The notes below the pieces were generated by a model that was not told where the DNA came from, did no database searches, and worked only from the letters and a program-made list of their open reading frames with translations. Both the position numbers and the translations under genes were made by a program. DNA of 64,000 bases from an uncultured Planctomycetota bacterium (GTDB lineage Bacteria; Planctomycetota; Planctomycetia; Isosphaerales; Isosphaeraceae), in assembly GCA_963845755.1 (NCBI GenBank), contig CAWJTV010000005.1, forward strand, positions 160,001 through 224,000. Direction: 5' to 3'. This document shows, piece by piece, positions 1 to 64,000 of the stretch (positions within the stretch are counted from its first letter, which is position 1; each line of letters starts with the position of its first letter).

Positions 1-1
1 T

Positions 2-2074
2 TTGACATATCTGACCGGCCATCCGCAGGAGTGGTTGCTCCTGGTCCTGGCCTTGTCGATCTACTCGATTGTTGGTTTTGGGTCCTGGATTATGAACTTG
101 GAGGTTGTTCGAAGGTGTCTCTGTCGTTCCACTGCCGTGATCCTGATTCCAGCATCCAGAGAGCGGTCACCTTTTCGACAGCTCGCGGGCTGGTTCGCGA
201 TCCTGGCTCTCTCGATCGGCATGGCGGCGGTGGAAGTCGTACCTCAGGTGGCGGTTCGCCCCTGGCTGCGCCGGAATCATGATCCCGCGCTGGAGGCCGG
301 CATTCCTCATCGCTACCACGTGGGCGGCCTGAACCTCTTTCAGTTGGTCAGCCCGACTGCGCTAGGGGGGCCATCCGACTACTTCGGCGACGACAATTAC
401 TGGGAGACAATCTTCTCGATCGGGCTCGTGGCCCTGACGCTCGTGGTGATCGCAGTGGCTCGCCATCCCGATCGTCACCTTGTCCGGGGTTGGCTCATCC
501 TGGCCGGCCTGACCATCGCGTTTGCCGCCGGGAGATCCCTGGGTCTGTATCCGTTGTTTTATTCCTCGATTCCTGGGATGGCCTGGTTCCGCGTGCCGGC
601 CCGTTCCTTATTTCTTGCGAACTTGGCCGCCGCGGTGCTCGCCGGGCTCGGAATCGAGACGCTCCGTGTAAGGATAGCCGACACCGCCTCCTGGCGGCGA
701 TTCGCCATCCGAATCGCGCTGGCGTCGGTCATCCTGGTGAGTCTTCTCATGCTCATCCGGTACGGGCGTGTGCCCAGCCAGGATGCCGGTCCTCGCTCCC
801 ATCGGATCGATCTCACGATCGAATCCTCATCACGTTTGAATTTGCTGTCTGCACCAGCCGTGCCGCCTCCATCACAGCGAACGGCACTTGCATCGGCTCG
901 CGTGCTTCAGGATGGAGGCTTCTGGTTTGCGATGTTGAGCATGGGAACACTGGCCGTCTTGGGATGCCAGCCCTTATGCGACCGCGATCGACAGCATCTC
1001 GGCGGCCTGTTCGGCCTGGTCGCGCTGATCGAGCTGGGCTGGTCGGGATTTGCGCTGATCCCGGTCACGCCGGCGGCGAGGTTTGTGGGTCCGGATCCGA
1101 TCAGTGCAAAGCTCACCGACGATAATCCGAACGTCAACGGTTCCTCGAAGTGTTCCCCTGCCCGCTACCCTCCCGCACGGATCAAGGCGCGCGATTCGTA
1201 CTTCGGCGATCTGCCCGCGGTCGTTCACGGCATCGAGAAGACGAACGTGGACGACGCCTTTCAGCTCGACCATGCTTCGGTTCTCTACGAGACCCTCTAC
1301 CCTATCGCATCACGGGTCCGTCCGATGTCGGAACGGTTGCTGAGCCCTTCGGCCAAGGGCGCCTGGCAACGAATACGCCAGGCGGTCTTCGACCGGCTGA
1401 GCGTCACGCACATCGTCTCGGATCGGGTTGAGCTGGACCCGGGCTGGCCGGTCGTCGATGAGGGCACATGGAACGATTCGCAATTCGTGATCCAGCGTAA
1501 TCCGACAGCCATGCCGCGCGCCTATGTCGTCCCCCGCGCGACGTTCCTCCCCGATCACCCGGGCGTCGTGCTGACTTCTTTCAGCGATCTCGACCCGCAT
1601 GCCTCGGTCGTGATGAGTGCGGACCCACTGGATTCTCTGCCGACCTGGCCTCGTCAGCCGTTCACTCCGGCAGAATGGACCTCAGACGATCCCGACCACC
1701 CTGCCCTGCGAGTGACGACCCTCGCCCCCGGTCTGCTGGTCGTGGCGGATACCTGGATGCCCGGCTGGACGTCGACTGTCGACGGCCACGAGGCCACCGT
1801 TCTGCGCGGCAACCAGTCCCAGCGCGTGATCCCCCTGCCCGGGCCCGGCCGTCACACGATTGTCATGGAATACAAGCCTCCTGGCTGGATCTCCGGTTGT
1901 GTGATTACGGTCCTTAGTTTCATGGGCTGGGTCGTGATCGCGGGATTCCTCGTGAGCCGCGATCGAACAGCTTGCCAGAGCCGGTCTACGCCCCTTCTGC
2001 GCAGGCGACGAGCGTTGAAGCATGGCGTGCTTCATGGACGTTCCATCTCGAACAAGTCAATACTGCGGCAGTAG
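2..2074 (+). CDS. YfhO-family multi-pass membrane protein (putative GT-C glycosyltransferase), 5'-partial
   Basis: 690-aa ORF open at the window edge; many TM segments; FRVPAR motif; YfhO-type C-terminus LVVADTWMPGWTSTVDG...G.HTIVMEYKP. Confidence 0.75.
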   Translation: MTYLTGHPQEWLLLVLALSIYSIVGFGSWIMNLEVVRRCLCRSTAVILIPASRERSPFRQLAGWFAILALSIGMAAVEVVPQVAVRPWLRRNHDPALEAGIPHRYHVGGLNLFQLVSPTALGGPSDYFGDDNYWETIFSIGLVALTLVVIAVARHPDRHLVRGWLILAGLTIAFAAGRSLGLYPLFYSSIPGMAWFRVPARSLFLANLAAAVLAGLGIETLRVRIADTASWRRFAIRIALASVILVSLLMLIRYGRVPSQDAGPRSHRIDLTIESSSRLNLLSAPAVPPPSQRTALASARVLQDGGFWFAMLSMGTLAVLGCQPLCDRDRQHLGGLFGLVALIELGWSGFALIPVTPAARFVGPDPISAKLTDDNPNVNGSSKCSPARYPPARIKARDSYFGDLPAVVHGIEKTNVDDAFQLDHASVLYETLYPIASRVRPMSERLLSPSAKGAWQRIRQAVFDRLSVTHIVSDRVELDPGWPVVDEGTWNDSQFVIQRNPTAMPRAYVVPRATFLPDHPGVVLTSFSDLDPHASVVMSADPLDSLPTWPRQPFTPAEWTSDDPDHPALRVTTLAPGLLVVADTWMPGWTSTVDGHEATVLRGNQSQRVIPLPGPGRHTIVMEYKPPGWISGCVITVLSFMGWVVIAGFLVSRDRTACQSRSTPLLRRRRALKHGVLHGRSISNKSILRQ

Positions 2075-2637
2075 TCGCTCCCGCCGAGGCGGGCGATCGT
2101 CTTGAGCTTGCGGGGATCGACTCGACCGGATGGGTCGAGCACAGCGTCGTCGATGTGGAGGAGCAGGACCTCGCCAATCACGAGGTTGGCCGCGATTGGT
2201 CCGTCTCCAATTGAGATGAGCTGACGCATGCGACATTCCAGGTGGACGGGCGACTCGGCCACGCGCGGTGGGCAGACCTTGATCGATGGCTGGATCGTTA
2301 GCCCAGCAAATTCGGCCTCACTCTGACCACGAGGTAGTTCCTTCGCGGTCGCGTTCATCTGAGTGGCGAGGTCTTCCACAGCCGCGTTCAGGACGAACTC
2401 CGGCACGATCTCCAAGTTGATCAGCGTGTCCTTCTTCGAGCCATCACGTCGCAGCGTGGGGGAGAAGACGACAATCGGCGGATTGGCGCCAAACGCGTTG
2501 AAGAAGCTGAACGGTGCGAGATTCACCCGGCCCTCGTTGTCGATCGTAGTCACCCATGCGATCGGGCGAGGCGTTACCACTCCGACCAACGCCTGGTAGA
2601 CTGTCACGACATCCGTGGAGGCGACATCGATCTGCAT
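2032..2637 (-). CDS. flavin reductase-like FMN-binding protein (DIM6/NTAB family)
   Basis: PRPIAWVTT, NLAPFSFFN, KDTLIN, PPRVAESPVHLEC and IARLGG motifs. Confidence 0.9.
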   Translation of the reverse strand: MQIDVASTDVVTVYQALVGVVTPRPIAWVTTIDNEGRVNLAPFSFFNAFGANPPIVVFSPTLRRDGSKKDTLINLEIVPEFVLNAAVEDLATQMNATAKELPRGQSEAEFAGLTIQPSIKVCPPRVAESPVHLECRMRQLISIGDGPIAANLVIGEVLLLHIDDAVLDPSGRVDPRKLKTIARLGGSDYCRSIDLFEMERP

Positions 2638-3808
2638 CTAATCGATCCAACTCAAAGGGTAGGAGGGGTCGTCGAGTTGCATGGCCTCCTGCGTCAGCCG
2701 GAGCGGACGGACGGTATCAACCATGACGGCCAGCTCGTCGGTTCGCACCAGTTCCCGACTGGCGTCGATGGTGCCGGGGTGTGGCCCGTGAGGGATGCCG
2801 CGGGGATGGAGCGTGATCGACGACGCCTCGATGCCCCGCCGGCTGCCGAACCGCCCACGGACGTAATACAACACCTCATCGGCCTGGACGTTGGAATGGG
2901 CATAGGGGACCTTGATCGCCTCGGGATGCGTATCGAGCATCCGCGGCGCGAAAGTGCAGAGCACGAAGCCCCGTGACTCGAACGTCTGGTGCACGGGAGG
3001 AGGTTGGTGAACCGTGCCGGTGATCGGCTCGAAGTTCTCGGCGTTGAACGTGTAAGGGTAGACCATCCCGTCCCAGCCGACGACATCGAATGGGTGGCTG
3101 GCCAAAGTGTAGTGAGTTAGTCGCCGTCCGTCCTTGATGAGAACGGGCGTCTCTTCCTCCCGGTCAACGACGCCGAGCTCGCGCGGGCCGTGCAAGTCGC
3201 GCTCGCTATAGGGTGCACCCAGTCGAATCTGCCCGTCCGAGTTGAGATATCGGGCCGGGATCGAGATGTTCCCAGCCGCTTCGATGACGAGGAGATCCGG
3301 TTCGGAACTTGAGTCGAACTCGAGCCGATAAGTCGTACATCGAGGGATGACAATATAATCGAGCGCGCGGAACGCCAACGGCCCGAATAGCGTCTGTAAC
3401 GTACCACGACCGGCGTGGACGAAGACAACCTCGTCGGCGTCGGCGTTGCGGAATAACAGGTCCTGCGGCTTCTCGGGGCGACATCGCGCGAGGATCACGT
3501 CATCGTTGCCGAGGAGGGGGACGCGGCCGGTGATCGGGTCGCCGGCGCGGGGGATGGACCCGGTCTTCAGATGATGATGACGCAGCGCGGGCTCCTCGCC
3601 GAGGTCCAAAGCAACGTTACCGGCCGGCTCGAGCCGGAGCACCGCGGGTCGGTGGGCGAAGGTGGTAGACCAAGCTATAGGCCCGCGAAAACCCGGCAAG
3701 CGTCACGACCTCTTCATAGTAGATCCCCTCACTCCGGAAGCCTGGTAACTGAGGATGGGCAATGTGCCGCTTGCGCGGGATCGATCCGAGTCGCAAATAG
3801 GGCGGCAT
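2638..3808 (-). CDS. hmgA: homogentisate 1,2-dioxygenase (one apparent frameshift near 3640)
   Basis: N-terminus MPPYLRLGSIPRKRH...GFSRAYSLVYH (ATG 3808 with SD) joins ORF 2638..3699 containing FRNADADE, HPFDVVGWDG, VPYAHSN, HPRGIPHGPHPG and ELAVMVDT. Confidence 0.9.
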
Positions 3809-3900
3809 GGGACTCTCTCCTTCCAGGTGCTGCCGGTGCGCGTCGGGAAGTTTCGGATCACCCGGTTTTTCCCACACCCACCGCACGCCACCCGTCAACA

Positions 3901-4614
3901 TCAGGGATGCGCGACGACACGATTCCGCAAGGTCCCGAGTCGCTCGATCGTCAGCTCGACAAGATCGCCGGGCTTGAGCCACCCCCCTGCCCGTTCGGGC
4001 GTCAACTCGAGGATGCAGCCCGTGCCGACGGTTCCGGAGCCGATCACGTCGCCGGATCGGAGCGTTGTATCCCGGCTGGCGTGTGCGAGCAACTGGGGCC
4101 AGGTCCAGTACATGGTCCCGGAGTCGCCCGTTGAGAGCAAGTGTCCGTTGACGCTCGCCTTCATTTCCAGGTGGAACCGGCCGTCGCGGTATCGATCGGC
4201 CAACTCGTCGAAAGTCACGAGCTCGGGACCGAGCGAGGTCGCGAAGTCTTTCCCTTTACTGGGGCCAAGGCCGACGGCCATCTCGATGCGCTGAAGGTCG
4301 CGGGCACTCCAGTCGTTCATGATCGTCCAGCCAGCGACGACGTCGAGTGCATGGTCATCGTCCGGAAGGTCTCGGACTTCGCGGCCGATCACGCAGGCCA
4401 ACTCCAGTTCGTAATCCAATGCCTGGCTACCCCGGGGCGCATGAACCTCCGCCTCGTGGCCGATCAGCCCCGCCGGGTTGGAGAAATAGAACACCGGCAC
4501 CTGATACCACTGAGGGACCATATCGAGCCCGCGGTGGCGCCGGCACGTCGCCACATGCTGCTCGAATGCGTAGAAGTCTCGAATGCCCGTAATTGGGGGA
4601 AGTGGTTGTCGCAT
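3901..4614 (-). CDS. fahA: fumarylacetoacetate hydrolase family protein
   Basis: IRDFYAFEQH, PVFYFSN, LDYELE, NDWSARD, KGKDFA and GSGTVGTGC motifs; lies between hppD and hmgA. Confidence 0.85.
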   Translation of the reverse strand: MRQPLPPITGIRDFYAFEQHVATCRRHRGLDMVPQWYQVPVFYFSNPAGLIGHEAEVHAPRGSQALDYELELACVIGREVRDLPDDDHALDVVAGWTIMNDWSARDLQRIEMAVGLGPSKGKDFATSLGPELVTFDELADRYRDGRFHLEMKASVNGHLLSTGDSGTMYWTWPQLLAHASRDTTLRSGDVIGSGTVGTGCILELTPERAGGWLKPGDLVELTIERLGTLRNRVVAHP

Positions 4615-4679
4615 GGGTGCGCCCCAGTATTCAGCGTTCAGTATTTCGAGTCACTTTGCAGACTGAACACCGAAAACTG

Positions 4680-5786
4680 TTACAGCGTTCCCCGCCGTGC
4701 CTGCTCGCGCTCGATGGCCTCGAATAGCGCCTTGAAGTTTCCTTTGCCGAAGCTCTTCGCTCCGCGGCGCTGGATGATCTCGAAGAACAGGGTCGGCCGG
4801 TCTTCGACCGGTTTGGTGAAGATCTGGAGCAAATAGCCCTCGTCATCGCGATCCACGAGGATGCCGAGGTCGGCGAGCTCTCTCAAGTCCTCGCGGATCG
4901 TGCCGACACGTTCCGGCAGCAACTCATAGTACGCGGGGGGTACCCTGAGGAACGAGACGTCGTTGGCGGCCATGGCGCGGACGCTAGCGATGATGTCTCC
5001 AGTCGCCAGCGCGATGTGCTGCACGCCAGGTCCGCCGTAGTAGTCGAGGAACTCCTCGATCTGGGACCGGCGGCGGCCGTGTGCGGGCTCGTTGATCGGG
5101 AACTTGATCCGACCCCGGCCGTCGGCGACGACCTTCGACATCAGGGCCGAGTAGTCGGTGGAGATGTCTTTATCGTCGAAGCTCACGAGCAGCGAGAAAC
5201 CCATGACCTTGCTGTAGTAATCGACCCAGTCCCCCATCCTGCCTTCTTCCACGTTTGCGACGACGTGGTCGATCGCCTTGAGCCCGACCGGGTGGAACGT
5301 GCGAGGGCTGTAACGGTCCGGGTCGAGTGGCTGGAAACCAGGTGCGAAGACGCCGTGATACCGCGAGCGGTCCATCAGCGTGTGCGTGGTGTCTCCATAG
5401 GCATGGATCTCGGCAAATTCATAGGCACCGAACTCGTCTTCGATCGTTTGGGGCGGCGTGGCGGCCTTGGCCCCGCGCGCCACGGCGGCCTCGAATGCCG
5501 CCGGCACATCGTTGACTTCTAGGGCGATCGACTGTACTCCGTCACCGTGATCGATCAGACGAGAGGCGTCGGGATGATCGGCACGCAACGGCGAGGCTAA
5601 TACAAATGTAATATGCCCCTGGCGGAGCACGTAACACGCCTCATGCCGCACGCCGGTCTCGAGCCCCGAATATCCGATGACGTCGAACCCGAACGCGTTC
5701 CTGTAGAAGTACGCGGATTGACGCGCATTGCCCACGAACATTCGTACGTGATCGATACACTTCAATGTCAGAGCATCGGTACTCAT
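4680..5786 (-). CDS. hppD: 4-hydroxyphenylpyruvate dioxygenase
   Basis: IDHVVANV, FPINEP, SQIEEFL, GVQHIAL, LLQIFTKP, FFEIIQRRG and FGKGNFKALFEAIE motifs. Confidence 0.97.
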   Translation of the reverse strand: MSTDALTLKCIDHVRMFVGNARQSAYFYRNAFGFDVIGYSGLETGVRHEACYVLRQGHITFVLASPLRADHPDASRLIDHGDGVQSIALEVNDVPAAFEAAVARGAKAATPPQTIEDEFGAYEFAEIHAYGDTTHTLMDRSRYHGVFAPGFQPLDPDRYSPRTFHPVGLKAIDHVVANVEEGRMGDWVDYYSKVMGFSLLVSFDDKDISTDYSALMSKVVADGRGRIKFPINEPAHGRRRSQIEEFLDYYGGPGVQHIALATGDIIASVRAMAANDVSFLRVPPAYYELLPERVGTIREDLRELADLGILVDRDDEGYLLQIFTKPVEDRPTLFFEIIQRRGAKSFGKGNFKALFEAIEREQARRGTL

Positions 5787-5920
5787 GGAAGGGGCCTCCC
5801 GACGCATGTCCTGTGGGCTTCACTCACCGAGTAAGAGCGTGGTCTTCCAGCGTCGCCTGGATGACCCCCGCCAGCACTCGCAGCAAGTCGGTGAGTCGCC
5901 CTCATTGTACGATCGATTCG

Positions 5921-6835
5921 TCAACCGACCACACCGTGGATCCGGTCGTCTTCCAGGCCTTCCCAGAACGTCGCGATTGTGTCGAGGACCTCCTGGGCAC
6001 CTTGGAAAAACTTGGCGTCGTCGAAGCGAGGATCGAAGAAGACGGATTCAAGCTCTTCCATGGTGTGGCCGGCATGTTGGGCTTCGACTCGGTTGTGCCA
6101 GGTGAAGAATGCGACTTTCAACCCGCGGAGCCGCGTCGCCTTGATGTGCAGCAGGCCATCTTCCAGCTCCTGCCAGAAACCGGCGGCGGCCCAGTTCTCC
6201 ACCGCGAAGCTGGCTCCCTCGGCGATCCGGTCGTCCTCGCTGCCGTAGAGGCGCTGGAGCTCGTCGCAGAAGTGAAGCGTATAGTCCCGACCATGGCGCC
6301 GCTTGCCCAGGTCGTCGAAACCCAGCCCGAGTGCCTCTCCGACGGCCAGCAGCCACTCGAAGTGCGCGGCTCGAAACCGGAAGAGGCCACCGTCCACCGT
6401 CCCTTCGGTACTGACCAGGTCCGGATCACCCTCACGGTCCCTCGAGTCCTCATCGTCAGCCGATCGTGCAGCACCCGAGGCACCCTCGGTCCGTCGATAG
6501 ATCACGCCTAGCTCGTTCATCAGGATCTCTTTGGCCGCCCGCGCCTGCTGGAGTGTCGGAGCATTGACCACACGCAAGAGCGCAGCAACCAGGAACTGAT
6601 TTGAAAAGACGGAGAACTGGCGTACAAAATGGGCCAGCTCCGCGTCTGTCGCCTCTCCCTCGCGGAACCATCGGGTGTAGGAGTTGTCCGTGATGATGCG
6701 GTGGTGGAGCAGGTCTCGTTCGACGTGATCGAGGAACTCACGGAAATCGTCAACTTGTTCCTTGGTCAATCCACCCTGATTGAGCCGCTGTTCGATGCGA
6801 GGCGAAACCAAGTCGTGATGCATTGCCGTCGTCAT
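5921..6835 (-). CDS. heme-oxygenase-like diiron (HDO; PqqC/CADD/TenA-fold) protein, function unknown
   Basis: Helical protein with HDO-like ligand spacing: ILMNELG, AAHFEW, GASFAVENW, FFTWHNRVEAQH, C-terminal TFWEGL. Confidence 0.7.
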   Translation of the reverse strand: MTTAMHHDLVSPRIEQRLNQGGLTKEQVDDFREFLDHVERDLLHHRIITDNSYTRWFREGEATDAELAHFVRQFSVFSNQFLVAALLRVVNAPTLQQARAAKEILMNELGVIYRRTEGASGAARSADDEDSRDREGDPDLVSTEGTVDGGLFRFRAAHFEWLLAVGEALGLGFDDLGKRRHGRDYTLHFCDELQRLYGSEDDRIAEGASFAVENWAAAGFWQELEDGLLHIKATRLRGLKVAFFTWHNRVEAQHAGHTMEELESVFFDPRFDDAKFFQGAQEVLDTIATFWEGLEDDRIHGVVG

Positions 6836-7073
6836 GAGACATCCCCTGGAGTTGTGAGTTGGTATGGGGGACTTGTCTCTCAATTCTAAGAGGCTGGCGC
6901 GATCGGGGTAGACCCATTCCGCAAAGATACTGTGATGTTACGAAGTCATTGGCTGCAAGCATCAATGGTAGCCTGATTCACTGCGCGTTCGCCTTTCAAG
7001 GCGATCCGGACCGTTTGACGTGTATCGTATCCGTCTCTGATCTCGGCTGGAGTCTGGTTTCGGAACGTCAAGT

Positions 7074-8235
7074 TCAAAGCGCGAAGTCTCCGGTCAGTTC
7101 GCCGATGGGCAATGGCTGCACGGATCGGTTGGGACCGCAAAGCGTCCAAACGCCACCGATGAAGAAAGAATAATCACGGCGGGGCAAGAATGGTGAGCCG
7201 TGCCGCGAGCCGAGGATCATGAAACTGAATACAAAGGCGGCCATGACGGCCTGCACCAGTAGGATCAGTAGGAAGCCGACAGTGAAAGTTGCCCACCCCG
7301 GCATGATCAGATCGGTCGCGAGTCGCACGATGACTGCAGCCAGAATCCCCCCCATGGTCAACAGGGCCAGAACCGCCGAGATGACCAAGAGCCTGACGCC
7401 GACGACGTCGCTATATACCGAGATCGCGCTTAAACCGTGCGTGACAAGAGCGACGAAATTCATGGACGACTCACCGCAAAGGCGCGTGCGAGCGGCTAGT
7501 CGGGATCAGGCAATGGGGCTGGCGGGATCGGATGACCGCAGCCGCATAGTGGTTCCAGAGCTCGGCCACGACGACCAGGCTGGAGAGACGCCGGCGCGGG
7601 ATCGCGCTGAAGTTGCCGACCCGAACCTTCTGGCCGGTGAGGAAGTAGTGGAGTAGCTTGTACAGGGCATAAAAGATCTGGAAGAAGAGGGATTCTGACC
7701 GACGCGTCCGCTCGGCGAAGACGATCCTGGTCTGACCGGACCCCTCGAGTTGATTCAACAGCCGGGGGACATCAGCCGGATCATCCTCGCCATCACCGTC
7801 CATGATCACGACGGCATCGGATCGGAGACAGTCCTCGATATATGCCAGGCCAATCGCGATCGCCCTCTGGTGCCCCAGGTTGCGCCTCAGGCGGAGGACA
7901 TCCACCCGCCGCACGGCGTGGAACGTCGGTTGCGCCGCAGGCGTTTCCGATTCGATGGTCGAACCATCGTCCACGACGAGCACCTCGGCCTCAAGACCTC
8001 GATCGGCCAGGGCCGAATCTAGCCGGGGCATCAGTTGCGCCAGCGAGGCCCAATCGTTGAAAACCGGGATCAGGATGATGATCGACCCCGCTTCGCTGCG
8101 GAGCCAACTCGGTGAGTGCACTCGTTCCGTTTCGTCCCCGAGCAGGGGAGGCATCTCCTCGCGCTCGGCTCCCTCGTGCGGGCCGGCCTCTGTCTCAGGA
8201 TGATCCATCCTGGCGATCCTTCGGCGACGTTCCAT
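7074..8235 (-). CDS. GT2 polyprenol-phosphate glycosyltransferase (GtrB/DPM1-like), frameshift near 7490
   Basis: ILIPVFND, VVDDGS, RNLGHQRAI and MDGDGEDDP motifs; two C-terminal TM helices in ORF 7074..7463; GGGAGG SD before ATG 8235. Confidence 0.85.
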
Positions 8236-8859
8236 GTCGGCCTCCCTTATTTCTCTGGGCCCGCTGCGATCATCGCGGCGGAATTCGAGGATGAGGAACA
8301 ACGGATCTAATAGCGTAGAATTATTATATATAAATTTTAATGTATTTTATTGAAAGGTCGGTCTCTCTCGCCACCATGTCGTCCTCGATTCAATTCATGG
8401 ACGTAGCGGGCCACTGTGTCCACTACAGTCGAAGTTTCGCTCCAGGTTCGAGGGGACAGTTGCTGATGGGCGACGAGATGAGGCGCACCGCCGGAAGCAG
8501 TCGAGCCTCGTTGATGCAGCGGGATAGCTCCCCGGGGCACCTCGAATCGGTCTTGGAAATCGGCCAGGGATTCCGGGTGCATCGCAACGACTCTCAGCGA
8601 GGGGACGTCTCGGGAGATGGGCGTTCATGTTGAAGCTCAATTCATCCGTGAAGGAGAGTGTCGAAGCATCCCATCCTGGAGTCACTCCTATACCGGTTCA
8701 GCCGCGAACAGACAAGCGGAACTCGACGATCTTGGAGTGCCCTGAGTGCACGTCAACCTGGGACGTCTCCAGCCGCGTTTCATCAACGTCGAGAGGAATC
8801 AGGGTCGATCGAGCAGCGAAGAGGCCCATGCATCCTGCGGAATGAGTCTGGATACATCA

Positions 8860-10400
8860 TTACCTCGAGTTGGGCTTGGGATCGCGCTCGCCCAGTGCCG
8901 TGTCAAGGGTCCTTCGCCTCCAGACCCGGTAACACTTCGGATCGAGCGGGAGATCCCCCACCTCTACAAATCCGAGTTCACCGAGATTGCTCTCTCCGAG
9001 CTCGGGCGGTAAGGAAAGATCCACGATGTGATCGGCGTTGAGGATCTCGGTCAGGAGTGGCTCGGGCGGGCGGTTTGGCCAATAACCGTTGACCAGGTGG
9101 GTGTCATATTCTGCGCTGAGATTGAGACCAACATACCCCTTGGCGTAGAACGCGATCGTTGGGTCTTCCGGAGAAATGACCTTGCCCGGCAAGGCTTTGG
9201 CGATGGCTACGGCATTCAGGTATTCACGATCCCATTCGGGTCGGGACGCGATTGGATTGTGGCCACGGGTCATGTGAGGGACGGCAGTCATCAGCATCAG
9301 GAGTGACAGAAAGGATCCCAGGGCCAGGCAGGAGCTCCGGCATGAGGAAGGTTGTTCCATTCGGTCCAGGAGTCGGGGCAAACGGAGAACGCAAAACGTC
9401 ATCATGGCCAACAGTGCGGGCAGCAAGCTATTGGACGCGCCCCCAACTTTCCCGGCCGCTACCGCGCTGAAGGGGATCGTCACCACCAAAACGGCGACCA
9501 CCCACAAGACGCGCGGATCCTTCCGGAGCGATCCTCCATCCAGAACCAGCCATTCCCCGAGCAGGACCAAGAACAGAGGCGAATCGAGCAACAAATCCCA
9601 GAGGCATCGCACGGACCGTACCATGTCGAGAGGAAACGACCGGGGCACGTCGATCATGTAGTGATAGATCGTGGGATTCATCGACCGGAGACCCAGGACC
9701 ACTCCGATCGATACAGCCAGAGGGATAACGCCAGACGGAACTCGGATGCAGTCGGCCGCCGCCAGCGCAGGATCAAGGCCAGCAGTGGGACCACTGCGAA
9801 GATGAAGGCCGTCTGCTTGAAAAAGAAGCCAACGACCAGGGAAGCCGTTCCCACGACGACCCAGTGTCCTCGGCGATTCTCCTGGCCATATCCGAGCAAT
9901 AGTATACCTGCGGAGGCGAACATCAGGGCCGTCATATCAGGCCGATTCTCGGCGAAGTATTGGCCGGAACGGTAGTTCACTCCCAGAATTGCCGCCTCGG
10001 CGATCAGGAGAAACCAGGCAGAACGCCGGCCGCGCATCGTCACCGCGAGGATCGTCACCGCCGTCAATGCCGAGATGAGTGAGAGGATACGTCCCGAAAT
10101 GTTATTCGGCCCGACCCAACGGAAAATCGCCCCCTGGACCCACGGTACCAAGGCCCCGTACATGTGCGTGGAGTGGCCGTTCGGCGAAAGCTCGTAAACT
10201 GGCAATCCCCGGAGGCTCCGCCAGGCATCCAGGACTTCGGTTGCTTCCCATGGGTCCCTTGGCGAGTTCGCGGTCGCCAGGCGGCTGACGCTGTATGCAC
10301 TCAGCAGCACAATCAAGGCCGATGCGAGGAGCAGCGGTGCTCGGGACAGCCAGATCCAGCGTACCAACGTCGGGTTTTCGACAGGATGATCCTTCATCAT
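8860..10400 (-). CDS. multi-pass membrane protein, ArnT/GT-C-like, frameshift near 9710
   Basis: ORFs 9678..10412 and 8860..9702 join; RPD and FFKQT motifs; many TM segments; next to a GT2 gene. Confidence 0.6.
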
Positions 10401-10607
10401 GGTGCGACTCAACTCGTCCGTGAGCGAGCTTATCGGGAAACTGCAACGTTGCGCGTCTTCCTATAACCGGATCCTTCCATTCCCGCAAGGGCAGTTGCTT
10501 GGAGAGTGACAGTCGAAATGAAACCTCTCCTGGTATTGCGACGCCCGTCCGAGGTCTACGATCTCCTGAGTCGTCGCCCACTTCCTCCACAAGACACGAG
10601 CCCATTC

Positions 10608-12855
10608 TCAGACCCATCCATGGCGCTTTCGAAGCCACCACTCGATGACCAGGAGGGCAGTAAATATCAGGAGGAACGGCCAGTTGTCATAGACGACGTA
10701 TTCCGAGAGGCTGACGTTCTCGGTGTAAGCCGACCGGTCTAGACCCTTGAGGTAGTTGGTGAGCCGCTCCGGGGCGAGGGCCTCGCCATCGGTAATTGTT
10801 GCGATCTGCTGGGCAAGAGAGCGGTCGGCGGAGGGATTCTCGAGTTCGCGGTCATCCTGGTAGACGAGGAAACGGCCGCTGTCACTGCCGATCTGCTGCC
10901 CGTCCCGACGAGCCACGACCGTGACCGTGTAAGTACCGGGCACACCCACCTGCTCGGTGGCATAAACCGCGCCCTTGCCTTCCTCTCCTTGGTTGTAGAT
11001 CTCGACCGGTCTGGAGACGGGCGGATCGGCCTTGTCGCGCTGGACCTTGGCTTCATAAACGACGTTGGGGATCGACGCCCCCTTGGAGTCGCGGGCTGTG
11101 ACTGTCAATTCGACCTTCTCCCCGACGGCGACCCGGCGGGGGTCGAGGGTCAGCTTGACCTGATTATCCCCCTCGTTCTCCTTGTGTGAAAGCCAGAAAA
11201 CGACCTGCCTCCAGAACTTGCGATGGGCGAGCCGGCTCTCCTCCGAGAATCGGTACCAGACCCATGTGTCGCCGCCGTATGCGATGACACGACCGCCGCC
11301 GACTTCCATATCCACCATCAAGGGCTCGGGATTGGGACCCGGCGTCTCGGCGATGATGTTGGCGCCGATCTTCGGCTCGAACCGGTTCGTCCCGAGGATC
11401 GGAGGCATCATGTCCCAGATCCGAGCGGTCTCGGTCTTGTTGGCGCCGACCTGAAGGACGTAGCTATTGAGACCTTTCGTGTTGGGGACGAACTTGAGGC
11501 CGACTTCCGGCTCGTCCTGCCCGTCGCCGCGATGAATTTGAACGGGGAGGATTGCCGCCAAGGGGGTATCAGCCCATTCGCCGGCTCCGAAGCTGGAGTG
11601 TCCGCCGAGCATCATCAGCCCGGCCCCTTTCTTTACGGCCTCGACCAGCAATCGGTGCTGTGTCGGGGTCAGGTAGTCCGCAGGCAGATCGCTCAGGACG
11701 AAAAGATTGTAGCGGCCGGGTGCGAACTCGGCGTCGTTGACCGAGCCGGCTTGGCCCTGTACGGGCGCCCGGATCAGCACTCCCTCGACCTGAATGTCTC
11801 GCGATCCGGCGAGCGAGCCGCATCATGTACTTGTAATCCCAGGACCAGTTCGAACCTTGGAGGAACAGGACGTTCAGGCCGCCACTCAGGACCGTTACGA
11901 ACGTGCTGATCTCGTTGTTCGTCTTGACGAGTTCGCCGTCCTGAACGGCCACCTTGAGCGTGACCTTCTTCTCGCCGGGTGTCTCGGGTATGAACTCCAG
12001 ACCGGTTATGGGAATGACATCGCCGGTCTCGGGGACCTTCACGCGCTTCTTCGCCACGGCCACCGATTTGTCCTCTACCCATAGCTCGACGTCGAGGGTT
12101 CGGTTGGTGAACCCGTGTGCCTGGAGCGTGCCCCGGACCTCGATCTTGTTCTTGACGAACCCGGTCGAGCTGCTGGCGATGTCGCGCATGCGGAGATCGC
12201 GCGAGCCGGCGCCGGCGGCTCTCGGTTCCCAGGGCGACCGTGACCACGGGAACCCCGTTCCTCTTCATCTGGCGCGCGGCCACCATGGGGTTGACGCCGT
12301 TGTTGGAAGCGAAGTCCGAAAAGACGATCATCCGGGCAACCTTCCGGCCTGTCCCCTCCTGGCGTTTGAAAGCTTCCAGCATCGCCGCGCCAGCGCGCTC
12401 GAGCGCCCCTTGGGCTCGGACTTGGCCATCAAGTCAGCTTCCTTGGGCTCGCCGAGGCTCGCATCGAAAATGTAGACCCTGGCGTCGAGGTCCGGCGAGA
12501 GGGGCTTGGCGGCCTCCATCGCCTTCCCCAGGATCTCGGTCGCGACCATCCACCGCGTCTGGCTCCGGACCTCGTCGGTGAAATTCATGCTGCTGCTGTC
12601 GTCCAGGAGGAAGATCAGTGAGGAGGCTTGCTTCTTCTTCTCCTGGAGGGTGACGGAAGGGCGCAAGGCCGCCAGCAGGCAGAGGAAGATCGCGAGGAGC
12701 CGTAGCGTCAGGGCCACCCATCGCCACCCGCCGCTCGTGCCCCGAAGTCGGCGACGATAGGCCCACAGGGTCATCAACGTCACCGTCCCAATGACTCCGA
12801 CCAAGACCGGCCAGGGGACGATCGGACTCACGCTGACGCTGAATTTCGGAATCAT
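10608..12855 (-). CDS. membrane-anchored VWA + glutamine-amidotransferase-like (DUF1355-type) protein, several frameshifts
   Basis: N-terminal TMs; MIDAS-like LLDDSSSM; IVFSDF; GAGLMMLGGHSSFGAG; C-terminal EWWLRKRHG; spread over four ORFs. Confidence 0.8.
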
Positions 12856-12886
12856 GGTGCACTTCCTCCTCGCTTCGCTTCGGAGA

Positions 12887-12914
12887 GGATGGAGGCTGAA
12901 GGATGGAGGCTGAA
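12887..12914. repeat. perfect 14-bp tandem repeat (ggatggaggctgaa x2) in an intergenic spacer
   Basis: Read directly at 12887-12900 and 12901-12914. Confidence 0.85.
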
Positions 12915-13002
12915 AAGGAAAAGTATAGAGTGATCAGTTGTTTAGCATGCTGAAAATCAATTGTTTTTCATGCTTCATTGCTGATCCTTTGCCGAAGGAG
13001 GA

Positions 13003-15224
13003 TCAAGCGACCGCACGAGCCGTGGTCGGCTGCGGGGCTTCCTTGTAAAAGGTGTTGGCCAGGAAGTTCTCCAGGGTGACCACGATCAGGATCAGGAACA
13101 TGAGCCAGGGGAATGCCTCGTAACCGTACCGCGCGAGCGTCTCCTCTTGGACGAACGCCTGTGCGTTCTCGGCCAGGACATAACCATCCTTGCCGAAGAT
13201 TGTGTCGAGGTCGGTCTTCTGCAGGAGGGCGAACTGGCTCTCCTGGTGCGGCGAGTTGAGGCTGAAGCCGAGCGCGACGTTTCGTTTGTCGTCGGTCATC
13301 CCGCTCACGGCCCACTGGCCCGGGAGCTGTGCGTTCGGGATCTCCAGGTACTCATGGCCCGAGGGAACCAGAGAGTCGGTGATCTTCTTGTCCGGAGCGG
13401 TGACGGAAAACCGCGCGATACGCAGGTTGGGATCGAGCTTCAGGAACACGCTCTCGCCGGCCTCGAAGTTGAGCTGTTCGGATCCGGTCCCGGCCATGTA
13501 AGGGACGGTCAGATTCATCAACGCGGTGAAGCACCAGAAGGAGGAACTGGGAAGCTCGTTCCAGGCCTCGGGGTCGGTTCGATACTCTCTGCGCGAGAGC
13601 GGGGTGGTCCAGAGCAGTACGCGCCCGGTCCTGGGGCCCTTGAACGCCCGCTCGATCAGGGCGGGTGCTCCGTCGGCGAAGGTCATCAGCGTGCGCGTGC
13701 CTTCGATCGGCTGAGTCGTCGGCTTGATGGTCCAGTAGCGGAACACCGGGATCTGGGAGAGTTGACTGTCCAGGTCTTTGCCATACCTCGAGAACAGCGG
13801 ATGTTCGACGTCGGTGAGCTTGCCGAAGGAAATATCCGGGTTGATGGTCTTTCGCTTCTCGACCTGCGCCGGCAGGAGTTGGGCGGGAGTCTGGCCGTTG
13901 TAATTCGCGGGATCGCATCGGTTCCCCATTCCCACGACGAGTCCGCCCCCCTGGCGGACATAACCGTTGAGCGCCCCCCAGTCGAAGTCGTTGAGTTGAT
14001 TCACGTTCAGCAGGAACACGCATGAGTAGCCGTCCAGTTTCTCCTTGTCGAGGCGGCTGAAGGCCGAGGACAAGACCAGATCCACCTGGTTCGATCGTGA
14101 GGTCAACGGCGAGGAATCCGGGTCGATCGCGGCGATCACGAACTCGGCGTCGGCCGGGCGATCGTAGATGACCAGGACTTTCAAGGGCGGGCGGATCTTG
14201 AACGAGAAGTACCGGCGATCATCGTCCTCGAGCGGGTCAGGGGTTCCGCTGAGCACGACGTAACCGCGATGAAGGACGTCCTGGGTGAGCTGTGCTGGAG
14301 CGGGAAAGCTGACCTCGACCTGACCGTGAGGCGGGATCGGAATGGTCTTCTCGCCCTTTTTCACATCGTCGAGGTAGAACTCGACCGTCCGGGTTGCCGG
14401 TGGCGCCTGCGAGGCTTCGCTGGACGTGTAATATTGAATGCGAGAACGAATCTCGATCGATTCACCTTGAATGGCCACGCTGTGGGACGGCTCGGCCAGG
14501 TCAACGGAGACGTTATGGATCTCCTCGGGCGTCAGCCGGTATATGAGTGTGGCCATCTTGGCACCTTTGGCCGCCTTGATCTTGGCGACCTTGTCGAGCC
14601 CCTCGGCCGGCTTGTCGGGGTTCCACGCCGTCCGGGCGAGGTCGGTCAGGACATAGACGAGGTGGACCGGCTTGTCGGAGTCGGCGACCGCGCCATAAGC
14701 CTCCCCCACTGCGACGTTCAGCTTCCGGCTGGTGGCATGCGCGGTCAGGCCGTCGATTCGCTTCAGGGCGGCCGCCGGCGATAACCCGGTCACTCCCGGC
14801 TCGAATGAGTCCACGACGAACACCAGGCTCGAATCCGGGAGCTTTTCCACGATTTCGCGCGGCGCTCCTTGGCCTCGTCCAGCCTCGTCTTATCCTTGTC
14901 CTTGTACTTCATGGACAGGCTGGTGTCGAAGACCAGTCCCAGCGCCGTCGGGACCGACTGGTCTCCCAGCGGGACCTGGGAATAGATCCGGGGCCTGGCC
15001 AATGCCAGCGCCATCAACGCCAGCACGGCCATCCTGGCCAGCAGCAACAGCCAGTTCTTTACCCGCATTCGCTTCTTCGACCGGCGCTGACGCTCTCGGA
15101 TCAGGCGTATGGCCGGGAAAATCACATGCTTGGGCGTCTGCCGCATGAACAAGTGGAGGATCACTGGCAGAGCGGCCAGGGCCGCACCCGCCGCCAGGCC
15201 CGCATGCATCAACGACATTTCCAT
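13003..15224 (-). CDS. BatA (aerotolerance regulator N-terminal) + VWA domain protein, frameshift near 14860
   Basis: ALPVILHLF...FPAIRLI...LLLLARMAVLALMALALARP; VFDTSLSM MIDAS motif; C-terminal TM ending ENFLAN. Confidence 0.85.
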
Positions 15225-15245
15225 GGCCGGTGGCTCCGTGATCAA

Positions 15246-16143
15246 TCAAGCGCGGCCTTGCCGCGTCAACAAATAGCTCATCAGCGCCTTGTCGAACGGC
15301 ATCCCGGTGTGCAGCGGGACGTAGTCGATACGTGCCCGAACGAAGTCGGTTCGATAGGTCGAGCGGAACCGCTCCACCTCCTCGAGGTAATCGACCTTGA
15401 TCGCATCAGCGTCAACCTCGAGGACCTCGTGTGTTTCGTTGTCTTCCAGCCGCATCATCCCTTGGAAAGGGAACTTGGCTTCGGCTTCATCCAGGATGTG
15501 GAAGATGATGATGTCGTGACCGGAGAAACGTAACCGATGCACTGCCCTGAGGATCGAATCCGTGTCACCCAACAGGTCGCTGAAGATCATGACGAGGCTG
15601 CGATGCCGTAGCATGCCGGCGACCTGATGCAGGCTCGCCTCGATCTCGGTCGTGCCCTCGGGCTTGAGCTTGGCCAGTAGCGAGAGGATGTTGCCGAGCT
15701 GCGAACGCTTGCTCCCGGGCGCCAGGCTCTGGGAGACCTTTCGGTCGAAGGCGATCAGACCGACCGGGTCCTGCTGGTGGATCATCAGGTAGCACAAGGC
15801 CGCCGCCAGACTGATGCTGTATTCGAACTTCGTCAGTTCCTGCCGATAAGTGTAACCCATCGAACCGGATAGGTCCATCACCAGATATCCGGTCAAGTTC
15901 GTCTCAGCCTGGAACTTCTTGATGTAGAACCGATCGGTCTTCGCGAATACGTTCCAGTCGATGTCCGAGATGTTGTCTCCCGCGGTGTACTTACGATGCT
16001 CCGAGAACTCGACCGAGAACCCGTGGAACGGGCTGGCATGCAGACCGGCGATGAAGCCCTCGACGATGAACTTGGCGCAAGTCCAGCCGAGAGACCTGGC
16101 GGATCACTTCGGGTTTTAGGTATTTTTCGGCGTTACCGGCCAT
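15246..16143 (-). CDS. DUF58 domain protein (MoxR-associated VWA-like), frameshift near 16075
   Basis: GLHASPFHGFSVEFSEHRKY, IDWNVFAKTDRFYIKKFQAETN and MDLSGSM motifs. Confidence 0.9.
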
Positions 16144-16467
16144 GATCAACCCTTCAAGGTTGCGAATTCGGGGCAGATGGTCCACGGATCGAATCGGAGA
16201 GTCAATTCCCGGATCACGCGATGGTTCTGGATATTTCGCAACCCACGATCAATACGCGTTTTTCGCAGATCCGGATCATTCTGTTTAATCCTTCCGAACT
16301 TGTGGACCGACGATCAGTATTCATATCGAGAAGGCTTGCATGCGCGCCACCATTGTTATCGATCAGGGAGTCAGATTGGCTCGTCAGGCTCATTCAGCAG
16401 ATTCGGCGCCCGGTGCTCAGGCTCACTTTTCGGTAAACTCATGCTAATTTGCCCAGTCTGACCAAGA

Positions 16468-16602
16468 TTGGGTTCGTTTTCGCATTTCTGACTCAAACCA
16501 GTCCGATTCTGGGTTCGTTTTCGATTGGGGCCGTCGTCGAATGTAGGTTCGCTTTCTCAATCAGCAATAGCCAAAGCCCGCGGTTGGGTTCGTTCAGCGC
16601 AT
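16468..16602. repeat. array of four short direct repeats, consensus TGGGTTCGTT
   Basis: Copies at 16469, 16510, 16544 (taggttcgct) and 16585 in a ~1.1-kb non-coding gap. Confidence 0.7.
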
Positions 16603-17232
16603 TTCGGATTCGATGATCGCAGGATTCTACAACTCGGGATTCTCCATGCCTCCACACCTGCTTCCATTCGGTTTCTCATCTGGTATCACCCCGTACTTCA
16701 GTTGCTTGCGCACCCCGATCGCTCAACGGAAGGTCCGACATTCTTAGATTATACGGACTTCCGATGAATCTGGCACCGAGATCCTGTGATTCCGATGAGA
16801 TGAATCCGATTTGCGGCGCGGATCCCTTCCCGTGGTCGGGACGTTCGATCGATCGGAACCGCAAGGATCAAGTGAACTTGAGTCAACCTAGTCGCGAAGT
16901 GGTTTTCGATTGAGTCGCCGTCGAGTGACAACCTTGCCCGGGTGAGCGTTCCTCACATCATCCATGGTACACAATAGACCCGCTGGTGCTTCGTTGCTCT
17001 TGTCCGGAGCTGGCCTCCTGAACGAAGGCGACAGCACGAGGGACGCAATCATGCTGGCCATCGACTTGGAAGATAACGCGGCTCAGGGAGCGCATGAGAC
17101 CGCTGAGGAACGAGCGATCATCGAGCCCTGAAGACCGGCAAGCCTCAAGGGCCGCCAGTGTTCAGGGTGGGGTTTCGACGCCCGTCAGTCGGCTCGAGAA
17201 TGCGGCCTCGGTCAGGACATAGACTTTCGAGC

Positions 17233-18441
17233 TCAACTCAACAGCCGATCGACCTCGGGGAGCAGAGCGGAGAAGTTGATCTTGTGATGACACGCCTCGC
17301 GCGCGGCGACAAGATCGGCATCCTTCCAGTCCCGTTCTTCTTCGGCCAGCTCGGCGTAGGACTCGCGGGCGACGCCTCGCATCCCATGCGATTCGTAGTA
17401 GGTGTAGAACCGGGCGAGATCTCCGAGCCGGGCCTTGGTCCCTCCGGCGAGCGAGCACCGGCCGTCACAGCCGGGACACATCGTCGGGTTCGAGGCCAGG
17501 ACGGCATCGCGAAGCTCATCGATCTCCGCCTGCTTGAGCGGCTCGAAGCGCCGGACTGCATCGGCATTCTCGCGGATCTGCTCGGTGTTCCGGAGGGTCA
17601 CGCAAGAGGCCGAGAATCGTTCGTCGGTCCAGATCGCCTGGAGCAAGCCCTGGGCCGGGGTCAGCCCTTTGACCTTGATCGAAGGGACATGGTCCGCCGT
17701 GAATTTGGTCTGGCCGGCGAGCTGTTTCATCGAGACCAGGCCGATATTCTTCGCATGGCAGGCGTCGAGGGCCTTGTTGAGCGGGGCATCCTTGTCGAGC
17801 CACGGCGTGTACTTGAGCATGATCACGTCAATAAACCCACCCTCTGCGGCGTTCTGGATCTGCTGGGCGATCTTCTGGTCATGGGTCGAGAAGCCGACGA
17901 ATTTGACCTTGCCGGTCTTCTTGAGGGCCTCGGCCGCTTCTTTCAATTCCTTGCTCTTGGGCCAGTCGGTCTCGGTGGACTTGAGGCCGTGGAAGAAGAG
18001 GAGGTCGATATAGTCAGTCTTGAGGGCGGCGAGCCGCTGATCCAGCTTCTTGAGCATGTCAGACGGGGTATTCACATGGCTCTTGGTCGCCAGGAATATC
18101 GATTTGCGGACCTCCGGCATGGCCGTCAGCCAATCGCCAATGACTTTCTCGGAATTCTTGTACCCTTCGGCGGTGTCGAAGTACCGGACACCTTCGAGGT
18201 AGGAAGCACGGAGCAGGCGGTTGAGCCCGGCGGGTTCGCCGACGGTCCCGTGGTTGAGCAGAGTCACCTCGACGCCCGTGTTGCCTAACTTCCGCTTCGG
18301 CAAGATGGGGTTGTGATTTCCCGCCTTGGGCTCCTGCGCGGCCGCGTTGCCGGCGACCAGACCGGTGGTCGCCGCCGTTGCCACCATGCCCGCCTGGAGG
18401 AACACCCGGCGATCCATGGGACTGGAATGCGGTTCGTTCAT
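17233..18441 (-). CDS. aldo/keto reductase family oxidoreductase with Tat signal and Cys-rich C-terminus
   Basis: MDRRVFLQ Tat motif; LPKRKLGNTG, YFDTAEGY, TDYIDL, GKVKFVGFSTH; CPGCDGRC. Confidence 0.9.
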   Translation of the reverse strand: MNEPHSSPMDRRVFLQAGMVATAATTGLVAGNAAAQEPKAGNHNPILPKRKLGNTGVEVTLLNHGTVGEPAGLNRLLRASYLEGVRYFDTAEGYKNSEKVIGDWLTAMPEVRKSIFLATKSHVNTPSDMLKKLDQRLAALKTDYIDLLFFHGLKSTETDWPKSKELKEAAEALKKTGKVKFVGFSTHDQKIAQQIQNAAEGGFIDVIMLKYTPWLDKDAPLNKALDACHAKNIGLVSMKQLAGQTKFTADHVPSIKVKGLTPAQGLLQAIWTDERFSASCVTLRNTEQIRENADAVRRFEPLKQAEIDELRDAVLASNPTMCPGCDGRCSLAGGTKARLGDLARFYTYYESHGMRGVARESYAELAEEERDWKDADLVAAREACHHKINFSALLPEVDRLLS

Positions 18442-18702
18442 GTCTCGGTTCTCCTCGACGCCTGGAACGGAACTTGACAAAACACCCGTCTCCCCCGCAG
18501 AAATATGGAGGTGCCGCAATCTTAAACGATTAGAGTTAACAATTCACTCGAGTGCCGCCCTGATTCATCGCAGTTAAGGGCGCACTCGGTTCCCTGCCGG
18601 ACGGCGCTGAATTACGTCACGCCGCTACGCGGTTCGGTTCAAGACCGTGGTGGTCACCAGCGTGGAGGTCACCCTCGAAGAAGGACGATGGAAGGAGGAT
18701 CC

Positions 18703-19719
18703 ATGGCGGTCATGCGTGTCGCTCAGGTCTCCCGCGCAAAGGGGCCCTTTGAGATTGTGGAGCGGCCGATACCGGAGCCCGGTGCCGGCTCGGTACGGAT
18801 CAAGGTGCAAGCGTGCGGCGTCTGCCACAGCGATTCACTTACGAAGGAGGGGGGCTTCCCGGGTCTTCAATACCCGCGGGTTCCCGGCCACGAGGTGACC
18901 GGGGTGATCGATTCCGTCGGTCCTGGTGTCGCCGGGTGGCAGGCGGGCCAGAAGGTGGGCGTGGGTTGGAATGGCGGCTATTGCGGGTATTGTGACCCGT
19001 GCCGCCGCGGTGAATTCTTCGCCTGCGTGCGAGGGCAGGTTACCGGCGTCACCTATGACGGCGGCTACGGTGAGTACCTGGTCGCACCGGCCAGCGCGGT
19101 CGCGCTCATGCCCGCAAACTTGTCACCGGTCGAGGCGGCACCGCTGATGTGTGCCGGTCTCACCACGTTCAACGCGCTGCGGAACAGCGGGGCGCGGCCG
19201 GGCGATGTCGTCGCCGTACTCGGGTTGGGCGGTCTCGGCCACCTGGGCGTCCAGTACGCCGCGAGAATGGGTTTTCATACCGTCGGCATCGCTCGAGGGA
19301 CGGACAAAGAGCCGCTCGCCCGCCAGCTCGGGGCCTCGGTCTACATCGATAGCCAGGTGCAGGACCCGGCGGCGGAACTCATCAAGCTGGGAGGTGCCAG
19401 GGTGATCCTGGCAACGGCGACCAGCGGGGACGCGATGAGCGCCGTCCAGGGCGGCCTGGCTGTCAACGGCACGCTGCTGATCGTCGGGGCAGCCGAGTCG
19501 ATGCAAATCTCTCCCCTGCCGATGATCATGGGGTGCCGCTCGGTCAAGGGTTGGTATTCCGGGACCTCGATCGACTCGCAGGACACGCTCGCGTTCAGCC
19601 AGCGGACCGGCGTTCGATCGATGAACGAGATCTATCCGCTCGACCGGGTCTCCGAGGCTTACGATCGGATGATGAGCGGAAAGGCGCGGTTTCGAGTGGT
19701 CCTGACGATCGGGGAGTAG
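18703..19719 (+). CDS. zinc-dependent alcohol dehydrogenase (AdhP-like)
   Basis: CGVCHSD, GHE, CGYCDPCRRG...C and GLGGLG motifs; AGGAGG SD. Confidence 0.95.
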   Translation: MAVMRVAQVSRAKGPFEIVERPIPEPGAGSVRIKVQACGVCHSDSLTKEGGFPGLQYPRVPGHEVTGVIDSVGPGVAGWQAGQKVGVGWNGGYCGYCDPCRRGEFFACVRGQVTGVTYDGGYGEYLVAPASAVALMPANLSPVEAAPLMCAGLTTFNALRNSGARPGDVVAVLGLGGLGHLGVQYAARMGFHTVGIARGTDKEPLARQLGASVYIDSQVQDPAAELIKLGGARVILATATSGDAMSAVQGGLAVNGTLLIVGAAESMQISPLPMIMGCRSVKGWYSGTSIDSQDTLAFSQRTGVRSMNEIYPLDRVSEAYDRMMSGKARFRVVLTIGE

Positions 19720-19749
19720 TCAAGAGAAGGCGGAAACGGCCCGATCGAC

Positions 19750-20415
19750 TCAGTAGAGGAACGGCAGCAGCCGCCAGGTGCGCCGACGATAGTCGGCGTA
19801 TCGCTCTCCGAACTCGGACTCGAGCAGGGCCTCCTCGGAGTTCATGCGCACGACGAGCGGCGGGATCAGCAGGAGTGAGACGAGGACGCCGATCGCGCTG
19901 CGGAAGACCAGTGCCCACCCGAAGAGGCCCAGCAGCAGCCCGAGGTAGCTGGGATGGCGGATCATGCGATAAAGTCCGCCGGTCACGAGCTCGTGGCCTT
20001 CCTGGATCGCCACCAGACCGCTGAACCGACGACCCAGAACGAAGACGGGCACCAGCCGAAGGACGCACCCGACAACGAACAGTGCCAGGCCGAGATAGCG
20101 CACCCGATCGCCATCGATCGCCCAGATTTCGCGGCGGTCGGTGTAAGCCGGCAGCCACGCGAGGAGAAAGCCGAGGACCAGGAAGGGCAGGAAGATCCAA
20201 CGATTCCGAGTGTCTTCGCGCCGGCCGCTCGAGATATTGCCACGGGTGAACAACGCCGCGATCGAGGCGACCACGATCGCAACGACGGCCCCGGCCCGCG
20301 CGGGGTGTGCCATGAAAGCGGCCCAGCCGCCCCAGCCCCAGACCGCCAGACCGGTATAGAGCGCCAGGTTCGCCGCAGTGATGAGCATCATGCCCCACTT
20401 CGGCAAGGGTTTCAT
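19750..20415 (-). CDS. isoprenylcysteine carboxylmethyltransferase (ICMT/PEMT) family membrane protein
   Basis: HELVTGGLYRMIRHPSY and EEALLESEFGERYADYRRRTWRLLP motifs. Confidence 0.9.
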   Translation of the reverse strand: MKPLPKWGMMLITAANLALYTGLAVWGWGGWAAFMAHPARAGAVVAIVVASIAALFTRGNISSGRREDTRNRWIFLPFLVLGFLLAWLPAYTDRREIWAIDGDRVRYLGLALFVVGCVLRLVPVFVLGRRFSGLVAIQEGHELVTGGLYRMIRHPSYLGLLLGLFGWALVFRSAIGVLVSLLLIPPLVVRMNSEEALLESEFGERYADYRRRTWRLLPFLY

Positions 20416-20551
20416 CGTTCCGGATCTCCATAGGTTGTAAAATCGCCCCACGAACTCGGGACGTATCCCGAGTCGATTCGCCCGCGGATCGTCGTTATTT
20501 GGGGAGAGAGCCAGGATGCACCTAACGCGGCCTTCGGCCGCAACCGAAGAG

Positions 20552-20623
20552 GAATTCCTGATTCGAGATTCCCGATTCCGGAACGGTCTCCATCGGAAAT
20601 CTGGAATGTGGAATTGGGAATTC
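20552..20623. repeat. imperfect inverted repeat built from heptamer units (REP-like hairpin)
   Basis: gaattcctgattcgagattcccgattcc ... ggaaatctggaatgtggaattgggaattc. Confidence 0.55.
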
Positions 20624-20772
20624 TCAAGATGCGCGGCATGGCGCAGGGGATCCTACGGAGGAAGACTCGAACGGCTCGCACGTCCTCGACCGACCGTTCG
20701 CTGCTTCTCGCCCGATCGCTCCGGTCGTATACTGCCGTTTCATCGATCGCCGTCCATCCCGGGAGATTCCGA

Positions 20773-22660
20773 ATGCGTGGCACTCTGATCGCTATGGCGT
20801 GTCTGCTGGTATCCGCCGGTCACGCGGCCGGACAGTCCCGGCTTACGGTTGACTGGCCGCGCGTGGGGAATGATCACGGTTGCATGCGATATTCCGAACT
20901 GGAACAGATCAGCCGTCAGAACGTGACCCGGCTCGAGCCGGTCTGGACGTACCACACGGGAGAACTCAAGGGTCGTGAAGGAAAGACCATCGAGTGCACG
21001 CCGATCGTGATCGGCGGTGTGATGTACGTCACGACGGGATATCTCCGTCTCGTGGCGCTCGACGGCGCGACCGGCAAGGAACTCTGGCAGTTCGATCCCC
21101 TCAAGGATCATCCGTTCAAACACCGGCCGGCGTCCGGGGGCGTCAATCGCGGCTGCGCCTACTGGTCCGACGGCAAATCCGACGGTGATCGGCGCATCAT
21201 TCACGGCACGTCGGACGGACGATTATTCTCGCTGGACGCGAAGACCGGCAAGCTCGATCCGAAGTTCGGCGACGAAGGCATCCGGAATCTCCGCAAGGAA
21301 CTCGATCCGAGGGTCGCCGGGCTAAGCTATGGACCGACGTCGGCGCCGGCCATCTGGAAGGATTCGATCATTGTCGGAGTCTCCTGTGATGAGGGGCCCG
21401 GCATCGCCGCGCCCGGAGATATCCGGGCGTTTGACGTCCGCACCGGCGCGGAGGTTTGGCGATTTCGGACCGTGCCCCGTCGGGGAGAATTCGGATTCGA
21501 GACGTGGGACGACGATTCCGGTAAAGTCCGAGGCGCGGCGAACGCCTGGGGTGGGCTCAGCGTTCAACGCGGAACGCGGATTGGTCTTCGCGGGACTGGG
21601 CTCGGCCGCCTTCGACTTCTACGGAGGCGACAGGCAAGGCGACAATCTCTTCGCCAACTGCACCATCGCGCTCGACGCCAGGACGGGAAAGCGCGTCTGG
21701 CACTTCCAGACGCTCCATCATGACCTGTGGGACCACGACCTGCCGGTCTATCCGAACCTGGTCACGGTTACCCACGACGGCAAGTCGGTCGACGCCGTCG
21801 CGCAAGTGACGAAGACCGGCTACGTCTTCCTGTTCGACCGCATGACCGGCAAGCCCCTTTTCGACATCAAGGAGCAACCGGTGCCGGCCTCCGACATCCC
21901 CGGCGAGCGGGCAGCGCCGACGCAGCCCATCCCCGTCAAGCCGCCGCCGTTTTCCGCCCAGTTCCTCGACGAGACGAACGTCACCAACATCGGCGAAGCG
22001 AATCGCGCCTCGGTTCTGGTTCAACTGCGGAGGATCCGGGGCGGGCCGGCCTTCAACCCGCCCAGCCGGCAAGGAACCGTGGTGGTCCCGGGATTCCACG
22101 GAGGCGCGAACTGGTCCGGGGCCTCGTTCGATCCGACGACCGGCTGGCTCTACGTCAACTCGAACAATGTTGCGAACATCCTCACACTCGTCGAATCCCG
22201 GTCGAGCGAGAAGACGAAAAACGGGCCCTACCGAACCACGGGCTATCTTCCGTTCCACGACCAGGAGGGTTATTCCGCGATGAAACCACCCTGGGGGATA
22301 TTGAACGCGATCAACCTGAACACGGGCGAGTTTGCCTGCGCGTTCCACTCGGGGAACATGTCGAATTGACCGCCCGCGGAATCCCGCGAACGGGCACGGA
22401 AAACTTCGGCGGCTCGATCGTGACGGCCGGCGGCCTGGTGTTCATTGCCGGTACCAAGGACGAACGAATCCACGCCTTCGATAAGACGACCGGACGACTG
22501 CTCTGGGAACACTCTCTCCCGGCCGGTGGGTACGCGACCCCTTCGACCTACCAGATAAACGGTGCGCCAGTACGTCGTCATCGCCGCCGGAGGCGCCGGC
22601 AAACTGCGAACGAAGGCCGGGGATGCGTTCGTGTCGTTCAGTCTGCGAAGGGACGAGTAG
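20773..22660 (+). CDS. PQQ-dependent dehydrogenase (glucose/quinate type), frameshifts near 21560, 22340 and 22565
   Basis: Signal peptide; RYSELEQI, ECTPIV, VNRG, WHFQTLHHDLWDHD, GGANWSG, TENFGG, GGYATPSTY. Confidence 0.9.
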
Positions 22661-22735
22661 GTTTCTTCCGATCCTAACACAAGTTCTGAGCCCGTCGCAA
22701 AGCACCTGGGCAGCGTTTTCCTGCACTGGGTCCCG

Positions 22736-22800
22736 GGCGAGCGGGGGCGTCAGCCCCCTGTCAGGTCGATCGGACAGGGGGCTGACGCCCCCCGCTCGCC
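22736..22800. repeat. REP-like inverted repeat doublet, ~27-bp arms
   Basis: ggcgagcgggggcgtcagccccctgtc ... gacagggggctgacgccccccgctcgcc; each arm is internally palindromic. Confidence 0.9.
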
Positions 22801-22969
22801 TCTGGGAACCGCCTCCGAATCCCGAAGAGTGCAAGGAAACCCCGGCCGACTGCTCAGGCCGGAGACAGATCTCCCGGTAGACCGTTGACTTGACTCCCGC
22901 CGAACATCAAACTCGGGGCATTGTTAGACAAGCCTCCAAACAATGTTCAGCAACCGGGAGATCTCGTCG

Positions 22970-24322
22970 ATGCCCGATCCCCGCGTCGAGGACTCGTCCG
23001 CGATACCGATGACGAGGCGCGAGGCGCTCGCCACGGTCCCCGCCGTCCTGGCCGCCGGAGCCGCTGTCGGTCGGGATGCGCCGTCCAAGGCCCCCCCACG
23101 CATCGCCGCGATCGTCACCGAGTACCGCAAGGGGTCGCACGCCCAGGGCATCGTCGATCGCTTTCTCGACGGTTACGGCTGGAACGGCCGGCACCATCGG
23201 CCGGGCGTGGAGATCGTCTCGCTCTATGTTGACCAGAAGCCCAGCAACGACCTGAGCGAAGAGGCGCGCGAAGCGCCACTCGGGGCTGAAGGTCTATCCG
23301 ACAATTGCGGCGACACTGACTCGCGGCGGAGATCGGCTGGCCGTTCACGGAGTGCTCGTGATCGGCGAGCACGGGCGATACCCGCGGAATGAGAAAGGAC
23401 AGCGTCTTTATCCGCGTTACGAGTTCTTTCAGAAGATCGTGGAGGTCTTCCGCCGCAGCGGCCGCAGCGTGCCGGTGTTCAACGACAAGCATCTCTCGTG
23501 GAACTGGGCGTGGGCCAAGGAGATGGTCGAGACGGCTCGGAGCTTCGGATTCCCGCTCATGGCGGGCTCATCGCTCCCTGTCACCTGGCGCCTCCCCGCC
23601 GTGGAGGTCCCGCACGGCGCGGCGGTCTCCGAGATTGTTTGCGTCGGTTACGGCGGGCTGGACAGCTACGACTTTCACGGACTGGAGACGCTCCAGTGCA
23701 TGGCCGAGCGCCGCAAAGGGGGCGAAGCCGGGGTTGTCGCGGTCCGCGCGCTGCGGGTGCGCCGGTGTGGCGGGCCCTGGCGACCGGTTCCTGGGAAGGC
23801 GGCGGCTGCGACCTCGAGCTCTTCGAAGCGTGCCTCTGCCGTAGCTTCCGGCTGAGTTCACCCCGGCCCGGATATGGCAACGCCTATCCGGAACTGGGTC
23901 AGATGCCGGCGCTCGCCCGCAACCCGGCGCTCTATCGCATCGAGTATGCCGATGGTTTAAGGGGGACCTTGTTGATGCTCTCGGGCTTGGTTCAGGACTT
24001 CACGGTCGCCCTGCGGGTCGCCGGTCAGGCCAGACCGCTCTCGACGCAGATGTACCTTCCGGGCCTCTCTCCGGGGCAGACGCTTCCGGATTTCTTCAAC
24101 CCTCTGTCCCGCCATATCGAAACCCTCTTCCTCACCGGAAAGGCGCCATACCCTGTCGAGCGTACCTTGTTGACGACCGGAATCCTCGCCACCGCCATGG
24201 ACTCGCTCCACCGCGGTCAGGAGCGGATCGAGACGCCCGACCTGCGCCGGGTCCGGTATGAGTCGCCTCCTGTGTTGACCTACTGGCAGATGGCGGAGGG
24301 CGGATCGCACGAGGGGAGTTGA
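22970..24322 (+). CDS. conserved hypothetical protein, Gfo/Idh/MocA-like; probable Tat signal; frameshifts near 23265 and 23755
   Basis: MTRREAL; SLYVDQ; IGEHGRYP; PVFNDKHLS; MAGSSLPVTWR; PYPVERTLLTTG. Confidence 0.7.
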
Positions 24323-24326
24323 TGCG

Positions 24327-25562
24327 ATGATTTTATCGAAGGCGAGACGGGAAACCGAGGTCGCACAGGCTCAAACTGAGCGGCCGAGGAAGAAGCTCGC
24401 GATCGTCACCAATGTCTGGCATTACCTGTCGCACGCGCAGCACATGGGTGATCGATTCCTGGTCGGCTACCCGTGGGAAGGTCGCTGGCACAAGCCCGCG
24501 ATTGACGTCGTGTCGCTTTATGTCGATCAGAAGCCGGCGAACGACCAGAGCGCGGAGCGGGCCAAGAGCTTCGGGTTCACGGTGTATCCGACGGTTGCCG
24601 AGGCCCTGCGGTGCGGGGGTGCGACGCTGGCGGTCGATGCGGTGCTGATCATCGGCGAGCACGGGAAATATCCCCGGAACGAGAAGGGGCAGATCCTCTA
24701 TCCCCGGTATGAGTTCTTCCGCGAGGCGGCCCAAGTGTTCGAGAAGGACGGTCGCGCGGTCCCGGTTTTCAACGACAAGCACCTGTCCTACAGCTTCGCC
24801 AAGGCCAAGGAGATGGTCGAAACCTCGCGCCGGCTGAGGTTCCCGTTCCTGGCCGGGTCATCGCTGCCTGTAACCTGGCGGCTGCCGCCTGTCGAGGTGC
24901 CGCTCGGCAGTATCATCGACGACGCCTTGATGGTCGGCGTTGGGGAGTCGGACCCGATGGACTTCCATGCACTCGAGGCCATGCAATGCATGATCGAGCG
25001 TCGAAAGGGGTGGGAGACGGGGGTCAAGGCCGTCCAGCTCGTCACTGGTGAGGCGGTCTGGAAGGCCGGCGACGAGGGCCGGTGGTCCCGCGACCTACTG
25101 GAAGCCGCGCTCTCGCGGTCCGACACCCTCCAGGGGTTGACCGTAACCGACGGGCGGACTCAGAACCTCGCGGCAGGTCATGAGCTCGTCCGACTCGTCC
25201 AGAGGCCGGCCGCCTACTTCATCGAGTACGTTGACGGCACCCGCGCGACCTTGCTCATGCTCAACGGGGCGCTCCGCGACTACAACTTCGCCGCGAGAGT
25301 CCGTGGCATGCCCGAACTCCTCTCGACCCAGTTCCTCCTTCCACCCAATCCCAACGTCGCCTATTCCGCGTGCCTCATGAACAAGGTCGAGGAGATGTTC
25401 GAATCGGGTCAGGCCCCCTACCCCGTCGAACGAACCCTCCTCGTCAGCGGCATCCTCGAAAGCTGTCTCGACTCGAAAGCTCAAGGCGGCCGCCGACTCG
25501 ACACCCCCCACCTGGACGTCCGCTATCGGCCTCCACGGATCTCCCAATTCGGTCAGGCCTGA
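24327..25562 (+). CDS. tandem paralog of the preceding gene (Gfo/Idh/MocA-like conserved protein)
   Basis: Intact 411-aa ORF with the same motifs: SLYVDQ, IGEHGKYP, PVFNDKHLS, AGSSLPVTWR, PYPVERTLL. Confidence 0.75.
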   Translation: MILSKARRETEVAQAQTERPRKKLAIVTNVWHYLSHAQHMGDRFLVGYPWEGRWHKPAIDVVSLYVDQKPANDQSAERAKSFGFTVYPTVAEALRCGGATLAVDAVLIIGEHGKYPRNEKGQILYPRYEFFREAAQVFEKDGRAVPVFNDKHLSYSFAKAKEMVETSRRLRFPFLAGSSLPVTWRLPPVEVPLGSIIDDALMVGVGESDPMDFHALEAMQCMIERRKGWETGVKAVQLVTGEAVWKAGDEGRWSRDLLEAALSRSDTLQGLTVTDGRTQNLAAGHELVRLVQRPAAYFIEYVDGTRATLLMLNGALRDYNFAARVRGMPELLSTQFLLPPNPNVAYSACLMNKVEEMFESGQAPYPVERTLLVSGILESCLDSKAQGGRRLDTPHLDVRYRPPRISQFGQA

Positions 25563-25592
25563 GCACCACGCCACGGAGATGGGGATCGGAGT

Positions 25593-25659
25593 TCGGGAGT
25601 CCGAGGCTCCGTCCGAGCCTGTTGCTAATGCCGGCTCGCACGGAGGCTCGCGCTCCCGA
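25593..25659. repeat. REP-like inverted repeat, 27-bp arms with 4 mismatches
   Basis: tcgggagtccgaggctccgtccgagcc ... ggctcgcacggaggctcgcgctcccga, just after a stop codon. Confidence 0.8.
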
Positions 25660-26025
25660 GGGAATTCCAGGTCGTTTCTCGGTCGTGCGGTACTGAGGGA
25701 CGGACCGTAAGATGAGGAGGAGAGATTCGTTCGCGACCGCGATGCGCCAATCAGGCGGGTTCATGCGTTGACCACAGGACGGAATGAGGGATTTCGCGCA
25801 AAGTGGCTCCTCGGAAACCATGATTTGACACGTCGGGCCTGCGACCTACACTAGCGATGTCAGCGGTTCCGATTGTGCCGTCTCGATTGGTAACGCCGGG
25901 AGTCATCCTTGAGAGGGCCTGGCGGATACCGAGTTGCCCAAGGTTTCAGAGACGTAACCGGAACGGCCCGGCTCTATGCCCCGTCGTTCCGCGCCAGTCC
26001 CAGAATTCCCGGCTCGGACCCACCG

Positions 26026-27010
26026 ATGCATACCATGGACGCGAAAGCCAACACGCATCTCTGCGACAGCCCCTTCAAAGATGCCCTGGGCGAGGAGCAG
26101 GCCGCACTCGCGCCGGCGGCCTTCCTGATCGTCCTCCGCGGCGGGATGCCGGGGACGATGCTCCGGGTCTCGGAGGAGGGCACAACGGTGGGGCGTTCGT
26201 CCGACAACACGTTTCAGTTCCATGACGTCACGATCTCGCGCGCGCCATGCGCTATTGCGGATTGAGTCCGGCGGTACCGTGTCAATGACGGACGAAGGGA
26301 GCACCAACGGTTCGTTCGTCAATGGGCAACGCGTCGAGCTGCGTCGTGCGATCCGTCTGGAACATGGGGACCGGATTCAACTCGGCACGGGCGTGATTTT
26401 GAAGCTCGTCCACCTCGACTCGTCCGACGAGCGGTTCCAGCATGAGATGTTCGAGCGGACGGTGCGCGACGCGATGACCGGCCTGTACAACCGAGCGTAT
26501 TTCCTCAATCAAGTCGGCGGGCTCGGGGCGCGGCACGAGACTCAGGGAAACGGCCTGGCGATCCTGATGATGGACGTGGACCATTTCAAGCGGATCAACG
26601 ACCGATATGGCCATATCGCCGGTGACTGTGTCTTGCGGGAGATCGCGCTGGTGATCCGGGAATCGACCCGGAGTGAGGACCTGGTGGCCCGGTACGGCGG
26701 CGAGGAGTTCGTGGTGGCGCTGCCGGTCTCCGCGCCGGACCTCGCGACCGAGCGGGCCGAGCGGATCCGGTCGGGCGTGGAAAGCCGGACGATCCGGGCT
26801 GGCCGCGAGGAGATCCATATCACGATCAGCGTCGGCCTGGCATTCGGCTCCCACGGACGTCCCCGGAACGACCTGGCCTTGATCGAGGCGGCCGACCAGG
26901 CCCTCTACCAGGCCAAGGCGGACGGACGAAATCGCGTCGTACTCGGCCGGTATCTCCATCCCGTCGAATTCCCCAAGACCCAATCGGCTGAGTTCGTTGC
27001 CACCCCGTAG
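26026..27010 (+). CDS. FHA-domain diguanylate cyclase (GGDEF), frameshift near 26245
   Basis: FHA motifs VGRS...ISRxHA...GSTNGSFVNG; DAMTGLYNR; DVDHFKRIND; RSED I-site followed by RYGGEEF. Confidence 0.92.
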
Positions 27011-27230
27011 CCGCTGTCTCGTCTGCGCGCTTCACGGGGCCTCTTCACGTCGAGTCGCGTTTCGAAGCCACCCGGGAAGATTGACGGAACACCAGTGGCC
27101 GGTGGCGAACGGGTCGTGTAATGTGAGGAAGCGTCGCTGGTCCACCGTCGTGCCCCTCGGGGACGAAGGATCGGGACGAGCCGCCCGTCACTCGACTCAA
27201 CGATTGGAATGATTCCCAAGGGAGGTTCCC

Positions 27231-28095
27231 GTGTCCGAATCGTCCGCCGCGCAGAGCGGCCTGGCGCCCTGGTCCGTCGGCGTCTGCAGTTGGAGCCTCC
27301 AGGTCAAGAGCGTCGCGGAGTTGAAAGGGTTCCTCGATCAGCTCGGGATCAACGTCGTGCAGATCGCGTGCGGCGACCCGCACCACGCGAGCTGGGAGGA
27401 AGGCGATGCTCTGCCGGCGGCCGCGCGGGCTTCGGGCATCGCAATGACCGGCGCCATGCTGGGCTTCCCCGGCGAGGACTACACAACGCCCCAGACCATC
27501 AAGGAGACCGGCGGATTCGGCAACCCGGCGACGCGCGTCGAGCGGATCGAGCGACTCCAGTGGGCACTCGACCGCACGATTGCCCTCGGCCTGAACGACC
27601 TCACGCTCCACGCCGGATTCCTGCCCGAGCACGACGACCCGGACCGCAAGGCGATGCTCGACACACTCGCCAAGGCGGCCCAGCTCGCCGCCGACAAAGG
27701 AATCACGCTCGCATTCGAGACTGGTCAGGAGACCGCCGATTTGCTGCGCCAGACGCTCGACGACCTGAAGTCGCCGAATCTCAAGGTCAACTTCGACCCG
27801 GCGAACATGATCCTCTACGACATGGGGGACCCGATCCGTGCCGTCGAGATCCTCGGTCCGGACATTCGATCCGTGCATTTGAAGGACGGGCGGCGGACCC
27901 GTGTCCGTGGTCAGTGGGGAGACGAAGTGCCCCTGGGTGAAGGGGAAGTCGGGTATCCCGAGGTTCCTTCAGGCATTGAAGAGCGTCGGCTACACGGGGC
28001 CCCTGGTGATCGAGCGCGAAGTCGGCGACCAGGCCGGTCGACTGCGGGATGTAGCCGTGGGGCTGGCGCGGGTCCGCGAATGGCTGGGCCGTTGA
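27231..28095 (+). CDS. sugar phosphate isomerase/epimerase (xylose isomerase-like TIM barrel), frameshift near 27950
   Basis: FETGQE, VNFDPANM, SVHLKD, GYTGPLVIERE motifs; GGAGG SD before GTG. Confidence 0.88.
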
Positions 28096-28166
28096 TTCCT
28101 GGTCCTCGGACCTGAGCCGAACCATCCTCGATTGCTTCACTCTCGGGTTGCGCAACAGATACCAAG

Positions 28167-28215
28167 CCGAAGCGTCAGCGAGGGGAATGTCGTCGGACAC
28201 TCGTTGACGCCTCGG
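28167..28215. repeat. REP-like inverted repeat, 16-bp arms
   Basis: ccgaagcgtcagcgag ... ctcgttgacgcctcgg, between convergent genes. Confidence 0.7.
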
Positions 28216-28468
28216 GTGAGTCGGGGTGTCCTTCATGTCGAGCTGTGCGCTATCCCTGCGTGAAGCGCTCTAACCCTTCCGCCTGACCGGTCCGGTCTCC
28301 ACGCTTTCCTGGATAATCCGCTCGCGCCAGAAGGCGGGGTCAGCGTTTGAGGAACGCTGCTGATTTGACGCCCAGCACTTCTCGTGGTCCCTGATGCACG
28401 TTCGCCTCAAGGGTCTGATGTCGATCGAACGATCGCCGGCAGCCGTCAACTCCGATCGAACGTCAGGC

Positions 28469-28909
28469 TTACTGGACTTGCGAAGTCCTTGGTCGATTCT
28501 TGGTAGGCTGAAGTTCCATGGTTCGTGTTGCCAGGCCGGCGGCGTGGGCCGTTGCGTAATCCGGATTCGACGAAGTTCTTCGCCTGGCGCGTTTGGGGCG
28601 ACCACGCGCGACCAGGGTGATTTCCTGCTCCGGTTCGACCGTGAACTCCTCTTCATAGATCATGAGTCGCTCTCGATGCAAGCGGAGGACATGCTTGCCG
28701 GCCTCCAGATCGCAGATCAACAACTTCTCGAAGGATTTGTACGGGTACTCCTGATTGTCGATAGTCAGGACGAGATCCTGTTGAGGGAGGAACACGATCG
28801 CTTTGCCATGCGACGCACTGCCGATGTGAGTGACGTGCCAGACGATCAGACAAAGCACGCAGAAGACGATCGCACGTTGCGCCAGGTTGGCGAGTAACCT
28901 CATAATCAT
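28469..28909 (-). CDS. hypothetical membrane-anchored protein with a small beta-rich (PEGA-like) domain
   Basis: GGGAG SD; N-terminal TM; LTIDNQ...LEAGKHVLRL...EEEFTVEP pattern. Confidence 0.6.
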   Translation of the reverse strand: MIMRLLANLAQRAIVFCVLCLIVWHVTHIGSASHGKAIVFLPQQDLVLTIDNQEYPYKSFEKLLICDLEAGKHVLRLHRERLMIYEEEFTVEPEQEITLVARGRPKRARRRTSSNPDYATAHAAGLATRTMELQPTKNRPRTSQVQ

Positions 28910-29370
28910 TTCGATCTCCCCCATGGAATCGGGCGGTGCGAGCGTCGCTCTGGCGGGACACCGTCCGAGATCAGTCGCCACGAACTGCCATCCACTTCGG
29001 CTCAAACGTGAGTTTGAGAGACCGGATGGACAGAGGGAAAAGCTCAGGTAGGATTGGAGGAAGGCGACGGGGAATGCAGAAAAGTCCGATCGGCTGGAAC
29101 ATCCCGTCTCCAAGGCTCCTGGTGATTATATGCCTGGATACACCACCGGGTTCAAGGCCGAGACACCCCGAATGACTTCGGATTCGCCGATCTCCTTGTG
29201 GCAACTGGATTTCGCGTCGGGCAATTCCTGGGGAACGGCGATGGTGACGACGACTTGACACCCGAGTCAATCCGCGTCTTCCCCTTGACTGAACCCTTCG
29301 TGGGTCGGGAGAATCCAGATTAGAGCGCTTAACTTTTGCATTGCGCACGCCCTGAGGCGCTGCGAATTCA

Positions 29371-29461
29371 CCCCCCCGAACCCCCCCTTGGCAAGGGGGG
29401 GACAGGAAACGGGCTTTTCCCGATCAATATCCCTCCCTTGCGAAGGGGGGGTTCGGGGGGG
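29371..29461. repeat. REP-like inverted repeat doublet, 31-bp arms
   Basis: cccccccgaacccccccttggcaaggggggg ... ccctcccttgcgaagggggggttcggggggg; 2 mismatches. Confidence 0.9.
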
Positions 29462-29578
29462 TTCTTCGGGAGCAGGCTTCACGTGTGGGCCACCCAACTG
29501 TGAGGCTCTAGGGACGCCTTCCTCATAGCAACGCTTGATCGTCTCGACGAATCCGACCCGACGAAGGACTGCCTGCCG

Positions 29579-30845
<1,267 letters not shown>

Positions 30846-30959
30846 TTCCGGTCGGTTCACCGGGAGCAGCCGGGTCCGCGGAGTGCTCCGTGAGCACATG
30901 GGTCGTGATGATCGACTGGCATTCCGGATCGGTGCTCGCCGAGCACCTTACATTCTCCC

Positions 30960-31787
30960 ATGAATCGCATTGATCGCCTTTTTTCCAGGCTGCGAACCGA
31001 GAAACGCCGCGCGTTCATGCCGTTCGTGACCGCCGGCGATCCCGACCTCTCCACGACCGGGATGCTCATCAGCGAGCTGGTGAGCCGGGTGGCGCATCTG
31101 ATCGAAGTGGGAATTCCCTATTCCGACCCGATCGCCGACGGTCCCGTGATCGCGGCGAGCTATCACCGTGCACTCGAGCGCGGGGTCAAGGTCGCTCATA
31201 TCTTCCAGACCATACGGACCCTACGCGCCGAGGGCTCGGCGCGTTTCAACGATGCGCCCATGGTCGCGATGGTCTCCTACGCGATCATCCACCGCATGGG
31301 TATCGAGCGCTTCCTCAACGACGCGGCGACCGCCGGGTTCGACGGGCTGATCGTCCCGGATTTACCCATCGAGGAATCGCTGTCGTTGATCGAGAAGGCG
31401 ACCCGGCGTAACCTCAAGCTGATCCAGCTCATCACGCCGACGACCCCGCGTGACCGAGCCGTCGCGATCGCGCGATCGACGACCGGCTTCATCTACTACG
31501 TCACGGTGGCCGGGATCACCGGCGAGCGGAAAACCCTCCCCTCCGAACTGGTGGAGACCGTCGGCTGGCTGCGGACCGAGACGGACCTCCCCATCTGCAT
31601 CGGTTTCGGAATTAGCGGACCCGATCAGGTGCGGCACCTGGCCCCGGTCGCGGACGGCCTCATCATCGGCAGTGCGATCGTACGTTGACTGGCCGAGGCG
31701 ATCAATCGGCCCCGTCCCGAGGTTGTCCGCGAGATCGGCCAGTTCGTGGGCGAACTGGCCAAGGTGCTGGAGAATACCGCACTCTGA
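30960..31787 (+). CDS. trpA: tryptophan synthase alpha chain, in-frame TGA at 31686-31688
   Basis: FVTAGDP, IPYSDPIADGPVI, IVPDLP, IGFGIS, ADGLIIGSAIV; the frame continues after TGA as LAEAINRPRPEVVREIGQFVGELAKVLENTAL. Confidence 0.95.
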
Positions 31788-31839
31788 CATCGGACCGGCC
31801 TCAACGATCGCGAACCGAAGACGTTGCCGACCGTTGGAC

Positions 31840-33033
31840 TCACTCGCGTGGAGGACCTGCTCTCGTCCGGTTCTTCGACTGGACCTGCATTTGAGGTGCG
31901 CCGGAATTCGATGGCGATTCGTGGATCGCGATGGGGATTTCCACCGGATTGGGGACCTCCTGCTTCTGGGCCAGAGCGACCGCCACGGAGATCGCCCTTC
32001 GGATCAGGCGAGCCGGGATATAGTGGCCGAGGGCCGCAAACTCGCCCGCCACGGCCAGCCTGAGGAGATTGTCTTCCGAGGTATACCCGGCCTGGATAAA
32101 GGGCCGCTCGACCGCGATTTCACTGGCTACGGAGTTGCTCCCCGTGGTGCTGGCGAAATCGAATGAGAACACCAGCGACGGCTTCGGATCCGCCTTGAGG
32201 CGCTCGGTCAGGAGTTTCCCCGCGACCTGGCTCTCCTGGGCGAAGCGGATCTCCTGGATCGAGGTCACTCCTGCCTCCTTGAGGGCATCGCGGACTGCCG
32301 CGATTCGGTCGGGAAGCAAGGCATCCCCCGCTGTATTGATCAGGAAAACTTCGCCTCCCTCGGGTTTGAGCTTGGCATTCTTGGCATTGCGGATCGAGGC
32401 GGTGACCAGGTGCCGGGCGGAAACGATGAACGGCGGAGGCGTCACGAGGATCGGGACTGGTCCGGTCGCAGCCCCCGGCGAGTCAGCGCCGCCGGACAAC
32501 GGGCGGCCCACCAGTACGACGGGCACTTTCGCGGTACGTGCTTCCTGAATGGCCAGGGCGAGGTCCTTGTCCGCAGGGTTGGCTGGCTCGACGATCACGA
32601 CCTGGGGACGCGGCTGCCGCGCGAGGGCCTCGCGAATCAGCGCGGCCTGACTCTTGGGCGTGGAGCCTGGCTTTCCCGAGCTTTCTGAGGCGACTTCCTC
32701 TGCCGGGATCGGGAGGTGGATTCGAGCCTTGTCGTAGCCGGCCTGGACCCTCGCCGAGTTGGCCTCCACATCGAGCTCGCTGCGATCCAGGTCGGGGTTC
32801 AGTATCACTTCGATACTTTTCACGCCCGACCCCGCGGACCCCAGCAAGTTGGGATTTGTCGGCGTGGATCCCGAAACCAAGCCCGGAGAATTGCCACGCT
32901 CGGCCGCCCTCAGCTCCGGCGGTGGCGGAGGCGCGAAGTCGACCGAGTCGCACCCGATCGAAGGAAGCCCCATCAGGGCGGCCGCGAGTCCAAACCACAC
33001 TCTGGAATTCGAAATCCGAAACCACAACGGCAT
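31840..33033 (-). CDS. lipoprotein with periplasmic sugar-binding (type I PBP) fold
   Basis: Lipobox-like PSIGC; VVIVEP...LAIQEARTAKVPVVLV pattern. Confidence 0.65.
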   Translation of the reverse strand: MPLWFRISNSRVWFGLAAALMGLPSIGCDSVDFAPPPPPELRAAERGNSPGLVSGSTPTNPNLLGSAGSGVKSIEVILNPDLDRSELDVEANSARVQAGYDKARIHLPIPAEEVASESSGKPGSTPKSQAALIREALARQPRPQVVIVEPANPADKDLALAIQEARTAKVPVVLVGRPLSGGADSPGAATGPVPILVTPPPFIVSARHLVTASIRNAKNAKLKPEGGEVFLINTAGDALLPDRIAAVRDALKEAGVTSIQEIRFAQESQVAGKLLTERLKADPKPSLVFSFDFASTTGSNSVASEIAVERPFIQAGYTSEDNLLRLAVAGEFAALGHYIPARLIRRAISVAVALAQKQEVPNPVEIPIAIHESPSNSGAPQMQVQSKNRTRAGPPRE

Positions 33034-33272
33034 GAAGATCTCCCTGGTGGCTACTGGCTAGTGGCGAGTGACTAGCAGGTCGTTTATAAGGATGATATGA
33101 CGTTCATTTCCGCTTGAGCCCGCCTCGCTTCAGAGCCGACGCTCCGAGGTCCCAAGCTTCCTCATCATACTCGCCCATCGCCCTTCGACACCAGTGAGCC
33201 GTCAACCCCTTGATGGACACGGTGGGGTGCGATCCTCATGAGGAAAAGGCCGGCTGAAGGTAACGCCAACCA

Positions 33273-35324
33273 CTAACGACGTCGCCCGGACCTGGTCTTG
33301 GCACGGGATCGGGCTCCCTCCGCCTGCGGGGTTGCGGCGGGACGTCGAGGACCGTCACCCTGGGACGAACGAAGCTCGAGGATCTTGTCCCGGAGGGCCG
33401 CGGCGCGTTCGAATTCTAGCTTTTCGGCCGCCTCGAGCATCTCGGCCTCGAGGGCGGTGAGGTACTCTTCGGTAGCGTCAGTGGCCTCGTCGCGGCCGGC
33501 GGCCTTGCGCACGATGGTCCTGGCCTGGATCTGCTCCTCGATGCCCCGACGGATCGCTTTCTTGATCGACTCGGGCGTGATGCCGTGCTCCTGGTTGTAG
33601 GCGAGTTGCAGGGTGCGCCGGCGGTTGGTCTCGTCGATGGTGCGCTGCATCGAGGCCGTGATCTTGTCGGCGTAAAGTACGACCTCGGCGTTGACGTGGC
33701 GGGCCGAGCGACCGATGGTCTGGATGAGCGAGGTCTCGCTGCGGAGGAAGCCCTCCTTGTCGGCGTCGAGGATACAAACCATCGACACCTCGGGCAGGTC
33801 GAGCCCCTCGCGCAGCAGGTTGACGCCCACGAGGGCATCGAAGGCCCCTTCGCGCAGCTCGCGGAGGATACTGACCCGCTCGAAGGCATCGAGCTCCGAG
33901 TGCAGCCACTTGCAGCGCAGGCCCTGCTCCTTGAGGTAGCGCGACAAATCCTCGGCCAGGCGTTTGGTGAGGGTCGTAATCAGGACCCGCTCGCTCCTGG
34001 CCGCTCGGGCCCTGATCTCGTTGAGGAGCGCCGGGACCTGCCCGCGCGCGGCTCCACGCGCACGATCGGGTTGACCAACCCCGTCGGCCGGATCACCTGC
34101 TCGACGACCTCGCCGCCGGACATCGCGACCTCGTAGTCGCCCGGCGTGGCCGAGACGTACAGCCGCCGCTCGAATTTCTTCTCCCACTCGTCGAACCGCA
34201 AGGGTCGGTTGTCCAGTGCACTGGGGAGCCGGAACCCGTGGTTCGACCAGCGTGCTCTTGCGGCTGAAGTCGCCGGCGAACATCCCCCGGATCTGTGGGA
34301 CGGTCACATGCGATTCGTCCAGGAAGATCAGGCTATCGGCGGGGAAGAAGTCGAGTAGCGTACTGGGGGTCTCACCCGGCTTGCGTCCCGAGAGGGGCCG
34401 GGAGTAATTCTCGATGCCCGAGCAATATCCGACCTCGAGGAGCATCTCCATGTCGTATCGGGTCCGAGCACCCAGTCGCTGGGCCTCCAGGAGTTTTCCT
34501 TGCTCCTTCAGTTCCTTGAGCCGCTGCTCCAGCTCCTCGTTGATGGCCTCCACGGCCCCCTTGATCCGCTCTTCGGGTAGGACGAAGTGCTTGGCCGGGT
34601 AGACGTACATCTCCTGGTGCGTCTCCAGGACGGAGCCGGAGACGGGCTCGATCGTCGCCAGCCGCTCGACCTCGTCGCCAAACAGCTCGATCCGGTAGCC
34701 GAACTCCTCATAAGCCGGCCAGAGCTCGACGACATCGCCGCGCACGCGGAATTTACCCCGTTCGAACGACACGTCATTCCGGTCGTACTGGATATCCACG
34801 AACTTCCGAAGCATCTCGTCGCGGTCGATCATATCTCCCAACTTAAGCCGAACCATCATCTTGCGGTAGTCGTCCGGCGAACCTAACCCGTAAATGCACG
34901 ACACGCTGGCCACGACAATCACATCGTCGCGACTGACCAGCGCGCTGGTGCAGGCCAGACGGAGGCGCTCGATCTCGTCGTTGATCGCGGCATCCTTCTC
35001 GATATAGATGTCGCGCTGAGGGATATACGCCTCGGGCTGGTAATAGTCGTAGTAGCTGACGAAGTATCGCACGGCGTTGTGCGGGAAGAAGTCCTTGAAT
35101 TCGGCATAGAGCTGGGCGGCCAGGGTCTTGTTGTGCGACATGACCAGCGCGGGACGCCCATACTGGGCGATCACGTTGGCCATGGTGAACGTCTTTCCAG
35201 AGCCGGTGACCCCCAATAGCGTTTGATTGGATCGCCCCTTGCTCAGTCCATCCACCAGGCTCTCGATCGCCTGAGGTTGATCGCCGGCCGGCGGGAACGG
35301 GCTCACAAGCTGGAATTTGGACAT
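33273..35324 (-). CDS. uvrB: excinuclease ABC subunit B, compensating frameshifts near 34240 and 34050
   Basis: [55 protein letters not shown]-terminal UVR motif [11 protein letters not shown]. Confidence 0.98.
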
Positions 35325-35476
35325 GGATGAGAGATCCCGAATCGCGATGGGAGGCGTTGCAATCCCGTCATTATTCGTTTCCGACCCCCGGCTGCCAACT
35401 ACAATCGTGGGTGTCGTCTCTTGACCGGCTCGATCGACTCAATCAAGGTCACTGCACGCACGCATTCATGCCGAGT

Positions 35477-35615
35477 GTGGGTTTATTTCATGAGTCGGGG
35501 CCAGTTTGCTGGGTTCGTTCCTTGAGTTTCGGGGTCGCGCTGGCTTCGTTTCGCGAGATAGGGCTGGGCGGTTGGGTTCGTTCTTGGGGTTCGAGTGATC
35601 CTTTGGGTCCGTTCT
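35477..35615. repeat. array of five short direct repeats (TGGGTTCGTT-like) with 31-32 bp period
   Basis: Copies at 35478, 35510, 35541, 35573 and 35604. Confidence 0.75.
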
Positions 35616-36569
35616 TCGAGTTTTGTAATTGTTGCGAACCTGGATCATCCATCGTCACAAGCTTTCTGCCAAAGGCTGGATCCTGATGGTTCTATTCTAA
35701 TGTATAGCGAGTCGGATTCCATCCGAGGATTCCGTTTTGGGACATGGACCCAAGTTGGTGAGGACCTATGGTTTTGGGTGAGTGCAATCGATCACAGGCG
35801 CAGGCTCGATGGAGGGTTGCAATCATCCAGTAAGTCCGCCAGCCAACGATCGAAGTCCTCGGCGATCCCCACGGGGACAGCGCGGTAGTGGGATTGCCGG
35901 TCCCCAGGACCCCCTCAACGCCGCGAAGTACGGGGACTACCCGGCGCCCGGCTCGTTCGACTCCCAGGGACCGGCCTGAGGCGCGGATCGTGGCACAACG
36001 TGGCACGCTCAGTCATAAAAGGAGAACGCGCCCCTCCCTGATCTTGTTGGCCGGAACCGAGTTCGGTACGAACGCCTGCCGGGTCAATCCGGTCGAGTTT
36101 GGCGACCGGTCGCCGACGGGTTATGGTATCCCCGGACATGAGTTTTTGGCGCCTCGGAGACGGCGGGAAAGTGATTGTGCGCACCTCTACTTTTCAGTAT
36201 GCCTCAACTTTGGAAAACCGTTAATGCACCTAGTCACGGATGCACGATTTTTGCGCCCGAACGATAAACAGCGGTAAGAGATAGAGATTTTCGCAAAAAA
36301 AAATTGATAGGAGACTGCGCGGCTGCGTCGGCCTCTTGACGGCAGAGGAAGGAATGGAGGACTGGTGTGAACCGAGCGGAGGGCCTCCTCGCGGCCAGCT
36401 CGGCGCCAGCGCTGACGGGCACGGGGACGGATGGTTTTCGGCGAGGACTCTCTACATTCGTCGCGTTTTTCCAGGACCATGATGACTGCGCGGCTGCATT
36501 CTGCTCGAGGCTCGCGGTCGTGGTTCGTCCGACGGTTGAAACGTCTGACCCTCGTCGTGGAAGATACGA

Positions 36570-38654
36570 TCACACGATCGCCCAGAAGGGGCGCCCATCG
36601 GGGGTTCGCTTCGGGTGAAGTCGAATGCGCGATCGGGGATCGGTGTTCTGCCCCAGCAGGTGATACATGTCGTAGAGGACGCCGTGAGCCTCGGCGAAGT
36701 AACCGTGCCCGAGGATGGAGAGGTCCAACCCGGTGACCTCGACCGTATCGATGCCATCGACGACCGTGACCGGCGGGGCATACCCCACGCGATCGAACTG
36801 GTGAATCCAGTGCGAGGCTTCCAGGGCGCGGTCGCGAGCGGAGACATAGAGCGTTGTCCGCTCCGAAATCTTGGGATAGAGGGTTGCCAGGTCGCGGAAA
36901 AGGCCGACGTCGAGATCGGGAGCTGCGAGGAACATCTGGCCGAAGCGAATTCCCGCCGTTGAGGCTGCCTGGGCTGTGATCCGCTGGATCGCCCGCAATA
37001 GGCCGCGGTTGCCCATGCTGTGGGCGATCACGTGAAGGCGGGCCGCGCCGCTGTCGGTCGCGAGGTGGACGAGGAAATCAGTGATCGCGGCCTCGCTGGC
37101 CTCGATGCTGGCTTCATCGGAAGCATAGCCTTTGAGTGCGCCCCGCGACGGCCAACTGAAGAACGACATCGCGCCCGGGACTTTCAGGTCGAAGCCGATC
37201 TGGGCCGCGCGGATGGCTGCCTCGTCGAACGAGACGTTGTATCCGTGCAGATAGACAAGGACCTGCGGCTCATCAGCATCGTCCGGGGTCAGCTCGCGCC
37301 GGATGGCCTTCCAGAATGCGTCCCTGGCGATCTCATCCCGCTGGACGATGCGGAGCCGATCATCTTTCCAGATGAGCCAGCGCTTCCACCAGGCGGAGCC
37401 GACCGAACCGAACTGGTGCGACTTGGGGATCGCGACCAGACATTTCCCGTAATGAACGACGTTCTGACTCTCGCGATCGCCGGAATACCCCGCGGACGTA
37501 TCGGACGAATCGCGATAACTCCGATTGGTACCGTACCAGACCGGGTAGACGCGAGGGAGACTCGCATCGGCGCTGTATTTCGCGACGCTGGTTCCTCCGG
37601 CCTCAAGCCCTTTCGACGACCCGCCGCCACCCTTCTTGGGACGATGGCCACCCATCCCAACGAACTCCAAGCCCTCCGAGTCAATCTCACGGGTGATCTC
37701 ATTCCGATCGCCCAGGATGATGATGTTGCCGGAGACATCTCCGCCGGCGGCGAATGACCGTTCCCCGATGGCCTGGACGATCCGCCCGATGGTCACATGG
37801 GCTTGCTTTTCGTAGGCCGACCACCCACCCGCCGGGAGTCCCTTACCACCGCGGAGGAGCGCCACGGGGAAGTCCGTCGTGGCGTTGTAATCGAAGTGCG
37901 GCTCTTGCTCGGCGTTGCAAAGTTTCCGAGCACTCTCGGGCACGGCCTTGCCCAGGTAATTCATCAGGTCGGAGAGTTTGACGGTCGTTTCGCCCGGCCG
38001 ATTGTTGGCACCTTGCAGGGCCTCGATGAGGTGGTAGGTGTAGACGCTCATCGTCCCATCGGGCCGCACCCACGACTTTTGTTGGCCACCCGATGAGGTG
38101 AAGACGGCTCGCCCCGCGCCCTGTTTGAGCACATCAACCACCGCCTTGGGTGGGGGCGCCGGGACAAGATCCTTGGGGAACTTGATGGCGGCTTGACCCC
38201 CTTTGGCCGTGGCCATACCCTCGGCGTGGCAGCAATCCAGGATTGCCAGCAGCCGCTCTGCCTTGATCCGGCGCAGTAGCTTGATGAACTCCGGTGCCGG
38301 AATGGCCGAGCGGGGAACGTCGAGCGGATCGGCGTCATGAGGGATCAGGAAGTAGCGGCTGGTCCCCTTATTGAGCCAGCCATGGCCGGAAAAGTAGACG
38401 ACCGCGGTCGCGTGCGGGTCGGCGGCGACTTGCTGGGCCAGCCAGTCCAGTCCCTCAAGGATCGCGTCGCGAGTGGCCTGTCGATCGTGAAGCAGCCGCA
38501 CATGGTCTTCGGGATAGGCGCAGAGGCTCTGGTCGATGAGCACGGCCTGGATCGCCTGGGCGTCCTTCACGGTCACTGGGAGTGACCACTTATCGTACTG
38601 GGCCTGCCCGACGCCGATGAGCAGGGCGTATCCTTGATCGAAGGTCTCGGCCAT
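36570..38654 (-). CDS. caspase-like (peptidase C14) domain + amyloid-like linker motif + DUF900-type alpha/beta hydrolase
   Basis: Intact ORF; YALLIGV, VVYFSGHG (His), ILDCCH (Cys); then VWYGTNR, VYLHGYN, FSWPS, IAHSMG (Ser), LAAPD and GHGYF. Confidence 0.92.
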   Translation of the reverse strand: MAETFDQGYALLIGVGQAQYDKWSLPVTVKDAQAIQAVLIDQSLCAYPEDHVRLLHDRQATRDAILEGLDWLAQQVAADPHATAVVYFSGHGWLNKGTSRYFLIPHDADPLDVPRSAIPAPEFIKLLRRIKAERLLAILDCCHAEGMATAKGGQAAIKFPKDLVPAPPPKAVVDVLKQGAGRAVFTSSGGQQKSWVRPDGTMSVYTYHLIEALQGANNRPGETTVKLSDLMNYLGKAVPESARKLCNAEQEPHFDYNATTDFPVALLRGGKGLPAGGWSAYEKQAHVTIGRIVQAIGERSFAAGGDVSGNIIILGDRNEITREIDSEGLEFVGMGGHRPKKGGGGSSKGLEAGGTSVAKYSADASLPRVYPVWYGTNRSYRDSSDTSAGYSGDRESQNVVHYGKCLVAIPKSHQFGSVGSAWWKRWLIWKDDRLRIVQRDEIARDAFWKAIRRELTPDDADEPQVLVYLHGYNVSFDEAAIRAAQIGFDLKVPGAMSFFSWPSRGALKGYASDEASIEASEAAITDFLVHLATDSGAARLHVIAHSMGNRGLLRAIQRITAQAASTAGIRFGQMFLAAPDLDVGLFRDLATLYPKISERTTLYVSARDRALEASHWIHQFDRVGYAPPVTVVDGIDTVEVTGLDLSILGHGYFAEAHGVLYDMYHLLGQNTDPRSRIRLHPKRTPDGRPFWAIV
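37701..37772 (-). other. putative amyloid signalling motif in the effector (AIGERSFAAGGDVSGNIIILGDRN)
   Basis: Sits between the caspase and hydrolase domains; 13/24 identical, ungapped, to 42137..42208. Confidence 0.75.
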
Positions 38655-38693
38655 GAACACCTCGCGATTGGGGTGGTTCGCTCCGTCCGTGGC

Positions 38694-41600
38694 TCACGGC
38701 CACCAGCGGCCGACTTCTTCGATTGCAGTACAGGTCTCGGCGATCGCTTCTGAACCGCCCAGGCGCGGGATCAGCGGCGCGAGCGACGCGAGGTCGGAAA
38801 GGAGGTCGCTGCGCGATCGCGTCGCGAGAAGTCGGAGCGTTTCTGACCAAAGTAGGGACAGCCGTGTGTGTGGCAGCGCCGCCAGCCGGGGTGCCACTGC
38901 CGTCAGGGCAGCAGCCCGGGACTCGTTGTGCTGAATATCCCGCGCCACCGCCGACGCCTCATCCACTCGACCCAGCGCCGCTAGTGTACGAGCCAGCACC
39001 CAGTCGTCGCCGATCCGCCTCGCGTTTGCCAGTGCGTCATCGGTCTGGCCCAACTCCGCCAGGCGGGGTAACAGCGCTGCCAGGGCGTGTACGCGGCCTA
39101 ACTCGTCGCCGGTGCTCCGTGCTATCGCCATCGCCGCCTCCACTTGACTCAGCTCCGTCAGGCGCGGCGCCACCGACGCCAAGGCGGCGACCCGGGCCCA
39201 CGGGTCGCCTGACTCTCGTGCGATCCCTAGCGCCTCATCCACTTCACCGATCGTAGCCAGGCCCTGGCCCGAGCCCACTCCCGCTCGATCCCCCGCGCCA
39301 GCAACAGTGCCTCCTCAAGCCGACCCACATCCGCCAATCGAGGCGCCAACTCCGCGAGAGCGAAGGCCCGGGCAGACTCATCGGCGACCCCATGCGCCAG
39401 ACTCAACGCTTGCTCGAACCGGCCCGCATCCGCCAGCCGGGCGCCAACTCTGCGAGGGCGAAAGCCCGGGCCGACTCGTCGCTGATCCCCCGGGCCAATG
39501 CCAACGCGTCATCGACCTGACCGAGCTCCCCAAGGGCGCGGGCCCGGGCCGACTCGTCGCCGATCCTCCGTGCCATCACGAGCGCATCATTGGTCCGACC
39601 CAACCTCGCCAGGTGGGGTGCAAACTTCGCCAGGACATTGTCGCGGGTTCGTTCGTCACCGATCCCCCGGACCACCGTGAGCGCCTCCTTCACCCGATCC
39701 GCATCCGCCAGGCGGGGCCAATGCTCCCAGGTCCCGGGCACGCTGCCACTCGTTTTTGATCTCCCGCACTGCTCGTATCGCTTCATCGACTCGGCCTGCG
39801 TCCGCCAGCCGGGCGCCAGGTTCGCTCGTGCAGCAGCCCGAGCCTGCACGGGTTCGATCTCCATCACTACTCCAATGCCCTATCCAACTGTCCGAGTTCC
39901 GCCAGGCGAGGCATCAGCGCCACAAGCGGCAAGGATTTGAGCGCCCATCGTCCTCGATCGTCGAGTGCCACCGCGAGCGACCGCCTGACCCGATCCGCAT
40001 CCGGCAGAAGGCGCCATCTTCACCAGGGCGAGGGCCCGGGACCCCTCGTTCGGATCTCCCGGGCCACCGCCAGCGCCTCATCCGCCTGACCAATCGCCGC
40101 CAGGCGCAGGCCCGAGCCCACTCAGGCCCGATTCCGGCGTAAGCGCCATCGCGACATCGACCCCGACCAGTGCCGCGAGTCGTGGCGCCAGCGCCGCCAG
40201 GGCACCGGCCCGGCACCCTTCGTCATCGATTCGCCGCGCCGCCGCCAGCGCCCGGTTCGACATGGGCGGGCTCCGCCAAGTGAGGAGCCATCTCCTCAAT
40301 AGCGATGGCCCGGGTGCTTTCGGCGGCGATTCCGCCTGCCACCGCCAGCCGCCTCATCCACGTGACCGAGCTTTGCCAAGGCGACGGCCCGCATCCTGCT
40401 CACCCCCGATTCTCCGCGCCGCCGCCAACGCCTTTTGCAGCACCGTCCGCCTCTCGTGGTGATCGTAGATGGGGGGTGATCCCGATGATGGCATCGACTC
40501 CTTCTTCCGGTGGCAAAGACCGGCGTAGGCAAGGCCCTGCGAAGCGGACCAGATCCCTTTCTCAACAAAGGCGGCGAGCAGGGCCGGAGGGATCTTCCGA
40601 GCCAGGCTATTGAGGGACGTGGACATCAAGGCATAACGAATCTCCAGTCCGATGCATGCCTTGTGCTGGCTCGGCTCGGCGCCCGGCCGATCGACGACTT
40701 GCACCAGTCGTGCGGCCCGATCAAGTCGTTCATGTACCCCGACGCGGGCTGGTCCAGACGTGCTCGCGGGACTGTGTACCAGACATTCTCAGTACGGACC
40801 GAACCACAGTCCTCGGCCCCGTCGACCCGCCTCTCTAGTCGGAGCAAGCGGTGGAGGTCGTCGAAGCGGCCGGCCCGTTCGAGGTGCTCGGCCATATGCC
40901 GCAGGCCGTAGCCATCGAGATCCACTCTTCTGCGGGGTCGAACAAGGCGGGAAGGCCCGCGTCCAGGCCACCCCAGGCGAGACAGGTAGAGGGTCGCGAC
41001 CCGATCGTGCGTCGCGCCGAGGTGGACCATGTCTTCCTCGTCCAAGAAATCGACAAACGACTGGTGAACGACGCGCCATCGCTTGCGGTCGGCCTCTGGC
41101 ATCATGGCTCAGGAATCGTCGCCATCGTCTCAGCGCCGCGTTCCTCGATCTCTGCGGGCGAGCGGTTGACCCACGAAGGCCAGCCAGGATGCCGACACCG
41201 CCTCGCGGGCCGCGGCCAGGAATGCGATCACGGGTTTATAGAGACTCTCCCACTCGGCCCAGCCCTCCTGGCCCCGCACCTGCTCCATCTGCTTCCAGAA
41301 CTGCTGATAGTAGCCCCGCAGGCCGAGCGGGAGTGACTCGAGGTCGAGCGGGTCGAAACCCGGCTCGCGCGCGGCGATGTCGGCCAGGACGTAGTCGAGA
41401 TACTTGAAATTGCCCTCGCTCTTGTCCTTCAGGAACGCAACGAATTGCTCGATCGAGATCGGCGGTTTCGCTGCCTCCCGCGCCTGGAGGATCTCAGGCT
41501 GGTCTGCCTCCTGGTTGAGATAGGCGACGAGATCCTCCTGCTGGGCGGCGTCGTCGGAGGTGATGAGGTAGTCCTCGTCGGCCGTGCCCGCATCGGTCGT

Positions 41601-42754
41601 GAGAGAGATCTCGCCGGGGCGATGGGTCAGGAGCATGTAGACGCCGCGCAGGGAGCCGAGTCGGGAGCAGCAGCGTGTTGCGGCCCGGCTCGAGGGGATC
41701 GGCCTCATCGAGGGCGTCAACGACGATCCAGACCGGCCCCTCTGCCTTGGCGGCGGCCTCGGAGAGCACCTTGCCCAGGAACGACGAGTCCTCGCCCGCG
41801 CGGGCCGGCAGGTGGTCGTGGGCCAGGCCGAAGCGGGCAATCAATTCAACGGCGAGGTGGTTGAGGCACTGGTCGGGACGGGTCAGGCCGCCGACTGGCA
41901 ATGGTGAAGAAGGCGGGCGCTTTCAGCCGCTTGGATGCTTCCGCGGCGATCGCCGTCTTGCCCAGGCCGGCGTCGGCCACGACCCGGAAATAACCGCAGG
42001 GATGCCGCTTGGCGAAGGCGTCCAGGCGTCGGAAAAGTTCAGCCCGGCCGACGAATCGCTCTGACACCTTCTTGATCAGGTCATCGAAGTCGATGGCATA
42101 GTCTTTGAGCGAAGGGTAGAGTTTGACGATGGTCTGGTAGACGTCGCCGATCTGAAAGACGTTATCCCGAGCATCGCCGCCGATCGCGAAAGCTCGTTCC
42201 CCGATGGCTTTCGCCACGTGGGCTGGAGAAGGAAGTTCTTCGATCTCGGTCCGAGCCATTTCCTCGGTCGCCCCCCCAGTGTCGTGCTCGGAAAGCCACT
42301 GGCCCAGATCGGTTGCGACCTTGGCTTGCAGATCATCGGGATCGCAAAAACGCGTGGCGTTGCCGCTCTGGATCAGCTCGGACGCAAGGCCGGATCGCGC
42401 TGCCGATGACTTGGACTTTCCCCTCCCGCGCTTGGCGGCCGTCTTTGGCTCATCCTTGACATAGATCAGACAGCGTAACTCGTGCTGATTCGCGCGGCGG
42501 TACTCCGGTTCGAAATGGATTGCGGACGCCTGACCGCCAAGGAAGCCGATGTAGAGCTGGCCCCGGGACGGTTCGAACGGCCTTGTGCCCGTCCCCTCAT
42601 CGTCGTCGAAGGCGACCCACTCCAATCCGGGGAAAGTCGTCTCGCGGAGCCGCATCAGGGTTCGCTCGACCGCCGCGCGCTCCGGCGCCAGTTTGGACGG
42701 CACGGAGCCGAGCACGATTCGGATGAGTCTCGGTCGGTCCGTTCCGGCTTCCAT
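38694..42754 (-). CDS. NLR-like STAND ATPase: degenerate DUF4062-like domain, amyloid-like motif, NACHT-like NTPase, helical/WH domain, TPR-like repeats; many frameshifts
   Basis: Walker A VVADAGLGKT (~41954-41977); Walker B IVVDALDE (~41705-41730); SEGNFKYL; LPLGLRGYY; VHQSFVDFL; YGLRHMAEHL; repeats ARRIGDESARARAL; C-terminus EVGRWWP. Confidence 0.8.
42137..42208 (-). other. putative amyloid signalling motif in the NLR (AIGERAFAIGGDARDNVFQIGDVY)
   Basis: Just N-terminal to the NTPase region; matches 37701..37772 including an identical 14-nt stretch gccatcggggaacg. Confidence 0.75.
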
Positions 42755-42946
42755 CGGTCTCCTTCGGACTCGCGGTGCGTCGCGGCCCTCTCGACCATCA
42801 CATGCGCAATCCGATTATCCAGTCTCAATCGACCTGCGGCAACGACCAAGTCGAGAGCAGCTCCGAGGTGTCTTCGGTTGACGAGGGCCACATCGTCAAT
42901 GGGAGCGCTGCGCGGAAACCTTGCCGGGAAGTGGCCGAGACAGATG

Positions 42947-43119
42947 AGCCCGGGGCAACGCCCCGGAACCGCGTCGCCGACCCCAAGCCCAGCCCTGAAA
43001 GGGCGAGACAAGCCGGGCCGGCGGCCTTCATCTGTGCCGCCCTTTCAGGGCCTCCTCGGAGGACGACCCTGGTTCCCGGGGCGTTGCCCCGGGCTAGTAT
43101 GTTGCGGCCCCTTCGGGGC
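42947..43119. repeat. composite REP/MITE-like element with nested inverted repeats
   Basis: Outer arms agcccggggcaacgccccggaacc / ggttcccggggcgttgccccgggct; inner arms gccctgaaagggcg / cgccctttcagggc; terminal hairpin gccccttcggggc. Confidence 0.85.
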
Positions 43120-43148
43120 GGGGAGAACGATTCTCCGATCTGTGTGTC

Positions 43149-43310
43149 TCAGTTATCACTTTCCCCCTTGCGTGGACCTATTTGGGCCGGAAGAAGTTCA
43201 GGAGCATCTCGTTCCAAGTTGGGATCGAGGTAGCGGAGGGCGTCGCCGGAATGGACCTCCGGCACGAACCACTTGATCACGATGCTGGAATCGACGACAA
43301 GCCGGCTCAC
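43149..43310 (-). pseudogene. vapC: truncated VapC/PIN toxin (53 codons)
   Basis: Hand translation from GTG 43310: VSRLVVDSSIVIKWFVPEVHSGDALRYLDPNLERDAPELLPAQIG..., matching the PIN N-terminus VVDAS..IKW...E; not in the ORF track. Confidence 0.7.
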
Positions 43311-43706
43311 CGGAGGCGATCCTCGGCCACCAGGAGAGCGCTGTCGCTTTGTGGCCGGCCCGCGAGGCTATGAAGGCTGGCCTCGGCGCGCTCGCGGGTT
43401 GCGATTGCCTCGCCGCGCCGCCTCGTCACGTCGTGCCGGTGCCGGAACCCATTCGAGGTTCGTCCGTTCGCAATTCAGACGGTTGCCGTCTTTGAATCGG
43501 ACGACATGGCCCGGTGGCCGTGGGCCGACCAACGCCTCCAGGACCAGCTCGGCCAGTAGCCGCGTCTGTGGTCGTCCTTGATCATGATAGAGGGAGATGA
43601 TCTTGTTGCCCTCGACGTCTACGATGGCCGGAACCTGAACCCACTCGTCCCGGCGATCAGAATCGTGTCCCGGTGGATCGGTCCTGTGCTGAGGCTGGGT
43701 GGACAT
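43307..43706 (-). CDS. putative antitoxin: degenerate HNH_3-like domain + VapB/FitA-like C-terminal tail (frameshift near 43410)
   Basis: LVLEALVGPRPPGHVVRFKDGNRLNCERTNLEWV, then in the shifted frame LAGRPQSDSALLVAEDRLR*; stop overlaps the vapC start (GTGA). Confidence 0.6.
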
Positions 43707-43890
43707 GCGAATGAACTCCGTACGTGGGGCAATCGTGCCACGCACCATGATGACGCCGGATCGGTCGGCTTGAAAGGCTGCCTCCAGGGGAAACGTCATG
43801 TCGCTTTCCCATCGCCTCCGGGTCAACAACCTATTAGAATCGTGGGGAAATGGTGCGAGAGCTAGGGCGATCCTCGGGGGGGCGACGCCG

Positions 43891-44462
43891 ATGAGCGAAG
43901 TGAGTGGACTCCTGGAGGCGATCGGCCGGGGTGAGCCGCAACGGGCGCGCGAGCTGTTGCCCATCGTTTATGAGGAGCTGCGAAAGCTCGCCGAGGCCAG
44001 GCTCGCCCGTGAGCCGACGGACAGACCCTCCAGGCGACCGCGCTGGTCCACGAGGCCTTCCTCCGGCTGGTCGGCGACGGGGACGGCCCGGCCTGGGAGA
44101 ATCGCGGCCACTTCTTCGCCGCCGCAGCCGAGGCGATGCGGCGCATCCTCGTCGAGAAGGCCCGGCATAAGCGTCGAAGACGCCATGGCGGCGGGCTCCA
44201 ACGTGTCAACCTCGACCAGGTCGCTCTCGGCGACGACGACGCGGCCGGCGATCTGCTGGCACTCCACGAGGCCCTCGATCAGCTCGCCGCCGAGGAGCCG
44301 GTCGCCGCCGAGGTCGTCAAGCTCCGCTATTTCGCCGGCCTGACCACCGAGCAGGCTGCCTCGGCCCTCGACATATCCCTGCGCACTGCCAACCGCCACT
44401 GGGCCTACGCCCGCGCCTGGCTCCACCAGCGTCTCAACTCTGCGGGCGACACGCCGGCTTGA
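43891..44462 (+). CDS. ECF sigma factor, planctomycete kinase-associated type; frameshift near 44020
   Basis: MSEVSGLL..., LLPIVYEELRKLA, TLQATALVHEAFLRL, HFFAAAAEAMRRILV, VVKLRYFAGL, WAYARAWL. Confidence 0.93.
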
Positions 44463-44604
44463 AATCCGGGAAAAAACCCACACTTCTCGCAGAAGACCAC
44501 CATGCCGCCTGCATAACTCGTTCCGACCGTCCTCTGTGGAAACGAGTTTTTCTCATTGCGGCGTCAATAGTTACGTCGAGAGCCGGTGGTCTTCGGCGAG
44601 AAGT

Positions 44605-44660
44605 CTCAAAAGAATCTCGGTCGTCGTGGCACGTTCCCGGCGCGCACGTCGCATTGTGTC
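44605..44660 (+). promoter_or_regulatory. candidate ECF-dependent promoter region for the repeat-protein gene
   Basis: Positional inference only: spacer downstream of the sigma gene containing gtggc...cgcattg, ~150 bp before the next start. Confidence 0.25.
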
Positions 44661-44808
44661 CCGGATCGATCGCCGGATGGTAGACGCCCTCGCCGAGGGC
44701 GAAGAGGCTCTGTAGACGGGCAAACATCGGAGTGCGATCGGTCCCAGGGTCTCGGGTGATGGTCGCCCGACGCCGCCGCTCGAAAAACTTCGGAAACAGG
44801 AGACGACA

Positions 44809-45379
44809 GTGATGTTCATCTTCCCGATCTCCCGTCGCCAGACTGACCGTCCCCACGTCCGACTACCTCGGGCCCGCCGCCCACTCGTCGAGAACCTCGA
44901 AGGCCGGCGACTCCTCTCGGGCATCCAGGGCAACCACATCGGTGTGATGAGTGTCGCGCCGGCGATCGTGGGCCAACACATCGGCACCGCGGCCATCCAG
45001 GGCAACCACATCGGCACCCCGGCGATCGTGGGCCAACACATCGGCAGAGCGCACCGAGGTCGTCCAGGGCAAGCACATCGGCACGGACGTCGCCCCGGCC
45101 ATCCTGGGCAACCACATCGGCACCCCGGCGATCGTGGGCCAACACATCGGCACCGCGGCCATCCAGGGCAACCACATCGGCACCCCGGCGATCGTGGGCC
45201 AACACATCGGCATGGGCGTCACCCAGGTCGTCCAGCGCAAGCACGTCGGCGAGGATGTCGTCCCGGCCGTCCAGGCGCCCCCCGCTCCTGGTAACTTCTC
45301 AATGACCGTAGGAAACCACCTCGGCAGGGGCGTCACCCCGGCCATCGTGGGCGACGACATCGGCCATAATCTCATGTGA
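44809..45379 (+). CDS. small planctomycete LExRxLLS-motif protein made of GxHIG repeats; frameshift near 45050
   Basis: AGGAGA SD; RRPLVENLEGRRLLS, then 12 units such as IQGNHIG and IVGQHIG. Confidence 0.8.
44921..45212. repeat. 30-bp coding tandem repeats (two alternating unit types)
   Basis: ggcaccccggcgatcgtgggccaacacatc and ggcaccgcggccatccagggcaaccacatc; block ~44958-45045 recurs at ~45125-45212. Confidence 0.9.
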
Positions 45380-45604
45380 GGGACGCCCCGTGTCGCGACT
45401 CGTCGGGCCACCGGATGAGGATTCCGGGTCGGGAAGGCGAGTCGCGATGCCGAGGGCGGCTCGCCACCTGACGCGTCGTCAGCGAGGTGTGTAACGACCG
45501 CCGTCACGCCCGCTTGCAAGCGGCTGTCTCGGGAGGGACAATATGCCACGACTCTCTGGGACTCATGCGGGATACCAGTCGGACGATGGAGTAAGGCCCG
45601 GATC

Positions 45605-47737
45605 GTGGCTCGCGATCAGCACAACGTGAAACTGATCTTCGACGAGGCCGCCGAGATCGCCTCGCCCGAGGGCCGCGCCGCCTACCTCGAGGGTGCCTGC
45701 GGCGGCGACGCCGACCTCCGCAAGAAGGTCGAGGCCCTGCTCCTGGCCCTCGATGAAGCCGGCAGTTTCCTGGAGGCATTCCCGGACCTCGACACGACGG
45801 GGGCGGCGGATACCCCCACTCCTCGCGCGGGGCCTGGAGCCTCTCCAGAGCCGATTTCCACGGGCTCGGGATCGGCGGTCGCCGATTCGTCCGGGGCGAC
45901 CGTATCTCTGACCTTGCCGCCGCTGTCCGAGGGTCCGGGGACGACGATCGGTCCGTACAAGCTTGTCCAATTGATCGGCGAGGGCGGCATGGGCGCCGTC
46001 TTCATGGCCGAGCAGGAGAAGCCGGTCCGGCGCCAGGTGGCGCTGAAGGTCATCAAGCCCGGCATGGACACGCGTCAGGTCGTCGCCCGGTTCAAGGCCA
46101 AGCGCCAGGCCCTGGCCATGATGGACCACCCCAACATCGCCCGCGTCCTCGACGGGGGGACGACGAAGTCGGGGCGTCTCTTCTTCGTCATGGAGCTGGT
46201 CAAGGGGACCCCAATCACCACTTTCTGCGACGAGCGCCGGCTCAGCCTGCGTCAACGATTGGAGCTGTTCGTCCCCGTCTGCCAGGCGATCCAGCACGCG
46301 CACCAGAAGGGGATCATCCACTGCGACATCAAGCCGTCGAACGTCCTGATCGCCCTCTACGACGATCGCGCCGTGCCCAAGGTCATCGACTTCGGCATCG
46401 CCAAGGCCACCGGGTCACAGCTCACCGAGCAGACGCTGATGACCGGCCTCGGCGCCGTGGTCGGGACGCCCGAATACATGAGCCCCGAGCAGGCGAGCCT
46501 CAACAACCTGGACATCGACACGCGAAGCGACATCTATGCGCTGGGCGTGCTCCTCTACGAGCTGCTGACCGGCACCACGCCGGTGGACCAAGCCGATCCC
46601 TTGAACTTGACGTCCATGAGCACGAGCCACTACGACCTGCTGACCGGCACCACGCTCGCGGATAGCCGGAGCCTGGACCGCGCCGCGGTGCTGGAGGTCC
46701 TGCGGATCGTCCGTGAGGTCGAGCCGCCGCGCCCGAGCACGCGGCTGAGCTCGCTCGAGACGCTGCCGAGCATCGCCGCCCACCGCGGCACGGAGCCGGC
46801 GCGACTGGCCGGCCTGCTACGGGGCGAGCTGGACTGGATCGTCATGAAGGCCCTGGAGAAGGACCGGTCGCAGCGATACGAGACGGCCAACGCGCTGGTG
46901 CGCGACGTCCAGCGCTACCTGGCCGACGAGGTGGTCGAAGCGCGGCCGCCGTCGGCCGGCTACCGGCTGCGGAAGTTCGTGCGGCGGCACAAGGGCCGGG
47001 TGGTTGCGTCGGCCCTGGTGCTGCTGGCCCTGGTGGCGGGAATCATCGGCACGAGCTGGGGCCTCGTCCGGGCGAAGGCGGCCAACGCGCGAGCGCAACG
47101 GCGGCTGGAGCAGATCGGGAAGGGCAACGAGATCCTCGCGGGCATCTTCGCCGACCTGGATATGGACGAGGTGAAGCAGGGAGACAAGCCGTTGGAGGCG
47201 ATCCTCGCCGATCGGCTGGTGAAGGCCGCTGGCCAGTTGGAGGGAGGATCGGTGGGCGACCCGCTGGCCGTGGCGGCCCTTCAGGGCCGGCTAGGGGCAT
47301 CGCTGCGGAGCCTGGGCTTCGCGGCCGAGGCGATCCCGCCGCTGGAGAAGGCCCGGACCACCCGGCAGGCGGAGTTGGGCCCCGACCATCCCGATACCCT
47401 CGACACCCTGCTCCATCTGGCGGGGGCCTACTTCTACGCCGGCCGGCTGAACGACGCCCTGCCCCTGGCTGAGGAACACCTTCGGCTGGCGAGGGCCAGG
47501 CTCGGGCCCGAAAGCATAGAAACGATCGATAGCATGAATCATCTCGGATTCTATTACCGGTCCGTCGGGAATCTGGACCGGGCCATCTCGCTACTCGAGG
47601 AGGCGGTGAGGCTGGCGAGGTCCGCGCTCGGGCCGACCCATCGCCTGACGATCGCCGCAGTGAACAACCTGGCGCTGTGCTACAAGACCGCCGGCCGGAG
47701 GGACGACGCTCTGCCCCTGATCGAAGAGGCCCATTGA
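45605..47737 (+). CDS. Ser/Thr protein kinase with TM and TPR repeats (atypical catalytic motifs)
   Basis: IGEGGMGAV, VALKVIK, HCDIKPSN, DFG, GTPEYMSPEQ; TM; LGPDHPDTL-type TPRs. Confidence 0.92.
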   Translation: MARDQHNVKLIFDEAAEIASPEGRAAYLEGACGGDADLRKKVEALLLALDEAGSFLEAFPDLDTTGAADTPTPRAGPGASPEPISTGSGSAVADSSGATVSLTLPPLSEGPGTTIGPYKLVQLIGEGGMGAVFMAEQEKPVRRQVALKVIKPGMDTRQVVARFKAKRQALAMMDHPNIARVLDGGTTKSGRLFFVMELVKGTPITTFCDERRLSLRQRLELFVPVCQAIQHAHQKGIIHCDIKPSNVLIALYDDRAVPKVIDFGIAKATGSQLTEQTLMTGLGAVVGTPEYMSPEQASLNNLDIDTRSDIYALGVLLYELLTGTTPVDQADPLNLTSMSTSHYDLLTGTTLADSRSLDRAAVLEVLRIVREVEPPRPSTRLSSLETLPSIAAHRGTEPARLAGLLRGELDWIVMKALEKDRSQRYETANALVRDVQRYLADEVVEARPPSAGYRLRKFVRRHKGRVVASALVLLALVAGIIGTSWGLVRAKAANARAQRRLEQIGKGNEILAGIFADLDMDEVKQGDKPLEAILADRLVKAAGQLEGGSVGDPLAVAALQGRLGASLRSLGFAAEAIPPLEKARTTRQAELGPDHPDTLDTLLHLAGAYFYAGRLNDALPLAEEHLRLARARLGPESIETIDSMNHLGFYYRSVGNLDRAISLLEEAVRLARSALGPTHRLTIAAVNNLALCYKTAGRRDDALPLIEEAH

Positions 47738-47811
47738 CTCGCGGTCGCACAACCGGTCCCTGCTAGGCGGGGCGCCGCTGGGTCCCATACACGGGCACCC
47801 ATGATGGACCC

Positions 47812-49160
47812 TCATCGGTGCGGTTGCATCGCGACGCCCGGAGGATCGATTGATGTGACGATGGAGGACCTATGTCTGCTACCTCCATCGGCAACGAGAT
47901 CAGCTAGGGTCCGGCGTCGCTCCGCGACCCTTGCTGGAACCGGGTTCAGTCGTGCGAGTTCGCGCTTCAGAGTCGTCGCGCTCGGGGGCTTCCGAGACGG
48001 CGAGTGTAAGGAAGACCCGGGCCTCGAAAATGCGGCCGAGTTGCTCGGCCAGGTGGGCCATTTCCACCGCGTCGCGGATGGGCTGTTTGCGATCGTGCCG
48101 TTTCTCGTAACGCGCTCGAAGCCGATCGATCTCGACCTTTTTGTGGCCGATCTCGGCGGCTTGGGCTTCCTGGCCGGCCTGCTCCGCCAACTGGGCGAGC
48201 CGGTCCAGCGCCGAGCGATCGCTCGGATCGACCGCCAGCAGGCGTTCCAATGCCTGGCGTTCGGCGGCGACATGCACCCCGACTGGCCGCAAGCCAAGCT
48301 TCGAGCCGATGAACCTGGGCCGGGGTCGATTCCGCGTCCGGTAGGTGGGTCAGGGCCTGTCGCACGATGTCGTCGCGGTTGGTCGCGATGCCCCACTTCA
48401 GCCGGGTGTGCCAGATCGGAAGATCATCCGGCCGACGACGCTCGCAGGCATCGAGCCAACGCCCGGCCTCGTCGTAGTCGCCGGTCCGGATCGCCAGGTT
48501 CGCTCGACCCAGCCAGACCCGGTCGTCCTCGGGTGCCGATCGAGCCGCCTGGTCCAGGAAGGCGCGGAGGGTGTCCGTCGGGGTTGGCTTCAGGGTCAGC
48601 TCGATGTGCAGCCGTAGAAGCTTGATCGCGTCCTCGAGTGCCCCTTCTCCCGATGCGTTCAAGTGTTCCCAGCGGGCCTCGATGAGCCGCTCGGCTTCAT
48701 CGATGCGGCCAACCTCCGTGAACAACGGCACGAGCAACACGAGCAGGGCCGTCCGATCGTTGCGGCGATCTTCCGCGGCGTCGAGGATGAGCCGCTCCGC
48801 CTCGGCGAGTCGCCCGGATTGATGGAGGAGACGCATGCGCCCCCGGATCGCTCTCTCCGAGAACGCCGAACCGGGCACGACCCGCTCCCATGCTTCGCTG
48901 GCCGCCGGGACTCGCCCCCGGGCCAGCTCGCAGGATCCCAGGAGGTAAATGATCCCCCCGGTCGAATCCGTCTTCCAGGACAAGAGCTGTTGCAGATTTC
49001 GGCAGGCGATGGCGTATCGGCCGGCCATGATCTCCGATTCGATCTCCGCCATCGCGCTCTGATAAGCGCGATCTCTCCACCAGGCCCGGCCACTCAAAAC
49101 AAGTCCCACGACGCCGAGCAAGGCGATCAGCAGTCTCCGTCTTCGCCGTCGCTCGGCCAT
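47812..49160 (-). CDS. membrane-anchored TPR protein, frameshifts near 48275 and 47965
   Basis: N-terminal TM; YLLGSCELARG, DDRVWLGRANLA, ERQALERLL helical repeats. Confidence 0.75.
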
Positions 49161-49368
49161 GAGTTCGTCCCCTCCCACGTTGCCGACGGTCGTCTCCTGC
49201 CCAGGACTACCGCTCGGGTCCCATTCCCCTCAACCCTCCGTACGGGCAGGTGCGGGCGATGATGCGGATCGCGTAGTACTGCCGGACGTGAAGGCCCAGT
49301 ATACTGCACATGGCGACTCATGGGAGAGGTCGGTCAAGATCGAGATTCACCTACACCCCTGGAAGCTG

Positions 49369-51356
49369 ATGATCGTTTCTACCGCTGACTTCAAAGAATC
49401 CGGAACGGTCGGCTCGTCGTTGCCGGGGCCCGCGACGAAACCGCTGGGGTTCGTCGGCGCTCCTTTTCCTGTCGGCCTGGTGCGGGCTGGTGGCGGGCTT
49501 GCTGGAAGTGGGCACGATCGTGCTCCGCAAGCAGGCGTTCGACCCGGATCAACTTTACAAGATGAGCCGACACTTTGTCTGGCTGATCCCGCTTTCGAAC
49601 CTCGGAGTTTTCCTGGCTCTGGGGGTGATAGGGTGTGGCGTCATCCGGTTCTGGCCACGTCGCGGCGGCTGGCTCTTCACGCGCGTGCCTGTGTGCGATT
49701 GGGCTCTTACCCGCCCCCCTGGTCGCCTTTCCACGGATCTACACGATGGCCTGGTTGGTCGTGGCGCTGGGCGTGGCCGCGCACCTCGTGCCGCGCTTGG
49801 AGCGAGATCGGGCGATTTTCCGACGATTGGTCCGGGGCAGTTTTCCGGCCTGCATCGCGATCGTGGTGATCCTCGCGGCATGGCTCTGGGTCGGCGATCG
49901 GATCGATCGACTGCGCGAGCGTGCCCGGCCGTTGCCGCAGCCGGGGTCGCCGAACGTCCTCCTGATCGTGATGGACACCGTCGCGGCGGGCCACCTGAAT
50001 CTGCATGGCTACGACCGTGCCACCAGTACGACTCTCGTCGAGCTCGCCGAGCGCGGGATCCAATTCGATTCCGCTCGCGCAGCCTCGTCATGGACCCTGC
50101 CGTCTCATGCGACCATGTTTACAGGACGATGGTTACATGAGCTATCGGTCGGCTGGCTCACCCCGCTGAACCGGGCCCGTCCCACGTTGGCGGAGTTCCT
50201 CCGGGACCGCGGTTACGCGACGGCGGGCTTCGTCGGCAATACGTTTTATTGTGCGACCGATTCGGGACTGGCCCGCGGCTTCACTCATTACCAGGATTTC
50301 ATCTTTCCCGAGCTCACCGCACTCAAGACGAGCGTCCTGGTCGGTCGAGCCCTGGACGGGTTCCAGATGATCGTCTATTTCACGGAGGATTGGCTGGAGT
50401 CCGCCGGGCTGCTGCCCATCGTTCAGCGCCTCTGGAGGTCGCTGGACACCGATCGCAAGGGGGCGGCGGTGGTCAATCGCGAGCTCCTCGACTGGCTCTC
50501 GCGACGCACGCAGTCGGAGCGGCCGTTCTTCGCATTTCTGAACTACTTCGATGCCCATTATCCCTATCAATTGCCGCCGGGGAGGCTCCATCGTTTCGGG
50601 GTCGAACCGAGCAACAATTATCAGCGCACCCTGATCCAACGTTGGTGGGAACTCGACAAGAGGACCCTCTCACGCGAGGGTGTGGCGTTTGCCGCCGACG
50701 CCTATGATGATTGCGTCGCGGATCTCGACGAACAGCTCGGGAAGCTGATCGATGAGCTGGACCGGCGCGGGGTGCTGGCCCAAACGTGGCTGATCATCAC
50801 CTCGGACCACGGCGAAAGTTTCGGTGAGCACGACGGCATTTTCTGCCACGGGAAGAGTCTGTACGAGACCGAAGTGCATGTTCCGCTCCTCGTCATTCCA
50901 CCAGGGGGTCGCGCGACAAAGCAGACTGTACAGGAGCCGGTCAGTCTGCGGGACCTGGCAGCGACGATCGTCGACCTGACCGGTCTGGAGGCCGAGGCGC
51001 CGTTTCCCGGGACATCTCTGGCGCGGTTCTGGGAGCATCCCGCGAAGGTGGCAGCGCTCCAGCCGCGATCCGCTTCACCCGCACTCGCCGAGGTCGTTCC
51101 GAATAACCCGTTCAAGCGAGATGCCTGGGGCGTTCCCGAACAACTCCCTCCCCTGGGAGCCGTCAAGGCGCCAGACTGGTCGTACATACGCCGAGAGGGC
51201 GACGTTCGCGAGGAGTTGTTCGACTTGCGCGAAGATCCCAAGGAGCAGCGCAATCTGGCCGCCGATCCCACCGCCCAGACGACACTTCGACAGATGCGAG
51301 CTGCGCTGAACCGTCTCACGGGAGGGCCGCTCTTGCCCAACCGTTTCCCTTATTGA
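49369..51356 (+). CDS. membrane-anchored sulfatase/alkaline-phosphatase-fold protein, 5' frameshifts
   Basis: TM region, then PNVLLIVMDT, SSWTLPSH, FLNYFDAH, TSDHGE, HG.SLY...VHVPL, ELFDLREDP. Confidence 0.85.
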
Positions 51357-51420
51357 TGACGAGGTCCGTCGCGTTGGCTCGTCGCTGAGGCAGCATGCCT
51401 CTCGACGGAGAGACGCGGGG

Positions 51421-53383
51421 TTATCGCGCCTTGAGCATGGCGGACAGGCTGGTTCGGAATCGCTGGAGGGACGCCGAGGCGAATGAATAATCGGCCAGGT
51501 TCGACCGTTCGGCCGGGTCGGATTTCAGGTCGTACAGCTCTTCTCGCCCATCGGCCGTGCGAATGTAGTGCATCCCTTCGGCAATCAGCGATTTCATGGG
51601 CCCTCTCGCGACCGGCTCGCGTCCCTGATTCGTGAGCCCAAGCGGTTTACTCGTCTCCATGAGTAAAGGTTCGCCCGAGGTGCCGACCACGGACTCGTTC
51701 CTCCCCCAGAACCGAGCAAGCGACCGCCCCGGGAACGGGGCGGTGGCGCGAACCCAAGGTGGTCTACCACGGTTGCGGGAATGTCGCGAAGCTCACCGGC
51801 TCGACCACGACTCGTCGCGCGGGCACCCGCTTCGGATCGACGATCACCAGTGGTACACCGACCAGTTGCCGGTACAGACTGCACCCGTGCGAAAACAGGA
51901 GGTGATCGCCGAGATGCTCGCCGTGATCCGAGGCGACAATGATCAGTGTGTCGTCGAGCACTCCGCCGCGCCTCCAGTTTATCGAGGAGCTCGCCCAACT
52001 GGCGATCGAGATAGGAAATGCAATCGTCATAGACATCGTTTGCCATCTGGACGTGACCTATCGAAATGCGTGACTTATCGAGGGTGTCCCAGCTCCTCAG
52101 GGTCAGTCGGTCCACGTAGGAGGTAGGCCGCAGGCCAAAGGCCGGTAACGACCGATCGGGGACGTCGTAGGGTGAGTGGGCGTCATTGTAGTTCAAGAAC
52201 GCGAAGAACGGCCGGTCGCGCGTCCGCTGCCAGGAGAGCCAGGCGAAAAACGACCGGTTGACCGACGCGGCATCCTTGGCGTGCTCCTTCGAGCGCGGGA
52301 TCACGTCATACCTATCGCCAAAATAGGTCTTCAGCAGCCGGTTAATGACGGAGGCGGGTGTGAGTAAGTCGAGCCGGCTACCAAGGGCGGTGGATCGGGT
52401 CAAGACATCGAAGAGTCCGATCGGGTAATCCTCGTAATGCGCGAATCCCCGACTCAGTCCGGTTTCCCGGCTGCAGTAGTCCAGGTTGGCGACGAATCCG
52501 GCCGTATCATAGCCATGCGCGCCGAGAAACCCGGCGAGTGTGGGGTAGGTTGCATCGAGCGGCACCGACCAGTCGGCGGTCAGCTCATGGGGCCACCGCC
52601 CAGTCAAGAGGCTGCTATGCGAAGGGAGAGTCCATGGTGCGGTCGCGAAAGCCTGGTCGAACCGCACTCCCCGGCCGGCCAATCGCTCGAGGTTGGGCGA
52701 AGTCCGGCGGCCGTAGCCGTGAAGACTCAGGTTCCCGGCCCGCACGGTGTCCCAGACGATCAGGAGCACGTTCCGGCCATTGGCAGGACGGGGCGGCAAG
52801 CTGGCCACGGCCCGGTACTCCGACCAGGCCGATCCGCCGAACGTCAGCAGCATGATGACCAGCAACAATCCGATGAGCATCGGAAATGTGCGGCAGACGA
52901 GTCGGAGGAACGGCCCGCTGCGCGGGCCGACCAGCCAGGCGGATTGAACGCCAAGCCCCCCCGACAGCAGCAGCGACGCCCACGAGTTCCAGGGGTAGCC
53001 TGCGCGCACAGGTCGAGGAATCCCACGAATGAGAGCAGTCCCACGACCGAGCCCATGCGGACCCTCCCGCGCCGCACCCAGGCCATCAGGGCGAGTGCCA
53101 TCCCCGGCAGCAGTTCGAGGACAACGACTCCAACCGGGATGAGCCAGAGATAATGGTGGCCAAGGCGAATAAACGCGTCGCCGGTCAAGTGCTTCTTGAG
53201 GATCATGAGGCCGAGGTCGAGAAAGCCCGCGGTCAAGCCAATCCAGCTCGCGACCAGAAGAATCGTCGCCGGAGCCGTACGTACGGTCTGCGTCACCCGG
53301 CCGGCTGAACAGGCGACCGGCCAGGGCGCAGCCACCCTCTCGATGTTTGGTGGAGGACCCCTGAAAAAAATCGGAATCCGCAT
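51421..53383 (-). CDS. convergent paralogous membrane sulfatase-fold protein, several frameshifts
   Basis: NVLLIVWDTVRA, APWTLPSH, FLNYNDAH, ASDHGE, ELYDLKSDP. Confidence 0.85.
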
Positions 53384-53515
53384 ACCTTTCACTTCCCTTC
53401 GCGCGTCCGTTTGGGTAATGTTAGCGGAAGTCTCATTATCACGCAAAGGAGTCGTTCGACTCGAATCCGCATAGTGCGTTCTGTTTCGCTCTACCTCGTT
53501 CTCAGAGACGTCGCC

Positions 53516-53731
53516 ATGAGAAGAGCGTGTTTTCGGTCCGCTCGCATCGTTCTGCTCATTCTATTCATTGGCTCACATCTCTCCTTGGTCGGTTGCAATG
53601 ACGAGTCAAGGACATCGGGTACGATGGTTCAGGTCAGCGAAGAAGCTACAGCCCACAGGAAGTCCAAGATCGAGTCGTACAAGGGGGGACGTCCCAAGAG
53701 CAAGACCAAGGCCGCTACTGAGAAGAACTAG
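53516..53731 (+). CDS. small lipoprotein associated with the DUF1559 gene
   Basis: Signal peptide with lipobox LVGC; basic tail. Confidence 0.65.
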   Translation: MRRACFRSARIVLLILFIGSHLSLVGCNDESRTSGTMVQVSEEATAHRKSKIESYKGGRPKSKTKAATEKN

Positions 53732-53887
53732 CTGGTCGCGGACACGTCCTCGGGAAAAGTCGCGGGAAATCGGCCGTGAGCGATCTTTTCGACGGCCACA
53801 TTCATTCGTCCGACACCGGTCCCGGATGTCGGGCGGAGATCATTTCATGATCGCGTTGCCTTCGTCCCTCCGATGGAGATCCGTCCC

Positions 53888-55012
53888 ATGAGAGTACGTC
53901 GAGGCTTCACCCTCATTGAGCTTCTCGTCGTCATCGCCATCATCGCCGTCCTGATCGCGCTCTTGCTGCCGGCAGTCCAGGCAGCACGAGAAGCGGCGCG
54001 GCGCATCCAATGCACCAATAATATGAAGCAACTTGCCCTGGCGTTGCACAACTACATTTCGGCGACTGGGGCCGTGCCGCCGGGGATCGACAACACGGTG
54101 ACCTACATCGGGAACACGCCGCCGAGCCAGCTCGCGACCTGGACGGCCTGGAGCGCTCAGTCCTTGCTCCTGCCCTATGTCGAGCAGGGGCCGCTTTACA
54201 ACGCGGCGAACTTCAACTGGAACTGTTGCTATGTCAGCTCCCAGGGCAACGCGACCAACTTCACGATCTACAACACGAGGATCGCGAGCTTCCTCTGCCC
54301 TTCCGATGCGCTCGCGGGTCAACAGAACATCAACAGCTATCACGGAAGTATCGGGACGTCCACCATCCAATACCCGGCGGACGGTAACACGACCGGGGTC
54401 TTCCGCGTGTATAACAATGTAAACTCATGTGCATCAGTCACTCTGGCCGCCATCACCGACGGAACTTCGAACACGATCGCCTTCGGCGAGGGTCTCGTGG
54501 GGGATTTCGGCAAGAATGATAGCTACCGGGGAAACGGCATGTCGGGGGCGTCCGATCCGACGGGGGGGATTGTCCCCGGGACGATCCCCGGGAATAACGC
54601 GGAGGCCAATCCGGCCGCCGTCCTCCAGGCTCTCAATGCTTGCAACGCCTTCTGGAAGAGCAGCGCACTCGCCACGTGCTCGGGGTATTCGGCTTGTGAC
54701 GGCGTCGGCCTGAAGCAGTACAACGGTCAGCTCTGGGCACTGGGTGAACGCGGTTATACGTTGTTCAACACGGTCGTCCCTCCGAACTCGAAGCAATACC
54801 CCTGGCGCAGTTGCCGCCTCGGAGCGTCCTGTCCGAGCTGTGCGCCGGAGGGGTCGAGTTTCATCAATTCCAGCAGCTTTCATCCTGGAGGATGTAATTT
54901 CGCGTTCGCCGACGGGAGCGTCAGGTTCATCAAGGATTCGATCAATATGCTGACGTATCAGTCTCTGGGCACCCGCAACGGTGGCGAGGTGATCAGTTCC
55001 GACAGCTATTGA
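53888..55012 (+). CDS. DUF1559 prepilin-type N-terminal cleavage/methylation protein with H-X9-DG motif
   Basis: [58 protein letters not shown]. Confidence 0.97.
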
Positions 55013-55103
55013 GTGCGGGTTTGCGGCCTCCTCGATGAGGCACTCAGCCGCGTCGGAGATCTCCCCGGCGCGGCCTGTCTTGGCTCGGTAGCCCGCGTGG
55101 ACC

Positions 55104-55908
55104 TCAAGAGGGCAAGGGCGAGGCGGGCTCGCGCTTCGGGGATTGGCGCAAGGCCAGGACCACACCGACCGCTGCCAGGATGGCGACCAGCAATTGGGCC
55201 ATCGCTCGTGTCGTGATCGAGGATGACACGGGTAGGTCTGTCTTGCTGGTCGCGAAGGCGAGGGCACCGACAAGTTCGTAGATAATCGTCGCCGCGCCCC
55301 CCCCGACGAGCCCCCCCGCAACCGTGTAGGATCCAGCGGTGCTTGCCCCCGAGCCCCAGCCCGAAGGCGAGGCCGCCGATCGCACCCAACGTCGACCAGA
55401 TCGCACCATGAGTGAGCAAGGGGAGCACCAGATCGTTCGATTGAGGGTCGTGTATCTTGTAGAAATTCGACACGAGGACCAGCGCCAGGGAAGCCCCGGT
55501 AGCCGTGCCGAGTACGAGTCCCGCCATGGCGGCCGAGGCACTCGCGAGGACCGAACGCCGAGCCAATCCGCCCGCCAGGCCCATCGTCAGTCCCAAGAAG
55601 CTCCCCATCGTCATGAAGGTCAGCGTGGCGCTGTAAAGTCGGGCATCCCTCCAGTGTTGTAGGTCTTCGGCGGTCGGATGGGCTTTGACCGTGGGAACCA
55701 GGTCGCTCTGGTAGCGACCCAGGATCACCTCCCCGACGAGCGAGGAGGCCACGCCGGCCATGAGTCCCGCGGCAATTCCGAGGATCAGGATCCGACCCTG
55801 TTGGTCTGGAGATCGCTTCGGAACAATCGGGACGGGGTGCGGCGCGATTCCCGTGGACGTGGGGTCGGGTCGGTCGGGATGGGTCGGTTCGGGTTCGGAG
55901 GAATCCAT
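55104..55908 (-). CDS. Gly/Ala-rich multi-pass membrane protein, frameshift near 55335
   Basis: Hydrophobic helices in ORF 55006..56178 continue in the 3' part of ORF 55104..55541. Confidence 0.6.
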
Positions 55909-56180
55909 CGAGTCGGCTCCGGATCTGCCGTTGGAGTGAGCGACCTCGGGCTGTAGCGATCGCCCCGACGTCATGGACCACCACGACGGTCTGTCCCACT
56001 CGTTGCGAACCATGATGACAACCGATCCAACATCCGACAACTCGGCAATGGTTGAGGCGCCTCGGAGATTCCTGGGCCGCCGACGAGTTCTACGGACTCC
56101 CGGCGGATGGTCCGGCTCGATTGAGGAAGGTCTTGACCGGGTCCTCAGTATGGGACACGCTAAACAGGGGAGGTCCAAGC

Positions 56181-56618
56181 ATGACTCCGAGTGAACTGGA
56201 GAGGCTCTGGGAGGAGCATCTTGCCGGCGAGTTCTCCACCAAGGACGTTGAGGCCACTCTGGCGACGATGGTCGATGACGCCTCCGTCGACCACGTCCCG
56301 GTTCACAGCGGCGGACGGGGCAAGGAGGCGCTTCGTGCCTTCTACCGGGACGTCTTCATCCCCTCATGGCCCGACGACCTCGTGCAAACGCCTCTCAATC
56401 GCGTCGTCGGCGACGGCCAGCTCGTAGACGAGATCCGCACGAGGTTCACCCACGATCGGCCGATGGAGTGGTTCCTCCCCGGCGTGCCGCCGACGCATAA
56501 AACGGTCGACATCGACATCATCGTGGTCGTGCAATTCCGCGGCGACAAAATCGCCTGCGAACGGATCTACTGGGACCAGGCCACGGTGCTACGGCAAGTA
56601 GGGCTGTTGGCAGATTAA
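56181..56618 (+). CDS. SnoaL-like/ester cyclase (NTF2-fold) protein
   Basis: GGAGG SD; LWEEH...DVEATLATM, HVP, ERIYWDQATVLRQ. Confidence 0.88.
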   Translation: MTPSELERLWEEHLAGEFSTKDVEATLATMVDDASVDHVPVHSGGRGKEALRAFYRDVFIPSWPDDLVQTPLNRVVGDGQLVDEIRTRFTHDRPMEWFLPGVPPTHKTVDIDIIVVVQFRGDKIACERIYWDQATVLRQVGLLAD

Positions 56619-56796
56619 CCCACCGCATGTGAGCCCCTGCCGAACCACTTCAGACAACCTCAGCCATGCGTGATATCGCGAACGGTCGGCAGGACTTGCC
56701 GAGCCGCTCGTCGAGAATTCCGGGAATCCTGGATGAATCCAGCCCTCGAGCGGCTTTATTGGGTATAGACGGCATGCATCACCAGGGGGCTGTTCC

Positions 56797-57429
56797 ATGG
56801 CACGCCACGCGACCGGGGTTTCGCTGCTCCCTGTTCTCTCGCTTATCGATGTCGGAGGCGACTGTCGGCCTGACGGACGCGCAGTTGCTGGAGCGGGTTG
56901 CGACCCAACAGGGAGAGGACGCCGAGGTGGCGTTCGCGGCGCTGGTCGAGCGGCATGGCCTGTTGGTGTTCCGCGCCTGCCGGGGGATCCTCCGGCACGA
57001 TCACGACGCGATGGACGCGTTTCAGATGACTCTGGACCCGAGGAGTTCCTGATCTAACGGGTCAGCAGAGACGGCTCGGACCGGGTGCGTCTCGGGGACC
57101 CGAAGACCGCCAACGGTTCGAGTCGCTTCTCACCCGACGGGAAGAAGATCGTGTTCTGGACCGGAGCTCTCCGCCGAGGAGAAGGACCAGGGCCATGGGT
57201 CCGCGTCATGGATCGCGATGGCGGCCAGGTCCGGACCGTCCTGGAGGGAGAGGCGGGCGCGATGAATGGCTACGTCACGCCGTGCTGGTCGCCCGATGGC
57301 AAACGGATCGCGGTGGTCGCCCAGGAGATCATGGGTTGCGTGATCATCGTCGTCGATGCGGAAGGTAAGTCGCCGCCTCGACGGCTCCCCAACGCCCATC
57401 GGAACCTCTCGACGATCGATTGGCCGTGA
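56797..57429 (+). pseudogene. remnant of an ECF sigma factor-PD40/TolB-like gene (N- and C-terminal fragments only)
   Basis: GLTDAQLLER...AFAALVERHG...DAMDAFQ then stop at 57057; next fragment has FSPDGKKIVF, WSPDGKRIA and ends IDWP*. Confidence 0.65.
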
Positions 57430-57447
57430 CGTCTGTCTGGCCGGTCG

Positions 57448-58407
57448 CTACCTTGCAGGCACGGCATGCTTGCGGATGTAATCTTCGACGGGCATCGGCG
57501 TCGCCGGCCCGATGTAGTGGAACACCTCGGCGTATTCGACGCCGTACTTCCGCCCGAGCTCCCGGTTGCGCGCCAGGACGAACTCCTTGACGTAATTGCG
57601 GTCGGCCGTCGCGTCGTCGTCGCCCAGGAGCGGCAGACGCTGGTTCTTCCTGGCCAGCTCGGCGCGGAGCTGCGACCCGTGATGACCGGCCGGTCCCTTG
57701 GCCTGGTTGGCCCGATTGGCCTCCACCTTGGTATCGATGACACCGCTGATGTCCACCACACGGCGTGATCTCTGGCCGCCGCGCGTAATAGTACTTTTCC
57801 TTGACCGCTTGGGGCTGGAGACCGGCCGCGAATTGCTCGGGATAATCGTGAGCCCGGCCGGCCATCCAGCACGCCGCTTCCACCCCTTTGGCGATCATGG
57901 CGTGGTCGGGGTTCTCCTCGTCGTGCGCCCACGGGTCCCAGCAAACCACCGTGTCGACCTTCAATAACCGGATCAGGAAGATCAAGCGGCATTGCAACTC
58001 GTTCTGCGAGACGTCGCCCATGCGGTGGTTGCCGTAGTTGAGGTTGAAGACCCGTTTGAGCCCGAGGATCCGCGCGACTTCGTCGTTGTCGCGCTCGTTG
58101 CCAAGTACGTGCTGGCCGATGGTTCCGGGCGTCCCCAGTCCGGCACGTCGCCCATGTCGTCGTTGGTCGCCCGGACCAGATAGCCCGTGTAACCTTCCTT
58201 GACGAGCTTGGCCACCGTCCCGGCGGAGGTGAGCGGGATGTCGTCGGAATGGGCCTGGATCGCCAGGAGCACCTTGCCCTGGTGAGGCGTGCCCGTGGCC
58301 GCTCGTTCCAGGAAAACCTCACGGTTCACTTCCTGGGCCTTCACCGATCGGGAGCGCAGTAAGGCCGTGCCGACCAGCATCGTGGTGAGGAAATCGCGTC
58401 TTTGCAT
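57448..58407 (-). CDS. PIG-L/LmbE family deacetylase with Tat signal, frameshifts near 58140 and 57765
   Basis: MQRRDFL; AIQAHSDD; ENPDH; VDISGVIDTK; YAEVF. Confidence 0.85.
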
Positions 58408-58465
58408 CGTGGTGTCCTTGTTCGGGTCGTGGTGGGGTCGAACGAGTTCTTGGGGCGAAACGCCA

Positions 58466-60118
58466 TCAGGCGCATCGCCCGCTACCATTCGCACGTGTAC
58501 CAGGCCCCGGGGTCATCGTCAAATGCCCTTGGTCCGATACCGCCATCGGCGAAAGCCCGGTGGCTTGTCGGTGATCCAACCGTAGGCGGTTCGCGAGGTG
58601 GAACCAGTCACGGACCGATCGGCGCATGAGGTAGGCGACGGTCGAGACCGCGAGCGCAGTTTGTACGGCCTGGAAGCCGAGCTCGAATTGAACGCGGCCC
58701 TGGAGAAGGTCCGGGATTATCGCGCCAAAGAGCATCCAGGCGGCCAGCAATGAGGATACGCCGATCGAGACCCAACGGGCCCAGCGGTTGGCGGCGAGGA
58801 GGCCGAACCCGACCCAGAGGAAATAGGCGGATGCGAGGAAGAGCCAGGGGACTCCCTTGGCGAGGTAGTAGCGAACTTCCGGCGAGGTGATCACATGCGC
58901 TCCACGACCGCCCCCGGAGTCGATCGGCAGCTCATAATAGACTCTAGTAATCAGTATAAACATTGACAAGAGAACGAACGCGGAGCCCATGAAGGCCAGG
59001 AAGTGGGCGAAGGCGAGGACCAGGATGCCGGCCGGCCGCTCCGCCTTGATCTCGCGCAGGTCGAGGCGGTAGCGGTAGGGTGGCGCGGTGACCGACTTGC
59101 CATCGAGCCAGTTCTTCAGGTCGGCGGCGAATTCGGCGGCTGTCTGGTAGCGGTCGTCGGGGTCTTTGGCCGTGGCCTTGTGGAGGACAGCCTCGAGGTC
59201 GCGCGGGAGTGCCGGGTTCCGCCACGATGCGGGGGGCATGGCCTTGGTCACGATCTGCCGCAGGACAGCCTCCCGCGTCGGTGCGGAGATCGGGCGGCCC
59301 AGCGTCAGGGTTTCGTAGAGGACCATGCCGAGCGAGTAGATGTCGGTCCGGAGGTCGAGGTCGAACCGCCCCGTGACTTGCTCGGGCGACATGTACATCG
59401 GCGTTCCAACCAGGGCCCCTGTGTTCGTCAAGCTGACGTCTTCGAAGAAACGGGCGACGCCGAAGTCGATCAAGTGGACATGTCCTTGCCGGTCGAGCAG
59501 GATGTTCTCCGGCTTGACGTCGCGATGGACGACGCCGCGCTCGTGGGCGTGCCCGAGTGCGAGCGCAGCCTCGATCCCCAACTCGCAGCAACGCTTCCAG
59601 TAGGACCGTGACGCGAAGACCTGCCGCGCCTCCGGAGTCAGGGCCCGCTCATCGTCTGGCACATCATCGGCAGGGTGGTCTGCGGTGCGGACAAAGTCCG
59701 CTGTCGGTTCGTCGAAGCGCACCTCCCGTGGTACGGCCTCCCGCGGCTGCACTTCCCCGAGCGCACGGTCGATCGTCAGGCCGACGTCGTGCCCGGCCGC
59801 GAGACGGTCGATGACGTCGCGGAGCGGAAGGCCGTCGATGAACTCCATGGCCATGTAGCAGACGTGTCGATCCTGACCGATGAAGTGCACGCCTGCGATA
59901 CTGGGGTGGTGGAGCTTCGCCACCGCCTGCGCCTCGCGATGGAACCGCATCCGGTCCGCATCCCGGTTCAACGCCGTTCCCAGGACCTTGAGCGCAACGA
60001 TGCGGTCGAGCGAGATTTGGCGAGCTCGGTAGACGATCCCCATGCCACCCGCCCCGAGGCGGCTCTCGATCCGGAAATCGCCGATTTCGACGCCTGACTC
60101 GAGATCGTGTTGGTCCAT
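58466..60118 (-). CDS. Ser/Thr protein kinase with C-terminal TM helices
   Basis: LGAGGMGIVY, VALKVL, HRDVKPEN, DFG, GTPMYMSPEQ; four hydrophobic segments. Confidence 0.95.
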   Translation of the reverse strand: MDQHDLESGVEIGDFRIESRLGAGGMGIVYRARQISLDRIVALKVLGTALNRDADRMRFHREAQAVAKLHHPSIAGVHFIGQDRHVCYMAMEFIDGLPLRDVIDRLAAGHDVGLTIDRALGEVQPREAVPREVRFDEPTADFVRTADHPADDVPDDERALTPEARQVFASRSYWKRCCELGIEAALALGHAHERGVVHRDVKPENILLDRQGHVHLIDFGVARFFEDVSLTNTGALVGTPMYMSPEQVTGRFDLDLRTDIYSLGMVLYETLTLGRPISAPTREAVLRQIVTKAMPPASWRNPALPRDLEAVLHKATAKDPDDRYQTAAEFAADLKNWLDGKSVTAPPYRYRLDLREIKAERPAGILVLAFAHFLAFMGSAFVLLSMFILITRVYYELPIDSGGGRGAHVITSPEVRYYLAKGVPWLFLASAYFLWVGFGLLAANRWARWVSIGVSSLLAAWMLFGAIIPDLLQGRVQFELGFQAVQTALAVSTVAYLMRRSVRDWFHLANRLRLDHRQATGLSPMAVSDQGHLTMTPGPGTRANGSGRCA

Positions 60119-60488
60119 AGGTCTTGGGTGGCATCATGTTGATGCGATCGCCCCTCTGCGATTACGCAGCCCGAAGCGGGCGCCGAGCCTCCGAGCAATC
60201 TCTCTGGCAACAGACAGATTACCACAGACAAGGCGCAGGAAAGGGCCACCATTCGTCACGCATGAACCGAGCGTCGTTCCAGCAGTGGACACGATCGTGT
60301 TATAATCCAGCCGATTCGCCGGCCGGCTTGTCATTCGGATCGGCATGCGGCGACCGAGTCATGCCATTCGGGCGGTTTCGCGACGCGATGGAACGTTTGC
60401 GGGACTGAGGCGTCCAGGACGCCGAACACGACGGGATGCCGTGATTCCCTCGGACCCGCCGGATCAAAATCGGGGGCAGACCAGACTG

Positions 60489-61128
60489 ATGAGCCAACAC
60501 CTCGTGCTCCTGGGCGACTCCATCTTCGACAACGCCCGTTACGTGACTGGCGGACGTCCTGCAGTCATCGATCAGGTGCGGAACCGGTTGCCCCAGGGCT
60601 GGTTGGCGACGCTGCTGGCGATCGATGGAAATGTCATCAGTTACGTTCATCAGCAGCTCAACGTGTTGCCCGCCGACGCGAGCCACCTGGTCCTCAGTAT
60701 CGGCGGGAACGACGTGCTGAATCAAATCACGATTCTGCGGGAACGGGTGTCGACGGTCGGCGAGGCGCTTCGCGTGCTCCTCGAAAGCCGCCGCACATTT
60801 CCAGGAGGACTATCTCCGACTCATGGCAGCGATCCGGGATCGCGGTCTGCCGACGATCATTTGCACGATCTACAATCCGTGTTCGGACGACGATGAATTT
60901 CAGCGCGCGGCGGTCGCGGCACTCTGCCTGTTCAACGATGCCATCATCGACAGTGCTCGCCGATTTGGGTTCCCCGTCATCGATCTACGCGTCGTCTGCT
61001 CGCAGATCGCCGACTATGCCAATGAAATTGAGCCCTCGGCGGCCGGCGGCGCGAAGATCGCGGAGGCGATCTGCCAGGTCGTGACGGGGCATGATTTCGC
61101 GACGAGGCGGAGTGTCATCGTTCCGTGA
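60489..61128 (+). CDS. SGNH/GDSL hydrolase, frameshift near 60790
   Basis: LLGDSIFDN, SIGGND, ICTIY, IEPSAAGG. Confidence 0.88.
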
Positions 61129-61167
61129 TTTGACAATTCGGACTTGAATGCGGGACTTACGAGCACG

Positions 61168-62537
61168 ATGAGGGGATCGCCTCCGAAATCACCGACGACA
61201 CCCTCGCGCAGCCAGGACGGGCGGTACCTCCTGGCGTGGTGGACTCTCACGTTGGCCTTGATCTGGGGAGGAATCCTGCGTTCGGTCTGGATCGAGGACA
61301 TGGAGTGGAAAGAAGACGAGCAATGGTCCTACCGGATGAGCCAGGAGGTGGGCCGGACGCGGCCCTGGTCATGGGTGGGGATGCCGACGAGTCTGGGATT
61401 CCCGAATCCCGGGATGAGCGAGTGGGTGTTCATCGCCATCGGTCGAGTGGCGACGACGCCGACGTCGATGGCTCGCGTGGTCGTCTTGCTGAACATGATC
61501 GGCCTGATCGGCTTCGCCGGCGCGGTCCGCGCCTTCCTCCCTGACAGGGAGCGAGAGGCCTGGCTCTGGGGGCTGGCGCTCCAAGCGGTCAGTCCCTTCG
61601 CCATCCGCATGTCGCGGAAGTTGTGGCCGCCGTCGCTGTTGACACCCTTGCTGCTGGTGCTTTGGATCAGTCATCGACACCGTCAGGACCGCTGGGGAGC
61701 TTTTGCGTGGGGACTGGTTGGTGCCTTGATCGGTCAGGTACACCTGAGCGGTTGGTTCGTGGCGGCGGGGCTGGTCGTCGGCACCGCGGTCGCCGAATTC
61801 CGAGGCAGCCTGCCCAGATCGCGCCACTGGCACTTCTGGCTCCTCGGCAGTGCACTGGGCCTGATCAGCGCCATCCCCTGGGCACGAGTTCTTCTCACGC
61901 CACCCTTCGCTCCGCCCACGGGGTTCTTCGAGAACGATCTCTTCCATCGGTTTATGGGATATCTTTATGGAATCGTGGCGACCACGTCGAGCTTGCTTCC
62001 TTTCGTGGTCCTGGGCTTGGGTCGTGATTCCGTTGCGTATGACGTCGGCCCGATCATTTATGGCTTCCCGATGCACGTCCCCGACCTGCTTCGGCTGTTC
62101 ATCACGCTGGCAGTGGTCTTGAGGATCGCGGTAAGGCTGATCGACGCATTCATCGCTCCCTGCCTCCGATGGACATTGAGAATGATCTCGCGGTACCGGC
62201 AGGCCCGGGAATGGGGATGCTTCCGCATCGAGTGAGCCAGCCCATGCCGGCGGCGCATGTGCGTCCACAGCGTTCTACCTCTGGTCCACCGTCGCCCTTC
62301 CGAGTGCCATCTTTGTTCTGACCACAAACGTCTACTTCTACCACTACTACTTCGTGCTGTGTCCTTTGGTATTCGTCCTGGTCGCGGTGTCCCTGCTTCC
62401 GTGGCGGCGCTTTCTCCTGAGTCTGGTGATCGCACAGGCCCTCTTGAGCTATCTCTTCCTCAGCTACGTCCACCAGCAGGCGCGGGCCTATTCGCGGGGA
62501 GTATGGCTTGAGCTACTCTCGCCAAGGGAACGAGTGA
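61168..62537 (+). CDS. multi-pass membrane protein, GT-C/ArnT-like, frameshifts in the 3' part
   Basis: DMEWKEDE, GMPTSLG..NPG, SRKLW, QVHLSG; hand-reconstructed end IRGEYGLSYSRQGNE*. Confidence 0.6.
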
Positions 62538-62569
62538 AGCCGGCCGCGGAGATCCTCCCGGATCGTCTC

Positions 62570-64000
62570 TCAACGACCGCCTCTGTCCGATTTCGGCGCA
62601 AACTGCGATTTCATGAGGACCCAGCAGTTCGGGTCGAGCGCGACCGAAGTGGGAGCTTTGTCGGCCTTGATCGAGAATCGTTGCTGTCGCTCGGTCATCT
62701 CGAACTTCTCGATACGAGGCTGGGCAGATCCCTCGATCGTTATGCCGATCTCGATCGGGAGCCGAAAGGGATCTCCGGGCTGGTCCTGGGTCAGGGCGAT
62801 CTCGATGAGATGATCTGCCGCGCGGTGTTGCCACGAGCCGTTCACCTCGGGAGAGCCGGGGCGCTTGAGCCACTGCTGAAAGAACCAGCCGAGGTCCTGG
62901 CCGGACTTCTCCTCCATGACGCGTCGGAAGTCGTCGGTGCCGACATTCCCGTCTCGATAACGGTGGTAGTAATCACGAATGCCAGCCCAGAAGACCTCGG
63001 TGCCGAGCCGGCCACGGAGCATGTGGAGCGTCCAGCCGCCTTTCTGGTAAACCAGTCCGTTCAAGACCTGGCGCATGTCAGCCAGGTTGTCATGAATGAC
63101 GGCGAGGCGAGGGTTGCGCTTCTCGATCCCGAATACGATGTCTCGACTCCGCTTCAATCCGCCGACGAACGCATCTCGTCCGGAGTCGTGTTCGAGGAAT
63201 AGGAGAGCGAAGTAGGTTGCGAACCCCTCGCTGAGCCAGACATCGTCCCAGTCGCGTTCGGTGACGGCGTCGCCGAACCACTGGTGCGCGACCTCATGCG
63301 CGACGATGCTGTCCAGGCCGCGGCCTGAGACCGAGCGCTCTCCGTAGAAGATCGCGCTGGCGACCTCCATCCCGCCGCTGATCCCCGCGGCCTGGACCCC
63401 GCCGAGCTTCTCGTAGGGGAAAGGGCCGATGTGCTCGGAGAAGAACTCGAGAACCCGGCGCCCGGGTTCTCCAGGGCCGGCATGACCGCATCACGATCCT
63501 GACGATAGACCCAGCTCTCGAGCGGGACACCTTTGACCAGGCCGGCGTGGTGCGAGGTGAACTGGGCCACGCCCAGGGCATTGAGCCAGGAGGCGATCGG
63601 GACCGATTGCTTCCAGTGCGTGAGGCGCCGGCCGTCGCCCAGGTCGGTCTCTTCCTGTAAGAGACCATTGGACACCACCTGGTAGCGTGCGGGGGCCGTG
63701 ACGTGGAATTCGCTGGTCGCCTTGTCGTACGGGTGATCGATCATCGGCAGCCACCGCCGCGCCTTGTCGGGCCAGTTGTCGCTGAAGAAGGTGCGTTCGC
63801 CGTGCCGGTTCTTGCCGATGCGGAGCCCGGCGGATGGGATGCCGTGATAAGCCACGGTGAACGTACGGCGCTCGCCCGCAGTGGTCGTCGAATCCAGGAT
63901 AATGCGGAGCCGGTCGTCCTTGTGCTCGAAGGATCGCGGGAGCTCCTCGAGACGTCACGGCGGAGACCGTCATTCCCTTGCTCGAAGCCGGCGACGTCAG
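62570..64000 (-). CDS. M1 family zinc aminopeptidase, 5'-partial, frameshift near 63460
   Basis: GGME exopeptidase motif; HEVAHQWFG...WLSEGFA (HEXXH-X18-E); YQKG. Confidence 0.95.

What the first reader, a model, noticed from the sequence alone, without database searches (positions are those of the whole stretch)
36570..42754. Candidate amyloid-coupled NLR-caspase immune operon: sensor and effector share a 24-aa motif
Seen: two co-oriented genes 39 bp apart. The first is an NLR-like STAND ATPase with AIGERAFAIGGDARDNVFQIGDVY (42137-42208) just ahead of its NTPase region. The second is a caspase-like protein with AIGERSFAAGGDVSGNIIILGDRN (37701-37772) right after its protease domain. The motifs align without gaps (13/24 identical, conservative changes in the beta-prone core, identical 14-nt DNA stretch) and I see no other similarity between the proteins. 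Known: a short motif shared between an NLR N-terminal region and an adjacent effector is the layout of amyloid signalling in fungi (NWD2/HET-S, sigma and PP motifs), of RHIM signalling, and of bacterial BASS motifs. From memory the pattern A.G.R..A.GG......GD resembles a BASS family. Inference: ligand-triggered NLR oligomerisation templates an amyloid that clusters and activates the protease-hydrolase, giving an inflammasome-like abortive-infection system. I am not aware of this caspase plus hydrolase arrangement or of a planctomycete example, but could not search.
Basis: partly seen in the sequence, partly recalled or inferred. Interest (0 to 1): 0.95.

Follow-up and report, generated by a model that had tools for sequence, protein, structure and literature searches.

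The report
Sensor and caspase-hydrolase sharing BASS6 motif
Two neighbouring genes of a probable planctomycete, an NLR-like sensor ATPase and a caspase-plus-hydrolase enzyme, carry the same short tag of a published bacterial "amyloid signalling" family, so this is a fresh layout of a known immune or cell-death design, and the sensor gene may be broken here.

Summary
Both 24-residue motifs lie at the stated coordinates and are 13/24 identical. They are the only significant similarity between the two proteins (BLASTP E 1e-5). They are also the only two significant profile matches in the whole 14.3 Mb assembly.

The motif belongs to a published family. It matches the BASS6 class ("C09") in the training set of Dyrka et al. 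2021 (15/23 and 13/24 identical to listed rows).

The pairing recurs. Related STAND sensors in Planctomycetota, Chloroflexota, Actinomycetota and metagenomes have a neighbouring gene with the same motif. Sensors with other N-terminal motifs have neighbours with those motifs instead. Own-partner similarity beats shuffled partners.

Two features differ from the textbook layout. The motif is internal in both proteins: DUF4062-like domain, motif, NTPase in the sensor; caspase, motif, DUF900 hydrolase in the effector. The phylum is also unreported in the papers I searched.

Three cautions apply:
- Amyloid formation by BASS6 is untested in what I read.
- The motif is also kept in single-chain "all-in-one" relatives.
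- The sensor gene has about 13 frame changes as assembled, and its sister species has it cut by a transposase.

Verdict: new variant of a known kind, moderate interest. This scan has found similar motif-coupled caspase and NLR pairs on other DNA.

The parts
38694..42754 (-). Sensor gene: STAND (NACHT/NPHP3_N-like) NTPase with TPR-like repeats, ending ...EDVGRWWP. As assembled it is split over all three frames, with about 13 frame changes.
   Evidence: Frame map. tblastn with full-length homologues P0121 and P0126. Homologues of 1263-1510 aa. NPHP3_N is above cut-off in P0125 and P0130, and TPR_30 is found in P0126.
42260..42754 (-). N-terminal DUF4062-like domain of the sensor (aa 1-165). It is a diverged version lacking the SST and RYG stretches of its relatives.
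   Evidence: It aligns with P0123 and P0124, which hit Pfam DUF4062 (P0123 1.5e-15). The window's own segment gives no Pfam hit at E<=1. AF2 pLDDT is 70 with a flavodoxin-like fold; Foldseek matches to TIR and nucleoside deoxyribosyltransferase are only weak.
42137..42208 (-). BASS6-like motif, sensor side (aa 183-206), followed by YPSLKDY (42098-42118) and FVGR (42044-42055).
   Evidence: 13/24 identical to row C09_s014
41954..41968 (-). Walker A GLGKT (aa 263-267 of the first ORF)
   Evidence: invariant in alignment A1
41704..41730 (-). Walker B WIVVDALDE, read in a different frame from Walker A
38697..40420 (-). C-terminal array of about 30-residue repeats (ALA.LAP.L...EAL.vARgI.de..Ra), the presumed ligand-sensing part
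   Evidence: Pfam TPR_30 in homologue P0126
38655..38693 (-). 39-nt spacer with GAGG five bases before the effector ATG
36570..38654 (-). Effector gene: caspase, motif, DUF900 hydrolase. It is one open frame.
   Evidence: dN/dS is 0.21 against the 79%-identical orthologue of G001.
37872..38633 (-). Peptidase C14 (caspase) domain, with SGHG (38379-38390) and DCCH (38226-38237) carrying the His/Cys dyad
   Evidence: Pfam 3.9e-19, 69.7 bits. H93 and C144 are invariant in A2. Foldseek best matches are MALT1 paracaspase and metacaspases, E 8e-10.
37701..37772 (-). BASS6-like motif, effector side (aa 297-320), in a stretch that AF2 leaves unfolded (residues 299-368, pLDDT below 50)
   Evidence: 15/23 identical to row C09_s051
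36675..37304 (-). DUF900 alpha/beta hydrolase domain, with HSMGN nucleophile elbow (37008-37022), AAPDLD (36909-36926) and LGHGYF (36696-36713)
   Evidence: Pfam 1.7e-44, 152.5 bits. S548, D582/D584 and H652 are invariant in A2. Confidently folded at residues 370-696.

Best explanation
This is a two-gene NLR/effector module of the regulated-cell-death or anti-invader type, coupled by a BASS6-family motif. Shown: a STAND NTPase with C-terminal TPR-like repeats and an adjacent caspase-DUF900 protein share a motif of a published NLR-associated amyloid-signalling class. The pair is unique in the genome. The same pairing recurs in related loci of several phyla. Inferred: ligand binding to the repeats drives NTP-dependent oligomerisation of the sensor. 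This brings several copies of its motif together, and they nucleate a cross-beta assembly. The exposed, unstructured copy between the two enzyme domains of the effector joins this assembly. Effector molecules are thereby polymerised, and the caspase is activated by proximity, as in caspase, metacaspase and MALT1-type proteases (recalled). The caspase then acts on cell proteins and/or cuts its own linker to free or activate the DUF900 hydrolase. The end result is probably cell death or growth arrest. In this assembly the sensor may be non-functional.
For: - The motifs and their uniqueness are confirmed.
- Class identity: rows of class C09 in supplement 1 of PMC8086366 match at 15/23 (C09_s051 against the effector) and 13/24 (C09_s014 against the sensor). 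The archive's README states C09 == BASS6.
- Pairs scoring on both sides with the motif HMM occur in the window and in L022, L025, L032, L033, L038, L040 and L041, out of 47 fetched loci plus the window. L035 was seen by pattern.
- In 14 of 44 loci with a usable sensor N-terminus, a neighbouring ORF matches that N-terminus above the best null score. Five of these carry the BASS6 type and nine carry other motif types, each matched to its own neighbour.
- Within the BASS6 class, own-partner similarity exceeds shuffled partners. Identity is 10.82 against 9.33, with 45 of 20,000 permutations reaching it. BLOSUM62 is 58.6 against 48.6, with 1 of 20,000 (11 pairs).
- AF2 leaves residues 299-368, which include the motif, unfolded between two confident domains.
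- The caspase dyad and the hydrolase Ser/Asp/His are conserved.
- The effector is under purifying selection, dN/dS 0.21.
- BASS motifs next to CHAT and alpha/beta-hydrolase effectors, and prion-like behaviour of BASS1 and BASS3, are reported in the 2020 preprint. The abstract of the 2024 preprint reports amyloid-controlled phage defence by Bab/Agp.
Against: - No experiment on BASS6 appears in the passages and sections I read.
- The motif is not terminal. It follows a 165-residue domain in the sensor. In the effector family, all 59 motif-bearing caspases have 82-699 residues after it.
- The motif, or its ITGDHNVVYQ half, is kept in single-chain relatives where no transfer between proteins is needed: P0041, P0120, P0043, P0133, P0134/L024, L028 and L029.
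- Within the class, specificity is weak. The window's sensor motif is 13/24 identical to its own effector, and one other effector in the set scores higher (rank 2 of 11).
- The sensor needs about 13 frame changes in 4.06 kb. rpoB needs 1 in 3.65 kb, rpoC needs 2 in 4.1 kb, and the effector needs 0 in 2.1 kb.
- In G001 the sensor lacks its first ~543 residues next to a DDE transposase.
- The permutation test does not control for relatedness. Three of its pairs are assumed adjacent only from equal contig lengths.
Confidence: 0.6

Rival explanations
1. The motif is a homotypic adaptor but not a self-propagating amyloid. It would be a short beta-strand element that forms a finite inter-subunit sheet or collar in the oligomerised sensor and captures proteins carrying the same element in fixed stoichiometry. 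This follows the logic of the effector-associated domains (EADs) of Kaur et al. 2020.
For: - The motif is internal in both proteins.
- It is kept at the junction of all-in-one caspase-NTPase proteins, and its second half is a constant part of the sensor clade just before YP.LKDY.
- Sub-threshold Pfam EAD10 matches lie directly after the motif in relatives: P0053 at 22.1 bits against a cut-off of 24.1, and also P0036, P0039, P0092 and P0009.
Against: - The motif belongs to a class defined on Bell-domain C-termini paired with NLR N-termini, the context in which BASS1 and BASS3 behaved as prions.
- AF2 gives it no fold in the monomer.
- The window's motif segments give no EAD10 match at E<=10.
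Confidence: 0.25
2. In this organism the module is a decaying remnant. The sensor is a recent pseudogene, so the motif pair has no present function, whatever its ancestral mechanism. This reading is compatible with either mechanism above.
For: - The sensor has about 13 frame changes in 4.06 kb. That is several-fold denser than in rpoB, rpoC and the adjacent effector.
- The sister species G001 has the sensor truncated beside a transposase, and a search with the sensor's N-terminal 302 aa found nothing else there (genome 87% complete).
Against: - Essential genes are also frame-broken, so the assembly carries indel errors.
- Related MAG loci L025 and L033 are fragmented in both sensor and effector.
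- Each sensor piece stays open over its homologous extent and still shows dN/dS of 0.24-0.49 against G001.
- The effector is intact, with dN/dS 0.21.
Confidence: 0.35
3. The similarity is chance, low complexity or a recent local gene conversion without function.
For: There is an identical 14-nt stretch. The motif is Gly-rich.
Against: - It is the only pair in 246,868 ORFs.
- It is conserved at a fixed distance of 145-167 residues after the catalytic Cys in 59 of 77 caspase homologues.
- It is conserved in sensors of several phyla.
- Only 14 nt are identical out of 72.
Confidence: 0.02

Closest known systems
BASS6, one of ten bacterial amyloid signalling sequence families paired between Bell-domain (or CHAT, TIR2, alpha/beta-hydrolase, guanylate cyclase) proteins and adjacent NLRs. 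Sources: Dyrka et al. 2020 preprint 10.1101/2020.01.06.895854 (passages and section 9 read); Dyrka et al. 2021 PMC8086366 (passages, section 13, parts of supplement 1 read).
   Same: The motif sequence class is the same (C09 = BASS6). It sits on a STAND NTPase with TPR-like repeats and on the product of the adjacent gene. The pairing recurs across loci. The effector types, a caspase-fold protease and an alpha/beta hydrolase, are the kinds listed there.
   Different: The motif is internal in both proteins rather than at the sensor N-terminus and effector C-terminus. One effector carries both a Peptidase_C14 caspase and a DUF900 hydrolase. The sensor has an extra DUF4062-like domain. The host is a probable planctomycete, whereas the paper places BASS6 in Actinobacteria and Cyanobacteria. 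Their Figure S5 and tables were not visible to me.
Fungal NWD2/HET-S and sigma or PP motif systems with SesB-type hydrolase effectors. These are described in the introduction of the 2020 preprint; details beyond that are recalled.
   Same: The logic is the same: the NLR and the adjacent effector share a roughly 20-25 residue motif, and enzymatic (alpha/beta hydrolase) effectors occur.
   Different: There is no sequence relation. Those effectors carry the motif at an end. Prion templating is shown there and not here.
Bab/Agp BASS11 antiphage system of E. coli (Ibarlosa et al. 2024 preprint 10.1101/2024.11.07.622273; abstract and outline read)
   Same: Adjacent genes share an amyloid motif and there is an abortive-infection outcome. 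It is the only BASS system in what I read with a demonstrated defence role.
   Different: The motif family differs. Its effector is pore-forming and Bell-like rather than an enzyme. I did not compare the two partner proteins.
EAD coupling principle and the EACC1-caspase two-gene system (Kaur et al. 2020, PMC7159879; passages read)
   Same: A small shared module links a core NTPase to separately encoded effectors. A constant N-terminal caspase is followed by a variable C-terminal effector domain, with proposed deployment by autoproteolysis.
   Different: The window's motif gives no Pfam EAD10 match. The caspase scores 98.4 bits against a cut-off of 140 for the NCBIfam EACC1-type caspase. No EACC1 gene was looked for.
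Inflammasome, MALT1-BCL10 and apoptosome type proximity activation of caspase-fold proteases (recalled knowledge)
   Same: A sensor oligomer or filament concentrates a caspase-fold protease. The model's best structural matches are MALT1 and metacaspases.
   Different: Those systems use death-fold domains as adaptors, not a 24-residue beta motif. There is no homology outside the protease fold.

Membership tests
BASS (NLR-associated bacterial amyloid signalling sequence), class BASS6 | A short motif of about 20-40 residues shared between a STAND/NLR protein and the product of an adjacent gene, with no other similarity | tested here: met
   13/24 identical. It is the only significant HSP (E 1e-5). 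The genes are 39 nt apart.
BASS (NLR-associated bacterial amyloid signalling sequence), class BASS6 | Sequence match to the published class | tested here: met
   Compared by eye with rows of class C09 in supplement 1 of PMC8086366: effector 15/23 against C09_s051, sensor 13/24 against C09_s014. README: C09 == BASS6. The authors' profile HMM was not available, so no score against it.
BASS (NLR-associated bacterial amyloid signalling sequence), class BASS6 | Motif at the N-terminus of the NLR and the C-terminal end of the effector | tested here: not met
   The sensor motif is at aa 183-206, behind a 165-residue domain. The effector motif is at aa 297-320 of 696. Relatives with the textbook layout do exist (L022, L041, P0125, P0130).
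BASS (NLR-associated bacterial amyloid signalling sequence), class BASS6 | Pairing recurs in related loci, and partners resemble each other more than non-partners | tested here: met
   14 of 44 loci are above the null. In the permutation test of 11 pairs, 45 of 20,000 (identity) and 1 of 20,000 (BLOSUM62) permutations reach the observed value. Relatedness is not controlled.
BASS (NLR-associated bacterial amyloid signalling sequence), class BASS6 | Composition rich in G, N, Q, V and I, and poor in P, K and L | tested here: met
   Read from the two motifs. Neither has P or K. There is one L in the effector motif and none in the sensor motif. Each has 5 G.
BASS (NLR-associated bacterial amyloid signalling sequence), class BASS6 | Forms amyloid and templates its partner (prion-like) | not testable with these tools
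   No amyloid predictor or bench test was at hand. BASS6 is not among the motifs tested in the texts I read.
STAND / NLR-like NTPase | Walker A, Walker B, and a C-terminal repeat array in one polypeptide | tested here: inconclusive
   GLGKT, WIVVDALDE and TPR-like repeats are present and homologous to full-length proteins. They lie in different frames as assembled. The window pieces score below the Pfam cut-offs, while homologues P0125 and P0130 pass NPHP3_N.
Peptidase C14 (caspase/metacaspase) | Pfam match above cut-off, a His/Cys dyad, and a caspase fold | tested here: met
   69.7 bits against a cut-off of 21.4. SGHG and DCCH are conserved. Best structural matches are MALT1 and metacaspases.
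DUF900 alpha/beta hydrolase (PF05990) | Pfam match above cut-off, and a nucleophile elbow with Asp and His | tested here: met
   152.5 bits against a cut-off of 20.5. HSMGN, AAPDLD and LGHGYF are invariant in A2.
EAD10 (PF19954) of Kaur et al. 2020 | Pfam profile match over the motif region | tested here: not met
   No match at E<=10 for either window segment. Relatives match only below the cut-off, and only after the motif.
EACC1-caspase two-gene system | Caspase of the EACC1-associated type, and a 5' EACC1 gene | tested here: not met
   NCBIfam NF047832 scores 98.4 bits, below the cut-off of 140. The gene 5' of the effector is the STAND sensor.
DUF4062 (PF13271) | Pfam profile match on the sensor's N-terminal domain | tested here: inconclusive
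   There is no hit at E<=1 for window aa 1-182. The segment aligns along its length with P0123 (DUF4062, 1.5e-15) and P0124.
Catalogued anti-phage systems (PADLOC-DB 2.0) | Match to a system-specific model | tested here: not met
   The effector matches only a generic 'caspase' model. Sensor homologues match STAND_TPR and Avs1b weakly.

The most novel reading that the evidence does not exclude
BASS6 in this sensor clade may not be merely a transferable amyloid tag. It could be a built-in assembly collar of the NTPase. That would explain why it is kept in all-in-one proteins and sits internally. The caspase-BASS6-X proteins (X = DUF900, TCAD2, KTSC, EAD7/9 or an NTPase) would then form a modular toolkit. 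In it, collar-driven polymerisation switches on the constant caspase, which cuts the linker and releases the variable domain X. The window would be a double-effector version of this: a DUF4062-like domain carried on the sensor, plus a caspase-released hydrolase.
Probability: 0.2. Interest if true: 0.7.

Novelty: new variant of a known kind. Interest (0 to 1): 0.45.

Why it matters
If the mechanism holds, it widens amyloid-type immune signalling in two ways. The first is lineage: the 2020 paper tied it to filamentous Actinobacteria and Cyanobacteria, and this locus is from a probable planctomycete. The second is effector type: here a two-enzyme effector carries the signalling motif in an internal linker rather than a tail. 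The caspase-BASS6-X family gives a compact test case for how a cross-beta motif could switch on a caspase-fold protease, a bacterial counterpart of inflammasome logic. The retention of the motif in all-in-one relatives bears on whether these motifs are true prion-like transmitters or simply oligomerisation elements. The principle itself is published, so the gain is incremental.

Tried and rejected
- **Complex prediction.** Complex prediction on the two motif-bearing segments (sensor 165-240, effector 280-345, with alignments) gave no verdict: score 0.00, controls not run. It counts neither for nor against binding.
- **Sequencing runs.** The look-up of sequencing runs for 36500-42800 listed none, so the frame breaks could not be checked against reads.
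- **Pfam EAD10** on the window's motif segments gave no match.
- **PADLOC** showed no catalogued system.
- **Homopolymer context** of the frame breaks: only 4 of 13 junction stretches hold a run of 4 or more, which is not informative.
- **Promoter and terminator scan** gave 1 promoter-like site against 0.9 expected, so nothing usable.
- **Fold of the sensor's N-terminal domain** gave only weak, mixed flavodoxin-like matches with TM at or below 0.51, so no TIR assignment is made.
- **Phylum-wide search** with the sensor alignment mostly hit the repeat region. Besides G000, only G214 and G132 of 301 genomes matched non-repeat parts, so it says little beyond rarity.
- **Literature searches** found no paper holding both DUF900 and caspase. 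They found none linking BASS or amyloid NLR signalling to Planctomycetes beyond an incidental co-mention. The 2025 ASM-detection paper has none of my six terms.
- **Chance similarity or gene conversion** was rejected on the recurrence of the pairing in distant loci.


Full report
**Observation.**
- The effector is one open frame, 36570-38660(-). Its likely start is the ATG at 38654, behind a GAGG.
- The sensor starts at 42754 and ends with a TGA at 38694-38696, 39 nt before that ATG.
- The motifs lie at 42137-42208 and 37701-37772. They are 13/24 identical without gaps.
- BLASTP of the two proteins gives this stretch as the only significant similarity (E 1e-5; next HSP E 0.91).
- The identical 14-nt string is real. 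The degenerate pattern has 2 matches against 0.19 expected, and 1 of 100 shuffles reached 2.
- Three motif expressions hit only these two places in the 14.27 Mb assembly.
- A profile built from homologues scores 36.6 and 23.2 bits for these two among 246,868 six-frame ORFs. The next best is 12.0 bits at E 0.7.

So the pair is specific, not a genome-wide low-complexity feature.

**The effector.**
- Pfam gives Peptidase_C14 at residues 10-263 (3.9e-19) and DUF900 at 453-662 (1.7e-44).
- The His/Cys dyad (SGHG, DCCH) and the hydrolase HSMGN, AAPDLD and LGHGYF stretches are invariant in a 24-sequence alignment.
- AF2 folds both domains with confidence. It leaves residues 299-368, which hold the motif, below pLDDT 50.
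- The caspase part is most like MALT1 paracaspase and metacaspases (Foldseek E about 1e-9).
- Against the 79%-identical orthologue in the sister species G001, dN/dS is 0.21 (caspase 0.16, linker 0.27, DUF900 0.23).

**The sensor.** Full-length relatives of 1263-1510 residues (P0121, P0122, P0126, P0127, P0129) show this order of parts:
1. An optional N-terminal domain.
2. The motif.
3. A conserved YP.LKDY...FVGR stretch.
4. A STAND NTPase with ADAGLGKT and a WIVVDALDE Walker B.
5. A helical region.
6. A long array of TPR-like repeats ending in EDVGRWWP.

The window has all of these. Its first 165 residues align with the DUF4062 domains of P0123 and P0124, though Pfam does not recognise the window's own diverged copy. 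Its model is flavodoxin-like, with only weak likeness to TIR and nucleoside deoxyribosyltransferase folds.

**State of the sensor gene.** tblastn with P0121 and P0126 needs ten main pieces in alternating frames. Two further short stretches (41136-41092 and 40978-40931) match in other frames. Together that is about 13 frame changes in 4.06 kb.
- The assembly does carry indel errors. rpoB is in two pieces and rpoC in two frames. The uvrB translation has an out-of-frame stretch; this is my reading against recalled UvrB conservation.
- Related planctomycete MAG loci L025 and L033 are fragmented in both genes.
- Even so, the density of breaks in the sensor is several-fold higher than in those genes, and the adjacent effector has none.
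- The sensor pieces stay open over their homologous extent. They show dN/dS of 0.24-0.49 against G001, so any decay would be recent.
- In G001 the sensor begins only at the equivalent of residue 544, next to a DDE transposase. A search of that genome (87% complete) with the N-terminal 302 residues found nothing.
- No sequencing run could be listed to settle this.

**What the motif is.** Supplement 1 of Dyrka et al. 2021 (PMC8086366) lists the Bell-side training motifs by class. Class C09 holds rows such as C09_s010, C09_s014 and C09_s051, which carry the same pattern.
- By eye, the effector motif is 15/23 identical to C09_s051.
- By eye, the sensor motif is 13/24 identical to C09_s014.
- The archive's README gives C09 == BASS6.

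[quoted passage not shown] It states that BASS 3-6 occur in Actinobacteria and Cyanobacteria. It reports that BASS1 and BASS3 behave as prion-forming domains. I saw no experiment on BASS6. Their Figure S5 and tables were not readable.

**Recurrence and co-variation.**
- Of the 120 best effector homologues listed (835 hits with E <= 0.001 among 8000 candidates scored), 77 carry the caspase dyad signature. Of those, 59 have the motif at 12 bits or more. It always lies 145-167 residues after the catalytic Cys, and 82-699 residues always follow it.
- What follows the motif varies: DUF900, TCAD2, KTSC, EAD7/9, CHAT or an NTPase.
- Scans with the sensor alignment returned 16 genome loci and 31 metagenome loci.
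- The motif HMM scores on both the sensor and a neighbouring ORF in the window and in L022 (Thermoflexales), L025 and L033 (Planctomycetota MAGs), L032 (Actinoplanes), L038, L040 and L041. L035 (Streptomyces) shows a matching VSG.GAVGV pair by pattern.
- L041 has the textbook layout: a caspase ending in the motif, upstream of a DUF4062-motif-NTPase sensor.
- A class-blind test aligned each sensor's pre-NTPase segment to the same-strand ORFs of its locus that do not overlap the sensor ORF. In 14 of 44 loci a neighbour scored above the best null score. Five are of the BASS6 type. Nine carry other motifs (LVDTINA...IYGGVHQ, ISGGTQTGIIGA and others), each matched to its own neighbour. Many of the remaining contigs are too short to hold a neighbour.
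- Within the BASS6 class I specified 12 pairs, and 11 aligned on both sides (L033 fell out). Own-partner identity is 10.82 against 9.33 for shuffled partners, reached by 45 of 20,000 permutations. BLOSUM62 is 58.6 against 48.6, reached by 1 of 20,000.
- That test does not control for relatedness. Three of its pairs are taken as adjacent only because the two proteins come from contigs of equal length.
- The window's own pair ranks second of 11 by both measures.

**What does not fit the simple amyloid-relay picture.**
- The motif is internal on both sides here, and internal in all 59 motif-bearing caspases.
- It is kept at the junction of all-in-one caspase-NTPase proteins (P0041, P0120, P0043).
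- Its second half (ITGDHNVVYQ) is a constant feature of the sensor clade, even when trypsin, CHAT or helical domains are fused upstream (P0133, P0134/L024, L028, L029).
- Sub-threshold EAD10 matches follow the motif in some relatives, but not in the window.

These points keep alive a rival reading in which the motif is a finite homotypic assembly element, as in the EAD principle of Kaur et al. 2020, rather than a self-propagating amyloid.

**Mechanism proposed.** Shown: the parts, their conservation, the shared class-BASS6 motif, its uniqueness in the genome, and its recurrent pairing. Inferred, in order:
1. Ligand binding to the repeats drives NTP-dependent oligomerisation of the sensor.
2. 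The clustered motifs nucleate a cross-beta assembly.
3. The unstructured copy in the effector linker joins it, so effector molecules polymerise.
4. The caspase is activated by proximity.
5. It cuts cell proteins and/or its own linker, deploying the DUF900 hydrolase.
6. The outcome is cell death or growth arrest.

The only demonstrated defence role of a BASS system in what I read is Bab/Agp in E. coli (abstract).

**Distribution and novelty.**
- The full-length effector was found in 2 of 61 related genomes (G000 and G001).
- Among 301 genomes sampled from the phylum, only G214 and G132 matched non-repeat parts of the sensor model, besides G000.
- The titles of L025, L027 and L033 name Planctomycetota MAGs, which is my basis for the phylum.
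- No paper in the library holds both DUF900 and caspase. None links BASS signalling with Planctomycetes. PADLOC has no matching system.
- This scan has noted motif-coupled caspase/NLR pairs on other DNA before.

I therefore file this as a new variant of a known kind. It has the same motif family and logic. It differs in placing the motif internally, in its two-enzyme effector, in carrying an extra sensor domain and in its phylum. Interest is moderate, and is tempered by the doubtful state of the sensor gene.

Noticed in passing
window 33273-35324 (-); G000:C34:79366-83015; G000:C34:567489-571586: Essential genes are frame-broken in this assembly. rpoB is in two pieces and rpoC in two frames. 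The uvrB translation has an out-of-frame stretch. So indel errors are present genome-wide.
   Followed up: partly
L054, L058, L060, L062, L059, L061, L046, L053, L026: The same sensor clade uses other N-terminal motif classes (LVDTINA..IYGGVHQ, ISGGTQTGIIGA and others). Each is matched by the C-terminus of a small upstream ORF or by a tandem sensor. The clade looks like a swappable-tag system.
   Followed up: partly
P0041, P0120, P0043; P0133; P0134 = L024:2375-6979; L028; L029: Single-chain caspase-NTPase proteins keep the BASS6-like motif at the domain junction. Trypsin-, CHAT- and helical-domain-fused sensors keep its second half, ..ITGDHNVVYQ.
   Followed up: partly
L021:7068-10249 (G001:C5): In the sister species the sensor starts only at the equivalent of residue 544, beside a DDE transposase ORF. 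The caspase-DUF900 gene there is intact and still carries the motif.
   Followed up: yes
P0036, P0039, P0045, P0051, P0053, P0092, P0009: There is a family of caspase-motif-X proteins, where X is TCAD2, KTSC, EAD9, or EAD7+CHAT+DUF900. Many have a QQGKYNI extension after the motif that gives sub-threshold Pfam EAD10 matches.
   Followed up: partly
window 43368-43964 (-): An ORF with an HNH_3 endonuclease domain (5.2e-9) lies about 600 nt upstream of the sensor.
   Followed up: no
window about 44800-45550: Overlapping ORFs on both strands read as a peptide repeat (GNHIGTPAIVGQHIG...), which suggests a tandem DNA repeat.
   Followed up: no
window 42260-42754 (-): The sensor's DUF4062-like domain has lost the SST and RYG stretches kept by P0123, P0124, L038 and L040. 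It may be an inactive version.
   Followed up: partly

Follow-up and report, generated by a model that had tools for sequence, protein, structure and literature searches.

The window, i.e., the whole stretch of 64,000 nucleotides that was analysed, contains two adjacent genes on the minus strand that carry the same short sequence motif. The upstream gene encodes an NLR, and the downstream gene joins a caspase-like domain, the motif, a linker and an alpha/beta hydrolase in one reading frame. Their features are listed below, with residues numbered in the fusion protein.

36570..38654, minus strand: caspase-BASS6-DUF900 fusion gene (P0001), an uninterrupted ORF of 694 aa with its ATG at 38654 and its stop at 36570
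37872..38633, minus strand: Peptidase_C14 (metacaspase-like) domain, residues 8-261, Pfam E 3.8e-19, dyad H91/C142 and predicted S1-pocket residues D31 and D140
37698..37778, minus strand: effector-side BASS6-type motif, residues 293-319, a profile match resembling by eye cluster C09, which is BASS6 (PMC8086366, supplement 1)
37563..37697, minus strand: disordered linker, residues 320-364, pLDDT below 50, with basic-Gly sites K341/G342 and K348/G349
37602..37619, minus strand: conserved island within the linker, residues 346-351, with the predicted cleavage site K348/G349
36573..37562, minus strand: DUF900 alpha/beta hydrolase, residues about 365-694, Pfam E 1.7e-44, with S546, H650 and D608 (or D580)
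38694..42754, minus strand: NLR gene (DUF4062-like N-terminus, motif, NACHT/AAA_16-like NTPase, TPR-like repeats), collinear from start to stop with the intact relative P0122
42308..42754, minus strand: DUF4062-like domain of the NLR, which aligns with the DUF4062 domain of P0124 at 37% identity over 139 aa (E 3e-21)
42134..42214, minus strand: NLR-side BASS6-type motif, directly N-terminal to the NTPase and the sole other profile match in the genome
41704..41977, minus strand: Walker motifs of the NLR NTPase, Walker A at 41954-41977 and Walker B at 41704-41730, which lie in different frames here and were read from the six-frame translation

The start of the fusion gene is marked by GAGG a few bases 5' of the ATG, and its relatives begin with the same first residue. 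The initial annotation had described one intact ORF with both catalytic sets, which agrees with what we find: all the motifs it named are present in the 694 residues at the expected places (SGHG at 89-92, DCCH at 140-143, GGHRPKKGGGGSSKG at 335-349, AHSMG at 544-548 and GHGYF at 649-653). The domain search and structure prediction that it proposed point the same way. Pfam matched Peptidase_C14 at residues 8-261 (69.7 bits, cut-off 21.4) and DUF900 at residues 451-660 (152.5 bits, cut-off 20.5), and an AlphaFold model built from 15 sequences consists of two folded domains and a low-confidence joining stretch at 298-366. The PADLOC models (2023 library) gave a generic caspase match (E 1.6e-17) together with a weak STAND_TPR match, and a phmmer search with the whole fusion protein returned 0 matches in the PDB.

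Among the best 120 of 1,178 matches listed there are at least six full-length relatives (P0002-P0007, from NCBI, ENA and JGI assemblies), which align with 100% of the length at 70-79% identity. Strong matches occur in 5 of 121 genomes of the same family; the fusion gene is intact in one of them, G046, and split into two pieces in another, G069. At E 1e-60, 400 other genomes of the phylum yielded no close match to the caspase, motif and linker, and no further full-length fusion was found among the 55 loci of a metagenome scan. Indel errors do exist in the assembly, and the initial annotation had named an assembly chimera among the findings that would overturn its reading. A chimera, or a chance read-through, nevertheless has a negligible probability, because the six full-length relatives come from different assemblies and have the same junctions, and because the copy in G046 is intact. 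Judged from its sequence, the fusion is a real Peptidase_C14 and DUF900 alpha/beta-hydrolase protein with both catalytic sets intact.

Within the caspase domain, H91, C142, D31 and D140 are invariant in 29 of 29 aligned caspase sequences, and D31 and D140 align with Asp residues of Arabidopsis metacaspase-4. Foldseek matched the fold to MALT1 and metacaspases (E about 1e-8), i.e., to the caspase-hemoglobinase fold, and the score for caspase_w_EACC1 (NF047832) was 98.4 bits, below the curated cut-off of 140. We take D31 and D140 to be the acidic S1 pocket that selects Arg or Lys, and predict a pocket of this type for the fusion caspase. The Arg/Lys specificity assumed in the initial annotation thus gains support from two invariant residues and the metacaspase-4 alignment, while proteolysis itself is a prediction. 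For one bacterial caspase-like protease, a putative cut at Asp has been described (PMC12642450).

The motif between the two enzymes was searched with a profile built from relatives, from which the fusion protein and all NLR sequences were left out. The genome, translated in six frames, gave 275,982 fragments, of which two matched at 14 bits or more, the fusion ORF with 38.7 bits and the adjacent NLR with 23.8 bits (E 4e-4); the best reversed fragment scored 16.2 bits, and the motif in the fusion exceeds what chance would give. In the genome of 14.3 Mb the profile search therefore places the motif in the fusion and the adjacent NLR gene only. By comparison with the entries of C09, made by eye, and with the archive README equating C09 with BASS6 (PMC8086366), the motif is assigned on sequence grounds to BASS6, one of the amyloid-signalling families published for bacteria. 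An identity with BASS3/RHIM was rejected, as the G-(I/V)-Q-(I/V)-G core given for that family (PMC8086366) is absent from residues 293-319. The effector and NLR motifs are identical at 49 of 84 bases, and they have in common a Phe that 1 of 55 protein motifs contains. Over 12 pairs, cognate effector and NLR motifs outscored shuffled pairings with p 0.006, a value that comes from kin that are not independent and includes three pairs inferred only from equal-sized longest contigs. The cognate pairing ranked first or second in six of the 12 and between 4th and 11th in the other six. We consider it likely that NLR and effector are coupled via the shared motif. The amyloid-signalling idea of the initial annotation holds up in so far as the sequence is of BASS6 type and recurs in the NLR, although the adjacent NLR, the candidate trigger of clustering, had been missed.

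Whether such coupling would take an amyloid form depends on how the motif is read. In the literature sources available, amyloid formation is demonstrated for BASS1, BASS3 and BASS11, and none was found for BASS6. In addition, two large folded domains flank the motif in the fusion and may hinder stacking, and in some relatives the motif continues into an EAD10-like segment (weak Pfam matches). These points would suit a motif that docks without forming amyloid, by pairing of a beta-strand or a small beta-solenoid in the manner of an effector-associated domain, so that each NLR subunit holds one fusion protein and the NLR ring does the activating. However, the motif is like BASS motifs in its family, its length, its composition and the pairing of its genes, all BASS families so far tested formed fibrils according to the same sources, and the motif region is predicted to be disordered in the monomer. 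We regard docking of this kind as improbable and favour an amyloid assembly with fair confidence.

The NLR gene ends 39 bp before the ATG of the fusion. Its NTPase matches AAA_16 below the cut-off (E 0.0024), its DUF4062-like domain has no Pfam match of its own, and P0122, an intact relative of 1353 aa, has weak NACHT, AAA_16 and NPHP3_N matches. The reading frame of the gene changes at least 8 times within 4 kb, vs. 1 change in 7.0 kb in nine orthologues elsewhere in the genome, and these changes may be assembly error or decay. The second possibility would mean that the system is decaying here, with the NLR a true pseudogene and the fusion an orphan that is silent or otherwise triggered. A truncated NLR in G046, which lacks its first 537 residues and adjoins a transposase-like frame, points in that direction, as does P0011, a relative that has lost most of its caspase. 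However, two of the four housekeeping genes compared in the window, trpB and a neighbour, are frameshifted too, and the NLRs of G069 and G071 are frameshifted as well while relatives on short contigs are intact. The window NLR has also kept its full length, with an N-terminal part that is 57-79% identical, and has its private motif residue in common with its partner. Decay at this locus is in our view slightly less probable again than docking, and it would be compatible with the best explanation for the family as a whole.

The gene arrangement recurs in other genomes. G046, G069 and G071 each have an NLR immediately upstream of the caspase gene, and in G069 and G071 both partners carry the motif. 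The intact NLRs P0122, P0123 and P0128 are on assemblies whose longest contigs have the same size as those of the fusions P0003, P0007 and P0005, which suggests that they are probably neighbours. The order caspase-motif followed by motif-NLR is found in G012, L029, L038-L041 and L043, and in the L040 NLR a DUF4062 precedes the motif as it does here. The initial annotation had singled out the internal position of the amyloid-like motif. That position is confirmed (376 aa from the C-terminus), but many other proteins share it: 45 of the 58 clade caspases have an internal motif, a count biased by the lower limit of 381 residues in the first search. What follows the caspase and motif varies and includes TIR/SEFIR, KTSC, TCAD2, CHAT and NB-ARC-TPR; in L028, L029, L038-L041 and L043 nothing follows. 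In G071 and G012 no hydrolase follows the caspase, and the G071 caspase ends right after the motif with no hydrolase nearby.

This modularity is the basis of the main rival to a cleavage mechanism, namely that the fusion holds two effectors that act independently on a common tether. Through the motif the NLR would cluster the protein, the caspase would cut other proteins, and the hydrolase would be activated uncut by clustering or membrane proximity. It is the main rival because the hydrolase is optional and because in P0013 the linker and hydrolase persist in a chain that has no caspase. Caspase plus motif alone make a complete gene in G071, G012, L038-L041 and L043, and the tails of the cassette are interchangeable. 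Moreover, a caspase without its effector has been described as protective against phage (PMC12642450), and BASS motifs are described directly on hydrolase effectors (10.1101/2020.01.06.895854). We nevertheless think it unlikely, for it leaves unexplained two observations set out below: a K-G island that is kept in an otherwise variable linker, and the repeated pairing of the hydrolase clade with caspase-fold proteases, both in cis and in trans.

In the hydrolase, S546, D580, D608 and H650 are invariant in 69 of 69 aligned sequences, and either D608 or D580 is the predicted catalytic acid. A separate model of the domain (pLDDT 89.9) resembles lipase and esterase folds (best Z 13.1, rmsd 2.7, 166 aligned). 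The matches are tied among lipases, esterases and thioesterases and do not name a substrate; 4QNN is one of them (Z 11.9, rmsd 4.3, 233 aligned). Complex predictions of the caspase domain with linker and hydrolase scored 0.00 twice, with controls not folded, and were given no weight in either direction. In 15 of 80 DUF900 genome loci, a separate, N-terminally extended DUF900 gene comes right after the gene of a large CHAT-TPR protein, and most of these CHAT-TPR proteins have a STAND match. These gene pairs indicate that the DUF900 clade is repeatedly paired with caspase-fold proteases. The function of DUF900 was listed as unknown in a 2024 review (PMC11878206).

The linker was described in the initial annotation as a flexible Gly/Lys stretch. 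It lies in the low-confidence stretch that is predicted to be disordered. We rejected the poly-Gly run as a functional feature, since it varies among close relatives while K340 and S-S-K-G-L (346-350) are kept. Across the six close fusions, identity is 86% at residues 346-351 vs. 44% and 38% in the flanks, and all six share K340, K348 and L350. Beyond the close relatives, we compared linkers in 199 DUF900 proteins grouped in 152 clusters (P0008 and P0014, frameshifted and without anchor, were excluded). A K/R-G pair 6-30 aa before DUF900 was present in 8 of 11 caspase-fused clusters, 6 of 13 CHAT-fused clusters and 25 of 128 others (protease-fused vs. other, p 2e-4). The same pair in genome loci gave 11/20 vs. 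11/32 (p 0.16), and an earlier version of that test 9/17 vs. 12/40 (p 0.14). A looser pattern, K/R followed by G, S or A, gave 19/20 vs. 17/32 in the loci (p 0.002), this pattern being chosen post hoc. The 80 loci included 13 without anchor, and 13 with short flanks and two with distant proteases were left out of the 2x2 table. Three linker patterns were used per test, of which the simplest, K/R-G, reached significance in the 199-protein cluster test alone. The sequence K-G-hydrophobic occurs in 13 of 19 caspase fusions, distant caspase-DUF900 fusions included, and at three of the seven places that caspase fusions occupy on the hydrolase tree. We considered whether the planctomycete-type and cyanobacterial-type fusions arose independently and dropped the idea, as a single origin was not rejected (p-AU 0.39). 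We infer that self-cleavage in the linker is the best-supported reading; it is supported and not established, because the K/R-G test on loci was non-significant and the looser pattern was post hoc.

From the observed architecture, catalytic residues, shared motif, gene order and basic-Gly site, we propose the following mechanism. The NLR would oligomerise on an invader signal, and its BASS6 motif would seed the effector motif into a predicted amyloid assembly. The assembly would cluster the fusion protein and activate its caspase domains, which would cut the linker after Lys348, at K348/G349, and possibly also at K341/G342. The released DUF900 hydrolase, predicted to damage membranes, would then kill the cell. 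We assign this complete sequence of events a probability of about 48%. Its parts differ in strength. That the system serves defence by cell death seems likely; activation of the caspase by clustering, followed by cleavage in the linker, is slightly favoured; and that the cut activates a lipolytic, toxic hydrolase is tentative, falling a little short of even odds.

Both halves of this design are published, and the locus joins the two immune designs in one compact pair. On the one hand, effectors that form pores are opened by amyloid signalling in fungi and in E. coli; on the other, bacterial caspases license hydrolase toxins. BASS pairs with CHAT or hydrolase effectors have been described by Dyrka et al. 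(10.1101/2020.01.06.895854; sequence sets in PMC8086366). As in the BASS6 signalling pairs of these sources, the neighbouring collinear NLR repeats the effector's motif, and there it precedes the NTPase. Unlike in those pairs, the effector here is a C14 caspase plus DUF900 rather than Bell, the effector motif is internal between two enzymes rather than C-terminal, and the NLR lies upstream with a DUF4062-like domain before the motif. The main text of 10.1101/2020.01.06.895854 does not mention a planctomycete, which the host of the present locus probably is. Amyloid signalling that triggers antiphage cell death is reported for Bab/Agp, of family BASS11 (10.1101/2024.11.07.622273), which in the literature found is the only functional proof of the adjacent-pair amyloid principle in bacteria. 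Bab/Agp resembles our pair in its adjacent sensor and effector with a common amyloid motif and differs in its motif family, its TPR-GreA/B-PIN sensor, its membrane-targeting Bell-like effector and the lack of a protease step.

The protease half has its closest described counterpart in LcCaspase-LcHydrolase, in which a caspase cut at Arg-Gly makes an alpha/beta hydrolase lethal (Evans et al., PMC12642450); caspase and alpha/beta-hydrolase pairing had been noted earlier (PMC7159879, PMC8195603). Both systems combine a caspase-like protease with an alpha/beta hydrolase, a death effector by prediction in our case, and share a basic-Gly cleavage motif and coupling to STAND sensors, these too as predicted for the fusion. 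However, LcCaspase and LcHydrolase are two genes with two cuts inside the hydrolase, whereas the fusion is one chain with a predicted cut before it. LcHydrolase (296 aa), compared by eye, is without the motifs invariant in the DUF900 clade, and amyloid is mentioned 0 times in the main text of that paper. For the hydrolase, the source on cinquedea describes a bactericidal archaeal phospholipase A, 69% of whose homologues are DUF900 and whose closest structure is 4QNN (10.64898/2026.06.10.730825). The fusion hydrolase is like these homologues in its DUF900 (PF05990) Pfam family and its Ser-Asp-His set; cinquedea is secreted, archaeal and stand-alone. Further related literature is found in PMC7885112, PMC12261475 and PMC13506858. 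The open-access literature yielded no report of a caspase, a BASS motif and a hydrolase in one chain, nor did we find in the literature a protease that an amyloid switches on and that then releases an enzyme belonging to the same chain.

In the animal inflammasome and the RHIM necrosome, a sensor nucleates a polymer, a protease is activated by proximity and a latent killer is cut. The likeness is an analogy only, the fusion having no death-fold domain and its motif being without the RHIM/BASS3 G-x-Q-x-G core. A broader version of our proposal is a two-gene bacterial inflammasome, with sensor, polymer, protease and killer packed in two genes: the NLR would nucleate an amyloid of the mid-effector BASS6 motif, caspases would line up, and the Lys348 cut would free a membrane-destroying DUF900 phospholipase. 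The clade would then consist of widespread protease-licensed death enzymes, with CHAT-STAND-TPR sensors of many phyla also acting on them in trans. We offer this version as speculation, with odds clearly below even. Work on the pair itself would be the first to probe BASS6 and would give a function to DUF900, whose many members recur beside caspase-fold proteases, and each step would be addressable by a change of one residue: a proline placed in the motif, Cys142, Lys348 and Ser546.

Nothing in a scan for promoters and terminators stood out clearly from chance; one sigma-70-like site lies ahead of the NLR, at 42842-42814. One gene nearby matches the planctomycete-extracellular motif weakly.

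Beyond the one-chain fusion of caspase, BASS6-type motif and DUF900 hydrolase, the DUF900 domain also occurs in a two-gene system, in which a CHAT-(STAND)-TPR gene encoding 1,100-1,500 aa is followed by a gene for a DUF900 hydrolase that is extended at its N-terminus. The system was found in the following genome loci:

L114, L118, L119, L123, L124, L127, L133, L134, L137, L155, L110, L149, L154, L156 and L157 (each at about 400-8000): CHAT-(STAND)-TPR gene and DUF900 gene

It is spread over many phyla, with carriers in Pseudomonas, Acidobacteriota, Verrucomicrobiota, Planctomycetota, cyanobacteria and Thiodictyon. An Arg/Lys plus small-residue site, a looser pattern chosen after seeing the data, usually lies immediately before the DUF900 domain. 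We regard the pair as a candidate protease-licensed defence system, one that is easily testable because the Pseudomonas carriers (L124, L133) are cultured.

Other relatives display further arrangements. P0010 and P0012 represent a longer one-chain form (caspase-motif-EAD7-CHAT-DUF900), and P0144 and P0227 another, with CHAT, STAND, TPR and DUF900 within one chain. In Pseudanabaena biceps (L165:6384-9680), a transposase-like frame lies between the caspase gene and the DUF900 frame, and the hydrolase part begins shortly before a K-G-I site. In P0011, the caspase is largely lost. In P0013, the DUF4062-like N-terminus of the NLR runs directly into the linker and hydrolase, an arrangement that a deletion between both motif copies would produce. 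The nearest sisters on the hydrolase tree, P0021, P0022 and P0024 (support 93, not starred), include type VI secretion ImpA-N fusions.

Several features of the window lie outside the fusion and NLR genes:

27231-30845 (+): trpB and a sugar-isomerase-like gene, one frameshift each relative to a near-complete genome
42940-43125: REP-like GC-rich palindromic repeats, seen by eye
43185-43964 (-): HNH_3 endonuclease-like frame (Pfam E 5e-9)
44809-45379 (+): frameshifted gene for a planctomycete-type secreted protein

The frameshifts in trpB and the sugar-isomerase-like gene suggest that some indel errors remain in the contig. The HNH_3 frame is followed by an antitoxin-like stretch and a cut-off PIN-domain start, both judged by eye and both without a match in a Pfam search; this segment lies directly upstream of the NLR. 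The secreted protein carries about eight copies of a 10-aa repeat, G-(N/Q/K)-H-I-G, which could form a beta-solenoid or amyloid.
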